Notes: generated by a model not told the origin, from the sequence alone. DNA of 64,000 nt from an uncultured Chloroflexia bacterium (GCA_963828165.1 CAWHDR010000001.1:832001-896000), one strand, 5' to 3'. Positions 1 to 64,000 are shown, counted from the first letter of the stretch. A program made the numbers and translations.

Positions 1-2
1 AG

Positions 3-182
3 TGGAATCCGACGAGCACCTTGACCGCCGCCCTGCGCGAGATGTGGGGGTACCCGACACCGCCCGTATCGGACAGCCTCGCCTCGACGGAGCCGGCCCT
101 CGTCACGATCGCCTGGGTGCTCGTGTTCATCGCGGTCTTCGCTCCGCTCGGGGTCCGCCGCTACCGCTCGATGAGCCGCTGA
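3..182 (+). CDS. ABC-2 type transporter permease, C-terminal fragment (runs off the window edge)
   Basis: Own translation in frame 3: WNPTSTLTAALREMWG...VTIAWVLVFIAVFAPLGVRRYRSMSR*. The WNP motif, final TM helix and RRY end are typical of DrrB-like permeases. Confidence 0.75.
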   Translation, partial: WNPTSTLTAALREMWGYPTPPVSDSLASTEPALVTIAWVLVFIAVFAPLGVRRYRSMSR

Positions 183-187
183 CACAG

Positions 188-553
188 ATGGCGGCGCCGC
201 CCTGGCTGCTGGCCCTCGGGCTGGTCCTCGGGCTGCTCGTCCTGCTTCCCGCCCGACGCCTGCAGCTCGCCGGCCTCCCGCCGCGGACGATCGGGATGCT
301 CGCCCTCATCCTGTGGGCGCTGGGGATGCTGGTCGCGGTCAGCCCGGGAGGGGCTCGCGTCCTGATCCCGATCCTGCTCGTGGCCTACCTCGCGCCCTTC
401 GTCGCTGCGCCCGACCGGGTCGGGCGGATCCTGCGGCGTGGTGGCGGCCCTGGTGGCCGGGGCGGTGCGGCCGGCCCACCGATCAAGAACGTCACGCCGC
501 CCGATCCAGACAGCCCGGGCGACGCCCGTTCTGATGGCGGCCCGCGGCCGTGA
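188..553 (+). CDS. Hypothetical membrane protein
   Basis: ATG at 188; three hydrophobic segments and a C-terminal PPIKNVTPP; the stop overlaps the next start (GTGA). Confidence 0.65.
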   Translation: MAAPPWLLALGLVLGLLVLLPARRLQLAGLPPRTIGMLALILWALGMLVAVSPGGARVLIPILLVAYLAPFVAAPDRVGRILRRGGGPGGRGGAAGPPIKNVTPPDPDSPGDARSDGGPRP

Positions 554-1278
554 CCGGGCCCGTCGCGCTCCATGGGGGCGGCGAGTTCCTGCCCGGCGAT
601 GAGGCGTTCCTGCTGGCGATCATGCGTCTGGCGCCCCGGGTAGGCGGGAGGGTCCGGGTCGCCGTCGTCCCCACGGCCGCGGCTCGTGGCCGGCCGGACC
701 TGGCCGCCTCCAACGGTGTCGACGCATTCCGGCGCGTGGCGGCGGATGCCCGGATCGCGATCGTCGTGGAGCCGGTGCGCATCGTGGACGACGCCTCTGC
801 CGCGGACGCGTCCCTCGCCGAGCGCCTGACCACCGCCGATCTCATCCACCTCCCGGGCGGCGACCCGGACATCATCCCGACGCTCTACCCGGGGACCGCG
901 GCATGGGCGGCGATGCAAGGAGCCCACGCGGGCGGGGCCGTGCTCGCGGGCGCCAGCGCCGGCGCGATGGCCCTCGCGGCGTGGACCTGGACGCGACAAG
1001 GCGGCGTGCAGGGCCTCGGGGTCGTCCCGGGGATCGGCGTCGCGCCGCATGCCGACGCCGCGACCTGGGACCAGGCGGTCGCCCGCTATGGCGCCGTCGT
1101 GCCGCCCGGTCTGGGGTTCATCGGCCTGGCGGAGCGGACCGGCGTCATCGTGCCGGCGTCGGCGCGCGAGCCGTGGCAGGTCGTGGGCCAGGGCGAAGCT
1201 CGCTGGCTGAGCGCCGCGGCGCGGGCCGCCGGCGAGCCGCCGGTCGTGGCCGCGGACGGCGACACGATCGTCCCGTAG
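550..1278 (+). CDS. Cyanophycinase-like / peptidase S51 family (class I glutamine amidotransferase-like)
   Basis: LHGGGE, VPTA, LPGGD, GASAGAM nucleophile elbow, PH and GLAE motifs. Confidence 0.8.
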   Translation: MTGPVALHGGGEFLPGDEAFLLAIMRLAPRVGGRVRVAVVPTAAARGRPDLAASNGVDAFRRVAADARIAIVVEPVRIVDDASAADASLAERLTTADLIHLPGGDPDIIPTLYPGTAAWAAMQGAHAGGAVLAGASAGAMALAAWTWTRQGGVQGLGVVPGIGVAPHADAATWDQAVARYGAVVPPGLGFIGLAERTGVIVPASAREPWQVVGQGEARWLSAAARAAGEPPVVAADGDTIVP

Positions 1279-1280
1279 CG

Positions 1281-2477
1281 ATGCGCGCCGACCTGGGCTG
1301 GAGGCTGGATCCAGACGTCACGTTCCTGAACCACGGCTCATTCGGCGCCTGTCCGGAGGCGGTCCTGGCCGTCCAGCGCGAATGGCGGGACCGGATGGAG
1401 CGCCGACCGATCCAGTTCCTGGACCGCGAGCTGGAGGGACATCTCGACGCCACTCGCCGGGCGCTCGGGGCCTTCCTCGGGGCGGACCCGACCGGGCTGG
1501 TCTTCGTCCCGAACGCGACGACCGGCGTGAACGCCGTGCTCCGCTCGCTCCGCTTCGAGCCGGGCGACGAGCTGCTGACCAGCGACCACGAGTACAACGC
1601 CATCCTGAACACGATCGGCGCGGTCGCGAACCGGGACGGCGCGAGGGTCGTCCTCGCGCCGATCCCGTTCCCGACCAGCGGAGAAGACGAGGTCGTCGCT
1701 GCCGTCATGGCGTCCGTGACGCCGCAGACTCGGCTCGCGGTGCTCAGCCACGTCACGAGCCCGACCGCCCTTGTCCTGCCGATCGCGCGCCTCGTCCGCG
1801 AGCTCGAAGCCCGCGGGATCGACACGCTCGTCGATGGCGCCCACGCCCCGGGCACGGTGCCGCTGGATCTCGACACGCTCGGTGCCGCGTACTACGCCGG
1901 CAACGCGCACAAGTGGCTGTGTGCACCCAAGGGTGCCGGCTTCCTGTGGGTCCGCGCCGACCGGCGCGACCGCATCCACCCGACGATCGTCTCGCACGGG
2001 GCCAACGCGACTCGCACCGACCGCGCGCGCTACCAGCTCGAGTTCGACTGGGTGGGCACCGCCGACCCGACGCCTGCCCTGTCGATCCCCGCCGCCATCG
2101 ACTGGGTGGCGCGCCTCGATCCCGGCGGCTGGCCCGCGCTCATGGCCGCCAATCGCGCGCTCGCGCTCGAGGCCCGGGACCGCCTGCTTGCGGCATTCGG
2201 CGGCCCGACGCCCGCGCCGGACGAGCTGGTCGGGTCGATGGTCTCGTTCCCCCTTCACGGGCTTGCGACCGATGCGCAGGCGGAGGCCGTCCATCTCGGC
2301 CTCGTGGACGACAGGATCGAGGTCCCGATCGTGGCGTGGCCCGTCCCAGGAGCCCGCCCGATCCCGACCGATCCCCCGCGGGCCATCCTCGTGCGGGTGT
2401 CCGCGCAGCGTTACGTCGAATCCGACGACATCGAGCGGCTGGTCGTCGCGCTGGGCCGGCGGCTGACCGCCGAGTAG
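1281..2477 (+). CDS. PLP-dependent aminotransferase class V (isopenicillin N epimerase / cysteine desulfhydrase-like)
   Basis: FLNHGSFG, NATTG, DGAH and NAHKWLCAPKG (PLP lysine); ATG at 1281. Confidence 0.88.
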   Translation: MRADLGWRLDPDVTFLNHGSFGACPEAVLAVQREWRDRMERRPIQFLDRELEGHLDATRRALGAFLGADPTGLVFVPNATTGVNAVLRSLRFEPGDELLTSDHEYNAILNTIGAVANRDGARVVLAPIPFPTSGEDEVVAAVMASVTPQTRLAVLSHVTSPTALVLPIARLVRELEARGIDTLVDGAHAPGTVPLDLDTLGAAYYAGNAHKWLCAPKGAGFLWVRADRRDRIHPTIVSHGANATRTDRARYQLEFDWVGTADPTPALSIPAAIDWVARLDPGGWPALMAANRALALEARDRLLAAFGGPTPAPDELVGSMVSFPLHGLATDAQAEAVHLGLVDDRIEVPIVAWPVPGARPIPTDPPRAILVRVSAQRYVESDDIERLVVALGRRLTAE

Positions 2478-2986
2478 ATCCCGCCGAGGAACCGGCTCGG
2501 GACGCGGGTCAGCGGTGTCGTATCGACAAGACCGGCCTCGGCGGCGAGGCGGGCAAAGGTCGTTGCCGTGAACGGATGCGGGACCCAGGGATTGCCCCGG
2601 TCCGCGTCGTATTCGACCACGATGAACGGCGCGGCGGGCCGGAGGTGGGTCGCCAGCGAGTGGATGACGGCCGCCTGCCCGTCACGCGGCACGAAATGCA
2701 GGCTGTTCGCGGCGATCAGCCCATCGAGCGGCGGCAGCTCCAGGTCGGTCGTGAAGTCGGTACGGAGGGTCGTGAGCTCCACGCCGGGAAAGCGTGCGGC
2801 GACCGCGGCCGCGTTGGACCGCAGCGCACCGGCATCCCTATCCACGGCGACGATCCGTGAGCCCGGGCCGAGCACCTCCGCGAGGGCGAGCGTGAACGCT
2901 CCCTCCCCCGCCCCGATGTCCGCCCAGGTGCCGCCCGGACCCGGGATCCCGCCGCGGATGAGGGCGACGTGGTCACGGTGGTCCAT
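2411..2986 (-). CDS. Class I SAM-dependent methyltransferase
   Basis: ADIGAGEG motif I, AVD, LDGLIAANSLHF. Confidence 0.8.
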   Translation of the reverse strand: MDHRDHVALIRGGIPGPGGTWADIGAGEGAFTLALAEVLGPGSRIVAVDRDAGALRSNAAAVAARFPGVELTTLRTDFTTDLELPPLDGLIAANSLHFVPRDGQAAVIHSLATHLRPAAPFIVVEYDADRGNPWVPHPFTATTFARLAAEAGLVDTTPLTRVPSRFLGGIYSAVSRRPSATTSRSMSSDST

Positions 2987-2988
2987 CG

Positions 2989-5826
2989 TCAGCCGGTGTT
3001 CTGCAGGCCGGCAGCAACGCCATTCACGGACATCTGGACGAGTCGCAGGACCCGAGGGCGCTCCGGGTCGTCGTCCGGGAGGCCCCGGAACCTGGCAAGG
3101 AGCCGCACCTGGAGCTCGGAAAGGGCGTCCACGTACGGATTGCGCAGCCCGATCGAGCGTTGCAGGACCGGGGCACCGTCGAGCAGGTGGTCGCGACCGG
3201 TCACCCGCAGGAGCAGGGCCACCGTGCGGTGGTACTCCGCTTCGATCGTCTCCCAGCGGCGGTCGTCGTCCGGGCTCGACGCGAGCGACGCATACCGGCG
3301 GGCGACACCCATGTCCGCCTTGGCCAGGATCATCTCGGCGTTATCGAGCACGGACGCCAGGAACGGCCACGACCGGTACAGCCGACCGATCTCGGCGAGT
3401 CCCTCGTCGCCATGCCTGGCGCGGAACGCATCCAACGCGGAGCCCAATCCATACCAGCCGGGCACGTTGATGCGCGACTGGGACCAGGCGAACGTCCACG
3501 GGATCGCGCGCAGGTCGTCGATCGGGGGCATCGCGGCCCCGGACCCGCCGGCTCGGCCGCGGGCCGCCGGCCGCGAACCGAGACGAAGGTCGGACAGCTC
3601 CGCGATCGGCGTGATGTCGCGGAAGAACCCCGCGAACCCGGGGTCGTCGTGGATGAGCGCGCGATATGCGGTCCGCGCCGTGTCGGCCAGCTCCGCCAGC
3701 AGCGGACCGCCCTCGTGCAACGCTTCCGTGGCGGCGGCATCGTGCTCGGGCGTGGAGGCGATGAGCGCAGCGCCCGTCAGCTGCTCGAGGTGGCGACGGG
3801 CGATGGCGGGATCGGCGTAGTTGGCGGCGATGACCTCGCCCTGCTCGGTGAGCTTGAGCCGCCCATCGACCGAGCCCGGGGCACCGCCCAGGATCGCCCG
3901 ATTGGCCGGTCCGCCGCCGCGTCCGATGGCGCCGCCGCGACCATGGAAGAGCGTCAGCTCGACGCCGTGCTCCCGCGCGACCGCGACGAGCGCCTCCTGG
4001 GAACGATGCAGCATCCAGGCGGCGGCGAGGAAGCCGGACTCCTTGTTCGAGTCGGAATAGCCGAGCATCACCTCCTGGCGGTCGCCGCGGGTCGCGAGGT
4101 GGGCTCGGTAGCCCGGGTCGCGCAGCAGCTCGTCGAGGATCGGGCCGGCCCGAGCGAGCGCGTCGGAGGTTTCGAACAACGGCACGACGTCGAGGCGCGG
4201 GGCCGGGCCTTCGGGCCCGTGAAGGGCGTGGCCCCCACCGTCCGCGCCGCGCTCACGCGCGACCCGCGCGAGGCGCAGCACGTCGGTCACGTCCCGAGCC
4301 TCCGCCGTGAACGAGACGACGAACCGCCGGCACGACTCCTCCCCGAACCGCTCCTGCAGGGCGTCGATGGACCGGAACGTGGCCAGCACCTCGTCGAGCG
4401 TGACGCCCGGCGTGACCTCGCTGCTGCTGTCGGCATCCACCGGACGGGGCGCGTCCCCGAGCCGCTCGAGCGCGGCCCGATGGACCGCGCCGTGCTGTCG
4501 GATCTCGAGCGACGCCAGGTGGAACCCGTAGGTTGCGAGCTGCCAGCGCAATTCGGCGACCTCGCCCCAGGCGATGCGCGCCAGTCCATCGTCCACGAGC
4601 GCCGCCTGGAGCTCGGCCAGCTCCGCGTCGAGGTCCGCGGCCGAGTCGTAATGGCCCGAGCGCGGTCCCGTGTCGTCGGCGAGCGTCACGCGGGTCCGGC
4701 GCAACCGCTCGGCGATGAACCCGAATCGCTGGCGGTAGGGCTCGTCGGGGAACCGGCGGCGGAGCTGTCGGTCGGTCTCGGGAAGGGCCTCGGCATCGCG
4801 GGCCAGGCGGTTCGCCAGGGGCCGCGCGACGCGCGTCGACGTCGTGGCTGCCGAGACCGTCTGCATCAGGCGCATCGCCACCGCCTCGTACCCGTGGAGG
4901 ACGTGATCGGCCTGGATGCGCAGCGTCCGTTCGGTCATCTCGGCCGTCACGGCCGGGTTCCCGTCGCGGTCACCGCCGATCCACGATCCGAAGCGCAAGA
5001 ACGCCGGGACGCGGGGCGGCCGAGCGCCCGTCCGCGGACCCCGGGTGCCCGGGCCGTCCAGTGCCGCGTCGGTGGTGCGATACAGCCGTGGCACGAGCGT
5101 GAACAGCGTCGCGTCGAACACGGCCATCGCCGTGCGCACCTCGTCGAGCGGCTCGGGAGCCACGGAGCGCAGGTCGGAGGTCCGCCACATGAGCGTGATC
5201 TCCTCGCGCAGCCGGCGGCGGACCTCGCGGTCCTCCGATGGGGTGAGGCGCGGGTCGTCCAGTCGCTCGAGCAGCGCCGCGCAACGGCGCAGCGCGATGA
5301 GCGCGGTCCGTCGCCGGGCCTCCGTCGGGTGCGCGGTCAGGACCGGCGTGATGCGCAACCGGCCGAAGATGTCGTCGAGCGCCGCGTCGTCGCGCCCGGT
5401 CCCCCGCAGCCGCGCGATCGCCTCGGCGATCGAGTCGTCCAGGATCCCGTCGCGCGCCGAACGCTCCCGGCGCCGAAGCGCCCGGACGCGGCCGCGGGCC
5501 TCGGCGAGGTTTACGAGCTGGAAGTAGAGGGAAAACGCCGAGATCACCGCCTCCACGGCACCCACGTGCAGGCCGTCGAGCTCAGCCTCGACCCGAGCCC
5601 GGAGCTCCGGGTCGTCAGCGCGCCGGAGGTCGATGGCCGCGCGCCGCAGTCGCTCGACGAGGTCGAAGATCTCGTCGCCAGCTTGCTCCGCGATGACCTG
5701 GCCGAGGAGCACGCCAAGGAGCCTGACCTCGAGCGCGAGGGGGTCGCGCGCGCCGGCCGATCCGATGCCCGTCGGCTCGGCGCGTCGAGCCCGCGGTCCC
5801 GGTCTGCGTCGACCACGTTCCGTCAC
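2989..5826 (-). CDS. ppc: Phosphoenolpyruvate carboxylase
   Basis: VLTAHPTE, SWIGGDRDGNP, MLGYSDSNK, FHGRGG, LRAIPW and C-terminal GLQNTG. Confidence 0.97.
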   Translation of the reverse strand: MTERGRRRPGPRARRAEPTGIGSAGARDPLALEVRLLGVLLGQVIAEQAGDEIFDLVERLRRAAIDLRRADDPELRARVEAELDGLHVGAVEAVISAFSLYFQLVNLAEARGRVRALRRRERSARDGILDDSIAEAIARLRGTGRDDAALDDIFGRLRITPVLTAHPTEARRRTALIALRRCAALLERLDDPRLTPSEDREVRRRLREEITLMWRTSDLRSVAPEPLDEVRTAMAVFDATLFTLVPRLYRTTDAALDGPGTRGPRTGARPPRVPAFLRFGSWIGGDRDGNPAVTAEMTERTLRIQADHVLHGYEAVAMRLMQTVSAATTSTRVARPLANRLARDAEALPETDRQLRRRFPDEPYRQRFGFIAERLRRTRVTLADDTGPRSGHYDSAADLDAELAELQAALVDDGLARIAWGEVAELRWQLATYGFHLASLEIRQHGAVHRAALERLGDAPRPVDADSSSEVTPGVTLDEVLATFRSIDALQERFGEESCRRFVVSFTAEARDVTDVLRLARVARERGADGGGHALHGPEGPAPRLDVVPLFETSDALARAGPILDELLRDPGYRAHLATRGDRQEVMLGYSDSNKESGFLAAAWMLHRSQEALVAVAREHGVELTLFHGRGGAIGRGGGPANRAILGGAPGSVDGRLKLTEQGEVIAANYADPAIARRHLEQLTGAALIASTPEHDAAATEALHEGGPLLAELADTARTAYRALIHDDPGFAGFFRDITPIAELSDLRLGSRPAARGRAGGSGAAMPPIDDLRAIPWTFAWSQSRINVPGWYGLGSALDAFRARHGDEGLAEIGRLYRSWPFLASVLDNAEMILAKADMGVARRYASLASSPDDDRRWETIEAEYHRTVALLLRVTGRDHLLDGAPVLQRSIGLRNPYVDALSELQVRLLARFRGLPDDDPERPRVLRLVQMSVNGVAAGLQNTG

Positions 5827-5862
5827 GACGCGACCCCGGAGCCTCGCCGTGCCCGCCGCGAG

Positions 5863-5912
5863 CGCAACCTAGCGACGACGCGACCGCAACCTTTCTCGGC
5901 CGCAACCTTTCT
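5863..5912. promoter_or_regulatory. Direct repeats in the divergent ppc / histidine kinase promoter
   Basis: CCGCAACCTTTCT at 5884-5896 and 5900-5912, plus CGCAACCT at 5863-5870; TATCGT -10-like box at 5921. Confidence 0.55.
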
Positions 5913-5933
5913 TACCCTTGTATCGTGACCACG

Positions 5934-7292
5934 ATGGCAGCCGATCGGACGACGCTTCGCAACGCACGACCGCCGGGTTCGGCGGGCCGGAAGCGCGCGT
6001 CGGATACGGCCGCGACCGCACCTGGCGGGCGGGAGGGCCCAGGCACGATCTCCGCGCCCGACCAGCTCGATCAGCTGCAGTTCATCCACGATGTCGCGCG
6101 CCTGGCCACGACCGCGCGCACCTGGGACGAGCTGCTCGAGACGGTCGTCGACGGGACGCGCGACGCCCTCCATGCCGATGTCTCCTCGCTCTACCTGCTC
6201 GACCGGGACGGAGCGTACCTGACGCTGGCCGCGACGAACGGCCTCGACCGCTTCCAGATCGGCCGGGCGCGAGTCCCGTTCGGCGAAGGCGTGACCGGCC
6301 ACGTGGCGGCCCATCGCGAGCCGCTGATGATCCCCGACGTCAAGGCCGATCCACGCTTTCTGTGGGTCCGCGGTCTCGACCAGCGCCGCTTCGTCACCTC
6401 CATGCTCAGTGTGCCCCTCTCCTGGCACGATCAGACCGTGGGCGTGCTCAACGTCCAGACCGAGCAGCGCCGCGTCTTCAGCCCCTCGGACGTGGCCCAG
6501 CTGAGCGCGGTCGCCGACCTCCTGGCGGGCATCGTCGAGAAGGGCCGCCAGCAATCGGAGGCGGAGGCACGGGTCGAGTCGCTCAAGGCCATCGACGAGG
6601 CGCGCAGCGAGCTCATCGCCCTCGTCACCCACGAGCTGCGAACCCCGCTGGCCGTCGTGCGGGCGTACGCCGACCTGCTCGCCGAGGAGCCGCAGCTCGC
6701 CGGGCGCGAATCGCGCGACGTCGAGCGGCGCAAGACCCGCGCGGACTGGCACGGCGCCACGCTTGAGCAGATCGAACGGCTCGACCGCCTCGTGGATTCG
6801 ATCCTGGCGTCGGTTCGCGTCGTGCCGGACGACGCTCCGTCGGTCACGCCGGTGGACGTCGAGGCCGTGATCGCCGAGGTCCTCGGCTCGTTGCGACCCC
6901 TGCTCGGGCGCCACCGCGTGGACGCCCACGGTGCGCCGCGACTCCACGCGCTGGCCGACCCGCCTCGCCTCCGCCAGATCATCGAGCACCTCGTCGAAAA
7001 CGCGGTCAAGTACGCGCCGTCCGAGACGACCATCACGATCGACTGGGCGCTCGTCGAGGGCGTCATCCACCTCGGGATCAGCGACGAGGGCCCGGGCATC
7101 CCGGACGAATGGCGCGAGCGGATCTTCGAGCCGTACGCGCGACGCGACACGCACACGGCGCGCGGCTCGGGGATCGGCCTGTATGCCGCGAAGCGACTCG
7201 GTGAATCGATGGGAGCGCACCTGTGGTGCGAGCCGGCCAAGCCGCACGGGGCGCGATTCGTCGTCGCGATGCCGGCCGCGGTCGCCATCTGA
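5934..7292 (+). CDS. Soluble GAF-domain sensor histidine kinase
   Basis: GAF domain (SLYLLD...GEGVTGHVA...DPRF), H-box THELRTPL, N-box ENAVKY, DEGPGI and GSGIGL; no TM helix. Start is ATG 5934 or GTG 5925. Confidence 0.92.
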   Translation: MAADRTTLRNARPPGSAGRKRASDTAATAPGGREGPGTISAPDQLDQLQFIHDVARLATTARTWDELLETVVDGTRDALHADVSSLYLLDRDGAYLTLAATNGLDRFQIGRARVPFGEGVTGHVAAHREPLMIPDVKADPRFLWVRGLDQRRFVTSMLSVPLSWHDQTVGVLNVQTEQRRVFSPSDVAQLSAVADLLAGIVEKGRQQSEAEARVESLKAIDEARSELIALVTHELRTPLAVVRAYADLLAEEPQLAGRESRDVERRKTRADWHGATLEQIERLDRLVDSILASVRVVPDDAPSVTPVDVEAVIAEVLGSLRPLLGRHRVDAHGAPRLHALADPPRLRQIIEHLVENAVKYAPSETTITIDWALVEGVIHLGISDEGPGIPDEWRERIFEPYARRDTHTARGSGIGLYAAKRLGESMGAHLWCEPAKPHGARFVVAMPAAVAI

Positions 7293-7307
7293 CCGCTTGA
7301 GAGGACC

Positions 7308-8027
7308 ATGATCAGCATGACCAGCCGCTCCCTCCGCATCCTCGTCGTGGACGACGACCCCGCGATGGTCGGGGCCATCACCGCGCTCGTCGGGACCGAG
7401 GGCCACCAGGTCATCACCGCGTACGACGGGCTGACCGCCGTGAAGCGCTTCCGCGACGAGCATCCGGACCTCGTCCTGCTGGACCTCGCGATGCCCGGCC
7501 CCGACGGGTTCAGCGTGGCCGGCCAGATGCGCGCCGTCGGCCACGCGCCGATCCTGGTGGTGTCGGGCGAGAGCGGCGAGGCGGCCAAGGTTCGGGCGCT
7601 CGGCATCGGGGCGGACGACTACCTGACGAAGCCATTCGGCAAGGCCGAGCTGCTGGCGCGGATCGCCGCAGTCATGCGGCGGGTGGACCGGCCGGGCGCC
7701 AGTGGCGGTCCCGCCGGTCCGCTGGAAGCCGGGGCCCTGGTGCTGGAGCCCGGACGCCATGAGGCGCACGTCGGAGACGTCGCGCTGGCCCTCACCCCGA
7801 CCGAATTCCGTCTGCTCGAGGCGCTGGTTCGCGCGGACGGCGACATCGTGCCGCACCTGCAGCTGGCCCGAGCGGGCTGGCCGGCGGAGAGCGATCCGGA
7901 CCTGCTCTGGCTGAAGCCGCATCTCGCGCGGTTGCGGGCCAAGGTGGAAGCCGCTGGCGGGCCGCACGTCGTGGCGGTCCGGGGCGTGGGTTATCGGCTC
8001 GTCGTGGAAGGAGTCGCGGGGGGCTGA
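7308..8027 (+). CDS. OmpR/KdpE-family response regulator
   Basis: ILVVDDD, LLDLAMP, GADDYLTKPF, LTPTEF and VRGVGY. Confidence 0.93.
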   Translation: MISMTSRSLRILVVDDDPAMVGAITALVGTEGHQVITAYDGLTAVKRFRDEHPDLVLLDLAMPGPDGFSVAGQMRAVGHAPILVVSGESGEAAKVRALGIGADDYLTKPFGKAELLARIAAVMRRVDRPGASGGPAGPLEAGALVLEPGRHEAHVGDVALALTPTEFRLLEALVRADGDIVPHLQLARAGWPAESDPDLLWLKPHLARLRAKVEAAGGPHVVAVRGVGYRLVVEGVAGG

Positions 8028-8032
8028 CCCGC

Positions 8033-8052
8033 CGCCGATCGGCGGATCGGCG
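8033..8052. terminator. Hairpin between convergent genes
   Basis: CGCCGATC-ggcg-GATCGGCG; no U-tract. Confidence 0.4.
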
Positions 8053-8274
8053 TCAGACGTTCACCGAGATGGCACGGCCGCTCGTGTCGTGCGCGGCGTC
8101 CGCACACGCGACCCGGCACCCGCGGGCGTCGCGCCCGCCGAGCGGATTGAAGTGGAACCACGCGTCACCGGTCGCGGCCAGGCGACAGCCACACGCAGCG
8201 CAGGTGACGGGAGCCGCATGTCCGCCTCGGACGGCGAGGGGGTGGCGAAGCTCGGGTTCGGACGGATGGATCAT
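8053..8274 (-). CDS. Small Cys/His-rich hypothetical protein (possible metal binder)
   Basis: 73 aa MIHPSEPE...CAACGC...WFHF...GCRVAC...H; AAGGTG upstream. Confidence 0.6.
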   Translation of the reverse strand: MIHPSEPELRHPLAVRGGHAAPVTCAACGCRLAATGDAWFHFNPLGGRDARGCRVACADAAHDTSGRAISVNV

Positions 8275-8614
8275 GGCGATCACCTTGTCGTGCTGCAGGC
8301 GGGCGGATGGCGGGACGGAGAGGGTCGTCGACGCGGACGGGTGACGCTTCCCCAACATGACATCGAGCGTAGGTTCTGCCTCGGTCCGTGTCGGCAGCGG
8401 GAGGGCTGCGACACGGTTGCGGCTGGGTGGCGAGGTTCGTAGAACAGCGGTCCGCGAATACATGCCATGTCCTGGCATGTATGGCTGGGATGCTGACGGC
8501 ATCACTCGCGACGTCGAGCTTCTGGCCTCATCGGATCGACCACTCGTGGGCCTATCGATGAGACCAGATGTCGCCCACCATGGCGGCATCGACATCGCCC
8601 AGGAGGCTCGAAAG

Positions 8615-8731
8615 ATGGAAACGCTGTTCGTCTGGATCGTCGTCATCGTCGCGCTCATCGCGTTGGACGCCGGAGCCCTGCTGTGGGGCACCGACTCGCG
8701 CGACCCGTTGCCCGACGACCACCACCGCTGA
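8615..8731 (+). CDS. Small single-TM protein (WGxDSRD type)
   Basis: AGGAGG at 8601; 38 aa METLFVWIVVIVALIALDAGALLWGTDSRDPLPDDHHR. Confidence 0.7.
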   Translation: METLFVWIVVIVALIALDAGALLWGTDSRDPLPDDHHR

Positions 8732-8764
8732 TCATCCCGACTGAGCGCGAACGGAGCCACGACC

Positions 8765-8998
8765 ATGCATCTCCTCTACCACGACCTCGTCATCGATTCG
8801 GAGCGGGAGCGCTCGCGCAAGCACGACGACGCTCGGTATGCCGTCCAGGCCGCCCTGCGAGAACGCGACCACTCCTCGGCAAGGCGGCTACTGGCCATGG
8901 CACTCGCGAGCGTGAGCCGGGCCAGCGCGGCCGGCGTGCGACGCCTCGATGCCTGCCTCGCGGACGACCTGGTCGCCCACGTCGTCGCGACTCGGTAA
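8765..8998 (+). CDS. Small hypothetical protein
   Basis: GGAG RBS; 77 aa with GC3-rich codons. Confidence 0.55.
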   Translation: MHLLYHDLVIDSERERSRKHDDARYAVQAALRERDHSSARRLLAMALASVSRASAAGVRRLDACLADDLVAHVVATR

Positions 8999-9012
8999 AG
9001 GGGTCTCCGGGG

Positions 9013-9325
9013 CTCGCGACACCGCCGATCGATCCCGTCGCCTCGCCGGAGGCCTATCGACGCGAGCTGCTCGCGTGGCTCGGCGAAGACGACCCGGCCG
9101 TGGTCCAGGGAGCCACGGCCGCGCGAGTGCGCGAGCTCGTCCGTGAGGCGGGCGACCGGCTGCGTGTGCGACCGGAGCGGCGCGAGTGGTCGGTGATCGA
9201 ATGCATCGGCCATCTCGTCGATTCGGAGCTCGTCGCCGGCGCGCGGATGCGCTGGATCCTCGCGGAGGACGAGCCGCCACATCGCCCAGGCCGAGCGGGC
9301 GCTCGCTGCGCTCCGGGGCGGCTAG
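9013..9325 (+). pseudogene. DinB-family gene with an internal deletion and frameshift
   Basis: N-part RPERREWSVIECIGHLVDSE...ILAEDEP is joined out of frame at ~9277 to the C-terminus HIAQAERALAALRGG*; no clear start codon. Confidence 0.7.
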
Positions 9326-9326
9326 C

Positions 9327-12300
9327 TCAGACGACGGGCTGGCTCGGGTCCGCTGTCGCTCGTGACACGCTCAACGAGGCGACCGCTGCCGGACCGAGCG
9401 GCACGGCCGGCCGATCGGGTTCGATCGTCGCCGCGACGACCGGTGCGACCGGCTCGACCAACCAGAACGCCGAGGTCGGGGCGTCCAGCCCCAGGATCTG
9501 CCGTCCCAGGGCCGAGCCGGCTGAGGCGTGGTCCTCGAGCAACGCGCGCAGCTCGACCAGCCGCTCGGGGCCGTCGGGACGATCCGCGACGACGCCCGAG
9601 AGTCGGACGGCCGCCACGCTGTCCGCGTGCAGCGCCGCCACGTGGCGGCCACTCGGGTCGTACAGGTACGCCCGCCCGCCGGTCATCCCGGCCCCGAAGT
9701 TCGCCCCGACCGGGCCGAGCACCACGACCGTGCCGCCGGTCATGTACTCGCAGCCGTGCGGGCCGATCCCTTCGACGACCGCTTCGGCGCCGCTGTTGCG
9801 CACCGCGAACCGCATCCCGGCACGTCCGACGAGATGCAATCGCCCGGCGGTGGCGCCGTACAGGACGGTGTTACCGGCGATCGCCTCACCGGCCGCCGCC
9901 ACCGGCAGGTCGGGCTCAGGCGCGATCGTGATCCGACCGCCGGACAGACCCTTGCCCACATAGTCGTTGGCCTGGCCGACGAGCCGGAGCTCGATGCCCG
10001 GACCCGAGAAGGCGCCGAACGACTGCCCCGCGGCCCCGCGCAGCTCCAGGCGGACCGGTCCGCGTAGTTCCCCGCGCTCGAGCGCGCCGGTGAGCCCGGC
10101 GCCGAAGGAGCGGTCGGCCGTCGTCAGTCGTAGTCCGCCGACCGTGACCGGGCCCTGGTCTCGGAACGCCGCCGCGATGCGCGTCTCGAGTGGTGATGCG
10201 GGTGCGTGGCGCGCGAGCCGCGTCGGGAGGCCCGGATCGGCCCGCCGCGCCGCATCCGCGCCCCACGACGAGGCGCCGGTCACCGGGGCGAGCTCGGCCC
10301 GGGCAGCCGGCACCGGTCGGAGGAGCCGCCGGCTTTCGCCGACGATCTCGCCGACGGATCGGGCGCCGACGGCCGCCAGCTCCCGTCGGAGGTCCTCGGC
10401 CACGGCGAGGAAGTACCGCTCGACCATCTCGGGGGTGCCGGCGAATTTCGCGCGGAGGTCCTCGCGCTGCGTCGCGATGCCGGTCGGGCACGTGTCGAGG
10501 TGGCACTGGCGGGCCATGTCGCACCCGACCGCCACGAGCGCCGCGGTCCCGAAGGCGAACTCCTCGGCGCCGAGCAGGGCCGCCACGAGCAGGTCACGAC
10601 CCGTCTGCAGGCCGCCGTCGGTTCGCAGCGCGACTCGGTCGCGCAGGTCGTTGCGCAGCAGGACCTGGTGGACCTCCGCGAGACCCAGCTCCCACGGGGC
10701 GCCGACGTGCTTGATCGAGCTGAGCGGCGACGCCCCGGTCCCGCCTGCATGCCCCGACAGGTGGATGTACGTCGCGCCGGCCTTGGCCACGCCCGCAGCG
10801 ACCGTGCCGACCCCCCGGTTGGCAACCAGCTTGACCCCGACACGCGCCGTCGGGTTGATCGCTCGCAGGTCGGCGATGAGCTGAGCGAGGTCCTCGATCG
10901 AGTAGATGTCGTGATGGGGCGGCGGACTGATGTAGCTCTGGCCGGCCTGGCCGCGCCGAAGGGCCGCGATGTAGGCCGTCGCCTTCCGCCCCGGAAGCTG
11001 GCCGCCCTCGCCGGGCTTGGACCCTTGCGAGATCTTGATCTCGAGCTGGTCGGCCCGGGCCAGGTACGTCGCCGTCACGCCGAATCGGGCCGAGGCGACC
11101 TGCTTGATACGCGCGTCGTGGCGCCGGCCATCCGGTCCCGGCAGGTACCAGGCGGGATCCTCGCCGCCTTCGCCGGTGTTCGCGGCCCCGCCAGCGCGCT
11201 GGATCCCGATCGTCAGCGCCTGGTGCGCCTCCGGGCTCAGTGCGCCCACGCTCATCGCCGACACGACGAAGCGACGGGCGATCCCGCGCGCGTCCTCGAC
11301 CTGATCGAGCGCCAGCGGGACGGACGAGCGGCGCACGCGGAGCTCGTCGCGGGGGACTGCCGGGGCATCCGCGGCGCGACCCAGGGCATTCCGGTAGCGC
11401 GTGAGCGCGGCATCCACCGACGCGGCGGCGGCCTCGCCGTCGATCGACCCGGACAGCACCTGGATCTCCTTGGCGATCCCGGGTGAGAAGAGATGCGCCT
11501 CGCCGTCGGCCCGGAAGCGCGCCCAGCCCGGGTCCGGCAGGCGCGGCTCGCGGCCGGCGGAGGTCGGCGGCAGGGCCACGGCCGCCGCCCGACGACGCAG
11601 GCCGCGTTCGCCGAGGTCGGCCAGCGTCGTCCGGCCGGGCCACGCCGCCGCGTTGGGGAAACAGCGCGCGATGACATCGGGTGCCAGGTCGACGGTGTCG
11701 ATGAGCGTCCCGCCGATGTAGCTCGCGACCGCGCTGATGCCCATCCGCGCGAGGGTCTTGCGCAGGCCCGCCTCGAAGGCGGCGACGAGGTTCCCGATCG
11801 CCGCGGCGGGAGTGACGGTCTCAGCGCCGCGCGTCCCCGCCAGCTCCGCAGCCAGCTCGATGGCGAGTCGCGGGTGAGCGGCCGTGGCACCGACCGCGAG
11901 GGCCATCGCCATCGAATGCACGTCGAGGATATCCGCGGCATCCACGACGATGTCCGTTCGCCCGCGCAGGCCGGCGTCGGTGAGGGCGGTGTGGATGGCG
12001 CCCGCGGCCAGGATCGACGGGACGGGCAAGCGATCGACCGTCAGCGCGGCATCGCTGACGACCAGGACTTCCACGCCCGACTCCGCGGCGCGCACCGCCG
12101 CGGTGGCGAGTGTCTCGAGCGTGCCGGCCAGGCGCGCCGCGCCAGCCGAGGCGGGCCAGGTCGCATCGAGCGTGCGAACGCGCATCCCGCGAGCCTCGAG
12201 GGCCACGGACAGACCCGGAAGGTCGGCGACGATCGGCCGCTCCAGGCGGAGCGTCCGTGGCCCGCGCGGCGGGCCGCCGAGCAGCGCCGGGCGGCGACCC

Positions 12301-13934
12301 AGCTCGACGCGAAGGTCCATGACGACCCGTTCGCGTTCGGGGTCGATCGCCGGATTGGTGACCTGGGCGAAGGCCTGGCGGAGGTGATCGGCGATCGGCC
12401 GGTCCAGGCGGCCGCGCCCGGCCGTCGGCGTGTCGTCGCCCATGCTCCAGAGCGGCTCGTGGGCCTCGAGCACCATCGTCTTGATATCGAGCCGCGCTCG
12501 CTCGGCGTCGAGCCCGGCGAGATAGCGGGCGGCGTGGTCGAGCGGAGGACGCTGCTCCACGGCGCTCGCCGCCGCCTCAGGCGTGTCCTCGTGCAGGGCC
12601 CGGGGCTGGTCGTGGATCGGCAGGTGGCGCAGAGCCCAGGCCTTCGCGTCGGTGTCCTCGAGGATGGTCCGCCGGCCGGGCTCCACCAGCAGCAGTTCGC
12701 CGGGCCCCAGGCGGCCGCGGCGGATGGTCTCCGACGCGGGGAACGGCACGGCCCCGGCCTCCGACGCCACCGCCACCAGCCGGTCGCAGTTCACGGCGAA
12801 GGCCGCCGGGCGAAGACCATTGCGATCGATGAGCGCCCCGACGCGCTTCCCGTCACCGAAGACGATCGCGGCGGGGCCGTCCCACGGGGCCAGCATCCCG
12901 GCGGTCCGTCGACGCAGCGTGGCGACATGGGGATGCGGCGCACGTCGGAGGGCAAGCGCCTCCGGGATCGCGGCCAACAACGCCGGCGTGAGGCCCCAGC
13001 CGGTCGTCGTCAGCAGCTCCAGGCCCTCGTCGAGCGACAACGAATCGGAGCCGTCCGGCGACAGCAGCGGGCCCGCGTCGATCAGGTCGGCGGCGATCGG
13101 ACGGGCCCCGCGGTCACGCGCGCGCCCGCGGACCTGCTCGCGGTTCCCGCGGACGGTGTTGATCTCGCCGTTGTGCGCGATCGAGCGGAACGGCTGGGCC
13201 AGACGCCAGACCGGATGCGTGTTCGTCGCGTAGCGCTGATGGAAGATCGCGTAGCCGAGCTCGACCGGCGCCAGCAGGTCCGGGTACAGCTCGGCCAGGC
13301 GGCCACCAGCGACGAGGCCCTTGTAGACGATCGTCCGGCACGACGCGGACGGCACCGACAGCTCGGCCGCGGCCCCGCCGGCTTCCCTGGCCGCCGTCTC
13401 CAGACGACGTCGGGCGACGACGAGCCGGCGTTCGAAGGCATCGTCGGTGATGGGCCGCGGGTCGTCGGCGCCGCGCAAGGGACGGGCGACGAAGGCCTGC
13501 GCGACGGTCGGACGGGACGAGGCGGCCGCGGCGCCCAGCGCGGCGGGCTCCACAGGCACGATCCGCCAGGCCGCGATCGGGAGCTCCGCGGCCGCGAAGA
13601 CGCGCTCCACGAGTGTGCGCGCGGCGCGGCCCCCGACACGACCCCTGGGCAGGAACAGCATCACGACGGCCGGGCGCTCCCCGGCGGAGGACGGACCGAA
13701 CGACTCGAGGAGCGATGGGTCGAGCGGCAGCGAGACGCCGGCTCCGTCGCTCGATTCGCCGTCCGCCCCGAACGCTCCGCGATGGGCGAGCGCCGCGAGC
13801 CCGGCGAGCGCGAGTGGGAGGACCCGCGCCCGCGATCGGCCGCCCGCGTCCGCCACGAAGCCCACGCCGCAAGCGTCGTGCTCGAACCGTTCGTCGTAGA
13901 GCGGAGTGGCGGAACGTGATCGGTGCGGTGGCAT
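9327..13934 (-). CDS. gltB: Glutamate synthase large subunit
   Basis: HDA|CGVG N-terminal nucleophile, HNGEINT, QVTNP, IKQVASARFG, QGSKPGEGGQL, CDMARQCHLDTCP (3Fe-4S) and GCEYMTGG; ATG 13934 with GGAGG. Confidence 0.97.
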   Translation of the reverse strand: MPPHRSRSATPLYDERFEHDACGVGFVADAGGRSRARVLPLALAGLAALAHRGAFGADGESSDGAGVSLPLDPSLLESFGPSSAGERPAVVMLFLPRGRVGGRAARTLVERVFAAAELPIAAWRIVPVEPAALGAAAASSRPTVAQAFVARPLRGADDPRPITDDAFERRLVVARRRLETAAREAGGAAAELSVPSASCRTIVYKGLVAGGRLAELYPDLLAPVELGYAIFHQRYATNTHPVWRLAQPFRSIAHNGEINTVRGNREQVRGRARDRGARPIAADLIDAGPLLSPDGSDSLSLDEGLELLTTTGWGLTPALLAAIPEALALRRAPHPHVATLRRRTAGMLAPWDGPAAIVFGDGKRVGALIDRNGLRPAAFAVNCDRLVAVASEAGAVPFPASETIRRGRLGPGELLLVEPGRRTILEDTDAKAWALRHLPIHDQPRALHEDTPEAAASAVEQRPPLDHAARYLAGLDAERARLDIKTMVLEAHEPLWSMGDDTPTAGRGRLDRPIADHLRQAFAQVTNPAIDPERERVVMDLRVELGRRPALLGGPPRGPRTLRLERPIVADLPGLSVALEARGMRVRTLDATWPASAGAARLAGTLETLATAAVRAAESGVEVLVVSDAALTVDRLPVPSILAAGAIHTALTDAGLRGRTDIVVDAADILDVHSMAMALAVGATAAHPRLAIELAAELAGTRGAETVTPAAAIGNLVAAFEAGLRKTLARMGISAVASYIGGTLIDTVDLAPDVIARCFPNAAAWPGRTTLADLGERGLRRRAAAVALPPTSAGREPRLPDPGWARFRADGEAHLFSPGIAKEIQVLSGSIDGEAAAASVDAALTRYRNALGRAADAPAVPRDELRVRRSSVPLALDQVEDARGIARRFVVSAMSVGALSPEAHQALTIGIQRAGGAANTGEGGEDPAWYLPGPDGRRHDARIKQVASARFGVTATYLARADQLEIKISQGSKPGEGGQLPGRKATAYIAALRRGQAGQSYISPPPHHDIYSIEDLAQLIADLRAINPTARVGVKLVANRGVGTVAAGVAKAGATYIHLSGHAGGTGASPLSSIKHVGAPWELGLAEVHQVLLRNDLRDRVALRTDGGLQTGRDLLVAALLGAEEFAFGTAALVAVGCDMARQCHLDTCPTGIATQREDLRAKFAGTPEMVERYFLAVAEDLRRELAAVGARSVGEIVGESRRLLRPVPAARAELAPVTGASSWGADAARRADPGLPTRLARHAPASPLETRIAAAFRDQGPVTVGGLRLTTADRSFGAGLTGALERGELRGPVRLELRGAAGQSFGAFSGPGIELRLVGQANDYVGKGLSGGRITIAPEPDLPVAAAGEAIAGNTVLYGATAGRLHLVGRAGMRFAVRNSGAEAVVEGIGPHGCEYMTGGTVVVLGPVGANFGAGMTGGRAYLYDPSGRHVAALHADSVAAVRLSGVVADRPDGPERLVELRALLEDHASAGSALGRQILGLDAPTSAFWLVEPVAPVVAATIEPDRPAVPLGPAAVASLSVSRATADPSQPVV

Positions 13935-13975
13935 CGGCTGCCTCCGGGGGAGCGTTGCGATGGGGACGGAGCTAC

Positions 13976-14014
13976 GGCCCATCGGGATCAGGAAGGCGGA
14001 GATCCCGATCGGCC
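13976..14014. terminator. Stem-loop between amt and gltB
   Basis: ATCGGGATC-N11-GATCCCGAT, extendable by GGCC arms. Confidence 0.4.
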
Positions 14015-14029
14015 GGAAAGCCCGCGGCG

Positions 14030-15250
14030 TCAGGACTGGTAGGCGGCCTCGCCGTGCGTCGCGAGGTCGATCCCCATCTCCTCATCGGTGGCCGAGACGC
14101 GGATCCCGAGGATCACGTCAACGACCTTCACGATGACGAAGGTCGAGATGACGGCGAAGGTGACCGTGGCCCCGACGGCGATGAGCTGGTAGACGAGCTG
14201 CTGGCCGTTGCCCTCGAGCAGGCCGGTGTAGGCCTCCTGGACGGCGGCCGTCGCAAAGACGCCGGTCGCGACCGCACCGAAGATGCCACCGACGCCGTGG
14301 ACCGCGAAGACATCGAGCGCGTCGTCGATCTTGAGACGCGAGCGCAGCAACGTGGCGCTGTAGCACAGGCCGCCGACAACGAGGCCGATGAACAGGGCCC
14401 CACTGACCCCGACGAAGCCCGAGGCGGGCGTGATCGCGACGAGACCGGCGACCGCACCGCACGCGGCGCCGACGACACTGACCTTGCCCTTGTGGAGATA
14501 GCTCGCAAGGACCCAGGTGATCGTGGCGGCCGCAGCGGCCGTGTTGGTCACCATGAAGGCATTCGCGGCGAGGCCGTTGGCCGCCACGGCGGATCCGGCG
14601 TTGAAGCCGAACCAGCCGAACCACAGGAGGCCGGCACCAAGGACCGTCATCGGAACGTCGTGCGGCTCCATCGGCTCGCCGTTCACGGCGCGACGGCCGA
14701 TCAGGAGCGCGACGACGAGGGCCGAGACGCCCGAGCTGATGTGGACCACCGTGCCGCCGGCGAAGTCGAGCGCGCCCAGCTTGAAGAGCCAGCCGTCGGC
14801 CGACCAGACCCAATGGGCCAGCGGTGAGTACACGAAGATCGACCACAGGAGGGTGAAGAGCACGAACGCGCTGAACCGCTTGCGCTCGGCGAACGCACCG
14901 GTGATGAGGGCTGGCGTGATGGCCGCGAACATGAGCTGGAATGCGGCGAACAACACGAACGGGACGGTCGTCGCGTAGGTGTCGGACGGCTCGAGGCCGA
15001 CGTTGTTGAAGAACGCGAAGTCGAGCCCGCCGATCAGGCCGAGCCCACCGATGTCAGGCCCAAAGGCCAGGCTGAATCCGACGATGACCCAGACGACGCT
15101 GACCAGCGCGAGGCCGAAGAAGCTGTGCATGATCGTCGAGAGGACGTTCTTGCGACGCACGAGGCCGCCGTAGAACAGCGCCAGGCCCGGCAGCATGATC
15201 ATGACCAGGGCCGTGGACATCAAGAGCCAGGCGGTATCTCCGGTATCCAT
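14030..15250 (-). CDS. amt: Ammonium transporter
   Basis: MDTGDTAW, FQLMFA, DFAGGTVVH, WFGWFGFNAGS and DVFAVHG (twin-His conserved). Confidence 0.97.
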   Translation of the reverse strand: MDTGDTAWLLMSTALVMIMLPGLALFYGGLVRRKNVLSTIMHSFFGLALVSVVWVIVGFSLAFGPDIGGLGLIGGLDFAFFNNVGLEPSDTYATTVPFVLFAAFQLMFAAITPALITGAFAERKRFSAFVLFTLLWSIFVYSPLAHWVWSADGWLFKLGALDFAGGTVVHISSGVSALVVALLIGRRAVNGEPMEPHDVPMTVLGAGLLWFGWFGFNAGSAVAANGLAANAFMVTNTAAAAATITWVLASYLHKGKVSVVGAACGAVAGLVAITPASGFVGVSGALFIGLVVGGLCYSATLLRSRLKIDDALDVFAVHGVGGIFGAVATGVFATAAVQEAYTGLLEGNGQQLVYQLIAVGATVTFAVISTFVIVKVVDVILGIRVSATDEEMGIDLATHGEAAYQS

Positions 15251-15457
15251 CGATCGCACGTTCCTTCCAGCGCTGCAGCCATACCCGCGAGGAGCTCGTG
15301 CAGGGAAGGCTAGGGTGCGAGGCGGTCGTGGTCGGGGACCCCGGCAGGGCTGACAAGGTGTCGGTTGGGGGACGAAGCGGGTTGCGACGGCCCGATTCGT
15401 TGCGAACCGGGTGCGGATCGAGCGCGGGACGTCCGGAAGCCGGTCGCGATCCGAGGG

Positions 15458-15964
15458 TCAGCCGGGTTCGCTGGGTCGACGCAGCGACGTGGCCACGAGC
15501 AGGATGCCGAGGCCGACGAGGACGAGTGGCCAGAACCAGTCGAAGTCGATCTGGGGCAGGAATTCGCGGGCCAGGAAGAAGCCACCGAGGATGATCAGGA
15601 ACCCACCGAGGATGACGGACGCGGGGAACGTGCTGCGGCCTCCGCCGGACGCGCGGCGGGCTGCGGCGCGGGCCTCGCGGGCGCCCAGCCTGGCAGCCGC
15701 CGGATCGGTTGGAGGTGTCCAGTCCGCTCCGGCGCCCGGTGGTGGCGTCGTGACGAGCGCCTGCCCATCAGCGGACACAGCGGGCTCTTCCGGGACCACC
15801 AGGGCCATCACGATGTACACGAGCAGGGCAATGCCGCCGGTGAAGATGACGAGGAGCGCCCAGATGACCCGGACGAGCGACGGGTCGGCGCCCCACATCT
15901 CGGACAGGCCGCCGGCCACCCCGGCCAGCATCCGGTCATCCCGCGAGCGATACAGACGGTCCAT
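15458..15964 (-). CDS. PspC-domain membrane protein
   Basis: RLYRSRDDRMLAGVAGGL...YIVMALVVP; C-terminal WPLVLVGLG helix; AGGAG RBS. Confidence 0.88.
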   Translation of the reverse strand: MDRLYRSRDDRMLAGVAGGLSEMWGADPSLVRVIWALLVIFTGGIALLVYIVMALVVPEEPAVSADGQALVTTPPPGAGADWTPPTDPAAARLGAREARAAARRASGGGRSTFPASVILGGFLIILGGFFLAREFLPQIDFDWFWPLVLVGLGILLVATSLRRPSEPG

Positions 15965-16125
15965 CGGTCTCCTGAGCGCCGGGTGTTCGGCCCGCGACCC
16001 TCCCTCCGAGGATAACAGGCCGGTCACGCTCCTCCGCCCCTCGGCAGCCGACATCGCAAGCGGGTTGCAACGGCGATGTTCCGGTCCGATGCGACCGGTG
16101 CGGACGGCGTGCGGATACTGGGTCG

Positions 16126-16299
16126 ATGTTGAGCCAAGGCCTGCGCTTCCTGCTGCTGCGCTTCCTGCCCCGCCGCGTGCTGCCGATCCTGACAGCCATC
16201 GAGATCTTCCGACTGGTCCAGCGCCTGCGCCGGCGCGGCCCGGAGCCCGTCGCGCCGCGACGGATCGTCACGGCGGATCCTCCCGATCGGACACCCTAG
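16126..16299 (+). CDS. Small hypothetical protein (57 aa, not in the ORF track)
   Basis: MLSQGLRFLLLRFLPRRVLPILTAIEIFRLVQRLRRRGPEP...; GATACT -10-like box just upstream. Confidence 0.5.
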   Translation: MLSQGLRFLLLRFLPRRVLPILTAIEIFRLVQRLRRRGPEPVAPRRIVTADPPDRTP

Positions 16300-16330
16300 C
16301 CGCCGTCCGCGACCCCGGATCGGGCTCGGC

Positions 16331-16783
16331 TCAGGACGTCGCGACCGGCCGTCGGAGGTCGGCGCTGCCGTCGCCCTCGCCCGTCCACCAGTCGGCATGC
16401 TCCGCATCCAGGCGGATCAGCGCGACGTTCGGGTCTCCGGGACCGTTCGGGAACCAGCGCTCGAGTTCCGGGAGCCAGTACTGCTCCTTGAGCTCCGAGT
16501 CGGTCTCGATCGTCGCGCGGCCGCTGATCGAGATGAAGTCGTAGGTCTCTCCGGCGCGATAGCCAGCCACCGCTTGCGGATGGGCCTGCAGCTCGGCGAC
16601 GAGCCGGCTGTCGCGGGGAGCGAAGAACCAGGATGTTCCCTCCCACTCCACCTGGCCGTTGTTCGACATGGGCCGAGTGTGGAGCTGACCGCTGTCCCCG
16701 CTCGTGGTGAACAGACAGATATCGATCTTCTTGATCAGGGCGGCGACCTCGGGGATGGCCTCGCGGCCGGATGTGTCGGTCAT
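16331..16783 (-). CDS. General stress protein 26 / PNPOx-like FMN-binding split-barrel protein
   Basis: LHTRPM, WFF, ISISGRA and WFPNGPGDP; GGAAG RBS. Confidence 0.85.
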   Translation of the reverse strand: MTDTSGREAIPEVAALIKKIDICLFTTSGDSGQLHTRPMSNNGQVEWEGTSWFFAPRDSRLVAELQAHPQAVAGYRAGETYDFISISGRATIETDSELKEQYWLPELERWFPNGPGDPNVALIRLDAEHADWWTGEGDGSADLRRPVATS

Positions 16784-16954
16784 GGCGGTCTTCCTTCGGC
16801 TCGGGAGGGAGTGGGACACCTACTCTGGGCGAGAGCCGGTCGATCGAGGCACGACGCGACGGCCGAAATCGCTGCAGGACTGTTTCATTCGCGCCGGCGA
16901 TCGCGGGTCACGGCGACGTCGGATGCAAACCCGAGGTGGCTGCCGACCGTGCGG

Positions 16955-17644
16955 TCAATGAGCGTCGGCGCCGGCATGGCCATGCGGAGCGTCGGCCGGG
17001 TCGGGCTGACCCGAGTCGGTTTCAGCTCCGGGATGCGCGCGCGAGCCGTGGCCGTGGCCCTGGCCCTGGCCGTGGCCCTGGCCCTGGCCGTGGCCGTGGC
17101 CGGCTAGAGCGTCTGCCACCGCAAGCGAGGTGGCGAGCGCCACCACGGCGATCCCGACGACGAGCACAGAGGCGGCCACCGCGCTCGAGCGCGCCGCCGG
17201 ACGGCGACGGATTCGCCCCCGGCTCGTGAGGCGGGCGATCAACGCCGCGACGAGTACGACCTGGAGTCCGACGGTCGTGCCATCCGCGAGGCCGACGGGT
17301 TCAGGACCGCCCGGGATCGTCGGTAGGCCGACCGTCCGCGACCAGACCCACGCGCCGATGAGGGCGAGATTGACCGCGACGGCGACGCGCGCGAGCTGGC
17401 GGGACCCGGGATGGGCCAGGAATGCCGCCGCGAAGGTGATTTGGAAGAGCGCGGCCCAGTAGAACCCGAGAGACAGGTCCCCCAGTAACTCCATGTGGCT
17501 CGGCGCTGCCGCAAGGTGGATCGCCCCGGCGCCCACCGAGAGGCTCGCCGTAGCGATCGTCTCCAGGCGGGTCGAATCGCCGAAACTGGTCCCGCGGACG
17601 CGGGCGATCGGCGGGAGGGTGGCGGTTGCCTTGACGGGATACAT
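16955..17644 (-). CDS. Membrane protein with a His/Gly/Gln-rich tail
   Basis: AGAIH...H first helices, WSRTVGLP...PE motif and GHGHGQGQGHGQGQGHGHG tail. Confidence 0.7.
   Translation of the reverse strand: MYPVKATATLPPIARVRGTSFGDSTRLETIATASLSVGAGAIHLAAAPSHMELLGDLSLGFYWAALFQITFAAAFLAHPGSRQLARVAVAVNLALIGAWVWSRTVGLPTIPGGPEPVGLADGTTVGLQVVLVAALIARLTSRGRIRRRPAARSSAVAASVLVVGIAVVALATSLAVADALAGHGHGQGQGHGQGQGHGHGSRAHPGAETDSGQPDPADAPHGHAGADAH
17046..17102. repeat. Hexamer tandem repeat (GGCCAC/GGCCAG on the minus strand) encoding GH/GQ
   Basis: ccgtgg/ccctgg units, about 9 copies. Confidence 0.8.
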
Positions 17645-17674
17645 GGTCGGAACGCCTGTCTGTGGACGCGAGAA

Positions 17675-17702
17675 GCGGTCGACGGGGGGAGCCGTCGACC
17701 GC
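17675..17702 (-). terminator. Intrinsic terminator-like hairpin
   Basis: GCGGTCGACGG-N6-CCGTCGACCGC followed by TTCT on the minus strand, downstream of the lipoprotein gene. Confidence 0.5.
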
Positions 17703-17718
17703 GAGGAACAGAAGGGGT

Positions 17719-18984
17719 CTAGTTGCCGAACGCGTCCGGCATCCTGGTGACGATGGCCTCGGAGAGGACGTCGCCGGTCGCCCACATGTGGGTGTAGCCC
17801 ATGCCCATCAGCTCGTAGGCTTTGGCGTAGTCGCCAGCCGCGTAGGCGTCGATGGAACCGGCCAGGTGCATGATGTGCGAGTCGAGCTCGGCCGACAGGA
17901 CATCGGCGGGAAGGTCGGTCGCCGAAGCCAGGAAGGCACCGAAGTCGCGCGAGTAGCCGGCGAGGTCCTCGCCCGCCTTGGTCTTCTTGGCGTCGTCCTT
18001 GGTGGCGGTGCCGACCGTGTAGTCGACGAAGAAGCCGATATGGGCGCGCCACAACTCGAGGAACGTGGTCTCGGCTTCGTCACCGAAGACCGATCCGATC
18101 GCGTCGCCGAGGGCGACGGTATTGGTCTCGAGCTGGCCGGCGGCTGCATCGAAGGCCTTGGAGCCCTCGAGGCCACGATGGGTGGCGTTCGAAGCGAGGA
18201 ACGCGTGCTCGCCGAGCGCGCTGTCCAGGGCGATCCGGAGATCGACGGCGGACTTGGTCGCTGCGTCCATGGCAGCGAACTTGTCAGGGAACTTGGCCGC
18301 GATCGCGTCGGCCAGGGTGCCACCGGTGGCGACCATGTGCTGGTACGCCATGTCCGTCAGCTCGTAGGCTTTGGCGTAGTCGCCAGCCGCGTAGGCGTCG
18401 ACGGAGCCCGCCAGGTGCGTGACGTGGTCGTTGAGCTCCGCTTCGAGGACGTCCGCGGGCAGATCCGTCGCGCCGGCCAGGAAGGCACCGAAGTCGCGCG
18501 AGTAGCCGGCGAGGTCCTCGCCCGCCTTGGTCTTCTTGGCGTCGTCCTTGGTGGCGGTGCCGACCGTGTAGTCGACGAAGAAGCCGATATGGGCGCGCCA
18601 CAACTCGAGGAACGTGGTCTCGGCTTCGTCACCGAAGACCGATCCGATCGCGTCGCCGAGGGCGACGGTGTTCGATTCCAGGGCCTCACCGGCAGCCTCG
18701 AAGTCCTTGCCACCCTCGAGTCCGCGATGGGTGGTGAGCGAGGCGAGCAGCGCGTGCTGCCCCAGGCCGCTCGCCAGCGCGTAGCGCAGGTCGGCGGACG
18801 GACTCTTGGTCGTGGGGGTCATCGCGTCGGGTGACGCGGAGGGGGCCATGCTCGGTTCGGTGGATGGGGCCATGGTGGGATCGACCGACGGCGCGGTCGT
18901 GGGTGTGGTGGCTCCGCCGCCGGTGCAGGCCGCGACGAGGATCGCGGTGCCGAGCGTGCTGAGCGCGAGGGTCCTGAGCTTCAC
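17719..18984 (-). CDS. Lipoprotein with two tandem His/Met-containing helical domains (LWRAHIGFFVDY type; putative copper binding)
   Basis: GTG 18984 with AGGAG; lipobox VAAC; PT/M linker; 183-aa internal repeat. Confidence 0.75.
   Translation of the reverse strand: MKLRTLALSTLGTAILVAACTGGGATTPTTAPSVDPTMAPSTEPSMAPSASPDAMTPTTKSPSADLRYALASGLGQHALLASLTTHRGLEGGKDFEAAGEALESNTVALGDAIGSVFGDEAETTFLELWRAHIGFFVDYTVGTATKDDAKKTKAGEDLAGYSRDFGAFLAGATDLPADVLEAELNDHVTHLAGSVDAYAAGDYAKAYELTDMAYQHMVATGGTLADAIAAKFPDKFAAMDAATKSAVDLRIALDSALGEHAFLASNATHRGLEGSKAFDAAAGQLETNTVALGDAIGSVFGDEAETTFLELWRAHIGFFVDYTVGTATKDDAKKTKAGEDLAGYSRDFGAFLASATDLPADVLSAELDSHIMHLAGSIDAYAAGDYAKAYELMGMGYTHMWATGDVLSEAIVTRMPDAFGN
17927..18669. 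repeat. Intragenic direct repeat with a 549-bp period
   Basis: 17927-18120 reads identical to 18476-18669; 17808-17852 matches 18357-18401. Confidence 0.9.
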
Positions 18985-19053
18985 GGGATCGAGTTCTCCT
19001 TTGCCTGGGGGCCGGTGTCCTGCGTCCGGTTGTGGCACGCGGAGGACGGCGGG

Positions 19054-19080
19054 GATACGGCCCCGACCCCGAAAGGGATG
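19054..19080 (-). promoter_or_regulatory. Putative ECF sigma promoter
   Basis: CATCC-N16-CGTATC upstream of the lipoprotein gene. Confidence 0.55.
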
Positions 19081-19089
19081 ACTTCGTGC

Positions 19090-19500
19090 TCAGGGAGTGG
19101 CCGTGACGACGCCCGTCATGAAGTCGTGACGTGCGCAGAAGAACGGGTAGGTTCCTCCGTCGGTGAAGGTGTAGGTGAACTCGACGCCGGTATCGATCTC
19201 GCCAGAGTCGAACAATCCGGACGGGGTCGCGGGCGTGCCGGACGTGACCGTGTGAAGCGAGTCCTCGTCGTTGGTCCACGTGACCGTCGTCCCGACCGGC
19301 ACCGTCAGGTCATCCGGTGCGAACGCAAAGCCTTTGATGCTGATCGCATCAAGCCTCCGGGGCTCGGAAGATGGAGCGGATGCGGCCGGAGCCATCGGTG
19401 TCGAGGGTTCGGACGTCGCCCCAGGACTGGCGCATGCTGCGACCGCCAGGAACGAGACGAAGGCGAGGCTCGCGCGGGCAAGCTTGAGGACGATGGACAT
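19090..19500 (-). CDS. Cupredoxin (plastocyanin/amicyanin-like) lipoprotein
   Basis: Lipobox VAAC; VTWTN...HTVT and YPFFCARHDFM (His, Cys, His, Met type-1 Cu ligands); AGGAG RBS. Confidence 0.9.
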   Translation of the reverse strand: MSIVLKLARASLAFVSFLAVAACASPGATSEPSTPMAPAASAPSSEPRRLDAISIKGFAFAPDDLTVPVGTTVTWTNDEDSLHTVTSGTPATPSGLFDSGEIDTGVEFTYTFTDGGTYPFFCARHDFMTGVVTATP

Positions 19501-19534
19501 CGGGATCTCCTGCGATCGGGGATTGGACGACGCG

Positions 19535-19561
19535 GATACGCAGCCGCCGGCCATCCGGACG
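19535..19561 (-). promoter_or_regulatory. Putative ECF sigma promoter
   Basis: CGTCC-N16-CGTATC upstream of the cupredoxin gene. Confidence 0.55.
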
Positions 19562-19623
19562 AATACGAGGCGCGCCCCGTGGTGGCGCGGGACGGATCTG
19601 GTCGCTGGTTCGTTGATCTTGGT

Positions 19624-20208
19624 GTGACGCCCTCGACGAGCGCCGTACGGCTCCTCCTGTTTCGCGCCCATGACCCCTCGCCGCGCGAGCGCGTCCGCCC
19701 CGCCGCGAGCGAGGACACCGACACGTTCGAGCAGGTCTATCGCGATCACTACCGCGACGTGCAGCGCTACGCGCTGCTCATGACCGGGCGCCCCGACGAT
19801 GCCGACGACATCGTCAGCGACACGTTCCAGCGCGCATTCGCGGCCTGGCGCTCTGGACGCGGACCCGCGGGTCGGGCACTCCCGTGGCTGCTCCTGATCG
19901 CGCGCCGGATCATCACCGACCGCTGGCGTCGAGCCCGCATCATCCGGTGGCTGCCGCTCGGTGTTGCGGGCTCGACTGAACCGCGCGATGCGGACCGCGA
20001 GACGGATCGCTCGGAGTTCTGGCTATGGCTCGGGCAGCTCGCCCAGGTGCTGCCGGACCGCCAACGAGAGGTCGTCTACCTGCGCTACCAGCGCGACCTG
20101 AACGACGAGGAGATCGGCGAGATCCTCGGGCTGTCCGCATCCGGGGTCCGATCCCTCATCGCGAGGGCGATCGCCGCGCTTCGAAGGCATCCGGAGCTGT
20201 GGTCATGA
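19624..20208 (+). CDS. ECF sigma-70 factor
   Basis: FEQVYRDH, ADDIVSDTF, WLLLIARR, LPDRQREVVYLRY and EIGEILG; start approximate. Confidence 0.9.
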   Translation: MTPSTSAVRLLLFRAHDPSPRERVRPAASEDTDTFEQVYRDHYRDVQRYALLMTGRPDDADDIVSDTFQRAFAAWRSGRGPAGRALPWLLLIARRIITDRWRRARIIRWLPLGVAGSTEPRDADRETDRSEFWLWLGQLAQVLPDRQREVVYLRYQRDLNDEEIGEILGLSASGVRSLIARAIAALRRHPELWS

Positions 20209-21749
20209 CCATGGATCCGCGTGAGGCGGACGTCTGGGCGGGCCTCCTCGAGCGGCTCGAAGGGGTCGAGCGGCACCTGACGGAACCGCAGCCCTGGCGC
20301 GGCGCAGAGCCCGCGGGGACTGGGCGGGACGGGATCGCCCTGGGGCCTACGCTCGTCGCCCGCAAATCACCGGCGTCCCGCCGGCCTTCGTCTCGCCGGC
20401 CGCTCGGCGTGGGCAGCCTGGCCCTGGTCGCGGCGCTCCTCGTGGTGGCGCTCGTGGCGAGCCCGGCCGGACGGGATCGGTTCGGTACGTCGCCGCCACC
20501 GTCGGCATCCGGATCCGTTCCGCCGTCCGATGCAGCGGTGAGCGCCTGGGGCCCCCTCGCGGTCATCCCGCGCCAGGACGGCGCCGACACGGCGCGCACG
20601 GAGGGCACGCTGCGGATCACGGATACGTGCGTGATCCTGGAGCGACTGGGCGAGGTCCAGCTGTTGTTCTGGCCCGCCGACCGCACGACATGGGACCCGG
20701 GGTCACGAGCCATCACGTTCGAGAATTTCGACGGGACCGTGGTTACCGTCGGCGATGGCGACGACGTCGTCCTCGGAGGCGGTGGCGACAGCGAATCGGA
20801 GAGCGGCCTTTCGGGCGAGGCGTGGGTCGATCGAATGGAATGGGTATCGCCGCCGGGCCCGTCGTGCCCGCTCGAGACGCGCTGGGGCGTCGGTGCGGTC
20901 GAACGGGTCGGGGCCGGACCTGTGGCGTCGCCGGTCACGACCGCCACAGAACTCGCCGGCCTGAGGATGGTGGCCGCCTTCGATCGGCTGGAGGTCGAGG
21001 CCGGCGGCACCGTCACCGTCGCGCTGAGCATCGAGAACACCCGCGCGACGGACGTGGTCTTCGACGAGCCATGCTCCATCCAGACCATGACGGTGGAGGT
21101 TCGCGCCCCGATCGAGCCGATCGGCCGGGATTGGGATGGGATCGCCGCCGCCTTCAAGACGTACGCGCTGGAGGCCAGCGGCGGTACGCCCATCGAATCA
21201 TCGATCCGCGAGCCGCTGGAGACCGTCGCCAAGGCGCTGCCCTGCCACGCACCAGAGGGCGGCCTCGGGGTCGGTGGCGGCCTGAGGCTGATCGAAGCGG
21301 GCACGACCTACGAGACCGAGCTGACCTGGACCGCCGAGATCGTCCCCGACGTTCCTGCGGTCCCCGGTCCCGCGCCCTTCTCCATCAAAGTGCAGTTCGA
21401 CCACAAGGAGGCAGCCAACGGCCTGTTCACCATCGAGACGCTGGAGGTGACCGACACGATCGAGGTGCTGGACGGCGCACCGAGCGCGATCAGCGCCGGC
21501 CAGGCGCTCGACGCCGCGCTCGGCGATCGGCAGTTCGTGGACTGGCTCGAGCAGCAGCCGAAGGACGCGTGGGGGAACGCGAACCTGTTCCTCCAGGGCC
21601 GCGCGTTCGGTGTAGATGTACTGCCGGAGGTCCCCTACTGGGACGTGGAGCTGTACCGCGAACCGCGGAACTGGGCGGTCCTGTACATCGACGCCATGAG
21701 CGGCGACGTCCTACGCCGGAACTTCTGCAACATCCCCTGCGACCGCTGA
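20205..21749 (+). CDS. Putative anti-sigma factor: single-TM protein with a large extracytoplasmic region
   Basis: ATGA overlap with the sigma stop; one TM segment; Cys pairs including C-terminal CNIPC. Confidence 0.65.
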   Translation: MTMDPREADVWAGLLERLEGVERHLTEPQPWRGAEPAGTGRDGIALGPTLVARKSPASRRPSSRRPLGVGSLALVAALLVVALVASPAGRDRFGTSPPPSASGSVPPSDAAVSAWGPLAVIPRQDGADTARTEGTLRITDTCVILERLGEVQLLFWPADRTTWDPGSRAITFENFDGTVVTVGDGDDVVLGGGGDSESESGLSGEAWVDRMEWVSPPGPSCPLETRWGVGAVERVGAGPVASPVTTATELAGLRMVAAFDRLEVEAGGTVTVALSIENTRATDVVFDEPCSIQTMTVEVRAPIEPIGRDWDGIAAAFKTYALEASGGTPIESSIREPLETVAKALPCHAPEGGLGVGGGLRLIEAGTTYETELTWTAEIVPDVPAVPGPAPFSIKVQFDHKEAANGLFTIETLEVTDTIEVLDGAPSAISAGQALDAALGDRQFVDWLEQQPKDAWGNANLFLQGRAFGVDVLPEVPYWDVELYREPRNWAVLYIDAMSGDVLRRNFCNIPCDR

Positions 21750-21942
21750 GCTGCCGGACCGCCAGGTCGGGGCAGCACCATCCCGCTCGTCTGCCCGATG
21801 GCTGGCATCGCGCGAAGCGCAGCCTCGAGTGTCGACGTGGCCCCCTCCGAGTCGCGCTCGCGCTGATGCCAACCGAGAACGGGCCGAGGCAAGGAGCGCG
21901 GGATGCGGAACCGTGCGACGCGCGCCAGCCTTTGTCGGCGCG

Positions 21943-22494
21943 TCATGCGAGCGGGCGGACGAAGGCGAGCGCCGTGATCTCGGGGGCCTGTCCGTAGGGA
22001 AAGAACTCCCGCGCGGAAAAGTCGAACGATCGATCGCGCACGAAGCCGGTTCGCTCATACAACCTCATCGCGGACGTCATGAAGGCCGCGGTATGCAGGG
22101 CGATCGCGACCCGGGCGTCTGCTCTTGCCCGTTCCAGGCAAGCCTCGACAAGAGCGATGCCGAATCCGTGACCACGACCGGCCGGATCGACCGCCGTGGC
22201 CCGGATCCCCGCCGTGCCGGGCGGAAACCCCGGGCCCATCCCCTCGTCGTTGGCCTCGCGAAAGTACGTGATCGTTCCGACGATGCGGCCGTCCAATTCC
22301 GCGACCAGAACGTCACCGCCCGCGGCGAGGCGTCCTTCGAGGTCGGTGGCACTGGCCAGGTAGGAGCGGAAGAATCCCTGGGGGACCTGTCCTTCGAATT
22401 CGGCGTTCGCGCGAACGATCAGGGCGCGTGTCACCTCGAGCTCGCTGCTTCGGACGGGATGGATCTTCGAACTCACCATCGCCAGCATCGTCAT
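21943..22494 (-). CDS. GNAT N-acetyltransferase
   Basis: AVDPAGRGHGFG motif A and AMRLYERTGF; GGGAGG RBS. Confidence 0.88.
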   Translation of the reverse strand: MTMLAMVSSKIHPVRSSELEVTRALIVRANAEFEGQVPQGFFRSYLASATDLEGRLAAGGDVLVAELDGRIVGTITYFREANDEGMGPGFPPGTAGIRATAVDPAGRGHGFGIALVEACLERARADARVAIALHTAAFMTSAMRLYERTGFVRDRSFDFSAREFFPYGQAPEITALAFVRPLA

Positions 22495-22503
22495 CCTCCC
22501 GTA

Positions 22504-22546
22504 TACTCCAAGTTGGAGTACGGCCTTTTTACTCCAGAGTGGAGCA
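22504..22546. promoter_or_regulatory. Two palindromic operators, probably PadR sites
   Basis: TACTCCAA-g-TTGGAGTA (perfect) and TACTCCAgagTGGAGcA between the divergent GNAT and padR genes. Confidence 0.7.
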
Positions 22547-22553
22547 ACTGTCA

Positions 22554-23213
22554 ATGCCGAATCTGCGACTGTCCCCCACGTCCTACGCGATCCTCGGCCT
22601 GCTCGCGATCAAGCCGTGGTCCACGTATGAGATCACCAAGCAGATGCGGCGCGCGCTCCTCCATGTCTGGCCTCGCGCGGAGAGCAACCTCTACAAGGAG
22701 CCGCAGCGCCTCGTCGAAGCTGGACTCGCCACAGCCAGGCGGCGCCTGGTCGGCCGCCGGGAACGCACGGAGTACGCGATCACGACGGCGGGTCGCGCTG
22801 CGCTCGAAGCCTGGCTCGAGCGGCCATCGGCCCCCACGCGGCTTGAGTCCGAGGCGATGCTGAAGGTGCTCTTCGGAAACTACGCGTCCACCGCGACGCT
22901 GCAACGCAACCTCGCCGACTTCGCCACCGAGGCCGAGCTGACCGACGCGCCGTGGCGCGCGATCGCCCAGGAGTACATCGATGGCCAAGGGCCCTTCCCG
23001 GAGCGCATCCATGTCAACGTCCTGTACTGGGTCCTGCTCGATCGATGGGCGCGTCTTCGCGCCGACTGGGCTCGCTGGGCCGCGGCAGAGGTCGCGCGGT
23101 GGCCGGATGCCGGCGGTCCGGTCGATCGCGGCGAGATGCTGGCGATGCTCGAACGAGCGCTCGGGGATGAGCCGGACCTCCCGACTCGGCGCGCCGACGA
23201 GCCCGGTCGGTGA
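22554..23213 (+). CDS. PadR-family transcriptional regulator
   Basis: YAILGLL, SNLY..RL.EAGL and YAITTAGRAALEAWL. Confidence 0.9.
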   Translation: MPNLRLSPTSYAILGLLAIKPWSTYEITKQMRRALLHVWPRAESNLYKEPQRLVEAGLATARRRLVGRRERTEYAITTAGRAALEAWLERPSAPTRLESEAMLKVLFGNYASTATLQRNLADFATEAELTDAPWRAIAQEYIDGQGPFPERIHVNVLYWVLLDRWARLRADWARWAAAEVARWPDAGGPVDRGEMLAMLERALGDEPDLPTRRADEPGR

Positions 23214-23226
23214 GTGAGGTGGGACC

Positions 23227-23301
23227 TGGCGAGCCGGGTGGGATTCGAACCCACGACACAGGGATTAAAAGTCCCCTGCTCTGCCGCTGAGCTACCGGCC
23301 C
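23227..23301 (-). tRNA. tRNA-Lys(UUU)
   Basis: 75-nt cloverleaf GGGCCGG...GGGGA-CTTTTAA-TCCCT...TTCGAAT...CCGGCTC-G-CCA. Confidence 0.96.
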
Positions 23302-23318
23302 GCGGGAAGCGTACCGCG

Positions 23319-23867
23319 CTAGGCCCGCTCGTACGCCTCGCGCAGCCAGCCGCGGACCTCGTCGTCCAGCTCCTGTGGCCCGGATAGCCGCACCCGGTGC
23401 GTGCACATGCCAGTCGAGGCCTCGAGCCGCCCGTTCGGCTCGACGCCCTTCAGGTTCAGTCCGATCTCGAGACGTCCACCCGACGCCGGCCCGACCGTGC
23501 CGAACTGCTTCGATCGGCGCAACGCCACGTAGGCCTGCTTGGGCGCGAGCTCGATGTCGTCGCCGAGCCCACGCGCCAACGCGACGACCTGATCGTGGAG
23601 GGGCCTGAGGGATGCCTTCGGGCCGGCGTAGATGGTGTCGACGAGGGCGTCACCTTCCGGCGCGGTCGGGCCACGCAGCGCGGTCAGCGCGACCCGATTG
23701 GCATTGCCGTGGGACAACCCGTGCTCGGACTTCAGCCACGCCAGCACCTCCCCGTGCCGGGTCTTGCCGCTGGCGTTGACGAGCTCCGTCCACGCCGTCA
23801 TGGATCGGCCGGTCGACTGCTCGATGTTCCTGATCTGGGTCTGGAGTGCGTCGTCGAGGGTCGCCAT
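23319..23867 (-). CDS. DUF4287/DUF5655-like protein
   Basis: NIEQSTGRS...WLKSEHGLSHGNA, YVALRRSKQF and THRVRL...WLREAY. Confidence 0.8.
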   Translation of the reverse strand: MATLDDALQTQIRNIEQSTGRSMTAWTELVNASGKTRHGEVLAWLKSEHGLSHGNANRVALTALRGPTAPEGDALVDTIYAGPKASLRPLHDQVVALARGLGDDIELAPKQAYVALRRSKQFGTVGPASGGRLEIGLNLKGVEPNGRLEASTGMCTHRVRLSGPQELDDEVRGWLREAYERA

Positions 23868-23886
23868 GGGTCTCTCCTGCTCCGGC

Positions 23887-24867
23887 TCAGGCCGGCGGCG
23901 GTACTTCGGTCGGTAGGGGCTCACCGCGCACGCCGGCCAGCAGGTTCGCCGCCGCCATCGCGGCCATCTTGCCGCGTGTCGCGCGCGACGCCGAGGCGAT
24001 GTGCGGGACGATCAGGCAGTTGTCGAGCCCCACCAGCGGGTCGTCCATCGGGATCGGCTCGGGGTCGGTGACGTCGAGGCCGGCCGCCCAGATCCCGCCG
24101 TCACGCAACGCATCGGCAAGCGCCCGCTGGTCGACGACCGGACCGCGCGACGTGTTGACGAGGACGGCGGTCGGCTTCATCCAGGACAGTGTCTCGGCGT
24201 TGATCAGGTGCCGCGTGACCTCGGACAGGTTCACATGGAGCGAGACGAAGTCGCTCCGCGCCAGCAGGTCCTCGAGCGGCAGGAACGTCGCTCCGAACGG
24301 TTCCGTGACCTCGCGCGGCAGCTCCTGGACGTCGTGGTACAGGATCTCCATCCCGAACCCCTGCGCCCGTCGCGCCACCGCCTGGCCGATCCGCCCGAAC
24401 CCGACGATCCCGATCGTCGCGCCGTGGACATCTGGGCCGAGCAGGAGCAGCGGTCCCCACGTCTTCCAGTTGCCGGCGCGCACGTACCGGTCGCCCTCCG
24501 GCAGCCGTCGGGCGGCGGCCATCAGCAGCGCCCAGGCAAGGTCCGCGGTCGTATCGGTCAGCACGCCCGGGGTGTTGCCGACCGGGATGCCCCGCCGGGC
24601 GCAAGCGCCGACGTCGATGTTGTCGAAGCCCACGGCGTAGTTCGAGACGACCCGAAGCTTCTTCCCCGCGGCGTCGAGGAACTCGTCGTCGACCCGATCG
24701 GTCAGCAGCGTGAGGACGCCGTCGCAGCCGGCGACCCGGCGCAGGAGCTCGTCGCGTGGCGGCGGCAGGTCGCGTTCCCACAAATCCATCTCGCATGCCG
24801 CGCGGATCGCCTCCAGGCCCTCGTCGGGGATGACGCGCGAGACGAAGACGCTCGGCCTGTCAGCCAC
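23887..24867 (-). CDS. D-2-hydroxyacid dehydrogenase (glyoxylate/hydroxypyruvate reductase-like)
   Basis: [35 protein letters not shown] and PHIAS. Confidence 0.93.
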
Positions 24868-26053
24868 GACCGAGGGCCTCGACGAAGCGGCCGATGCGGC
24901 CGAGTGCCTCGGTGAGGTTCTCGCGCGAGTTCGCGTACGAGACCCGGATGTGCTCGGTCCCAACGTCCCCGAACGCGGTCCCGGCCAGGACGCACACATC
25001 GGCCTCGTGCATCAGCCGCTCGGCCAGCTCCGCGCCGCTCAGGCCGGTCCCTGCGATCGACGGAAAGGCATAGAAGGCACCGAGCGGGGTCGCGCAGCGG
25101 ATGCCCGGGATCTCGTTGAGGCCCGCGACGATGAGGTCGCGGCGAGCCTTGAACTCGACCACCATCGCGTCGACGTCGTCCTGCGGCCCCACGAGCGCCT
25201 CTACCGCGCCGACCTGCGCGAACGTCGGTGCGCAGGAGATCGTGTTGATGATGAGCTGGGCGTAGGTCGGGATCAGCGACGTCGGCACGACCGCGTAGCC
25301 GAGCCGCCAGCCGGTCATCGCGAACGTCTTCGAGAAGCCGTCGAGGATGATCGTGCGTTCCGCCATCCCCGGGAGTGCCGCGATCGAGACGTGCTCCGCC
25401 CCGTCGTACAGGATCCGCCCGTAGATCTCGTCGGCCACGACCCACAGGTCGTGCTCGATGGCGAGCTCCGAGATGCGAGTCAGGTCGTCTCGGTTGAGGA
25501 CGCCACCGGTCGGGTTGGCGGGCGAGTTGATGAAGAGGACCCGCGTCCGGGGCGTGATGAGCGCCGCCAGCTCGTCGACATCGAGCCGGAACTCGTTCTC
25601 CATCCGGATGGGGATCGGCACCGGGGTCGCCCCGACGAACCGGGTGAGCGATTCGTAGATCGGGTAGCCGGGATCGGGGACGATGACCTCGTCGCCCGGA
25701 TCCACGAGCCCGAGGATCGCGTAGAGCATCACGCCCTTACCGCCCACGGTCACGAAGACCTGCGATGGGTCGGCGTCGACGCCCTTGCGCTTCGCGACAT
25801 CGGCGGCGATCGCCTCGCGCAGCGCGGGGATGCCGGGAAACGGCGCGTAATGCGTCTCGCCCTCGTCGAGCGCGCGCTTGGCGGCCGCCCGGACGTTCGC
25901 CGGCGTGTCGAAATCGGGCTCGCCGATCTGGAGGTAGATCATCGGCCGGCCCTCGGCCGCGAGCGCCCGGGCGCGGGCACTGACCTCGAAGGCACTCTCG
26001 GTGCCGATGGTGCCCATGCGGGCCGCGACGCGCCGGGCCTGGGTGACGGACAT
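24860..26053 (-). CDS. PLP-dependent aminotransferase class I (aspartate aminotransferase-like)
   Basis: [18 protein letters not shown] and [14 protein letters not shown]. Confidence 0.93.
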
Positions 26054-26069
26054 GGTGGGCCTCCTTACC

Positions 26070-26987
26070 CTACGGCAGCAGCGAGCGGATCGCGAAGGTG
26101 ACGTTGGCCGGCCGCTCGGCCAGCCGGCGCATGTACCAGGGATACCAGGCATCCCCGTAGGCGATGAGCGTCTGGACACGATAGCCCTCCCGGGCCAGCC
26201 GGAACTGCTCCCCGGTCCGGATCCCGTAGAGCATCTCGATCTCGAACCCGTCGCGCCCGATGCCCGATGGGGCGACGCCCGCAGCGATCCGCTCGATGAG
26301 CGCAACGTCGTGGGTGCCGAGGCCGAGTCGGATCGGGCGGCCTCGGCCTTCGGTCAGGAACGAGACGGCCAGCTCGAAGTAGCTGGCGTCCACCTCGCGG
26401 TTGCCGCGATACGCGATCGAGGCCGGCTCGTCGTAGGCGCCCTTGACCAGGCGGATCGCCGGGTCCAGCGGCCGCAGCCGCTCGATATCGGCCGCCGTTC
26501 GACGGAGGTAGGCCTGCAGGCAGATGCCGGTGCGCGGCTGGACGGCACGGACGCGTTCGTACAACCGCAGCGTGGCGTCCGTATAGGCGCTGCCCTCCAT
26601 GTCGATCCAGACGTAGGAGCCGGTCGTGGCGGCATGGGCCGCGAGGCGGGTGAGATGGGCGAGCGCCCGATCCTCGTCGATGTCCAGCCCGAGCTGTGTC
26701 GGCTTGACCGAGATCTCGCCGGCCAGGCCACGCGCCTCGATGGCGTCGAGCACGGCGATGTAGTGGTCGGCCACCGCGTCCGCCTCTGCCAGGCTCTCGA
26801 GGTTCTCGCCGAGCTTCGTGTACATCGTTCCGATGCCGGCAGCCTGCAGGGGCGCCGCGGCATCGAGCGCGGACTCCATCGTCTCGCCCGGCATGAACCG
26901 GCGGACAGCCCGGCGCATGAACCGCATGCGCGGCAGGTGGTCCCGCAGCCAGGCATTGCGGGCGGCCCACAGGAAGATCCGGCGCAT
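26070..26987 (-). CDS. Monofunctional proline dehydrogenase
   Basis: LGE, SVKPTQLG, IDME, LQAYL, RLVKGAY, GTHD, EMLYG and WYMRRLAERP. Confidence 0.93.
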   Translation of the reverse strand: MRRIFLWAARNAWLRDHLPRMRFMRRAVRRFMPGETMESALDAAAPLQAAGIGTMYTKLGENLESLAEADAVADHYIAVLDAIEARGLAGEISVKPTQLGLDIDEDRALAHLTRLAAHAATTGSYVWIDMEGSAYTDATLRLYERVRAVQPRTGICLQAYLRRTAADIERLRPLDPAIRLVKGAYDEPASIAYRGNREVDASYFELAVSFLTEGRGRPIRLGLGTHDVALIERIAAGVAPSGIGRDGFEIEMLYGIRTGEQFRLAREGYRVQTLIAYGDAWYPWYMRRLAERPANVTFAIRSLLP

Positions 26988-27757
26988 CAGGGCAGGGCCC
27001 GCACGAGGCCACCGTCGACCTGGACGATCGCGCCAGTCACGTACGACGCGGCCGGCGAGAGCAGGAACGCGCCGAGCCGACCAACCTCGACCGGGTCGCC
27101 GTAGCGAGCGAGCGGGATCTGGCCGATCATCGCGGCCGTGACCGCCTCGGGCGTCGCGCCCGTGCGGGCAGCCGTCGCGGCGTCGATCTCCTTGATGCGG
27201 TCGGTCGCCACCCTGCCGGGGGCGATGCCGTTGATCCGGATCGGGGCGATCTCGGCGGTCAGGGTCTTGATCAGCCCCGCCAGACCGGGTCGAAGCACGT
27301 TCGACGTCGTCAGGCCGGCGACGGGTTCGCGCGCCGTCGACGACAGGATGATGAGGATGGCCGGTCGGTCGCTCTCGCGCAGGTGGGGCAGGGCCGCGCG
27401 GATCAGGCGCAGGGCGCTCCGCAGGGTGCCATCGATCGCGCGGGTCCAGGCGTCTTCGTCGAGGTCCTCGAAGTCCCCTGGCGGCGGCCCGCCCGAGTTC
27501 ACGAGCAAAAGGTCCAGGCCCCCGAGCGCGGCGACCGCCCGATCCACGGCACTGCCCGGCCCATCCGGCGTCGACAGGTCGGTGTCGACGGCGACGGCGC
27601 CCGTCAGGCTCCCGACGGCGGCATCGAGCCGTTCCGACGGTCGGGCGGCGAGCGCGACGCGGGCTCCCTCACCGGTCAGGGCGGCCGCGATGGCGCCCCC
27701 CAGCCCGCCCGAGCCGCCGCCGATCAACGCCCGTGTCCCGTCGAGACCCAGGTCCAT
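26987..27757 (-). CDS. SDR family oxidoreductase
   Basis: GGSGGLG, NSGGPPPG, SNVLR (atypical active site) and VDGG. Confidence 0.88.
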   Translation of the reverse strand: MDLGLDGTRALIGGGSGGLGGAIAAALTGEGARVALAARPSERLDAAVGSLTGAVAVDTDLSTPDGPGSAVDRAVAALGGLDLLLVNSGGPPPGDFEDLDEDAWTRAIDGTLRSALRLIRAALPHLRESDRPAILIILSSTAREPVAGLTTSNVLRPGLAGLIKTLTAEIAPIRINGIAPGRVATDRIKEIDAATAARTGATPEAVTAAMIGQIPLARYGDPVEVGRLGAFLLSPAASYVTGAIVQVDGGLVRALP

Positions 27758-27851
27758 GTGTCGTGCTCCTCCACGTTTCGGACTCGATGGTACGCGCGCC
27801 CGTCGCGCGTTTGCGCCCTTCGCGCGCACGTCGGGCTAGAATCACCCAGCC

Positions 27852-28262
27852 ATGACCCGCTTCTTCGATATCGACGCCGCCAACGAGGCCCTCATCGAGG
27901 TCGGCCCGTTGCTCGCCACGCTTTCCGACCAGCGCGCCGAACTGATCCGCCTGCGCGATCGGGCGCTGGCGGCCCATTCCGCGGCCTCGGGCGGTGGCAC
28001 CGCCCCGGACGACCGCGAGGAGACCCAGACGATCCGCCTCCGGATGCAGGGGATCATCGACCAGATGGCCGCGGCCGTCGCCCGGATCGATGCACTCGGG
28101 ATCACGCTGCGCGATATCGAACAGGGCTTGATCGACTTCCCCGCCCTCACCGGTGGCCGCCAGGTGTGGCTGTGCTGGCAGCTGGGCGAATCGGACGTGG
28201 CGTTCTGGCACGAGCTCGAGACCGGGTTCGGCTCGCGGCGCCCGCTGATCGAGCTCCTGTGA
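27852..28262 (+). CDS. DUF2203-family protein
   Basis: GLIDFP, LCWQLGE, WH and GFGSRRP. Confidence 0.85.
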   Translation: MTRFFDIDAANEALIEVGPLLATLSDQRAELIRLRDRALAAHSAASGGGTAPDDREETQTIRLRMQGIIDQMAAAVARIDALGITLRDIEQGLIDFPALTGGRQVWLCWQLGESDVAFWHELETGFGSRRPLIELL

Positions 28263-28714
28263 CCAACCCGGGGCCCGTCGAGACGCGGGCACAGCGCCGG
28301 ACCGTGGTCGACGCCGACGGCCGCGCGAAGGCTTACCGGCCACTGGCGGTCGCTGAACGAACTGCAGCCGTCATCGCCGGCATGCGGGCCTACGACGCCG
28401 GCGACTTCTTCGAGGCCCACGAGCTGATGGAGCCCGCCTGGATGGGCACCGACGATCCGGCCGAACGCGAGCTCATCCAGGGCCTGATCAAGCTGGCCGC
28501 TGCCGACGTCCACGGGGTGCGCGGCAATCCCCGTGGGGTGGCACGGAATCTCGAGGGTGCCCGCGATCGACTCCGGCGCGTGCCGGACGGCGACGCGATC
28601 GCCGGACTCCGGTTCGACCTCCGGGGGGTGCTCGACTCGATCGATCGGCGCCTCGTCGAGCTGGCCGCGAACCACGCCACCGACCCGATCCCCGTCACCT
28701 GGAGCAGCCGATGA
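28259..28714 (+). CDS. DUF309-family protein
   Basis: GDFFEAHELMEPAW and QGLIKLAAA; GTGA/ATGA overlaps on both sides. Confidence 0.82.
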   Translation: MTNPGPVETRAQRRTVVDADGRAKAYRPLAVAERTAAVIAGMRAYDAGDFFEAHELMEPAWMGTDDPAERELIQGLIKLAAADVHGVRGNPRGVARNLEGARDRLRRVPDGDAIAGLRFDLRGVLDSIDRRLVELAANHATDPIPVTWSSR

Positions 28715-29079
28715 ACCCCGTTCCCGCGATCCCGACCGTCGACGTGGCGGAGGCCGAGCGTCGGCTGCGTGAGGACCCGGACGCCCCGATCCTGCTCGAC
28801 GTCCGTGAGGCCAACGAGTTCGAGGAGGTCCGAGCCCCGGGGGCGGTGCTCATGCCCATGTCGGCCTTCGCGGCCCGGGCCGGGGAGCTGCCGGCGGACC
28901 GACCGCTCATGGTCGTCTGCCATCTCGGCGGGCGGTCCGCTGCGGCGGCCGGGTTCCTGATCCGCTCGGGGCGCGCGAACGTCGTCAACGTCGGCGGCGG
29001 CATGGACGCCTGGGAGCGTGCCGGCCTGCCGGTTCGCCATGGCGCGCCCGCACCGGGTGAGGGCGACCTCCCCGGCTGA
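28711..29079 (+). CDS. Rhodanese-like domain protein
   Basis: LLDVRE, VVCHLGGRS and GGMDAW. Confidence 0.9.
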   Translation: MNPVPAIPTVDVAEAERRLREDPDAPILLDVREANEFEEVRAPGAVLMPMSAFAARAGELPADRPLMVVCHLGGRSAAAAGFLIRSGRANVVNVGGGMDAWERAGLPVRHGAPAPGEGDLPG

Positions 29080-29088
29080 CCCGTCCGG

Positions 29089-30537
29089 TCAGGAGCGGCG
29101 GAGCACCCGCCGGACGACGCCCCGCGCCTGGTCTTTGTGGGCGAACGCCCAGCCAAGGATCAGCAGCACCACGAAGCCGACCGTGCCGGCCCCGGCCGCG
29201 TTCAGGTAGCCGAGTTGCTGGCCGATCTCACCGTCGATCTTGAGGCCCGGGACCGTGGCGCCCACGAGACCCAGCTGGAAGAACGGGCTCTGCGGCGCGG
29301 CGTTGGCCCGGACACTCGTCGCGGCCGGACCCTCGGTCCGCTCGCCGCCGATGATGATCGCGTTGGGGCCCGTGACGATGACGGTCCCGCCCGAGAGGCC
29401 GTAGGGCAGGTCGCTCACCTCCAGCCGCTTCCACTCCGGGAGATCGCCAGCATTCGTCGGGATGGCCCAGTAGGTCTCGCGCTGCGGGCCCTCGGCACTC
29501 CCGCCACCCACGAGGTACAGCGCGCCGTTGGCCGACCAGCCGGTCGCGTCGTCGCGCGGGCCGGGTACGTTCGCGGCAGGGTTCACCGCCCAGACCACGA
29601 CCTTGCCCTCGTCGGGGTTGTCCGGGAAGCCCTCGGCCGCCTCCAGTCCGAGGTCGCCGCGCTGCACCGTCGCCACCGGGCCATTCGCGTCATGACCGCC
29701 GTACAACCACACGTGGTCGCCGATGATCGCGGCGGTCGCGTCCGCCTGCGGAGCCAGGAGCGGGGCCTCGGGGACCCATTCCTGCAGGACGCCCTGGGCG
29801 TTGAACCTGCTCTTCCAGGTCGTCGCGACCGGCCCATCGGGTCCCTCGCCGCCGATGAGCAGCACCCCGTCGGGCGCGGCGACGCCGGCCGCTCCGGCGC
29901 GCCCCTCGGGCAGGGTCAGTTCCTCGGGCGCGGTCTCCCAATCGGGGAGCTCCCCGGTCTGTGGATCCGGTGTCAGCGTGTAGACCGTCGTGGTCGGCGC
30001 CCCGTCGGCGTCGAGGCCGCCCAGCACGTACACGGTGCCGGACACCTGCACGACGCTCGCGTCGGAGCGCGGCTCTGGCAGCGGCGGGCCCTCGGTCCAC
30101 CTGTCGAAGTTGCCGATCCCGGAAAGCTGCGAGACGAAGACCGTCGACTGCGCCGCCGTCCCGTCCGTGCCGCCGATGTACAGGATCTTGGTTCCCAGCT
30201 GCGTCGCCGAACCGTCCGTGCGCGGAGCGGGCAGCGTCACCTCGGTCGGCAATTCGTGCCACGGCGTGATCGCGCCGACCGGGGCGGGGCATGGCAGGCT
30301 CTCGTTGGTCGGCGGACAGAGATTGATCGGCGACCACGCGACGACGCCCAGGTCCACCGTCCGGTTGACCGTGAGGTAGTAGGCGCGGTCGGGGATGTAG
30401 CCGAGCAACAGGATGATGATGATCAGCCAGATGAACGCCTTGACCCCGGCCCACGCCCAGCCGTCCGCGTCGAGCAGGCCGAACATGGCCCGCTTGCGCG
30501 GCACGATCATCCCGGCTCCGAGCGCCCGTTGGGCCAT
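29089..30537 (-). CDS. Membrane-anchored Kelch-repeat beta-propeller protein
   Basis: About 6 repeats with Y(I/V)xGG, W and LPxPR; TM segments at both termini; GGAGG RBS. Confidence 0.8.
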   Translation of the reverse strand: MAQRALGAGMIVPRKRAMFGLLDADGWAWAGVKAFIWLIIIILLLGYIPDRAYYLTVNRTVDLGVVAWSPINLCPPTNESLPCPAPVGAITPWHELPTEVTLPAPRTDGSATQLGTKILYIGGTDGTAAQSTVFVSQLSGIGNFDRWTEGPPLPEPRSDASVVQVSGTVYVLGGLDADGAPTTTVYTLTPDPQTGELPDWETAPEELTLPEGRAGAAGVAAPDGVLLIGGEGPDGPVATTWKSRFNAQGVLQEWVPEAPLLAPQADATAAIIGDHVWLYGGHDANGPVATVQRGDLGLEAAEGFPDNPDEGKVVVWAVNPAANVPGPRDDATGWSANGALYLVGGGSAEGPQRETYWAIPTNAGDLPEWKRLEVSDLPYGLSGGTVIVTGPNAIIIGGERTEGPAATSVRANAAPQSPFFQLGLVGATVPGLKIDGEIGQQLGYLNAAGAGTVGFVVLLILGWAFAHKDQARGVVRRVLRRS

Positions 30538-30585
30538 CGTCCTCCATCCTCACACCGGTGATCGGCCGAGCCGGTCACCGGTCGA

Positions 30586-31677
30586 TCATTGCGCGGTCAG
30601 GGTTCCTGTCATGTTGCTGTGCACCGAGCAGACGAACGGGTACGCCCCGGCCGCCAGCGCTGGTACCGAGTAGTCGCGTTTCTCTGCACCCGGGAACACG
30701 TCGGTCTTGAACACGACGGCCCCGGCGGCATCCTTGATCTGGATGTCGTGCGGGATGCCGGCGTCCTGGTTGTCGAACGACAGCGTGAACGGCGCGTCGG
30801 CCGGGGCGGTCACCTCGGTCGGGTCGAACGCGATGGACGCGGCCGTGATCGTCACGACCTCGGCGCTCGGGTCGGTCGATGCGGACGGAGCCGGCGCCCC
30901 CGACGCTCCGGGCGAAGCACTGCCACCCGAGGCGAACTCCTCTTTCCAACAGTCGGGATACGGCGTCGCGGCCGGTGCCGGCTTGTAGTTCGGATCGCGC
31001 CAGCCTTTGAACGTCAGGACTTCGCCGGTCTGCGGGTCGACCTTGGGATCGAGCAGATGCTCGTCGCGGACGGTGTAGGTCGTGTCGTTGGTCGCGACCA
31101 GGAACGCGATGAGCTCCTCGATCTGGCGGTAGTTGAGCGGCCCCGGCGGGTTGCCCTGGTCCGACCAGGCCGGCATGAGCGACTTCGGATCGCCGCAGAC
31201 GTAGCGGCCACCGACGGTCAGCACATTCTTGATGTAGTTCTCGTTGAGGTGGGCGAAGAGCTTGTCCTGGCGGTTGAGGACCGGACCGATCCCGCCTTCG
31301 CCCTGCTCCCCGTGGCAACGGGCACAGTTCGCCTCGTAGACGAGATAGCCGCGCTCCACCGCGGTCACCTGTTGGGCGGTGATCTCGGCCTCCAGTCGCG
31401 GCTCGGTCAACCCGAGCGGTGCCCCCAGCTCGTAGAACCAGTAGAGCGCGACAAAGAGGATCACGACGACCGTGGCGAGGAAGCCGACCCAGCGGGCGTT
31501 CGAAGACTGGCGGACGACCTGGGCGGCCCGCTCGGGCGACAGCTCGACAGCCCGGATCGACGGTGGTGATGTGAATCGCTCGACCGGGGCGACCTCGGCC
31601 GGCGGGCGCGTCGCGGGCAGCCGTTGTTCCGGCCCGGGCTCGGGTCGCGTGGGCTCGCTGCCGGGCGTGTCGGTCAT
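30586..31677 (-). CDS. Membrane-anchored cytochrome c fused to a C-terminal cupredoxin
   Basis: TM helix, CARCH, distal MPAW, Ala/Ser/Pro linker and PHDI...FVCSVHSNM. Confidence 0.9.
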   Translation of the reverse strand: MTDTPGSEPTRPEPGPEQRLPATRPPAEVAPVERFTSPPSIRAVELSPERAAQVVRQSSNARWVGFLATVVVILFVALYWFYELGAPLGLTEPRLEAEITAQQVTAVERGYLVYEANCARCHGEQGEGGIGPVLNRQDKLFAHLNENYIKNVLTVGGRYVCGDPKSLMPAWSDQGNPPGPLNYRQIEELIAFLVATNDTTYTVRDEHLLDPKVDPQTGEVLTFKGWRDPNYKPAPAATPYPDCWKEEFASGGSASPGASGAPAPSASTDPSAEVVTITAASIAFDPTEVTAPADAPFTLSFDNQDAGIPHDIQIKDAAGAVVFKTDVFPGAEKRDYSVPALAAGAYPFVCSVHSNMTGTLTAQ

Positions 31678-31713
31678 CGGTCTCCTCGGCCGTTGGTGTC
31701 GAACGTCACAGCG

Positions 31714-32388
31714 TCAGATGCAGCCGGTCGGGGTGCGCGGCGGGATGATACCGGGCTGGCCCAGGGCCACGGGCAGCGGGCCCAGCGTGATCTTGCCGGT
31801 ATCGATCGTGAGCGCACCCGCGCCATCAACGGAGATCGAGAAGCGATCCATGCTCCGCGGCGCCGGGCCGAACTGCGCGCCGTCGGCCTTGATGCCGAGA
31901 CGGTCGTAGCGCGAGCCGTGGCAGGGACACTCCAGCCAGAAGTTCTTCACGCACGGGTTCGGCTTGCAGCCCAGGTGCGGGCATCGCTGGTACAGCGCCC
32001 GGACGTTGAGGGACGTGCCCTCGCCGGTCGTGTCCTCGCCGGCGAAGAACCGCTGTTGGGCCGGGTCGACGAGGATCACGAACGCGCGAGCGAACGCGAA
32101 GTACGCCGGGAAGCCCTCCTCGATCGGCAGCGTCGAGTTGGCCGTCTTGACCTCTTCGAGGGTCCCGATCGGCAGCTTGCCGCCGAAACCGCTGGCGAGG
32201 TTCGGCCAGATGAACCCGAGCGTGCCCGCGCTGATCTCGAGCAGCCAGAGGGCGACGCCCGCTCCCAGCGAGCGGCGGATGAGCTGGCGGCGGGACAGGC
32301 CCTGGACCTGCTGGTGGCGCAGCGACTTGAGCGCCTCCGAGGTCAGGGCGGCGGGCTTGTCGACGGCTTCGACGTGGTAGTTGCTCAT
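31714..32388 (-). CDS. Rieske [2Fe-2S] subunit of a quinol:cytochrome c reductase
   Basis: Tat motif SRRQLI plus TM helix; CPHLGC and CPCHGSRY boxes. Confidence 0.93.
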   Translation of the reverse strand: MSNYHVEAVDKPAALTSEALKSLRHQQVQGLSRRQLIRRSLGAGVALWLLEISAGTLGFIWPNLASGFGGKLPIGTLEEVKTANSTLPIEEGFPAYFAFARAFVILVDPAQQRFFAGEDTTGEGTSLNVRALYQRCPHLGCKPNPCVKNFWLECPCHGSRYDRLGIKADGAQFGPAPRSMDRFSISVDGAGALTIDTGKITLGPLPVALGQPGIIPPRTPTGCI

Positions 32389-32408
32389 GCGCGCTCAGCG
32401 ATCCTCGG

Positions 32409-33011
32409 TCACAGGGAGAAGTACATGCCGGGGGCGGTCACGTACGGGATGACGAAGGTGTAGCCCGGCCCTCGGAAGAAGATCCCGACGAACGTCAGGA
32501 CCAGGCCCAGGATGCAGAAGAGCGTGAACAGGATCACGGCCGTCTTCCGCTGCGACGGGCGGGTCACCAGGATGTTGCCGCGATCGATGTACGGGATGAA
32601 CCCGGCACCAACGAGCACGAAGGTGGGCACCAGCACCCCGGCGACCGTTGGATGGAAGTAGGCCAGCAGTTCCTGGAGACCCAGGAAATACCACGGAGCC
32701 TTCGCGACGGCCGGCGTGACATTGCCGTTGGCCAGCTCCTCGAGCGGGGCGTTGATGAACAGGCCCATCAGCAGCAGGAAGATGCTCATGACGCCGGCGG
32801 CGAGGAACTCGATCGACAGCAGATGCGGCCAGGTCATGACCGTGTCGTCCGGTTCCTTCTGGACGCGGACGACGGCGTCCTGCTTGACCAGTGCCAGCAA
32901 CCGATACGGCCGCGCCGACATCGGCACGCGCTGCTTGTCGATCTCCGTCCGCCGGGTGGGGTCGACCGGAAGGACGACGCGCTTGTCGGGCGGGGACTTC
33001 ACATCAGACAT
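32409..33011 (-). CDS. Cytochrome b C-terminal subunit (subunit IV / PetD-like)
   Basis: WPHLL, KAPWYFLGLQELL (PEWY-equivalent) and PYID; three TM helices. Confidence 0.88.
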   Translation of the reverse strand: MSDVKSPPDKRVVLPVDPTRRTEIDKQRVPMSARPYRLLALVKQDAVVRVQKEPDDTVMTWPHLLSIEFLAAGVMSIFLLLMGLFINAPLEELANGNVTPAVAKAPWYFLGLQELLAYFHPTVAGVLVPTFVLVGAGFIPYIDRGNILVTRPSQRKTAVILFTLFCILGLVLTFVGIFFRGPGYTFVIPYVTAPGMYFSL

Positions 33012-33022
33012 GACACGAAACC

Positions 33023-33144
33023 CTCGGGGCCGATAGGGCCGTCAGATGCAAGGCGGAGCTGAGCACCGGAGCGAGCGCACTCGAGGTGCGTGAGCGAGGA
33101 GCGCAGGCGACAACGACGCAGATGGCGGTCATAGCGGCCCCGAG
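33023..33144. repeat. ~120-bp imperfect palindromic element
   Basis: Arms CTCGGGGCCGatagggCCGtCAgaTGC and GCAgaTGgCGGtcatagCGGCCCCGAG; the right arm overlaps the 3' end of cytochrome b6. Confidence 0.6.
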
Positions 33145-33857
33145 ATCCCTCCGTCCTTTCTGATACGCCAGAAATGGACGGCCAGGAAGATGGCTGCAAC
33201 GAGTGGCAAGACCATGATGTGGAGCACGTAGAAGCGGAGGAGCGTGTTCTGGCCGACCTCCACGCCACCGAGCAGGATGCGCGACACCGGCGTGTTGAAC
33301 AGTGGCGCGTAGCCGCCCATGTTCGTGCCGATCGTGATGGCCCAGTAAGCGATCTGGTCCCACGGCAGCAGGTAGCCGGTGAAGCTCAACATGATGGTCA
33401 GGAAGAGCAGCACCACCCCGACCACCCAGTTGAACTCGCGCGGTGGCTTGTAGGCGCCGTGATAGAAGACCCGCATCATGTGCAGGAACACGAAGAAGAC
33501 CATCAGGTGGGCGCCCCACCGGTGGATGTTGCGGGTCAACAGGCCGAACGTGACCTGGCTCTGGATGTCGAGGATGTTCGTGTACGCGAGCGTCGCGCTC
33601 GGCACGTAGAAGAACATCAGGTACACGCCGGTGATGGTCAGCACCAGGAACAGGAAGAACGACAGTCCGCCCAGGCAGAACGTGTAGGCGAACTTGACCG
33701 CGTGCTGCCGAACGCGCACCGGGTGGATGTGCAGGAACACGTTGTTCATGACCGCGTACGCGCGCGACCGCTCGTCCCGCGGGTACGGCTGCCGGAACAG
33801 CGAGCGCCAGGCCCCGCTGCGGCGGATGGTGTGGTCCATCCGCTCGAGGAAACTCAC
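33129..33857 (-). CDS. Cytochrome b N-terminal subunit (cytochrome b6 / PetB-like)
   Basis: FCLGG, HRW...LH, FTGYLLPWDQ, helix-D His pair separated by 14 residues and C-terminal GISGPL. Confidence 0.95.
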   Translation of the reverse strand: MSFLERMDHTIRRSGAWRSLFRQPYPRDERSRAYAVMNNVFLHIHPVRVRQHAVKFAYTFCLGGLSFFLFLVLTITGVYLMFFYVPSATLAYTNILDIQSQVTFGLLTRNIHRWGAHLMVFFVFLHMMRVFYHGAYKPPREFNWVVGVVLLFLTIMLSFTGYLLPWDQIAYWAITIGTNMGGYAPLFNTPVSRILLGGVEVGQNTLLRFYVLHIMVLPLVAAIFLAVHFWRIRKDGGISGPL

Positions 33858-35689
33858 CGGGCTCCTCCTGCGACGCCGGGCGTGCCGGCGAGTTGCGCGT
33901 CACGGTAGGACTCCTTGTAGAGCCGACCGTCTGTCGAGATCTCCTGCAGTTCGAACCGCTCCATCGTAATGGCGTCGAACGGGCAACGCTTGACACACAG
34001 GGCGCAGCGGATGCAGCGCTCCTCGTCCAGGATCATCGCGCCGCCATTCTCCCAGCCGTATGCCTCCTCGAGCTCGGGCAGGAGACCCTCCGACTTGAGC
34101 GTGTTGATGTCCACCATGTGGATGACGCCCTCGGGGCAGACGTCGGCACAGGCGCCGCACAGCACGCAGCGGAACGGGTCGAACCAGATGTTGTAGTTGC
34201 ACATCAGGCAGCGCGTCGATTCGGCGACGGCGCCGTTCGCGTCGTAGCCAAGCTCGACCGGGGTGTTGAAGTTGACGACCGGGTCGGTCGACGGCATGCG
34301 CACGTCGAGCGAGACCATCGGGATGTGCTGGCGCGGGAGCACGTCGTAGAACTCGGGCATGTCGTGGCGCCAGGAGCTCGTGACCTTGACGTTGGCCGCG
34401 ACCGACACGTCGGTCCGTCCGGCGAGATAGCGATCGATGGCGTAGGCCGCCTTCTTGCCATGGCCGGCCGCCTCGATGAGCGTCGTCGGTCCGGTCACGA
34501 AGTCGCCGCAGGCGAACACCCCCTTGACGTTCGACGCGTAGGTCGCGGGGTCTACCTTGACCCGGCCGCGATTGATCTCGAAGCGCGCCTCGACCGGCAG
34601 GAAGGTCAGGTCGGCGGCCTGCGACACCGCCGGGATGACGGTCTGGGCCGGGACGATGAATTCGGATCCCTCGATCGGCACCGGCGAGCGGCGGCCCGAC
34701 GCATCCGGCTCGCCGAGGCGGTTGCGGATGAACTTGACGGCGCTGACCTTGCCGTCCTCGCCGAGGATCTCGATGGGGCTCGCGAGGAACTCCATCCGGA
34801 CGCCCTCGCGCTCGGTCTCGCCCAGCTCCTCCTCGTCGACCACGAGCTCGGAGCGGGTCCGGCGATAGGCGATCGTGACGTTCTCCGCACCATGACGAAG
34901 GCTCGTGCGCGAGCAGTCCATGGCCGTATACCCGCCGCCGATCACGACGACGTCATTGCCGACCTCGAGCGGCTGCCCCAGGTTCGCCTTCTTCATGAAG
35001 TCGACGCCGTAGTCGACGCCCTCGAGCTCCGCGCCCGGGATGTCGAGCGCGACCGCGTCCATGGCGCCGGCCGTGATCGCGATGGCGTCGTACTCGGCCT
35101 GGAGCTGCTCGAACGTGATGTCCTTGCCGATCGTCGTGTCGTACACGAACGTCACGCCGAGGCGTTCGACGAGTCGGACGTCCATCTCGATCGCCTCGCG
35201 CGGCAGGCGGAAGGCCGGCACGCCGATGAGCATCGTCCCGCCGCCGTAGGGCAGGCTGTCGAAGACCGTGCACTGGTAGCCCTTCATCGCGAGCTCGCGC
35301 GCGACTGCGATCCCGGCCGGACCGGCGCCGACGATGGCGACGCGTTCGGCGCGGGGTGCGATCTGGGGCATGACGTCGGGGATGCCGGATGCCTCGTGCC
35401 ATTCCACGAGGAAGCGCTTCATCGCGCGGATGGCCAGCGGACGGTCGATGTCGCCGCGCCGGCAGGCTCGCTCGCACGGAGCCGAGCAGACATAGGAGCA
35501 CATCGCCGCGACCGGGTTCGGCTCGCGCGACAGGATGTAGCCCTCCTCGAACCGCCCTTCGGCAGCGAGGTTCAGGTAGCCGCGGCAGTTGGTCCCGACC
35601 GGACACGCTTCCTGGCACTCGATGTTGCATTGCAACCAGGAGGCGTCGACAGGCTGGACGAGGAATTCCTGGGCGGGGTCGATGGCCAA
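33854..35689 (-). CDS. GltD/NfnL-like FAD, NAD(P)H-dependent oxidoreductase with a C-terminal 2x[4Fe-4S] ferredoxin domain
   Basis: CQEACP, CSYVCSAPCERAC, GAGPAG, GGGYTAMD, YRR, RCLMC, CVLCGACADVCP and CIRCALCVKRCP; probable TTG start at 35689. Confidence 0.9.
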   Translation of the reverse strand: MAIDPAQEFLVQPVDASWLQCNIECQEACPVGTNCRGYLNLAAEGRFEEGYILSREPNPVAAMCSYVCSAPCERACRRGDIDRPLAIRAMKRFLVEWHEASGIPDVMPQIAPRAERVAIVGAGPAGIAVARELAMKGYQCTVFDSLPYGGGTMLIGVPAFRLPREAIEMDVRLVERLGVTFVYDTTIGKDITFEQLQAEYDAIAITAGAMDAVALDIPGAELEGVDYGVDFMKKANLGQPLEVGNDVVVIGGGYTAMDCSRTSLRHGAENVTIAYRRTRSELVVDEEELGETEREGVRMEFLASPIEILGEDGKVSAVKFIRNRLGEPDASGRRSPVPIEGSEFIVPAQTVIPAVSQAADLTFLPVEARFEINRGRVKVDPATYASNVKGVFACGDFVTGPTTLIEAAGHGKKAAYAIDRYLAGRTDVSVAANVKVTSSWRHDMPEFYDVLPRQHIPMVSLDVRMPSTDPVVNFNTPVELGYDANGAVAESTRCLMCNYNIWFDPFRCVLCGACADVCPEGVIHMVDINTLKSEGLLPELEEAYGWENGGAMILDEERCIRCALCVKRCPFDAITMERFELQEISTDGRLYKESYRDAQLAGTPGVAGGAR

Positions 35690-35940
35690 GCGGGGACGTG
35701 CCTTTCCCTGGTTTGGTCGGAATGAAGGCGTCAGCGGCGGATCGGCCGTTCGCCGACCTCGCCAATCTACCATCCGCCTCGTGCGGGCTGCAAAGCACCC
35801 GGGTTTCCGGACCGACCCTGCGGCGTCGGATCGGCAGGTTCGGGTACGGTTGACGCTGGCTGCCCTCGCAGCTACGCTGCCCTGCGGAAAGCCGCGTGCG
35901 CTCGAGCACTCGAGAGCGACCGGAGGGAGATGCGGGGACC

Positions 35941-37620
35941 GTGACCGCAAGCGAGTTCGTGTTCCTGGCGCTTGGACTGGTCCTGGGCGTTGCCGCCGGC
36001 GCGGCGCTGGTCGAGATCCTGCGCGCCCGACCCCACGCTTCGCGTGAAGTCCGGGTCACGGTCGCCCCGGACTCGGTTCCGAGACGTCGATCCTCCACCC
36101 TCGCCGACGACGCATTCGCCGGGATCCAGCCCTCCGAACCGGCTCGCGGCGGCCCCGCGGACCGGCGCGGCGATGCCGTCAGCGTGGGCCCTGGGCGCAC
36201 GGAACGTCGAACACCTGTTCGCTCAGACGTGGCGGCCGCCTCAGCCGCGACCGACGGTGTCGGCGAGGGCCGAGTCGCGCCGATGCCAGCACCACGTCCC
36301 CTGCCGATCTCCGGTGGAGCCGACCCGACCCTGACTGCCATCCGCGCGACGGCGATGAGCGCGGCGGCCGCCCAGGGGCGGCAGACCACCACGGCGCTTC
36401 TTGACGCGCCGACCGGCAGCGCCGACGACGCGGCCTCCTCCGCGCCGTCGGCGCCGTCGGCGCCGTCCGTCCCCGCGCCACCGGACGCCAGCCCGAGCGC
36501 AAACGGTCCATGTGCCGAGCCGCGCCGGCTCGCGGACGAACGGTGTGAGCTCGCAATCCGCGCGCGTCAGCAGGCCGGTGTCGCCGACGAGATCCACCGC
36601 TCAGCGCAACGCGCTTACGACCAGCATGAGGCCGCGGCCGAGGCGGCCGCGGCGGCCGCGGACCCGCGCGCGGTGCGGCGGGCGAAGGACGATGCCCAAG
36701 CGCGGTTCCGGAATGGACGAGCAGGCGCGATGACCAGCGAATCCGTGGAGGCGGCCGCACGGGCGTGGCTGCTGGAGATCAACGCGATCAACGGGGACGC
36801 CCGCGAGGCAACGGCGACCCTGAACCGCGAGCGCGAGGCGGCGGCCGCCATCGCCCTGAACCTGGAGCGGCTCGCCGTCGAGGCCGATGCGGCCCGGATC
36901 GCCGCCGAAACGGCCGAATCCGTCTGTCTCACGGCGCGTGAAACGCTGGCCGCGTGCGAGGAGGCCGAGGCCGCCGGCGTGAAGGGCCATCTGCCGGCCG
37001 TCCCATCGCAGGGGCCCTCAGACGGCGGGTCGGTCGACGACGAACCGCTTGCGGCGGCACTCCATGGAGGGAGCGACCCCCGCATCTTCCGGCTGCTGCG
37101 CGGAGACCGAACCTCGTTGACCGAGGTCGTGACGGCGTTGGGCGGCGAGAGCCCCGACGAGCGCCGTCACTGGCAGGCCGCCATCGTGGACCTCATCGAT
37201 GCGATCCTCGCTGACAGCATCGCCGCGGGATCGCTGGAGTTCCCGATCGACCACCCGTTCTGGGGCACGTTCACGCTCGAGCAGGACCGCGAGATCGCCG
37301 CGGCGCTGTCCTCGCTCGGCTTCAAGTTCGACGGGTTCGGCGGATGGGTCGATGACCGGGTCCCGTCGCAACGGGACCTGTCGCTGTCGCTGGGCTACGC
37401 GGGCCTGGACCCGATGCGGATCCGCCAGTGGCCGACGGAAGTCGAGATGACCGAGCTCGTCAAGGACGTTCGGGTCGCGGCTGCCGAGCACCTGGTCGGG
37501 TCGGCAGCCGACCTGACGCTCGGTGAGCTCGTGACCATGCTCGGCCGGCGGGCCGACGGTCTCGCCGAGGTCTGGAACCACTGGGGCCGGATCCGGCCGC
37601 TGCTCCTCGACGAGTCCTAG
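35941..37620 (+). CDS. Hypothetical N-terminally membrane-anchored, Ala-rich coiled-coil protein
   Basis: GGGAG RBS, GTG 35941, N-terminal TM helix, long helical middle and globular C-terminus. Confidence 0.65.
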   Translation: MTASEFVFLALGLVLGVAAGAALVEILRARPHASREVRVTVAPDSVPRRRSSTLADDAFAGIQPSEPARGGPADRRGDAVSVGPGRTERRTPVRSDVAAASAATDGVGEGRVAPMPAPRPLPISGGADPTLTAIRATAMSAAAAQGRQTTTALLDAPTGSADDAASSAPSAPSAPSVPAPPDASPSANGPCAEPRRLADERCELAIRARQQAGVADEIHRSAQRAYDQHEAAAEAAAAAADPRAVRRAKDDAQARFRNGRAGAMTSESVEAAARAWLLEINAINGDAREATATLNREREAAAAIALNLERLAVEADAARIAAETAESVCLTARETLAACEEAEAAGVKGHLPAVPSQGPSDGGSVDDEPLAAALHGGSDPRIFRLLRGDRTSLTEVVTALGGESPDERRHWQAAIVDLIDAILADSIAAGSLEFPIDHPFWGTFTLEQDREIAAALSSLGFKFDGFGGWVDDRVPSQRDLSLSLGYAGLDPMRIRQWPTEVEMTELVKDVRVAAAEHLVGSAADLTLGELVTMLGRRADGLAEVWNHWGRIRPLLLDES

Positions 37621-38393
37621 GCGCTCGCCAGGGGTCGGCCCCGGACGCGCGACACGATGAGCTCAGGCACGGTCGGCGCCTCCCCGTCGACCGCCCTGGC
37701 GGGGAAATCGAAGACCCCGATGAACAGCTGCAGCGGGTAATCCGGCGCCTGCCCCAGCTGCCGGACCACGCGGCCGTCGATCGTGAACGCCACCGAACCC
37801 GGGCGCCAGTCGACCCCGTACGTATGAAACGCGGCGACGTCCACGTCGAACCGCTCGGCGGCCCACTCCTCGCGCAGAGCGGGGTCCCGGAACTGATGGA
37901 CGCCCATGCCGACTTCGACCGAGCCGTCCCGCACGGACGCGCCGAAGATCTCGGCCACGCAGATCTCGCCGGAGCGCTCGGGGCGGTCCTCGATCCCGCT
38001 CATCCAGAACGCCACCATCGAGCGGCTCGTCACGACGCCTCGCATCCGGACCTCGATCTGACCGTACAGCGGTGTGTAGCCCCACATCGGCGGCTGCTCT
38101 TCACGGACCAGCAGCCCCGTGCGGAACGGCAGCGGCCCGATGGCCGAGCCGGCCGGACCGGACCAGTTCGCGCTCTGGATGCATGAGACCCGCAGCGGCT
38201 CCTCGTGCAGGTCGGCGCACCAGAGCGGCTGATCGGCCGGGATCGACAGGTGCAGCTCGCCACCGCGAACGGCGTAGGAAGCGACTGCCTCGGCGCGCGA
38301 GCTCCAATGCGGGAGGTAGTACGGGGACCACACCCCGAGGTCGAGGTCGTCACCCGGGAAACGCTCGTCGAGATCGGCGCGGTCGGCAGGCAC
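37617..38393 (-). CDS. Glycoside hydrolase family 16-like protein
   Basis: YGQIEVR, AFWM, EICVAE, FHTYGVDW and FTIDG. Confidence 0.75.
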   Translation of the reverse strand: MPADRADLDERFPGDDLDLGVWSPYYLPHWSSRAEAVASYAVRGGELHLSIPADQPLWCADLHEEPLRVSCIQSANWSGPAGSAIGPLPFRTGLLVREEQPPMWGYTPLYGQIEVRMRGVVTSRSMVAFWMSGIEDRPERSGEICVAEIFGASVRDGSVEVGMGVHQFRDPALREEWAAERFDVDVAAFHTYGVDWRPGSVAFTIDGRVVRQLGQAPDYPLQLFIGVFDFPARAVDGEAPTVPELIVSRVRGRPLASA

Positions 38394-38399
38394 GCCTGA

Positions 38400-39191
38400 C
38401 TACTCCGGTTCGGCCGCCGGGTCGGTGTCCGCCTGGACGCTCGGGCCCTCGTCCTCGTCGTCGTCGATGACGATCGCGCGCAGGGATTCGGCGGCCACGA
38501 CGCCGATCGCCGCGCCTTCCTCCGCCGCCCAGGCGCGAACGCGTTTCTCCAACCCTTCGGGATCGCGGATCTGGCTGCGGTGCTCGGCCAGCGCAGCGAG
38601 CTTGCGATCGAGTGTCGTGCCGATATCGACCCACGCGTTGGCATGGTTCGACCAGAACAGGTACAGCCGGCGCACGACGTGCGCGGCCAGACCCGATCGT
38701 GCCAACGAGGGGAAGGCCATCGGGTTGCGTGCGGCCGGGTAGACGGCGTCGACGGCCGCCAGACCGGCCGCCCGGTGGTCCGTGTGGTTGACGCCACCAT
38801 CGCCGTGGAACAACGTCTCGGGATCGGTGGCGAGCACGGCATCGGGGCGGAACGTGCGGATCTCCCGGACCAGGAGCTCGCGGAGGGCGAGGTCGTTGGC
38901 GAGGGCGCCATCGGGCTGGTGCAGGAAGCTGACGCCCGCATACCCGGTCACGGCGGCCGCGGATCGTTGCTCGATCTCGCGGAGCGCGGCAAGCTCGAGC
39001 GGATCGGCGTCCGGATCCTCGCCACCCTGGTCGCCGCTCGTGCAGCACACCAGCCAGCCCACCGACCCCTCGTCGATCCAGCGAGCGGCTGTGCCGGACG
39101 GCCCGAACTCGGCGTCGTCGGGATGCGCGGCGATGAGCATGAACCGGGACGGGCGCCAGACATGGTCGGTGCGGGGCTCGGGCGTGGTCAC
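38400..39191 (-). CDS. PIG-L family deacetylase
   Basis: AHPDDAE, TSGDQG, HTDH and HRSQ. Confidence 0.9.
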   Translation of the reverse strand: MTTPEPRTDHVWRPSRFMLIAAHPDDAEFGPSGTAARWIDEGSVGWLVCCTSGDQGGEDPDADPLELAALREIEQRSAAAVTGYAGVSFLHQPDGALANDLALRELLVREIRTFRPDAVLATDPETLFHGDGGVNHTDHRAAGLAAVDAVYPAARNPMAFPSLARSGLAAHVVRRLYLFWSNHANAWVDIGTTLDRKLAALAEHRSQIRDPEGLEKRVRAWAAEEGAAIGVVAAESLRAIVIDDDEDEGPSVQADTDPAAEPE

Positions 39192-39244
39192 GGCGGGCAG
39201 CGGCCCGTCGCCACGGCGTGAGATTCGCGTTGCGATGGCCTGAC

Positions 39245-39301
39245 CCTCGGCGTACTGTTCCAGCCGAGGCTTCGCTCGTCTCCCCCCACGAGCGAAGCCT
39301 C
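39245..39301. repeat. Two overlapping intergenic hairpins
   Basis: CCTCGGC-N11-GCCGAGG and a perfect 14-bp GAGGCTTCGCTCGT-N8-ACGAGCGAAGCCTC sharing GAGG. Confidence 0.65.
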
Positions 39302-39327
39302 ACGTCGCGCTTCGGGGGGTCGCCGGG

Positions 39328-39810
39328 TCATGCCGCCGGTGTCTGGAGCTCGTCGAGCGCGGTGAGGACCTGGGCGGCGTGGCCTTCTGCCTTGACCTTC
39401 GGCCAGACGCGCGCGATCCGGCCCTCGGGATCGATCAGGAACGTGGCGCGGGCCGTTCCCCAGTACGTCTTCCCATAGTTGTGCTTCTCGACCCACGTGC
39501 CGTACGTGTCCGCGACCGCATGGTCCTCGTCCGCGAGCAACGTGAACGGAAGCCCGAACTTCTCGCTGAACGCGCGCTTGCTGGCCACGCCCTGGGGGCT
39601 GACGCCCCACACGTCGGCGCCGCGCTCAGCGATGGTCTCGTTCGCGTCGCGAAACTCGCAGGCCTCGATGGTGCAGCCCGTCGTGTCGTCCGTCGGGTAG
39701 AAGTACAGGATGGTCCAACGTCCGCGCTGATCCGCGAGCTCATGGATGGTGCCCGTGGCATCGGGCAGGGCGAACGACGGGGCCGCGTCGCCGACCTTTG
39801 GCTGCTCCAT
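39328..39810 (-). CDS. bcp: Peroxiredoxin Bcp/PrxQ
   Basis: YFYPTDDTTGCTIEACEFRD and RATFLIDPEG. Confidence 0.92.
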   Translation of the reverse strand: MEQPKVGDAAPSFALPDATGTIHELADQRGRWTILYFYPTDDTTGCTIEACEFRDANETIAERGADVWGVSPQGVASKRAFSEKFGLPFTLLADEDHAVADTYGTWVEKHNYGKTYWGTARATFLIDPEGRIARVWPKVKAEGHAAQVLTALDELQTPAA

Positions 39811-39812
39811 GT

Positions 39813-40493
39813 TCAGAGCGTAGCAGGGGTCTCGATGACGAGGAGCTGGCCGCGACGCAGGTCGACGGCGGCGTCGGGCGAGTCGCGGACGTTCGAGAGG
39901 CCGCGCGTCCGGCCCGCCAGGAGCGGCTCGTCATCCAGGCGGTAGGCGAGGCCGTGCGTGGTGATCCCGACCGCATCGGCACCGAGCGGCAAGAGCGACA
40001 CGAGATCGCCGACGCGACCGGCCAGATCGAGGCGCGCGGGCCCGCCGTCGGGACCCGGTGCGAGCAACCGCCGGACGCGGGCGTCGACGGCCAGGAGGTG
40101 CACGCCGAGGGGCTCGAGCTCGGGCATCGACAGCAGCCCCAGGTTGGCCAGCGCGTGATCTACGCGCGGCCCTCCGAGCGCGCCGAGCACGGTGAGCTGG
40201 GATGCGCCCATCGCGCGCGCGGCGAGCACCGCAAGCTCAGTGTCGGATTCGTCCTTGTCCGGCCGCGCACGCTCGACCGGCACGCCGGCCGCTGCAAGGG
40301 CTTCGATGCCGGGCTCGCCGAGCGAGTCCCCATCTCCGACCCAGCGGTCGATGGAGAGCCCGAGTGGCTCGGCATGACGCGCGCCACCGTCCGCCGCGAC
40401 GACTCGCGCCCCGGGCTCCAGCCAGCCCGGCCACGCCGCGTCGAGGGCGGCTCGCGGTCCCACCTGCCCATCGGCAAGGACGATCACCTGCAT
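39813..40493 (-). CDS. thiN: Thiamine diphosphokinase
   Basis: AADGGA, VGDGDS, KDESD, GGPRVDH, GLAY and GLSN. Confidence 0.9.
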   Translation of the reverse strand: MQVIVLADGQVGPRAALDAAWPGWLEPGARVVAADGGARHAEPLGLSIDRWVGDGDSLGEPGIEALAAAGVPVERARPDKDESDTELAVLAARAMGASQLTVLGALGGPRVDHALANLGLLSMPELEPLGVHLLAVDARVRRLLAPGPDGGPARLDLAGRVGDLVSLLPLGADAVGITTHGLAYRLDDEPLLAGRTRGLSNVRDSPDAAVDLRRGQLLVIETPATL

Positions 40494-40542
40494 GGCCAGA
40501 TGCTAACGGCCGGCGGCCCACCAGCCGATGTAGACTCCGGCC

Positions 40543-41082
40543 GTGCCCGACGCGATCGACCACCCGGCTGTTCGCCGCGTCCTTGACGCGGCCGGTCGCA
40601 AGGGCGTGACGCTCGACGTCGTCGCCTTCGACGAGTCGACGCACACCGCCCAGGAGGCCGCGGCGGCCGTTGGCGCGGACCTCGGCCAGATCGTCAAGTC
40701 GCTGGTGTTCGTCGCTCCTCACGAGGACGGGACGCAGGAGCCGATCGTCTGCCTGGTCTCTGGCCGCAACCGCGTCGATGTCGCGCGCCTGGCCGCCGTC
40801 ACCGCGGAGCAGGAGATCCGCCGCGCCACGGCACGCGAAGCCTACGAGCTGACCGGCTTCAGCATCGGTGGCATCCCGCCGATCGGCTTCGAAGGATCGG
40901 TCCGGGTGATCATGGATCCGGACCTTGGCCGATACCAGACCGTCTGGGCCGCCGCCGGCCTTCCGACCGCCGTGTTCGAGGTGCCACCGGCGACGCTGCG
41001 AACCCTTGCGAATGCCACGGTGGCGCCGATCACCGAGATCCAGCGCGCCGCCGACGCCGCGCCGGCGCCGTCCGGAGCGTGA
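40543..41082 (+). CDS. YbaK/EbsC-family aminoacyl-tRNA editing protein
   Basis: THTAQEAA, QIVKSLVF, TGFSIGGIPP and WAAAG. Confidence 0.9.
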   Translation: MPDAIDHPAVRRVLDAAGRKGVTLDVVAFDESTHTAQEAAAAVGADLGQIVKSLVFVAPHEDGTQEPIVCLVSGRNRVDVARLAAVTAEQEIRRATAREAYELTGFSIGGIPPIGFEGSVRVIMDPDLGRYQTVWAAAGLPTAVFEVPPATLRTLANATVAPITEIQRAADAAPAPSGA

Positions 41083-41669
41083 CGGGCCCGACGCGAACGG
41101 TGGCCGAGCCGCGAAACGCGACCGTCACCTATCCCGGTGGCTTGCGCGCCCGGTGGCGGTGGGGGGGCAGCGGCCAGGGGGCGGCGGTCTTCGCGCTCAG
41201 CGAGGCGGGTGGGACGCTCGTCGACCTCGGCCCGCGGGTCAGCGCGGACCCCGATGCCCTGTGCCGGGCCGAGCTTCGGCTCGAAGGGCCGCGCGGGGCA
41301 TGGACGGCGCGCTTCGCCTCGACGATCCACGACGAACCTCGCGGGCTGTACTGGGACACGGCCGGGCTCCTGGTCGTGGCCTACGGCTTCCACACGTTCG
41401 GGCTGGATGCGGCCGCGGGCGACGCACGCTGGGACCACCGTTCGGCGACCCCGATCGTGGCCCTCCTCGGCTCGCCCCGCCTGGCCCACGTGATCGTCCA
41501 GGCCGAGATCGAGACGTTCGCCGTGGAAGCCGACGGCGAGGTCGCCTGGCGCGTCGCCCACAGCGACGTCGTCACCGCGGCGGAGCTCATCGGCGGGCGG
41601 CTGGTGCTGACCGGTTTCGACGGCCAGCTCAACGCCCTGGATCCCGTTACCGGCCGGTCGGCGAACTGA
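41079..41669 (+). CDS. Hypothetical protein with PQQ-like beta-propeller repeats
   Basis: LDAAAGDARW, EADGEVAW and ALDPVTG repeats. Confidence 0.55.
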   Translation: MTGPTRTVAEPRNATVTYPGGLRARWRWGGSGQGAAVFALSEAGGTLVDLGPRVSADPDALCRAELRLEGPRGAWTARFASTIHDEPRGLYWDTAGLLVVAYGFHTFGLDAAAGDARWDHRSATPIVALLGSPRLAHVIVQAEIETFAVEADGEVAWRVAHSDVVTAAELIGGRLVLTGFDGQLNALDPVTGRSAN

Positions 41670-41915
41670 CGATCGCCGGGCGGGCGGGTGTTTCCGGCAC
41701 GCGCGGCACGGTCGATGTGGACGACCGGTGGATAAGTCGCGGGTCGCGGATCGACATTGGTGGATGAGCCCCGTTGACCGCGTCGGGTCGCGGCCCGTAG
41801 CGTACCCATCAGCCCGGAGGGGCCGAACGATACTAACGGCGGCGATCGCATCAACGCCCACGTGTCGTGGAGGTTCCTACGGGCCCTTTCATGCCCGGCG
41901 CGTATCATCGCCGCC

Positions 41916-42812
41916 GTGGGTCCCCTCCTCTTCATCGTCCTGGGCATTGCCGCGCTCGGGGTCGGGGCGATGGTCCTGCGCAGCTTCGGCCCGCGGTTCC
42001 GCGTCGGGCGTCTCCTGGCAGCCACACCATCCGTCAGTGTCGCCGAGGCCCGCGACCTGGCGAGCGGTCCGGCTCGCTATGTGGCTATCCGGGGTCGGAT
42101 CGACGCGGAGGACGAGTTCGAAGACGACGCGCACCGGCCGCTGGTCCTCCGGCGGGCGAGGATCCAGCTCCGCACCGGCTCGGACTGGGTGACGGTCGAC
42201 GAGCACACCACGGCCGTCGCGTTCGAGGTGCGTGAAGGCCTCGACGCGATCGCCATCGATCACGACGCGCTGGATGCCGGGCTGGTCGTCGTCCCGCGCG
42301 AGTCCGTCGGAACCGCGGCGGACGCGCCGGACCGCGTTCCCCCCGGCACGGCGCCCGAAGTCCCGATGCGGCTGGTCGTGGAGCAGGTCTCCTCCGTGGA
42401 GCACGCGGTGGTCCTGGGTGTGCCGGTGGTTGCCGCCGACGACCTGCCCACCCGGATGACCGCCGGGCTCGGCCGGCCGCTGATCCTGACGACCCTGGAG
42501 CCCGCGGAGGCGATGCGCATCCTCGCCGCCGGCGGCCCACGCCGGCCGCTGGCCGCCGCCTTGGCCCTGGGCGTCGGTCTCGTATCGCTCACGATCGGCG
42601 TGGTCTGGGCCGTGCTCGGCGCGATGACTGCCACGGCGCTCGCCGCGTCGCCGGCCGCGAGCGCCGCCGGCGGCGACCCGCGGTCCAGCGGGCAGGGTCC
42701 GGGGCTCGTCGGTGAACCGCTCGCGGCGATCGCCCTGGTCGTGGCGATCGGCGTGGCGGCTGCCGTCGCGACCTTCGGATACGTCCGCCTCACGGGGGGT
42801 CGCCGCTCCTAG
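41916..42812 (+). CDS. Hypothetical membrane protein
   Basis: TATCAT 7 nt before GTG; one N-terminal and two C-terminal TM segments. Confidence 0.6.
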   Translation: MGPLLFIVLGIAALGVGAMVLRSFGPRFRVGRLLAATPSVSVAEARDLASGPARYVAIRGRIDAEDEFEDDAHRPLVLRRARIQLRTGSDWVTVDEHTTAVAFEVREGLDAIAIDHDALDAGLVVVPRESVGTAADAPDRVPPGTAPEVPMRLVVEQVSSVEHAVVLGVPVVAADDLPTRMTAGLGRPLILTTLEPAEAMRILAAGGPRRPLAAALALGVGLVSLTIGVVWAVLGAMTATALAASPAASAAGGDPRSSGQGPGLVGEPLAAIALVVAIGVAAAVATFGYVRLTGGRRS

Positions 42813-42873
42813 ATCGGCCGTCCTGAGGCCGTGTGGCTGCTCCGTGGCCTGGTGGGACCTTCGGGCTATTGGC

Positions 42874-42920
42874 AAGAACTGTGAGGTTGGTAGCCTCCGT
42901 TCGTGGACTCCACAGTTCTT
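42874..42920. promoter_or_regulatory. Inverted repeat upstream of the HTH-GAF-GGDEF gene
   Basis: AAGAACTGTG-N27-CACAGTTCTT, AT-rich relative to background, ending 11 nt before the ATG. Confidence 0.6.
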
Positions 42921-42931
42921 ACAGGTCATCG

Positions 42932-45886
42932 ATGATGGCGCAGCTGCCTCCCAGACCCACAGACGCGACGCTGTCGGTCACCAAAGCCGCGCGGCTTCTG
43001 GGCGTGCACCCGAACACGGTCCGGACATGGAGCGACGCGGGTCGCCTGCGCTACTACCGGATCAACGCCCGCGGCGATCGACGCTATCGCCTTGGGGACC
43101 TCCAGCGCTTCCTCGCGGCCGCGGAAAGCGTCGCGACGGACGGCCCCGGTGGCAGCGCTGCCGCCCGCCGGCATCACGATCAAGGGCTCTCGGGACATGC
43201 CGGTGGTGCCCGCGCTTCGATCGCGACCTTCGGCGGCCCGACCGATGCCGTGGACCCCCTCGGCGCGGAGCGCCACCGTCGCCACCTCGCCCTGCTCGAC
43301 CACATCGCCCGCCTGACCGTCGTCGGCAGCGACCTCGATGACGACCTGATGCGGATCGCCCAGGAGATCCGCGCCGCGACCGAGCTGGCGCTCGTCGCGC
43401 TCTGGGAGCTGCGCGGCGACCGCCTGACACCCCGAGCCGCGGCCGTACCAGCGGGCGCGGTCACGCCTCGCCTGCTGGATCTGCCGCGGGGCTTCGGTGT
43501 CCTCGGACGGGCCCTCGATTCGGTCCCGACTTCGCGAGCCAGGACGGACGACGAGCCATCACCAGGTGCCGTGGCCGTGCTCGGTTCGGCCCTCGATCGA
43601 GTGACGTCGACGGTCCTTCCCGGGGCCCACAGCGAGCTTGCCGTGGCCATTCCCGGCCCGAACGGCACCTGGGGCGTCCTGTTGATGGTCGCGGATGGCA
43701 CGGATGGCGGAGACGGGGTCGGCACCACCGATCCGGACCTGGCAGCAGCCCTCGCCGATGCGATCGGGACCGTCGTCAGGGTCGCCCGTCGCGAGGAGGA
43801 GGTCGCCCACCTTCTGCATCGGGCCGAGGCCTTGCGTCGCGTCGCCGGCGACATCGGCAGCCGGCTCGATCTCGACCGGATCCTCACCGGCCTCGTCGAT
43901 CACGCCATGGTCCTCTTCGAGGCCGACCGCGCGGCCGTCTTCATGCGCCGCCCGGACGGCACCGACGTCGCCGAGGTGAGCCGCAACCTCTCGACTGGCT
44001 ACCTCAACTTGATGCGGGCGGCCCAGAGCCGATCGCTACCGGCAGCAGCCATCGCCGCACGCCGACCCCTGTTCTCGGTCAATTATCGCGACGACCCCCG
44101 CGGTGCAGATGCGCGCGCAGCCGTGGTGCAGGAGGGCTACGACACCCTTTGCACGGCGCCCCTCATGGACGGCACGGACCTGCTCGGATTGCTGAACGTC
44201 TACCACGACACGCCGCACGCCTGGACGCCCGACGAGCTCGAGACCATCGCCTCGCTCGCGACGCAGGCCAGCGTCGCGATCCGGACCGCCCAGAACTTCC
44301 AGCAGATGGCTACCTGGACCGCGCAGCTGCAGTCGATCCAGCAGCTCGGAGCGCGGCTCAACCACCTCTCGAACGTCAATCACATCGGCGTGGCCATCGC
44401 GACGGAGCTACGCCAGCTGATCGACTTCCACAACGTCCGCGTCTACCGGGTCCAGGGCACCGACCTCGTGCCCGTCGCGATGCAGGGCCAGGTCGGCGAG
44501 TACGTCGACGAGACGCCCGACCAGCTCCGCGTCGCGATCGGCGAGGGCATCACCGGATGGGTCGCCGAGAAGCGGGTCGCCCAGTACCTCCCGAACGCCG
44601 CAGCGGATCCGCGTGCGAACACGATCCCCGGGACCGAGGACGACCTCGACGAATCGATGCTGCTCGCACCGATGCTCTTCGACGACCAAGTGCTCGGGGT
44701 GCTGGTCCTCTCCAAGCTCGGGCTGCACCAGTTCAGCGACGACGACTTGCGTCTGCTCGTCATCTACGCGAGCTTCGCCGCCCAGGCGATGGCCAATGCC
44801 GACACCACGCAACGATTGCGCGAACAGTCGACGACGCTCGAGCGCCAGCTCCGCAGCCAGCGCGAGCTGCTGCAGATCACGGAAGCGATCCTCACGACGC
44901 TCGATGGCCGAGCCGTACTCGAGGGCATCACCGATCGCCTCGGCGGCCTGATCGCCTACGACAACGTCGCGATCGAAGTCGTGGACCCCTCGACCGGGCG
45001 GCTCACGCCGCTGACCGCTCGCGGCATCCACGCGGCCGCCTACCTCGAGCCATGGGAGCCCGGCGAGACGGGCGTCGCCACCTGGGTCGTGGAGCACAAC
45101 GAGCCCGTCTACGTCGAGGACGAGACGACCGATACACGGGTCAACCACTTCCGCGGCGAGGACTCCGCGGCCGGCAGCCTCATCGTGGTCCCGCTGCGCG
45201 GGCGGATGGGCGCGATCGGGGTCATGACGATCGAGCGGCTGGGGGCGGGCAACACCTTCGAGCCCGAGGAGTTCGACCTCGTCAAGCTGTTCGCCGGGCA
45301 GGTGTCGATCGCGCTCCAGAACGCCGAGGTGTTCCGAGCCGTCGAGATCCGGGCGCAGACCGACGACCTGACGGGTCTTCTCAACCACGGGACGTTCATG
45401 GACTACCTGAATGGGCTCGTCCGAGAGGGCTCGCCGTTCGGGCTGATCATGCTGGACCTCGACGACTTCCGGGAGATCAACAACACCGGCGGCCATCAAG
45501 CGGGTGACCAGGCGCTGCGCCGGATCGCCGCGTCGCTCGTCCGTGCCGGCCGTGACACGGACCGGGTCTTCCGCTACGGCGGCGACGAGTTCGCCTTCAT
45601 CCTTCCGCTCTCCGACCCGCTGGGGGCGCAGCAGGTCGCCGAGCGCGCGCGTGCTGCCGTGAAAGGACTCGGCGGCCCTGTCAGCGCGTCCATCGGTGTC
45701 GCAAGCTTCCCGGCAGACGGCGCGACCACGGCGGAGGTGCTGCTCGCGGCCGACCGCGCGTGCTTCGTGGCCAAGCGCAACGGTCGCGATCGGGTCGCGA
45801 CGGCGGCCGAGGGCCTCGCGCTCGCGGCGGAGTTCCGGCTCCAGGATCCGACGCCGGTCGACTCCGAGACCGCAGCGGCCAGCTGA
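42932..45886 (+). CDS. Diguanylate cyclase with an N-terminal excisionase/BldC-like HTH and about 4 GAF domains
   Basis: LSVTKAARLLGVHPNTVRTWSDAG...GDRRY, repeated GAF domains, DDLTGLLN, RDTD I-site and RYGGDEF. Confidence 0.9.
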   Translation: MMAQLPPRPTDATLSVTKAARLLGVHPNTVRTWSDAGRLRYYRINARGDRRYRLGDLQRFLAAAESVATDGPGGSAAARRHHDQGLSGHAGGARASIATFGGPTDAVDPLGAERHRRHLALLDHIARLTVVGSDLDDDLMRIAQEIRAATELALVALWELRGDRLTPRAAAVPAGAVTPRLLDLPRGFGVLGRALDSVPTSRARTDDEPSPGAVAVLGSALDRVTSTVLPGAHSELAVAIPGPNGTWGVLLMVADGTDGGDGVGTTDPDLAAALADAIGTVVRVARREEEVAHLLHRAEALRRVAGDIGSRLDLDRILTGLVDHAMVLFEADRAAVFMRRPDGTDVAEVSRNLSTGYLNLMRAAQSRSLPAAAIAARRPLFSVNYRDDPRGADARAAVVQEGYDTLCTAPLMDGTDLLGLLNVYHDTPHAWTPDELETIASLATQASVAIRTAQNFQQMATWTAQLQSIQQLGARLNHLSNVNHIGVAIATELRQLIDFHNVRVYRVQGTDLVPVAMQGQVGEYVDETPDQLRVAIGEGITGWVAEKRVAQYLPNAAADPRANTIPGTEDDLDESMLLAPMLFDDQVLGVLVLSKLGLHQFSDDDLRLLVIYASFAAQAMANADTTQRLREQSTTLERQLRSQRELLQITEAILTTLDGRAVLEGITDRLGGLIAYDNVAIEVVDPSTGRLTPLTARGIHAAAYLEPWEPGETGVATWVVEHNEPVYVEDETTDTRVNHFRGEDSAAGSLIVVPLRGRMGAIGVMTIERLGAGNTFEPEEFDLVKLFAGQVSIALQNAEVFRAVEIRAQTDDLTGLLNHGTFMDYLNGLVREGSPFGLIMLDLDDFREINNTGGHQAGDQALRRIAASLVRAGRDTDRVFRYGGDEFAFILPLSDPLGAQQVAERARAAVKGLGGPVSASIGVASFPADGATTAEVLLAADRACFVAKRNGRDRVATAAEGLALAAEFRLQDPTPVDSETAAAS

Positions 45887-45960
45887 GGCTCCGGATCGAC
45901 CGGGTGGGCGCCTTCCACCACGCGGGCGCATCCGGCAGATCTGCGGGACGATGGTTCCAG

Positions 45961-46395
45961 ATGAGCGATCAGCGCCGTGGTCCTGCCGCTCCGGCCATCG
46001 CGTTCGCGATCACGCTGGCGCTCGTCGGCGCGTGCGTGCCCTCGCCGGTCGGGCGGGCGACGGGCAGCCCGCCCACGAACAGCCCGCCCGCCACCCCGGC
46101 GCTGACCCCGTCGCCCGTGCCAAGCGGGCCCACCCCGTCGCCATCGTTCGTGCGCCCGACACCGACCCCGCTGCCGACGTTCCTCGTCTACGTCGTGCGA
46201 CCCGGCGACACGCTGACCTCCATCGCCAGGGCGCACCGGACGACGGCGCGAAGCATCGCCTTCTGGAACCGGACCACCCATCCATCGTTGGATCCGGATT
46301 CGCCGGATTACGACCCCGACCGGATCGAGGTCGCCTGGATCCTGCTGCTGGTCCCCGACACCGAGATCGACGAGGACGAGACCTTCCCGGAGTAG
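45961..46395 (+). CDS. LysM-domain lipoprotein
   Basis: Lipobox VGAC, P/T/S linker and YVVRPGDTLTSIA. Confidence 0.8.
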   Translation: MSDQRRGPAAPAIAFAITLALVGACVPSPVGRATGSPPTNSPPATPALTPSPVPSGPTPSPSFVRPTPTPLPTFLVYVVRPGDTLTSIARAHRTTARSIAFWNRTTHPSLDPDSPDYDPDRIEVAWILLLVPDTEIDEDETFPE

Positions 46396-46426
46396 CGCGG
46401 ATCAGCCGTCAGCGGTGTTCGGCCGG

Positions 46427-47284
46427 TCACCGGCGCGCGATGTCGATGAGGAACTGCGGTGTCCACAGCTCGTCGCTCGTACCCAGGAATCCACCGAGCG
46501 TGGCGGCCACCAGCAGCGCCACGAAGAAGCCCAGCACGAGCCAATCGTCGCGGTCGTAGACGAGCAGCCGGAGCCACGTTCGTCGGCCCGTCCCGAATCC
46601 GCGCAGGTCCATGGCGTCGATCGTGTCCTCGGCCCCGGCGATCGCGTTCACGACGGTCGGCACGAGGACCGGCGTCGAGCGGCGAACGCGGGTGAGGAAG
46701 CCGGTGGCCCCGGCCGACCAGTCGAACCCACGGATCCGTTGTGCATCGACCGTCGACTGGAAGTCGGCGGCCAGTGACGGGAGGAACCGGAAGGTGAGGT
46801 CGATGCCGAAAGCGAACTTCTCGGGGACGCCCAGTCGCCGAAAGGCGACGCCGAAATCGGACGGGGCGATGGCGAATGCGACGGGAAAACCGATCGTGGC
46901 CATCGCGAGATAGCGCAGGAACTGTGTCACCGCCAGGCTGACCGACTGGGCGGAGATCGGCGTGCCGAGCAACGGGAAGTAGAACAGGACGTCCGGCTCC
47001 CCTTCCGGCATCGCCTCGACATTGCCGCCCGCGACCAGCATGTTCACGCCGACCAGCAAGCCGATGAACAGGAACACCACGGTCCAATTGCGCCGGATCT
47101 GCGACCACGGGATCGCCGCGGTGCGGTAGTAGATCACCGAGATGATCAGCAGGCCGAAGACGAGGCGGGCGTCCCAGATCTGCAGGACCGCGAAGATGAA
47201 GAAGAAGACCGCGAGGATGAGGACACGGGGATCGCGGCGGGCGAGCCACGATCCCCGTCCCAGATAGCGCGGGGCGATATTCAT
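46427..47284 (-). CDS. ecfT: ECF transporter transmembrane T component
   Basis: DPRV, RFLP, AQRIRG and AMDLRGF. Confidence 0.92.
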   Translation of the reverse strand: MNIAPRYLGRGSWLARRDPRVLILAVFFFIFAVLQIWDARLVFGLLIISVIYYRTAAIPWSQIRRNWTVVFLFIGLLVGVNMLVAGGNVEAMPEGEPDVLFYFPLLGTPISAQSVSLAVTQFLRYLAMATIGFPVAFAIAPSDFGVAFRRLGVPEKFAFGIDLTFRFLPSLAADFQSTVDAQRIRGFDWSAGATGFLTRVRRSTPVLVPTVVNAIAGAEDTIDAMDLRGFGTGRRTWLRLLVYDRDDWLVLGFFVALLVAATLGGFLGTSDELWTPQFLIDIARR

Positions 47285-47305
47285 GGGTGCCCCGGGACCC
47301 CGAGC

Positions 47306-47881
47306 CTACCTGCCCAGCTGGGCTTTTACCGGCTCCCATGCGTAGACGAGGATGGGGACGAGGATGATGGTCCCGATCAGGTCGCCGATGATGACCGGGA
47401 GATAGAGGGTCGAGAAGATGGTGGCGATGTCGAGGCCCTGCAGGATGTTGTCGGTGAAGACGAACAGGAACCCGATCAGGACCGCGATGACACCGGCGAT
47501 CACGCCGCCGATGGCGCGCTCGCGCAGGGAGCCGTTGACCCAGCGTGCGAGATAGAGGGGCGCGAGCCCGGCGATGAGGCCCACGAGCCCGTTGGCGATG
47601 CTCCAGTTCCAGGACGTGAGAGCGCCCCAGCCCGAGATCTGGTCGCCGATCCCGTTACCGACGAGCCCCGTGAAGAACCCGACGATCGGACCGAACGCGT
47701 AGCCGAAGAACGGCACGATGGCGAACGCCGGCCTGACGGACACCGTGCTGCCGGGGATCGGGAGCTGTGCGACGAGCAGGATCCCGTAGAGTGCGGCGCC
47801 GATCGCCGCATACACGATCGTCCGCGACGTGACCTCCCAGAGGTTGTTGCGGCGATCCATCGATATCGCGGTCATGTTCAT
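47306..47881 (-). CDS. ECF transporter S component (MtsT-like)
   Basis: IVYAAIGAALY, FGPIVGFFTGLVGN and WNW; about 6 TM helices. Confidence 0.85.
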   Translation of the reverse strand: MNMTAISMDRRNNLWEVTSRTIVYAAIGAALYGILLVAQLPIPGSTVSVRPAFAIVPFFGYAFGPIVGFFTGLVGNGIGDQISGWGALTSWNWSIANGLVGLIAGLAPLYLARWVNGSLRERAIGGVIAGVIAVLIGFLFVFTDNILQGLDIATIFSTLYLPVIIGDLIGTIILVPILVYAWEPVKAQLGR

Positions 47882-47931
47882 CCCTCCAGAACACTGATGA
47901 AGACGTACTCCCCCACTGGATCAGTGCTCGG

Positions 47932-49668
47932 TCAACAGTCCACTCCCTCGGCCTCCCTTCCAGGCCCCGAACGCTCGGTCGGCCGCTGGGCGGCGAGCCG
48001 GCGCGCCAGGGTGGCGGCATCGAGGAATGGCCCCGCTGCCGGCCCCCACGCTCTGTTGGCCTCCATCAAGGAGGTGTACCGCATGTTGCACGCAGTCCAG
48101 CGCGCCGTGTCCGCGATCACCGCCTTCGGAGGGCCATCGGCCACCACTCGGCCCTCTCGAAATAGCAGGATACGGTCTGCGTGCGTCAATGCAAGGTCCA
48201 CGTCGTGCGTGACGAGGTAGAGGCTGCGGAGTCCAGGGATCGCGAGGACCTCGCGCATGAACGCCTCGGCCGTGCGGTGATCCTGACCCGCTGACGGTTC
48301 GTCGAGGATGAGCGTCTCCGGTCGAAGGGCCAACGCGATCGCAAGCGCCAGGCGCTTCTGCTGGCCGAAGGACAGCGCCAGCGGTGGGCGCGAGCGGATG
48401 TCGTCGAGCTCGTGGAGGGCGGTCCGGCGAAGGCTGTCTGCGACCAGCTCGTCGAAGGTCGCTGGGTCTCGCTTGAGGTTCCGCGGCCCGAACAGCAGTT
48501 CCTCCTCCACGGTCCGGGCGAACAGCATCTGGCTGGGGCTCTGGAAGACGTACCCGAACTCCGTCGCGAGTTCGGCCGTGCGGCGGCTCGCGTGCGAGAC
48601 GCCGTCGACGAGGATCGAGCCACCCGTGATGTCGAGCAGCCGCATCGCGGTCCGAAGGAGCGTCGTCTTACCGGAGCCGTTCGGGCCGAGCACGGCGACC
48701 ACCTCGGCGGGGCCGAACCGGGCATCGACGCCATGCAGGATCTGGGTCTCGCCGATCGCCGCAGTGACGCCGCGGAACTCGAGCCGCGGCGTCGACTCGG
48801 CCGGTGCAGGTGCCTGGACCACCGGTGCTTCACCATCGTCGCCGTCGGTCTCGGCGGCAGCCATGGCGGCCCGCCTTGCAACGACCGCGAACGGCAGTCG
48901 GACGGCGGATGGGTCGGCGACATCGAGGAAGCCCGCGACTGCTCCCAGATAGCGGGTGCGCCCCTCATCGAGGTACAGCACGCGGTCCGGCGCGAGCGCG
49001 AGCGCTTCCTCCACCCGGTGCTCCACGATGACGATCGCGGATCCCTCGTCCGCGAGTGCCCGAAGGAGGGTCAGCAGGCGTTCGGCCGTGGCCGGATCCA
49101 GGTTGGCCAGGGGCTCGTCCACGACGAATAGCCGCGGGCGCATCATGAGGATCGCGGCCATCGCCAGGAGCTGCCGCTCCCCGCCTGACAGCGCCGCGGT
49201 CTCGCGCCCGAGCAAGGCTTCGATCCCGGCCTGACTGGCCACCTCGCGGATCCGCTCCGCGATCTCCTCGCGTGGCACGCCGAAGTTCTCGGGCCCGAAC
49301 GCCAGCTCCGACTCCACGGTCGCCCCGACGATCTGCTTTGCCGGGTCCTGGAGCACGGTCCCGACGGTCCGGGCGATGTCGCGCAGCTTGAGCTCGGTCG
49401 TGGGCCGACCCTCGACCAGCACGGTCCCGCCGAGGTCGCCCGAGTAGGCGTGCGGGATGAGGCCGTTGATGGCCCGGATGAGCGTGCTCTTGCCGCAGCC
49501 CGACGGTCCGGCGACCAGGACGACCTCGCCTGGGTGCACCATGAGGGACACGTCGCGGATCGCCGGTCCGGTGGCGCGCCGGTACTGGAAGGTCAGGCCA
49601 TCGACCTCGACGAGCGGCGTCGCGGTCTCCGGCTGTGACGCCCCGGACACCCCGCTCGCGGCGATCAC
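47932..49668 (-). CDS. ECF transporter fused double ATPase (EcfA-A')
   Basis: GPSGCGKS / LSGGE / DEP and GPNGSGKT / LSFGQ / DEP. Confidence 0.92.
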   Translation of the reverse strand: MIAASGVSGASQPETATPLVEVDGLTFQYRRATGPAIRDVSLMVHPGEVVLVAGPSGCGKSTLIRAINGLIPHAYSGDLGGTVLVEGRPTTELKLRDIARTVGTVLQDPAKQIVGATVESELAFGPENFGVPREEIAERIREVASQAGIEALLGRETAALSGGERQLLAMAAILMMRPRLFVVDEPLANLDPATAERLLTLLRALADEGSAIVIVEHRVEEALALAPDRVLYLDEGRTRYLGAVAGFLDVADPSAVRLPFAVVARRAAMAAAETDGDDGEAPVVQAPAPAESTPRLEFRGVTAAIGETQILHGVDARFGPAEVVAVLGPNGSGKTTLLRTAMRLLDITGGSILVDGVSHASRRTAELATEFGYVFQSPSQMLFARTVEEELLFGPRNLKRDPATFDELVADSLRRTALHELDDIRSRPPLALSFGQQKRLALAIALALRPETLILDEPSAGQDHRTAEAFMREVLAIPGLRSLYLVTHDVDLALTHADRILLFREGRVVADGPPKAVIADTARWTACNMRYTSLMEANRAWGPAAGPFLDAATLARRLAAQRPTERSGPGREAEGVDC

Positions 49669-49672
49669 CGGA

Positions 49673-50497
49673 TCAGGCAGGCCGGATATGGACCGGGCGG
49701 TCCCGCGACAGGCCGAGCCGCCGGGCCGCGTCGCCCTGGTTGTCGGCCAGCGACAGGTGGCCTTCCGAATCGGCCATCAACAGCGATGAGCCGACCGGCA
49801 CGCGGCCGAACGTGCGTTCCCAGACCGTTCGCTCCTCCACGGCCGGCGCGCCACCGTGTTCGGGGAATTCGAGCAGGAGCTCGCGACCGAGTGCCAGGGG
49901 CCCGACGGCCGCCTCGAGATCCTTGGGCGTGCCGGCAAACGTCACGTTGCCGTAGATGAGCACGTGCACGATCGTGGAACTGAGAACGCCATCCTCGATG
50001 GTCGGCCGGATGACCGGCAACCGGACCAGCTCGTCGATGGCGACCGTCGGCCCGACCGCAGCGAATTCGACGCCGGCGGCGAGATGCGCGGCGACCGGCG
50101 CGAAGATGTCGCGGCCGTGGAAGCTCGACGAGATGACCGGGAGCATCAGGTCGCGGTTCGTGATCGCCCGCGCCTCGTCGATGCCGCCCAGGGCCTCGGC
50201 CGCGCCGATCAGCAGGCCGTTGTCCGGCCCGATGAGGACGTCGCCGCGGGCGGTCCGCAGTCCCACGGCCAGGCGTTCCGTGCCGACGCCCGGGTCGACG
50301 ACGGCCACATGGATGCCGATCGGCATGTGCGGGAGCGCGAAGACCAGCGATGCCGCGCCGTCACGGATCGAGTAGCGCGGGACCTGGTGGTTGATGTCGA
50401 TGATGTTGGCGTCCGGGCAGATCCGGAACATCACGCCGCGGCAGACGGCGGGCGCGGCCGGGCCGAAGTCGGTCAGGAAAGAGATGACGGGTCGCAT
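49673..50497 (-). CDS. SAM hydroxide adenosyltransferase / chlorinase-fluorinase family (DUF62)
   Basis: FLTDFG, VVDPGVGT, GPDNG, SSSFHGRDIFAP and YGN. Confidence 0.92.
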   Translation of the reverse strand: MRPVISFLTDFGPAAPAVCRGVMFRICPDANIIDINHQVPRYSIRDGAASLVFALPHMPIGIHVAVVDPGVGTERLAVGLRTARGDVLIGPDNGLLIGAAEALGGIDEARAITNRDLMLPVISSSFHGRDIFAPVAAHLAAGVEFAAVGPTVAIDELVRLPVIRPTIEDGVLSSTIVHVLIYGNVTFAGTPKDLEAAVGPLALGRELLLEFPEHGGAPAVEERTVWERTFGRVPVGSSLLMADSEGHLSLADNQGDAARRLGLSRDRPVHIRPA

Positions 50498-50527
50498 CCC
50501 GCGGATGGTAGCGAAACCCCGGACGTG

Positions 50528-50565
50528 CCGAAGCGGCGCCGGGAGGAGGCTCGGCGCCGCTTCGG
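50528..50565. terminator. 14-bp GC-rich hairpin
   Basis: CCGAAGCGGCGCCG-N10-CGGCGCCGCTTCGG. Confidence 0.5.
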
Positions 50566-50625
50566 GAGACGATTGACCGCTCGGGTGGGAGGAGGGTCCG
50601 CCCTCGCGGTCGGTGAAAGCGATGG

Positions 50626-50997
50626 TCAGTGCGGGCGGGGCGCCTCCCCGTCCGCGGATCCGAACCGGCCCGTGCGGGCGAGTTCGCGAAGGAAGAGCAA
50701 TTGGTTGACCTGGCGGAGCGACCAGTGGACATCCACCACCGGGATCCCGCACAGGAATGCGGTCAGGTTGGCGGCCTCACCCGGCGCGAGGCCCTTCATG
50801 AGCAACTGCCGGTAGGTCGATCCCGTTGCGAGATGGTCCGCCGTCGTGCGGGCCGGATCCTTCGTGGGTGACGGGGCCAACGCCGTGCCCACGAACCCAC
50901 GATCGACCGTGGATGCCGCCGCGTGACGCGGTCGCGGCGAGGCGAGGCGCGATGATCGCCCTCGTCCCCGTGAACCTCGCGGTACCGGCCCAGCCAT
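50626..50997 (-). CDS. Small hypothetical protein (start uncertain; GTG 50892 is an alternative)
   Basis: Protein-like C-terminal half YRQLLMKGLAPGEAANLTAFLCGI...WSLRQVNQLLFLR. Confidence 0.55.
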   Translation of the reverse strand: MAGPVPRGSRGRGRSSRLASPRPRHAAASTVDRGFVGTALAPSPTKDPARTTADHLATGSTYRQLLMKGLAPGEAANLTAFLCGIPVVDVHWSLRQVNQLLFLRELARTGRFGSADGEAPRPH

Positions 50998-51177
50998 GTT
51001 GCACGTGCCCCTCGATGGTGTGACGGTCCGCTCCGGTCGGTCCGGTGCGGTAGGGGCATGTTCATCTCGCCGAATGGCGGGTCGCGATGACCCACCGGTC
51101 CTATGCTCGATGGTACTTGCGGCATAGGCCCGTCTACGGCATCGGTCACGCGCGATGCATCGGTAGACTCACCCAGC

Positions 51178-52368
51178 ATGCGCGCCCGTCGACTCGAACT
51201 CCGGCTGCTCGGCAGCGCCCTCGTCGGGGCGTGGGGCTTGGCCGCGGTCCTGGTCCTGCTGGCCTACCGGCCGGGTGGACCATTCGACATCGTCGTCGGG
51301 ATCACCATGCTCGTCCCGCTCGCCATCGCCATCAGCGGCGTCGTGTGGCCACCGGTGGCACGCGGGCGCGACACGTACCCGATGGTCGTGGCCCTGGGCG
51401 TCGGCTCGCTCCTGCTGCTGCTGCCGTCGATCGGCGGCGTGCTCAATCAGCTTCTGGCGCTCGGATCGCAGACGCTGATGCCGTCGCTCGAGGCCGCCTA
51501 TCCCTGGCTGCTCGCACTGGCCGGGACGAGCCTGTTCGCCGGTTTCGGCCTCGCCCGCCGGCTCGACGCCGGGACCGCGCTTCGACCGCGGCGGCTGCGC
51601 GTCGGGATCGCATCGGCGGTCGCCTTCACGGCGCTCGCCGGCACCGCGTTCGCGGGCGCCGCGATCGCCAACGAGCTCGCGTTGCGCGACCGGACGACAC
51701 CACCGGCGGTCTCGCGCTTCGGACCGACCGATGCCGAAGCCGAGCTCCCGCCCTGCGACGGAGCCCTGGCTGCCGGTAAGAGCGCCCGGCTCATCGCCCA
51801 CCTCCACGGCCAGATCGATGGCGGGGCCATCGGCTCCGTGGACCTGTCCGGTCAGCGCGTCGGCACGAACTTCCGGTGGCTGGCGTACGTGGCGACGGAT
51901 CGCGAGCTGGGCCAATACGGTGCGGCCAGCTTCGGCGGGCGGGCCTGGACTCGGACGCCCGGCGACGGCTGGGCCATCGCCGATGCCCAGAGCGTCCGCG
52001 AAGAGACGCTCGACCTGCAGGCGGTCAGGACGGCCCTTGCCCGCCGCTCGCGCGCGACGTCGGAGGATCGCGGCATCGAGGTGATCGAGGGTGCCCGCAC
52101 GCGCCGCTGTCGCGTTGCCGTGGATGGCGCCACGTTCCGGGCAGCCTTCCCCCAGATCCGCTGGCTCGTCGGCGACGCCGATATCGAGCGCTGGCGGGGC
52201 CAGCTGGATTACTGGGTCTTCGCCGACGGCCAGCTCGGACAGGTCGCGGGCAGTGTCAACGGTGAGGCTGGGGCGATCCGCTCCGAAGCGATCCAGGCGA
52301 CCATCGAGGTCCTCCTGACCGCGACGGGACGGGGCGATGAACTCGTCATCTATCCTCCCGCTCCATGA
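51178..52368 (+). CDS. Hypothetical multi-TM membrane protein with a C-terminal beta-rich domain
   Basis: Five hydrophobic segments; TAGACT upstream; ATGA overlap with the WYL gene. Confidence 0.65.
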   Translation: MRARRLELRLLGSALVGAWGLAAVLVLLAYRPGGPFDIVVGITMLVPLAIAISGVVWPPVARGRDTYPMVVALGVGSLLLLLPSIGGVLNQLLALGSQTLMPSLEAAYPWLLALAGTSLFAGFGLARRLDAGTALRPRRLRVGIASAVAFTALAGTAFAGAAIANELALRDRTTPPAVSRFGPTDAEAELPPCDGALAAGKSARLIAHLHGQIDGGAIGSVDLSGQRVGTNFRWLAYVATDRELGQYGAASFGGRAWTRTPGDGWAIADAQSVREETLDLQAVRTALARRSRATSEDRGIEVIEGARTRRCRVAVDGATFRAAFPQIRWLVGDADIERWRGQLDYWVFADGQLGQVAGSVNGEAGAIRSEAIQATIEVLLTATGRGDELVIYPPAP

Positions 52369-53363
52369 CCCTCGAGGACGAGCCCGAGCGATTCGGCAAG
52401 CGCGACCGGCTCGCCCGGATGCTGCGCGTCGTGACCGTCCTGCGCGGTCATCCAGATGGGATCCGCCCGCCGGAGATCGCCCGTCGCGTCGGGGTCGCGA
52501 CCCGGACCGTCTATCGCGACCTCCGGGCGCTCGAAGAGGAAGTCGGGGTCGCGGTCTGGTCGGAGAGCGGCCTGTGGGGCGTCGTCGGTGAGGAGTTCCT
52601 GCCGCCGCTCAAGCTGACCCTCGACGAGGCCATGGCGGTCGTCCTGTCCGCCAGGCTGATGGTCCGCTACGCCGACAAGTACGACCCGGACCTCGCCGCC
52701 GCCTTCGAGAAGCTCGAGGCGGTGCTGCCCCGCCCGCTCGCCGAGCACGTGGAACGCACCCTCGACGTCCTCGCGCAGCATCCCCGCGACGAGCCATTCA
52801 GCGAGCACGTCCATCGACTCACCCGGGCCTGGGCGGAGCGACGGGTCGTCACGTTGGAGTACGAACCGGCGCAGTACGGGACCGACGCCACGGCCCGTCA
52901 GGCCGTCGTGCGTCCCTACCTGATCGAGCCCTCGCTGCAGACGCACGCGCTCTACCTGATCGGCTGGGACGAGACCCGCGACGCCCTGCGGACCTTCAAG
53001 ATCGAGCGGATCCGCGACGTGGCGCTGACGCCGCGGACCTTCGAGCTGCCGGAGGGCGACGGCGTCGAGGCGACCCTGCGGCGGGCGTGGGACATCATCG
53101 CCGACCAGCCGCCGACGAAGGTCGTCCTGCGCTTCAGCCCGACCGTCGCGACCCGCGTCCAGGAGGCCACCTGGCACGCGAGCCAGCACGTCCAGCGCGA
53201 GGACGACGGCTCGCTCACGTGGCGCGCGACGGTTGCGGGAACCATCGAGATCCGCCTCTGGATCCTGTCCTGGGGCGACGAGGTGGAGGTTCTCGAGCCA
53301 CCCGAACTGCGCGCCGACGTGACCGCCACGATGCGCCGCGCGCTCGCTCGCTACGGGGCCTGA
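52365..53363 (+). CDS. HTH-WYL-WCX transcriptional regulator (PafB/C, YafY-like)
   Basis: GVATRTVYRDL, LYLIG, RTFKIERI and WILSWG..VEVLEP. Confidence 0.92.
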   Translation: MTLEDEPERFGKRDRLARMLRVVTVLRGHPDGIRPPEIARRVGVATRTVYRDLRALEEEVGVAVWSESGLWGVVGEEFLPPLKLTLDEAMAVVLSARLMVRYADKYDPDLAAAFEKLEAVLPRPLAEHVERTLDVLAQHPRDEPFSEHVHRLTRAWAERRVVTLEYEPAQYGTDATARQAVVRPYLIEPSLQTHALYLIGWDETRDALRTFKIERIRDVALTPRTFELPEGDGVEATLRRAWDIIADQPPTKVVLRFSPTVATRVQEATWHASQHVQREDDGSLTWRATVAGTIEIRLWILSWGDEVEVLEPPELRADVTATMRRALARYGA

Positions 53364-53463
53364 ACCGGGCCCCGCTCCGCGGGACGGATTCGACAAGGGC
53401 TGGGTCGCTGGGTTAGGGTAAGTCGCCTACGACGTGCCCCCCACACGCTCGGAGGTTTGTCCC

Positions 53464-54270
53464 TTGAGTTCCCGCCTACCTCGTAGGTTGCTGTCCCACG
53501 CCGTGGGCGCGACCCTCATCGCGACGCTGGTCGCGACCGCTTTTGCCGCGCCGGCCAGCGCGGCCACCTCCGCCTCTACTGCCGAGGCGATGATCATCGG
53601 ATGGGTCAATACCAGCCGCATCAATGCCGGTCTGAAACCCCTCCGCGGTGATGGCGACCTGGCATACATCGCCGGTGTGCGCGCCTCCCGGATGGCCAGC
53701 AACAATGTCATGAACCACACCATCGGCGGCAACCTCTACAACCAGCTCAAGTACCGCGACGTCCAGTGGTATCGCTACGGCGAGGCCGTCGGCTGGTCCG
53801 GGTCGGCCTGGACCGTTGACGCCGCCCGGTCGCTGTATCGCATGTGGATGGCAAGCCCCTCCCACCGGGCACTGCTGATGAGCAACCGATTCAATTACAT
53901 CGGCCTCGGCCTGGCGTATCGCTCGTCGAACCGTCGGACGTTCGGTTCGGCAGTCATGAGCGAATCGCTCGACCACACGCCCGTGATCGCCCGAGTCACT
54001 GGAGCCAGCCGTTCCGGCGACGACGTCAGCTGGACATGGAACGGGTACGACCCGCGCCTCCAGACCCACACGGCCGGATTCCGCGACTTCGACCTCCAGT
54101 ACCGCGTCGGCTCCGGGAGCTGGCGGACGCTCCGCAACGACACGACCGGGAAGTCCCTCGTCCTGCGCGACCGGCCGCACGGCCAGTACTACGCGATCCG
54201 CGTGCGAGGGACCGACCGCCGTGGCAATGTGGGGGCGTGGACGGCCCAGTCTCGCATCTGGGTGCCCTGA
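53464..54270 (+). CDS. Secreted CAP (SCP) domain protein with a C-terminal FN3-like domain
   Basis: GGAGG plus TTG; signal peptide ending APASA; WMASPSHRALL, IGLG and YAIRVRGTD..GN. Confidence 0.85.
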   Translation: MSSRLPRRLLSHAVGATLIATLVATAFAAPASAATSASTAEAMIIGWVNTSRINAGLKPLRGDGDLAYIAGVRASRMASNNVMNHTIGGNLYNQLKYRDVQWYRYGEAVGWSGSAWTVDAARSLYRMWMASPSHRALLMSNRFNYIGLGLAYRSSNRRTFGSAVMSESLDHTPVIARVTGASRSGDDVSWTWNGYDPRLQTHTAGFRDFDLQYRVGSGSWRTLRNDTTGKSLVLRDRPHGQYYAIRVRGTDRRGNVGAWTAQSRIWVP

Positions 54271-55694
54271 CCGGATCGGTCCGGCGGCACCCATTCGCCG
54301 CAGTCAACTTCATCAGCGACCCGATCCACGGGTACATCGAGCTCACCAAGCGGCTCGGACCGGTTGAATCGGCAGCGGCCGGGCTGCCCGCCGAGGACGT
54401 CGCCGAGGAGGACCTCCTCGACACGGCGTGGCTGCAGCGGCTGCGTCGCATCAGTCAGCTGCAGAGCGCACGCTGGGTCTTTCCGACCGCCGAGCACTCG
54501 CGCTTCACGCACGGTCTCGGCGTCATGCACGAGGCCGGCCTGTGGGCGCGCTCGCTCTACCCGAGCCTGCGATCCGCCCTCGCCGGGGCGGGCGATGACG
54601 GGCCGTTCCCATCCGAGGGCCTGGTCACCGAGACCCTGCGCATGGCCGGCCTCCTCCACGACGTGGGCCACGGACCGTTCGCGCATTTCTTCGACGACCA
54701 CGTCCTCGCCGATTTCGAGGCGCCCGCGGATCCGCGCCGTGCAGGCGCCAAGCGCCTCACCCACGAGGACCTGAGTGTCCGGATCGTCATCGAGGAGCTC
54801 GGGCCGCTCCTGCGCGGCCTGCGCCGAGCCCCGGGTAACGTCAGCGAGCGGGACGCCTTCGCGGACGGCGAGTCGATCGATCCGGAGTGGGTCGCCTTCC
54901 TCATCGCCAAGCCGGCGCTGGCCGATCCGGCGATGCCGCGCTGGGTGCGCTGGCTGGCGCCGCTGCTGTCCGGCGTGTTCACGGTCGACAACCTGGACTA
55001 CGTCCGCCGGGACGCGTACCTGACCGGGGTCGCCGCAGGCCCGATCGACGTCGAACGCCTGCGCCGCTACACCTTCATCGGCTCCGACGGGCTGACGCTC
55101 TTCGAACCCGGCCTCGGGGCACTGGAGATGTTCCTGACGGCGCGACGGTTCATGTACCAGCAGGTCTATTACCACCGAACGGTGCGGGCGATCGATCTCG
55201 ATCTCGCCGACGTGTTCGGTCCGTCCGTGCGGGCGATCTTCGGCGACGGCTCACCCGCTGAGCGGCTGGCGGCCTATGCGGACCTCGACGAGTACGCGCT
55301 CCTCCATCAGGCCGCCCGCTGGGCCCGAGGTGTCGACATCGCGACCGCGGGTGCCGCGCCCCCGATGCCAGGCGACGGACGCGTGCCGGCCGGCATCGCT
55401 GAACGCTGGCGGGCGATCCTGCTGCGCCAGCCGACCTGGCGGGCAGAGGCAGAGGTCCGCGCCGAGTACGAGGCGGGCGAACAGCCCGATGCCCTGATCG
55501 CAACCCTCGGAGAGGCGGAGCCGGGCCGTGTGGCGATCGACCTCGCGATCGTCGACGCTCGGCCGGCCGACGCCGACGCTGCGGACCGTCTGCTCGCGCT
55601 CGAGGCCCGTGACGGGCGGTCGCTGTCCCTGGCGGCCGCGCTTGCCTCGATCCCGGCGTACTGGCTCATCGGACGGCGCTACCGCCGGCGTTGA
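54267..55694 (+). CDS. HD-domain phosphohydrolase (SAMHD1/dNTPase-like)
   Basis: DPIHG, QRLRRISQL, HSRFTH, LLHDVGHGPFAH, DNLDY and MYQQVYYH; start uncertain (CTG 54267). Confidence 0.88.
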   Translation: MTGSVRRHPFAAVNFISDPIHGYIELTKRLGPVESAAAGLPAEDVAEEDLLDTAWLQRLRRISQLQSARWVFPTAEHSRFTHGLGVMHEAGLWARSLYPSLRSALAGAGDDGPFPSEGLVTETLRMAGLLHDVGHGPFAHFFDDHVLADFEAPADPRRAGAKRLTHEDLSVRIVIEELGPLLRGLRRAPGNVSERDAFADGESIDPEWVAFLIAKPALADPAMPRWVRWLAPLLSGVFTVDNLDYVRRDAYLTGVAAGPIDVERLRRYTFIGSDGLTLFEPGLGALEMFLTARRFMYQQVYYHRTVRAIDLDLADVFGPSVRAIFGDGSPAERLAAYADLDEYALLHQAARWARGVDIATAGAAPPMPGDGRVPAGIAERWRAILLRQPTWRAEAEVRAEYEAGEQPDALIATLGEAEPGRVAIDLAIVDARPADADAADRLLALEARDGRSLSLAAALASIPAYWLIGRRYRRR

Positions 55695-55756
55695 GGGCGG
55701 CGCGACCGCGAGGTTGCATCGGGGCGAGACGGCGCGCACCGCTCGGAGGCGTGGCC

Positions 55757-56665
55757 CTACGTGCCGGGACTCGCGCTCGGCTTTGGCTTAGGCGCCTTGG
55801 GCCGCTCGCCGATGACGAGCATCGGATCGATGCGCGCGATCTGGCGATCGGGCAGCTTCATGCGCTTGACGACCGAGGGCTCGATCCCGAACGTCGCGAG
55901 CTCGGCCGGGCTGAACAACCCGTAGTGGAGGTGACAGCCCGACGCCCGACCGGTCCGGCCCTCGTAGCCCAGCAGCTGGCCAGCCTTCACGACGGCGCCC
56001 TTCTTGACCACGATCTTGCCGAAGTGTGCATAGACGCTTCGATAGCCGTTGCCATCGTCGATGACGACGACGATGGGCAACGTGGACCAGAGGTGCTTCT
56101 TCTCGAGCCGCTCGAGATATGGCTCGAGATCGCCGACCCAGCCCATGAACCGGTCGTACTTGCGTCCGGCGGCGAGGACGGTCCCACCGTGGGCCGCCAC
56201 GACCCGATCGCCACAGAACGTCGCCAGGTCGATCCCGTCGTGGAACCGTTCGCCGTCCACGATACGAGACCCCCATGGCGACGGCCCGAACGGCAAGGTC
56301 AGCCGACCGCGCGGAAGCGGCCAGCGGTAGCCGGTGAGCGTCGAAGGCGCCGGTACTGACGGCGCCGCACTCGGGCGCACGGCCACGACCGAAGGCGGCC
56401 GGGCGGAGGCGCCGGATGCCGGTGCGCCGGCCGCGGCGGTCGGTCGGGGGCTCGGTGGCGGCGGGCTCTCGACGGCCCCCTGGACGGCCACGACCGGGGT
56501 GAGCGGCCCGCTCGAGACGGACGTCGCGATCGCGACGCCCACTGCGGCGATGACACCCGCGAGGAGGACCGCGCTCGCCCGTCGACGCCGCCATCCCGTG
56601 CCCCGTTCGCGCTCGCTCAGCGGGCGCGGCAGGTTGTCGAGTGGACCGGGGACGCTCGTGGTCAC
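55757..56665 (-). CDS. M23-family metallopeptidase
   Basis: HDGID, YAH, G.TGRASGCHLH; N-terminal TM helix. Confidence 0.9.
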   Translation of the reverse strand: MTTSVPGPLDNLPRPLSERERGTGWRRRRASAVLLAGVIAAVGVAIATSVSSGPLTPVVAVQGAVESPPPPSPRPTAAAGAPASGASARPPSVVAVRPSAAPSVPAPSTLTGYRWPLPRGRLTLPFGPSPWGSRIVDGERFHDGIDLATFCGDRVVAAHGGTVLAAGRKYDRFMGWVGDLEPYLERLEKKHLWSTLPIVVVIDDGNGYRSVYAHFGKIVVKKGAVVKAGQLLGYEGRTGRASGCHLHYGLFSPAELATFGIEPSVVKRMKLPDRQIARIDPMLVIGERPKAPKPKPSASPGT

Positions 56666-57025
56666 CTAGCGGCCGGGGACGGGTTCGACGACCGGCACGT
56701 CATCCCGGGCACGGAGGTGGAAGGCGATGCCATCGACCATCTCGGTGGAAGGATCGCGGCGAGGCATCGCCGTCAGGCGCCAGTCGCGACCCTCGCGCTC
56801 GATCCAGCGGGCGAGCGGTCGGCCACGCTCGAGCACAGCGTCGAACAGCGCGAACGCGGTATCGGGCATGTCCACCATGACCTCGCGGGCGGGCATGCCG
56901 ATGCAGCGTGACCCGAACTGGGCGTGGAATGCCGGGTTGCCGTAGATCAGGACATGACCAGGACCCGCGCAGATGCCGGCCGGCCGGACCTGGGGCAGGG
57001 TGGGAGGCGGGTCGTGACGGGCCAT
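56666..57025 (-). CDS. Stand-alone PAS-like domain protein
   Basis: GPGHVLIYGNPAF, IGMPAREV and VLERGRP. Confidence 0.6.
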   Translation of the reverse strand: MARHDPPPTLPQVRPAGICAGPGHVLIYGNPAFHAQFGSRCIGMPAREVMVDMPDTAFALFDAVLERGRPLARWIEREGRDWRLTAMPRRDPSTEMVDGIAFHLRARDDVPVVEPVPGR

Positions 57026-57301
57026 GGAACGCAGATGATAGTCCGTGGCTGTCAGCGCGAAAACCAGGCGGCCCGGCGTTGCTCCTTCCCCGCGGAATTA
57101 CGGCGTTCGGATGATGTCATGGCGGCACCGAGCGGGATATGGTGCCTCCGCAACCCCAGTTCCGAGGTCCATCACCCGTGTCCCGACTCGTGCCCTCGCG
57201 CCGAAGCCCGGACGAAGGTCCGACCGTGCGTCGGCCCACCTCGACCCCACCTCGCCCGCCATGGGGAGCGGGCGCGCGCACCGGCCGCCGCTGGTAGCGC
57301 C

Positions 57302-57369
57302 CCGATCGCCCGGCTTGGCGGAGGGGATCACTCAAGCCCCGTCGAGTGAACCGCCCGCCGGGCGATCGG
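57302..57369. repeat. Long intergenic hairpin
   Basis: CCGATCGCCCGGC...GCCGGGCGATCGG (13 bp) with inner GGCGG/CCGCC and TCACTC/GAGTGA pairs. Confidence 0.6.
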
Positions 57370-57452
57370 ACCCATGCTTGGCCCACCCGCCGTCCCGACC
57401 AGTCAGGTGCAGCCGGGACGGCTCCAACCTGGCCCCGCTATGCTCGGGACCC

Positions 57453-57845
57453 ATGGACGACAAGACCGCCATCCTGGCTCGGCTCCCGATCTTCGCCAAG
57501 CTCGATGCGCGCAGCCTGGAAGCGATCGGGGCCCTGGCTCGGATCGTGTCGGTGCCCGCCGGCACGGTCCTGATGAGCGAAGGTGAGGCGGCCGAGTCCT
57601 TCTACGTCATCGTCACCGGCACCGTCCACGTCGAACGCAATGGCGCCTTCGTGCGGTCGATGTCCGACGGCGGTTTCCTCGGCGAGATCGCCCTCGTCGA
57701 GGAGCGGACGCACACCGCGACCGTGACCTGCACCACGGCGTGCGAGTTCGTGCAGCTCGGTCGCTACGAGTTCGGCCGGATCATGGATCGGTTCCCCGAC
57801 ATTCGCACGCGCATCGACGCGGCGGTGGCTCGCCGCCCGTTCTAG
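57453..57845 (+). CDS. Stand-alone cyclic nucleotide-binding domain protein
   Basis: EGE, FYVIVTG, FLGEIAL and HTATV. Confidence 0.88.
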   Translation: MDDKTAILARLPIFAKLDARSLEAIGALARIVSVPAGTVLMSEGEAAESFYVIVTGTVHVERNGAFVRSMSDGGFLGEIALVEERTHTATVTCTTACEFVQLGRYEFGRIMDRFPDIRTRIDAAVARRPF

Positions 57846-57895
57846 GGCAGCGTTCGTGAGCCGGCACGCCCGTCGCGGTATCATCCGGTCCGCAT

Positions 57896-57972
57896 CCGCC
57901 CGTAGCTCAGTGGATCAGAGCGACTGACTTCGGATCAGTAGGTCGGGGGTTCGAATCCCTCCGGGCGGGCCA
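57896..57972 (+). tRNA. tRNA-Arg(UCG)
   Basis: 77-nt cloverleaf CCGCCCG...ACTGA-CTTCGGA-TCAGT...TTCGAAT...CGGGCGG-G-CCA; TATCAT upstream. Confidence 0.95.
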
Positions 57973-57980
57973 TTGATCCC

Positions 57981-58481
57981 ATGGGGATGTGTGAGGGTCC
58001 CTTGACCGAATTCGTCCCCGCCTCGTTTGACCCGCCCCCCGGCCTTGCCCACGTGGCCTTCCGGCTGGAACCTCTCGGCCCCGAGCACAACGCCTCTGAC
58101 CATGCGGCGTGGAGTTCGAGCATCGACCATATCCGCTCGACCCCCGGTTTCGAGGGCTGGTCTTGGCCCCACCCGATGAGCCTCGAGGAAAACCTTGGCG
58201 ACCTCGTCCGCCATGCCGAAGACTTCGCGGCGCGGACGGGTTTCACCTACACGGTGCTCGCCCCGGATCAGGACGGTGCCACCGTCATCGGGTGCGTCTA
58301 CATCTACCCGAGTAAGCGGGCAGGCTTCGACGCCGATGTTCGGTCCTGGGTCCGCGCGGCCGACGCACGTCTCGACGCCGTGCTCTACCGCGCTGTCAGC
58401 GATTGGCTCGATGAGGCGTGGCCGTTCGAGCGCGTGGATTACGCTGTCCGACCCGACGCAGTATCGCCGACCCTTCCTTGA
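57981..58481 (+). CDS. GNAT-like N-acetyltransferase (RimJ/RimL-like)
   Basis: LEPLGPEHNASD, FTYTV, GCVYIYP and WPF. Confidence 0.75.
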   Translation: MGMCEGPLTEFVPASFDPPPGLAHVAFRLEPLGPEHNASDHAAWSSSIDHIRSTPGFEGWSWPHPMSLEENLGDLVRHAEDFAARTGFTYTVLAPDQDGATVIGCVYIYPSKRAGFDADVRSWVRAADARLDAVLYRAVSDWLDEAWPFERVDYAVRPDAVSPTLP

Positions 58482-58591
58482 ACGACGCACCGCGGTTTGC
58501 ATCTGGGGTCCTTGGTGATACATCCGGTCGGGTGTACGATTTACCGACCGGGGAGACAGCGTCGGTGGCACTCGGAACGAGGGGTTAGCAG

Positions 58592-58780
58592 ATGAGCGAC
58601 CGCACGCCCGAGCAGATCCTCGCCGAATGGCGCGATTGTGAGCGTCGGCACGCCGACGGACCGTCCGCGGAGCTGGCTCGGCGCATCGATGAACTCAGGG
58701 CCGAGCACGCCAACGCGGTCCTGGCCCGGCATGACGAGGCCGAGGAGCTGGCAGAGCTCAGCCCGCTCCGCTCGATCTGA
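58592..58780 (+). CDS. Small hypothetical helical protein
   Basis: GAGG RBS; 62 aa, acidic and helical. Confidence 0.5.
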   Translation: MSDRTPEQILAEWRDCERRHADGPSAELARRIDELRAEHANAVLARHDEAEELAELSPLRSI

Positions 58781-58800
58781 CCCTCACGGGCGACCGCCCG

Positions 58801-59115
58801 TCAGTCGTCCTCCGCCTCGGGATCGATATCGAGCGCTTCGTAGTGCGCGACCCGCAGGTCGAGGACGAGTTCCTCGGCGCCGGGCAGCAGCCGTGGCCGC
58901 TCGAGGTCGGGTCCCGCCCAGCCGTACAGCGACGCCGTGTCCTTCCACTCCTCGAAGAGGCACACCTCCTGCTCGCCACCCCGGATCCGACGGGCGAGCT
59001 TCGCATACCGCAAACCCGGGTAGTCGCGCAGCAGCGGCAACTGCGTTCGCATCAGCTCGTTGAACTGCCCGGCCTGGTCGGCCTTCAGCGTGGCGGTCAA
59101 GACGCGGACGATCAT
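58801..59115 (-). CDS. Antibiotic biosynthesis monooxygenase-like (dimeric alpha/beta barrel) protein
   Basis: MIVRV, PGL, EEW and HYE pattern. Confidence 0.7.
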   Translation of the reverse strand: MIVRVLTATLKADQAGQFNELMRTQLPLLRDYPGLRYAKLARRIRGGEQEVCLFEEWKDTASLYGWAGPDLERPRLLPGAEELVLDLRVAHYEALDIDPEAEDD

Positions 59116-59365
59116 GTCCCTACACTATGCCAAGCGGTGGCCACCGCGAACCCTTCCCCGCGCATGGCACGACGCAAGTGGGCGATGATCGCTGGCATGG
59201 ATCGAACCTGGGCGGGCGTTCTGATCAAGTCGGAGCTGGGTCCTGACTGAGGAGCCGCTCGGCCGGCGTCTGACGCGGCCAGGGACCCTGGCCCATTCCC
59301 TCCTGCGATGGCTCGCCGACGCGCCCCGCTACCCGGCAGCCGACGCGGATCGTCGCGAGATCGAC

Positions 59366-60028
59366 GTGCTGGGTCTGCGACTTCCGTGGCGAGCCACGGT
59401 CGCGATCACGGTCGTAACGCTCGTCTTGCTCGTGGACTACTCGCGGATCCTGCTCCCGGACGCGGCCGACAGCTTGGGCCGCGCGCCGATGGGGATGCGC
59501 TTCGTCGCCATCGAGCGCTTCCTGCTGTTCGGGCTGCTGCCGCTCGCGGTCGTCATCCTCGCGTTTCGCGATCGCCCATCCCGCTACGGGATCGCGATCG
59601 GCGACTGGCTGGCGGGCGCGGCCCTCATGCTCGTCGGTTGCGCGGTCATGACGCCGCTCGTGCTCTGGTTCGCGACGCTGCCGGACGTTCGGTCCTATTA
59701 CGCCTCGAGCGTCGAGCCACTCGCCAGTCTGTTGCTCACGAACGCGCTCGACCTGTCCGCGGGCGAGTTCTTGTTCCGCGGCTTTCTGACGTTCACGCTG
59801 CTGCGGGCGATCGGGCCGGCCGGTGTGCTCGTGGCCACGATGCCGTTCGTGTACGTCCACCTCGGCAAGCCGGAGCTGGAGCTGTACTCGACGCTCGCCG
59901 GCGGTCTCATCTACGGCTGGCTGGCATGGCGCACCCGATCCATCCTGTGGGGAACGATCGGGCACGTGTACATCCTGACCCTGGTGATCGTCGCGGCTGG
60001 CGCCGGGGCGCCGGTGGCACCGGCGTAG
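59366..60028 (+). CDS. CPBP (CAAX/Abi) intramembrane glutamic protease
   Basis: EFLFRG, F...HLGKP, RTRSI...H; multiple TM helices; the frame stays open upstream to CTG 59243. Confidence 0.85.
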   Translation: MLGLRLPWRATVAITVVTLVLLVDYSRILLPDAADSLGRAPMGMRFVAIERFLLFGLLPLAVVILAFRDRPSRYGIAIGDWLAGAALMLVGCAVMTPLVLWFATLPDVRSYYASSVEPLASLLLTNALDLSAGEFLFRGFLTFTLLRAIGPAGVLVATMPFVYVHLGKPELELYSTLAGGLIYGWLAWRTRSILWGTIGHVYILTLVIVAAGAGAPVAPA

Positions 60029-60037
60029 CCGGCGCGT

Positions 60038-60292
60038 CTAGCGCTTCGCGGCCTTCGCCACGTCGGAGCTGTCGTCGACGTCGATGTCGTGACGTCGAGC
60101 CGCCGACATGATCTTGCGGGCGGCAGCGTGCTTCGCTGCCGTGTCCTCGAAATCGGTCTGGTCGAAGCGGGCGATCGCGTTGCGAACGTGCGATTCGTCG
60201 TTGATCGGCAGGTGCCGCTCGCCGTCCTTGTCGATGTAGGCGAATGATCCGTCGCGCAGTCGCTCGCGCTTGGCAGTCGTCAATTCGGCCAC
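60038..60292 (-). CDS. DUF6582-like small protein
   Basis: GGAGG plus GTG; FAY...RHLPINDESHVRNAIARFDQ. Confidence 0.75.
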   Translation of the reverse strand: MAELTTAKRERLRDGSFAYIDKDGERHLPINDESHVRNAIARFDQTDFEDTAAKHAAARKIMSAARRHDIDVDDSSDVAKAAKR

Positions 60293-60414
60293 GGTGATAC
60301 CTCCCTTGGGTGCCTCCACATGGTCGCCGAGCGGACGTCGAAACCGCCCGGGTGGTCTGGCCCGGGCGGCTTGCAGGAACGTGTCGGTAGCGATGCGCCG
60401 AACTGATCCGAGCG

Positions 60415-60909
60415 TCAGGCCCTCGCGGCTCCCGCGGCACCCCAACGTCGGACTTCCGCATCCAGATCGAGCGGCAGCACGACGCCCTTGTCCGCGTACT
60501 CGCCCCACGCCTCGCGCGGGACGCGCCACATGATCTCGAACTCGATGCCGTCGGGGTCGGCGCCGTAGAGCGACTTGCTCACGCCGTGATCGGAGCTGCC
60601 ACCCAGTGCGCCCGCTTCGGACAGGACCTTCGCGGCGACCGCCAGGTCATCGATGGTCGGCACTTCCCAGGCGAGGTGATACAGGCCGGTCGATCCGCGC
60701 GGCGAGCGCGGCGCGTCCGGCCCGACCGAGAACAGCCCGAGGTCGTGGTGATTGTCACCATCGGGCGAGCGCATGAAGACGGCTCGGCCGCCGAACGCGC
60801 TCTCGACGACCTCGAACCCGAAGACGCGGCCGTAGAATTCGGCCGACGCCGTGGCGTCGCGGACGTACAGGACGGCGTGGTTCAGTCGCGCGACGGGGAT
60901 CGATGCCAT
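60415..60909 (-). CDS. VOC-family (glyoxalase/dioxygenase) protein
   Basis: HAVLYVRD, HHDLGL, GLYHLAW and DPDGIEFE. Confidence 0.9.
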   Translation of the reverse strand: MASIPVARLNHAVLYVRDATASAEFYGRVFGFEVVESAFGGRAVFMRSPDGDNHHDLGLFSVGPDAPRSPRGSTGLYHLAWEVPTIDDLAVAAKVLSEAGALGGSSDHGVSKSLYGADPDGIEFEIMWRVPREAWGEYADKGVVLPLDLDAEVRRWGAAGAARA

Positions 60910-60912
60910 CGG

Positions 60913-61536
60913 TCAGCTCCGGCTGTCGGGGCCGAGGAGGACCCAGGCGTCCTGCCACGTGCCGCCCTGCATATTGCGGCTGATGTTCAGCCACGCCATG
61001 CCTTCGAGGGTACGCGCGACGGCAAGTGAACCGGCATCGACCGGACGGAAGCCGATCGACTCGACGAGGCTGAGGACCTTCTCCTTGGCTGCATCGTCGT
61101 CACCGGCCACATAGCCGTCTGCGGACACGCCGTCGACGTTCGGATCGGCCTGGCGCGTGGCGAACGCCGTGTTGAAGGCCTTGACCACGGACGCATCCGG
61201 CAGTCGAGCCTGCAGCTCCTCGGCGGCGGAGGTGCCGGTCCCGGAGGCATCAGGCGTGGGGCGGTTCGAGACGTCGACGACGACCTTGCCCGCGAGATCC
61301 TCGCCGAGCTCGGTCACGAGGTCGTCGAAGGACGTCCCTGGGACCGCGAAGATGACGACGTCGCTGCCGGCGATCGCATCCCTGTTCGAGCTGGCCGAGC
61401 CCGTTCCGGTGGCCTGCGCGACCTGGGTCGCGTGGCCCTTGGTCTTGGCACTGATGGTGACGTGATGGCCGGCGCGAGCGAGCGCTCCGGCCAGGGCCGA
61501 GCCGACGTTCCCGGCTCCGATGATCGCGATGTCCAT
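60913..61536 (-). CDS. NADPH-dependent F420 reductase-family oxidoreductase
   Basis: IIGAGNVG, DVSN, VVKAFN, AGDD and DAG.L; GGAGG RBS. Confidence 0.88.
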   Translation of the reverse strand: MDIAIIGAGNVGSALAGALARAGHHVTISAKTKGHATQVAQATGTGSASSNRDAIAGSDVVIFAVPGTSFDDLVTELGEDLAGKVVVDVSNRPTPDASGTGTSAAEELQARLPDASVVKAFNTAFATRQADPNVDGVSADGYVAGDDDAAKEKVLSLVESIGFRPVDAGSLAVARTLEGMAWLNISRNMQGGTWQDAWVLLGPDSRS

Positions 61537-61651
61537 GATCCTGGATCCTCCTGAGGTTGCCGACCCGTTTCGTCGGGTCGGCATTTCGTTGCTGATGCAA
61601 CCATACGCCGATGGTATACTCCTGTCAATACCTGTTTGATGAGGGCAAAAG

Positions 61652-62215
61652 ATGATGAGACAGCCCGACGGAGCCATCCGTGCGCGCCCGGTCGTCGGTC
61701 GACAGATCCGCCGGTGGCGCACGGAACGTGGGCTGACGCTCGCGCGCGTGGCCGAGCGGAGCGGTCTGACGGTGGGCTATCTGTCGCAGATCGAGAATGA
61801 CAAGGCATCGCCGTCGCTGGCGGTCCTCGGGCAGATCGCCGAGGTGCTCGACGTCTCCCCCGCCTGGTTCCTGATGGACGACGTGCCGCCGCCGCGCGTC
61901 GTGCGCGCCGCGGAACGACCGGTGACCGCGACCGACGGCGGGCGCGTGGAGCATGTCGATGGGCGGACCTCGCGCGATGTTGCGATCCTCGAAGTCGTCG
62001 GTGCCCCAGGCACGCGTGTCGGGGCGCACGCGCATCCCGGCGACGAGCATCACATCGTGCTGCGTGGACGGATGCGGCTGACGCAGGGCGAACACAGCAT
62101 CGAGGTCGGTCCCGGCGACTACGTCCGGTGGGACGGGTCGATCCCGCACGACGGCGAGATCCTGGGCGACGAAGATGCCGCCATGCTGCTCGTCCGGATC
62201 AACCCACGCACCTGA
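61652..62215 (+). CDS. XRE-family HTH plus cupin regulator (PuuR-like)
   Basis: GLTL..VA..SGL...YLSQIE, HAHPGDE and PH. Confidence 0.9.
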   Translation: MMRQPDGAIRARPVVGRQIRRWRTERGLTLARVAERSGLTVGYLSQIENDKASPSLAVLGQIAEVLDVSPAWFLMDDVPPPRVVRAAERPVTATDGGRVEHVDGRTSRDVAILEVVGAPGTRVGAHAHPGDEHHIVLRGRMRLTQGEHSIEVGPGDYVRWDGSIPHDGEILGDEDAAMLLVRINPRT

Positions 62216-62240
62216 CAGCTTCGCGCGTACCATCGTGAGC

Positions 62241-63018
62241 GTGACCCGCCAAGCCGTCACGTACGCGTCCTACCTCAAGGTGCCGGAGCTCCTCGCCCTC
62301 CAGGTCGAGCGATCCGCCGGCGCGGACGGCCCAGAGCACGACGAGCTGTTGTTCATCGTCATCCACCAGGTCTACGAGCTGTGGTTCAAGCAGGTCCGCC
62401 ACGAGCTTCTGGCCGTCCAGCGGGCGCTGGAGTCGGGTGACACCGACACCGCCCTCCACCTGCTCAACCGGGTCCTCAAGATCCTCAAGACGCTCGTCGC
62501 CCAGGTCGACGTGCTCGAGACGATGACCCCGCTCCAGTTCCTGTCGTTCCGCGACCGGCTCGAATCCGCGTCGGGGTTCCAGTCCGGTGGATTCCGGCAA
62601 GTCGAGGCGCTGCTCGGCCTGCGCGACCCGGCGTCGGCCCGCGCCCAGCCGGAGGCATCCGAGGCGCGCCGGGCGATCGAGGAGGACCAGGCCGGGCCGT
62701 CGGTCTGGGACTCGTTCCTGGCCTACCTGGGCCAGCGTGGGCATGCGGTGCCCGCCGATGCCACGACGCCGGACGAGCGCGTCCAGGAGATCGTGGTTGC
62801 CGTGTATCGCGGTGACCCAGACGCCGCCCTGGTCGCGGAGCGGCTCGTCGACCTCGACGAGGGTGTCCAGGAGTGGCGCTACCGGCACGTGAAGATGGTC
62901 GAGCGGACGATCGGCACGAAGGCGGGCACGGGCGGGTCGAGCGGGGTGGAGTACCTGCGCATGGACGCTCTTCCGGCCGGCGTTCCCGGACCTGTGGGAG
63001 ATCCGCTCGAGGCTCTGA
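62241..63018 (+). CDS. kynA: Tryptophan 2,3-dioxygenase (one extra base near the 3' end)
   Basis: HDELLFIVIHQVYELWFK, ASGFQS and WRYRH...GTGGSSG; the true C-terminus TLFRPAFPDLWEIRSRL* lies in another frame after ~62964. Confidence 0.9.
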
Positions 63019-63034
63019 TCGGGCGCCCTCCGCC

Positions 63035-64000
63035 GAGTCACTCGTGGACGTCTCCGGGGAACCTTGGATCGCCAACATGAACGAGTCGTATCTGCCGACG
63101 GTGTCGGCGGGTGACAAGATCTTCGGCGCGCCAAGCGAGACGCCATGGGCGGTGGAATCCTGTACAACAAGAAGGTGTATGCCGACCTCAGTCTGTCAGT
63201 CCCGACGACGTGGGCCGAGTTCGCTGCCAACAACGAGAAGATCAAGGCGGCGGACATCGCACCGGTCGCCGCGACGTTCGGCGACACGTGGACGTCACAG
63301 TTGTTCGTCCTCGCTGACTACTTCAACGTGCAGTCGGCCGTGCCCGACTTCGCGGAGAAGTACACGGCCAACGAGGCCCACTACGCTGACACCCCCGCGC
63401 GTTGGCCAGCTTCAAGCGCCTCCAGGAGGCGTATGACAAGGACTGGTGGCAGGAGGACTTCGCCGCGACCAAGCTGGACGGCGGTCTCGAAGCCGTTGCA
63501 CCGGCACGGCGGCCCACTATCCGATGCTTACCTTCGTGCTCGGGACGATCGCCGAGAACTTCCCGATCAGGTCAACGACGTCGGGTTCTTCGCGCAGACC
63601 GGGCGACGGCGCCAAATGGCGCGACGATCTGGATGCCGGCCGCCACGTACATCGCCGCCACGACGGAGAACGCCGACGTGGCCAAGGACTTCCTCGGGTT
63701 CATCGCGTCGGTCGAAGGGACCGAGGCGCTGACGTCTGCCATCGCGCCGTCGGGTCCGTACGTGATCAACGGCTCGTCGCTGCCGGCCGACGTGCTGCCG
63801 GCAGTCAAGGACATCCAGACCTACCTGGAGGCGAACACCACAGCGCCCGCACTCGAGTTCCTCTCGCCGGTCAAGGGGCCGGCGCTCGAGCAGATCACGG
63901 TCGCGGTGGGCACGGGTCAGTACAGCGCCGAAGAAGCCGCCGCGTTGTATGACCAGGATGTTGAGAAGGCAGCACAGCAGCTCGGCCTGCCGGGCTGGGA
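63035..64000 (+). pseudogene. Carbohydrate ABC transporter substrate-binding protein, 5'-truncated and multiply frameshifted
   Basis: GILYNKKVY, PTTWAEF, WTSQL, ALEFLSPVKGP and AQQLGLPGW are spread over different frames; no signal peptide or start. Confidence 0.75.

Follow-up and report, generated by a model that had tools for sequence, protein, structure and literature searches.

An NADP(H)-type iron-sulfur flavoprotein gene was found at the head of an operon for a b6-type Rieske/cytochrome b complex in bacteria of class Limnocylindria (Chloroflexota), and comparison of related genomes supports its being a conserved, translationally coupled part of that operon. As best explanation we tentatively favor, from sequence and by analogy, a b6-type complex III on which an NADP(H) flavoprotein would be docked, functioning by a scheme similar to that of anammox bacteria.

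Organization of the operon

The operon lies in a 64,000-nucleotide stretch of DNA (hereafter the window) from an uncultured soil bacterium of class Limnocylindria. An ORF map of the window showed six minus-strand ORFs, all co-oriented, between positions 29089 and 35689 (Table 1), confirming the places given to the six genes in an earlier, sequence-only reading of this DNA; the overlap of the flavoprotein stop with the cytochrome b6 start, also reported there, follows from the ORF coordinates. The flavoprotein gene starts with a TTG codon at 35689, preceded by the sequence GGGAAAGG. The intergenic region separating it from a divergent gene is presumed to be the promoter region of the operon, and a search for a sigma-70-like site within it found none. 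A rhodanese-domain gene (28711-29079) is convergent with the operon. The sequence-only reading had further set the operon in the context of kynA; this gene is indeed within the window (62244-62963), but about 27 kb from the operon.

Table 1. Features of the operon (positions counted from the first nucleotide of the window).
Feature	Position	Strand	Basis
NADP(H)-type Fe-S flavoprotein, 611 aa	33854..35689	-	Pfam, NCBIfam, PDB matches, AlphaFold2 + Foldseek
GTGA, flavoprotein stop TGA overlapping b6 start GTG	33854..33857	-	ORF coordinates
Cytochrome b6, 242 aa	33129..33857	-	PF00033, E 4.6e-47
Subunit IV, 200 aa	32409..33011	-	PF00032, E 1.6e-07
Rieske 2Fe-2S protein, twin-arginine signal	31714..32388	-	PF00355
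Cytochrome c-cupredoxin fusion, membrane-anchored	30586..31677	-	PF13442/PF00034 + PF13473
Kelch beta-propeller membrane protein	29089..30537	-	Kelch families
Intergenic region, operon / divergent gene (35896-37620, +)	35690..35895	.	ORF map

Properties of the encoded proteins

The flavoprotein, whose length of 611 aa is also that of most of its close homologues, consists of an N-terminal Cys-rich domain with 8 Cys, a GltD/NfnA-like FAD and NAD(P) core, and, at the C-terminal side, a 2x[4Fe-4S] ferredoxin domain in which an additional CxxC pair is invariant; the invariant Cys were taken from two alignments (A1 and A3). Pfam assigned Fer4_20, Pyr_redox_2 and 4Fe-4S dicluster domains to the protein. 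A 41-aa tail completes the protein and, at 41-43 aa, is conserved in and particular to class Limnocylindria. Sequence matches in the PDB were NfnA 9n5u (E 3e-108), 9bov (4.9e-108) and StnC 8oh5, and the AlphaFold2 model (pLDDT 87.7), which is devoid of a membrane segment, retrieved 9bov, 8oh5 and 9n5u as top Foldseek matches. These structural neighbours, together with a YRRTR motif typical of NADPH binders, suggest that the cofactor is NADP rather than NAD.

The adjoining genes are predicted to encode a b6-type Rieske/cytochrome b complex, with a four-helix b6 bearing a heme-ci motif, a subunit IV and a Tat-type Rieske protein. Two His pairs of b6, H112/H126 and H213/H228, do not vary in alignment A2, and their spacing agrees with that of known b6 proteins. 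The top PDB matches of b6 were b6 chains of b6f complexes (E 1.7e-52). Also invariant, in all six class members of alignment A2, is the CLGG motif C61-L-G-G64, CxGG being the motif for covalent heme ci (PMC5600118). Subunit IV has three hydrophobic stretches, as judged by eye; when the quinol-site motif P[E/D]W[F/Y] was sought, A105-P-W-Y108 was found in 6/6 class members at the place where PEWY normally stands (alignment A4). The Rieske protein carries the Tat signal SRRQLIRR and the boxes CPHLGC and CPCHGSRY, in which the Ser and Tyr are both present, and its Ser/Tyr-type centre is probably of high potential. Its top PDB matches were 9rk4 (Kuste4569, E 1.2e-10) and 9rk3 (Kustd1480, 4.4e-10), with the next at 1.1e-5; the identity of both as Kuenenia Rieske proteins is confirmed in PMC12954380. 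The cytochrome c-cupredoxin contains a single heme motif, CARCH (monoheme), and a type-1 copper cupredoxin (C..H..M), and a PDB search for a close solved relative yielded none (lowest E 0.004). The Kelch protein has a hydrophobic stretch at each terminus, and its look-alikes in the ESM Atlas are mostly from Chloroflexota.

Conservation within and outside Limnocylindria

Three families of the class retain the link between the flavoprotein and b6 genes. In 26 of 29 loci of relatives b6 comes after the flavoprotein gene, the remaining three being cut by a contig end, and this order also holds in 9/9 further loci of family f1 and 15/15 loci of family f3. From a sample of 80 named Limnocylindrales loci, 72 of the 75 MAG loci with enough DNA have the flavoprotein gene directly upstream of b6; adjacency in relatives, which the sequence-only reading had proposed to check, is therefore conserved. 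The complete downstream gene set was present in 60/63 named loci. The position of the Kelch gene is unchanged in family f2 (41-43% identity), and the gene is absent from family f3 operons. An ATGA or GTGA stop/start overlap was also found in five relatives (L084, L085, L086, L089 and L087) that belong to two other families, and this 4-base overlap persists over three families though flavoprotein identity falls to 52%. Among the 16 genomes of family f1, to which the present genome belongs, ten have both genes, six have neither, and none has one alone. Genomes of about 1.1 Mb keep the entire operon, with a flavoprotein identity of 83%. Judged from these sequences, the six-gene arrangement is more than a chance one.

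In sister Chloroflexota classes, b6 is followed by the same genes in the same order, with a cytochrome c that may or may not carry a cupredoxin, and b6 is 57-66% identical. A flavoprotein gene was found within about 5 kb of the b6 operon in none of 16 sister-class loci, and several families with b6 showed no flavoprotein homologue at E<=1e-80; sister-class homologues, where found, are 40-44% identical and unlinked (about 146 kb off in genome G199). Since these operons are devoid of the flavoprotein gene, the b6 complex would be able to work without the flavoprotein. The CxGG, FLHxHPV and CxCHGSxY motifs occur as well in flavoprotein-less Chloroflexota operons, and the Ser/Tyr signature and FLHxHPV are therefore not specific to the flavoprotein add-on. 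Outside the class, relatives of the flavoprotein are encoded beside genes for 2-oxoacid:ferredoxin oxidoreductase alpha/beta and a Pyr_redox_2 protein (L203, L206, L238, L194), beside a formate-THF ligase gene (L187, L190, L201), or with no recognisable neighbour, and b6 was beside none of them in 20 Chloroflexota and 80 metagenome loci. The unlinked orthologues of other classes have a conserved tail of their own, RWNVSKIPV, and the b6 proteins of these classes have a matching C-terminal extension. Both the sister-class b6 operons without the predicted flavoprotein gene and the unrelated contexts of its outside-class relatives are new here.

Respiratory context and RNA data

The genome has one COX1 gene, located 13 kb before the window, and the b6 query retrieved from it no other b-type complex III cytochrome save a broken, lone b6 copy. 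PntB and complex I are encoded, so that NADPH need not come from the b6 complex. In the complex I region, a GltD-like NADP(H) module is encoded in fusion with NuoG-like and ferredoxin domains, and the occurrence of a second such predicted module in the same genome is new here. As to the quinone used, MqnA/D were not found in this genome, which is 87.7% complete, and MenD had no match above the cut-off. Contigs from four RNA libraries of three studies, 88-99% alike, cover all six genes, although transcription is not proven thereby; none of 32 listed RNA-library pieces spans the flavoprotein-b6 junction.

Proposed function and alternatives

The operon product would be a quinol:cytochrome c/cupredoxin oxidoreductase (b6-type complex III) feeding the single heme-copper oxidase, with an extra cytoplasmic subunit, the NADP(H)-binding flavoprotein, whose Fe-S clusters, about four in number, would form an electron wire. 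Quinol would be oxidised at the outer site, from which one electron would pass through the Ser/Tyr-type Rieske centre and the cytochrome c/copper protein to oxygen, whereas the other would be carried across the membrane by the b hemes and heme ci and, at least part of the time, leave by way of the ferredoxin-like domain, reaching FAD and then NADP+, as proposed for the anammox complexes. Docking and joint function are read from the gene linkage, the joint presence or absence of the genes, and the anammox parallels. The flavoprotein is probably a cytoplasmic subunit docked on the b6 complex; that electrons flow toward NADP+ reduction is a possibility we put forward with considerably more reserve.

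Flow from NADPH to quinone is downhill for any known quinone, by established redox potentials, which favors the opposite direction: from NADPH by way of FAD and the Fe-S clusters to heme ci/bH, with reduction of quinone at the inner site. In that case the activity would be that of an NADPH:quinone (overall NADPH:cytochrome c) oxidoreductase, or of a two-way valve set by redox poise. In line with this, the GltD-like NADP(H) module in the complex I region suggests that NADPH enters respiration in this lineage, PntB would supply NADPH independently of the b6 complex, and there is a precedent, named in the sequence-only reading and also cited in PMC5600118, in the FNR bound to b6f. However, complex I is already an entry for reducing equivalents, and the Ser/Tyr Rieske type, though its signature is not specific, fits the anammox scheme of NADP+ reduction; we regard reverse flow as somewhat less likely than the favored direction.

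Two further alternatives would dispense with docking. The wider flavoprotein family occurs in soluble contexts, beside the oxidoreductase or ligase genes mentioned above or alone, many Chloroflexota have a b6 complex without flavoprotein, and the flavoprotein model has no membrane segment, all of which would suit a soluble ferredoxin/Fe-S:NADP+ oxidoreductase that is co-expressed with complex III but undocked, the link being one of regulation. This is made improbable by the retention of the overlap with b6 down to 52% flavoprotein identity, by the strict joint presence or absence of both genes within family f1, by the class-specific tail, and by the equivalent Kuenenia subunits, for which co-migration with their complex has been reported (de Almeida 2016, cited in PMC5600118 and PMC12954380). 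The flavoprotein could also be GltD, the small subunit of NADPH-glutamate synthase, serving a gltB gene 20 kb off. That gene (Glu_synthase domain 10362-11402, in a 1584-aa frame) stands in the window without an adjoining GltD gene, and no stand-alone GltD was found in the genome at E<=1e-20, which counts for this identity. Yet the flavoprotein scored below both NCBIfam GltD cut-offs (TIGR01317, 204 versus 447.7; TIGR01318, 265.5 versus 482.95), it has the extra C-terminal ferredoxin domain, its gene is coupled to b6 and not to gltB, and gltB is kept in 4/4 genomes of genus g5 without the flavoprotein. The low scores, the coupling and the persistence of gltB nearly refute GltD identity, which we consider very improbable, and the pairing with GltB that had earlier been named as ground for abandoning the proposal was checked and does not hold.

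Should the docked flavoprotein of our preferred reading exist, the low-potential electron of the Q-cycle would reach NADP+, or NADPH would be fed in, also in ordinary aerobic respiration. The hosts of the operon are very abundant soil and freshwater bacteria, and their close relatives naturally without the flavoprotein add-on form a ready comparison set. A wider proposition, which we think doubtful, is that Limnocylindria have built GltD/NfnA-type NADP(H) modules into complex I as well as complex III of an aerobic chain, and that the add-on originated within Chloroflexota through relocation of a hitherto unlinked gene to the front of the b6 operon. If true, the unlinked orthologues of other classes would also dock on their own b6 complexes, and NADPH synthesis driven by quinol, or Q-cycling driven by NADPH, would be widespread and overlooked in the aerobic respiration of abundant soil and freshwater bacteria.

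Comparison with known systems

Among known systems, the Geobacter ExtOPQ proteins, which form the Rieske/cytochrome b portion of extHIJKLMNOPQS, were considered since b6 passes the NCBIfam cut-off for ExtP (294.9 bits versus 290); the cut-off for ExtQ was not reached (54.3 versus 150). The Geobacter Ext cluster contains multiheme cytochromes, a porin and a rhodanese, without a flavoprotein (PMC5877670), ExtM being a 12-heme cytochrome. A selenite/tellurite Ext cluster was ruled out by the ExtQ score, far under the cut-off, and by the operon having neither a multiheme cytochrome nor a porin; the lone convergent rhodanese-domain gene (28711-29079) is insufficient for such a cluster. The Bfu-type NfnABC/StnABC enzymes (through NfnA/StnC) and NfnAB (through NfnB/NfnL) have in common with the flavoprotein a GltD-like FAD/NADP(H) core and two N-terminal clusters, and in NfnA/StnC a ferredoxin-like domain follows the core, as it does here. 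These transhydrogenases are, however, soluble flavin-based bifurcating enzymes with NuoE/F-like partners, whereas the neighbour here is a membrane cytochrome b6, and Pfam revealed no NfnB/C-like genes in the six-gene operon.

The closest parallel is found in anammox bacteria. The system had been called a candidate novel one, which is not supported, as Rieske/cytochrome b complexes that include an NAD(P) oxidoreductase subunit have been published for these bacteria and for 'many other cases' (PMC5600118 section 9; PMC12954380). In anammox bioenergetics they are an open puzzle, their reaction never having been measured. The anammox parallel itself, drawn in the sequence-only reading, proved apt, as both the Rieske matches and the neighbours of the flavoprotein attest. 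Kuenenia stuttgartiensis operons Kuste4569-4574 and Kustd1480-1485 likewise combine split b6 and subunit IV, the heme-ci motif, a Rieske protein and a GltD/NfnA-like flavoprotein. The flavoprotein is built like Kuste4570, with an NfnA-like core and an FwdF-like cluster domain, the two being likened through their solved neighbours (NfnABC 9bov/9bp5 and FwdF 5t5i); those of Kuste4570 are given in PMC12954380 (section 2.5). The Rieske protein retains both the Ser and the Tyr found in Kuste4569; the potentials of the two Kuenenia Rieske proteins are +303 and +335 mV. Within the conserved FLHxHPV, b6 has a His at position 43, and in Kuste4571 His43 has been proposed to bind an extra heme b (PMC12954380). 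The Limnocylindria version is much simpler: its subunit IV, of 200 aa, has three hydrophobic stretches where the anammox models have five helices, and its outer-side partner is one monoheme cytochrome c-cupredoxin in place of multiheme cytochromes or an HAO-like protein. By contrast to anammox bacteria, its host is an oxygen-respiring bacterium with a heme-copper oxidase, and the membrane Kelch protein is an addition relative to the Kuenenia complexes.

Layout and possible expression of the operon

Six co-oriented genes occupy positions 29089-35689 on the minus strand of the window, which has a G+C content of about 70%, in the host genome G000 (3.3 Mb, 87.7% complete). They encode, in this order, a flavoprotein, cytochrome b6, subunit IV, a Rieske protein, a cytochrome c-cupredoxin fusion and a Kelch protein, and their close homologues bear the name 'Candidatus Limnocylindrales bacterium', Chloroflexota. 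The ORF positions match exactly those proposed in an earlier, sequence-only reading, and the ORF coordinates bear out the overlap that it had described between the stop of the flavoprotein gene and the start of the b6 gene, at GTGA, 33854-33857. The flavoprotein ORF starts with TTG at 35689, preceded by GGGAAAGG, and its length of 611 amino acids is that of most close homologues as well. Two genes of opposite orientation bound the operon, and a scan of both ends for promoters and terminators found nothing. A rhodanese is also present in the Ext cluster of Geobacter, whose b6 is similar; the likeness to the gene bordering the operon may be chance.

Operon and related features in G000. Positions refer to the window, or to contig C1 of G000 where so prefixed
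Feature	Position	Strand	Remarks
Flavoprotein		-	611 aa; Fer4_20, Pyr_redox_2, C-terminal 4Fe-4S dicluster domain (Pfam, NCBIfam)
Cytochrome b6		-	CLGG motif; NCBIfam ExtP 294.9 bits (cut-off 290)
Subunit IV		-	Pfam/NCBIfam
Rieske protein		-	motifs SRRQLIRR, CPHLGC, CPCHGSRY
Monoheme cytochrome c-cupredoxin fusion		-	heme motif CARCH
Kelch propeller protein		-	hydrophobic at both ends
Divergent gene	35896-37620		no family assigned; operon boundary
Small rhodanese-domain gene	28711-29079	+	convergent to operon end; other boundary
Lone b6	G000:C1:2523087-2523813	+	outside window; loci L002/L003, L127, L141, L157; 91-94% identical to operon b6
1094-aa protein	G000:C1:1200498-1203782 (L005:460-3744)	+	outside window; NuoG-type 2Fe-2S, GltD-like FAD/NAD(P), 4Fe-4S dicluster
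COX1	G000:C1:818668-820008		sole copy in G000; 13 kb before window
PntB transhydrogenase	G000:C1:898221-899597		2 kb past window

Expression of the operon is hinted at by contigs from RNA libraries of three studies, which cover all six genes; these are short Logan contigs of relatives, carrying neither strand nor ends, and among those listed none crosses the flavoprotein/b6 junction. Their depth is near zero at 35701-35900, which may merely reflect unconserved intergenic DNA.

Conservation within the class Limnocylindria

Within the order, the b6 gene comes after the flavoprotein gene at 26 of 29 loci; the remaining three are cut off by a contig end. The link was kept in 9/9 further loci of the host's family (f1) from a phylum-wide sample of 301 drawn genomes, and in all 15 loci of f3, a family of a second order in which the flavoprotein is 52% and b6 66-75% identical. 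Among 80 loci of named Limnocylindrales metagenome-assembled genomes (MAGs), the flavoprotein gene lies upstream of b6 in 72 of the 75 that could be evaluated, the three that break this order each being a solitary second b6 copy; the complete set of four downstream genes occurs in 60 of 63 such MAG loci. All six genes are kept in the same order in the genomes of family f2, of about 1.1 Mb, and the operon of f3 comprises five genes, with a cytochrome c devoid of the cupredoxin part and no Kelch gene. The 4-base overlap between flavoprotein and b6 genes is maintained in the three families. Both genes are present in 10 of 16 f1 genomes and both are missing from the remaining six, which belong to genera g5 and g6; no genome has only one of them. 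The adjacency noted in the sequence-only reading thus recurs in relatives across f1, f2 and f3, and the operon is real and well conserved.

Identity of the flavoprotein

By sequence, the nearest solved relatives of the flavoprotein are NfnA (9n5u, 3e-108), the NfnA of C. saccharolyticus NfnABC (9bov, 4.9e-108) and StnC (8oh5), followed by NfnB/NfnL, GltD and DPD; the C-terminal domain matches FwdF. An AlphaFold2 model (pLDDT 87.7, pTM 0.87) retrieved the same chains in Foldseek as the sequence search. The possibility raised in the sequence-only reading, that this might be a true GltD partnering GltB, was dismissed on two counts: the protein scores far below the curated GltD cut-offs, and gltB lies 20 kb away and is kept in four of four g5 genomes devoid of the flavoprotein. 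The idea that Geobacter ExtM is a flavoprotein is ruled out by PMC5877670. The gltB gene of the window, for the large subunit of glutamate synthase (domain at 10362-11402, minus strand), lies within a 1584-aa frame with no adjacent GltD gene, and no stand-alone GltD was detected in G000 at E<=1e-20; this gltB perhaps encodes a ferredoxin-type GOGAT.

Flavoprotein and b6 outside the class

Other classes of Chloroflexota have an operon of b6 (57-66% identical), subunit IV, Rieske and cytochrome c genes, the latter with a cupredoxin part in some. No flavoprotein gene was found within about 5 kb of b6 in any of 16 such loci (L282, L284-L298). Some of these genomes carry a full-length flavoprotein homologue elsewhere, 40-44% identical, and none of 20 Chloroflexota loci with an unlinked homologue has b6 nearby; the distance between the two in genome G199 is about 146 kb. 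This b6 also occurs in several families that lack any flavoprotein homologue at E<=1e-80. In a b6 scan of genome contigs, the matches listed were from Limnocylindrales only, 80/80 at at least 91% identity, and plasmid searches returned b-type operons only without the flavoprotein, together with six records of flavoprotein homologues 30.6-37.8% identical. Metagenomes were scanned with the next flavoprotein subfamily as query, its first sequence coming from a cluster labelled Nitrospinota. No gene for b6, subunit IV or Rieske protein was found in the 80 loci retrieved, 54 of which extend for at least 1000 bases downstream; the neighbors in 14 sampled loci were genes for 2-oxoacid:ferredoxin oxidoreductase or formate-THF ligase, or unrelated genes. 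Given such varied neighbors, the family as a whole resembles a plug-in NADP(H)/Fe-S module that takes various partners, and in the loci surveyed here the documented link to b6 is confined to Limnocylindria.

In a quick tree, the flavoproteins of the class formed a clade of their own (99*), separate from the unlinked group of Chloroflexota homologues. An AU test, with a constraint chosen after the tree had been seen, did not reject a single clade with the unlinked group (p-AU 0.57), the constrained tree being better by 9.3 log-likelihood units, so that the tree establishes neither independent recruitment nor vertical descent. A conserved tail on the unlinked homologue, NDRWNVSKIPV (loci L061-L076 and L079), coincides with a C-terminal extension of b6, GPPPPSRRELE (loci L284-L288 and L290), in 6/6 genomes examined, which are probably close kin, and the extension is absent in seven of seven families without a flavoprotein homologue. 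This is no more than a hint of possible docking on b6 by the unlinked homologue as well.

A second b6 copy and the respiratory surroundings

The lone b6 gene of G000 is not flanked by genes for a subunit IV, a Rieske protein or a flavoprotein, and is broken across two frames. It is intact in three related MAGs, near the same DUF72-like gene in each, and two of these also carry the full operon. Its main divergence from the operon b6 is a single loop, TNFGSYFPIVATPVNRL versus TNMGGYAPLFNTPVSRI. The lone gene may encode an alternative b6 isoform.

The only other GltD-like module of G000, 38% identical to the flavoprotein, is part of the 1094-aa protein, whose gene is about 4 kb from nuoD. This proximity suggests that in this lineage both complex I and complex III have been fitted with NADP(H)-type modules. 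With COX1 and PntB nearby, respiratory and NADP(H) genes are plentiful around the b6 operon. MqnA/MqnD (PF02621) were not found in G000, a genome 87.7% complete, nor was MenD above its cut-off. The window also encodes, at 42833-45886 on the plus strand, an ordinary signalling protein of 1017 amino acids with HTH, three GAF and GGDEF domains.

Proposed function

Conserved translational coupling, joint loss, the class-specific tail and the precedent of Kuenenia argue that the flavoprotein is probably a cytoplasmic subunit of the b6-type complex; that it is a soluble enzyme merely co-expressed with the complex appears unlikely. As to the direction of electron flow, we tentatively favor transfer of the low-potential electron from quinol oxidation to NADP+, as in the published scheme. 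Flow in reverse, with NADPH feeding heme ci and the quinone site on the inner side, would be nearly as likely, if still doubtful, and would agree with two features of G000: PntB and the GltD-like module encoded in the complex I region.

Comparison with anammox complexes

The system had been proposed as novel in the sequence-only reading, a claim that does not hold, since oxidoreductase-bearing complexes of this kind already appear in PMC5600118 and PMC12954380. The former reports NAD(P) oxidoreductase genes inside bc operons of some planctomycetes and, in an updated tree, such proximity 'in many other cases'. The latter describes a pair of Kuenenia complexes that include NAD(P) oxidoreductases, with Rieske potentials of +303 and +335 mV, proposes NAD(P)H production from quinol bifurcation and presents AlphaFold3 models with a new heme b whose ligand is His43 of both b subunits. 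The anammox parallel drawn earlier was upheld: the two Kuenenia Rieske proteins are the top PDB matches of the Limnocylindria protein (9rk4, 1.2e-10; 9rk3, 4.4e-10), the next of 67 matches standing at 1.1e-5. A Ser and a Tyr are common to this protein and Kuste4569. Neither these residues nor the b6 His43 motif FLHxHPV is a signature of the add-on, the former being present in all 20 Chloroflexota Rieske proteins read and the latter general in Chloroflexota b6, flavoprotein-less relatives included in both cases.

No published account of the operon in Limnocylindria was found, and the genomic paper PMC13212565 contains neither 'Rieske' nor 'complex III'. Unlike the anammox complexes, that of Limnocylindria belongs to an aerobic host, with one COX1 gene, and has a short subunit IV and an extra Kelch protein; its outer-side partner is a monoheme cytochrome c-cupredoxin, in contrast to the multiheme cytochromes of anammox bacteria. 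The operon is a simpler, aerobic representative of an already described, functionally unproven type.
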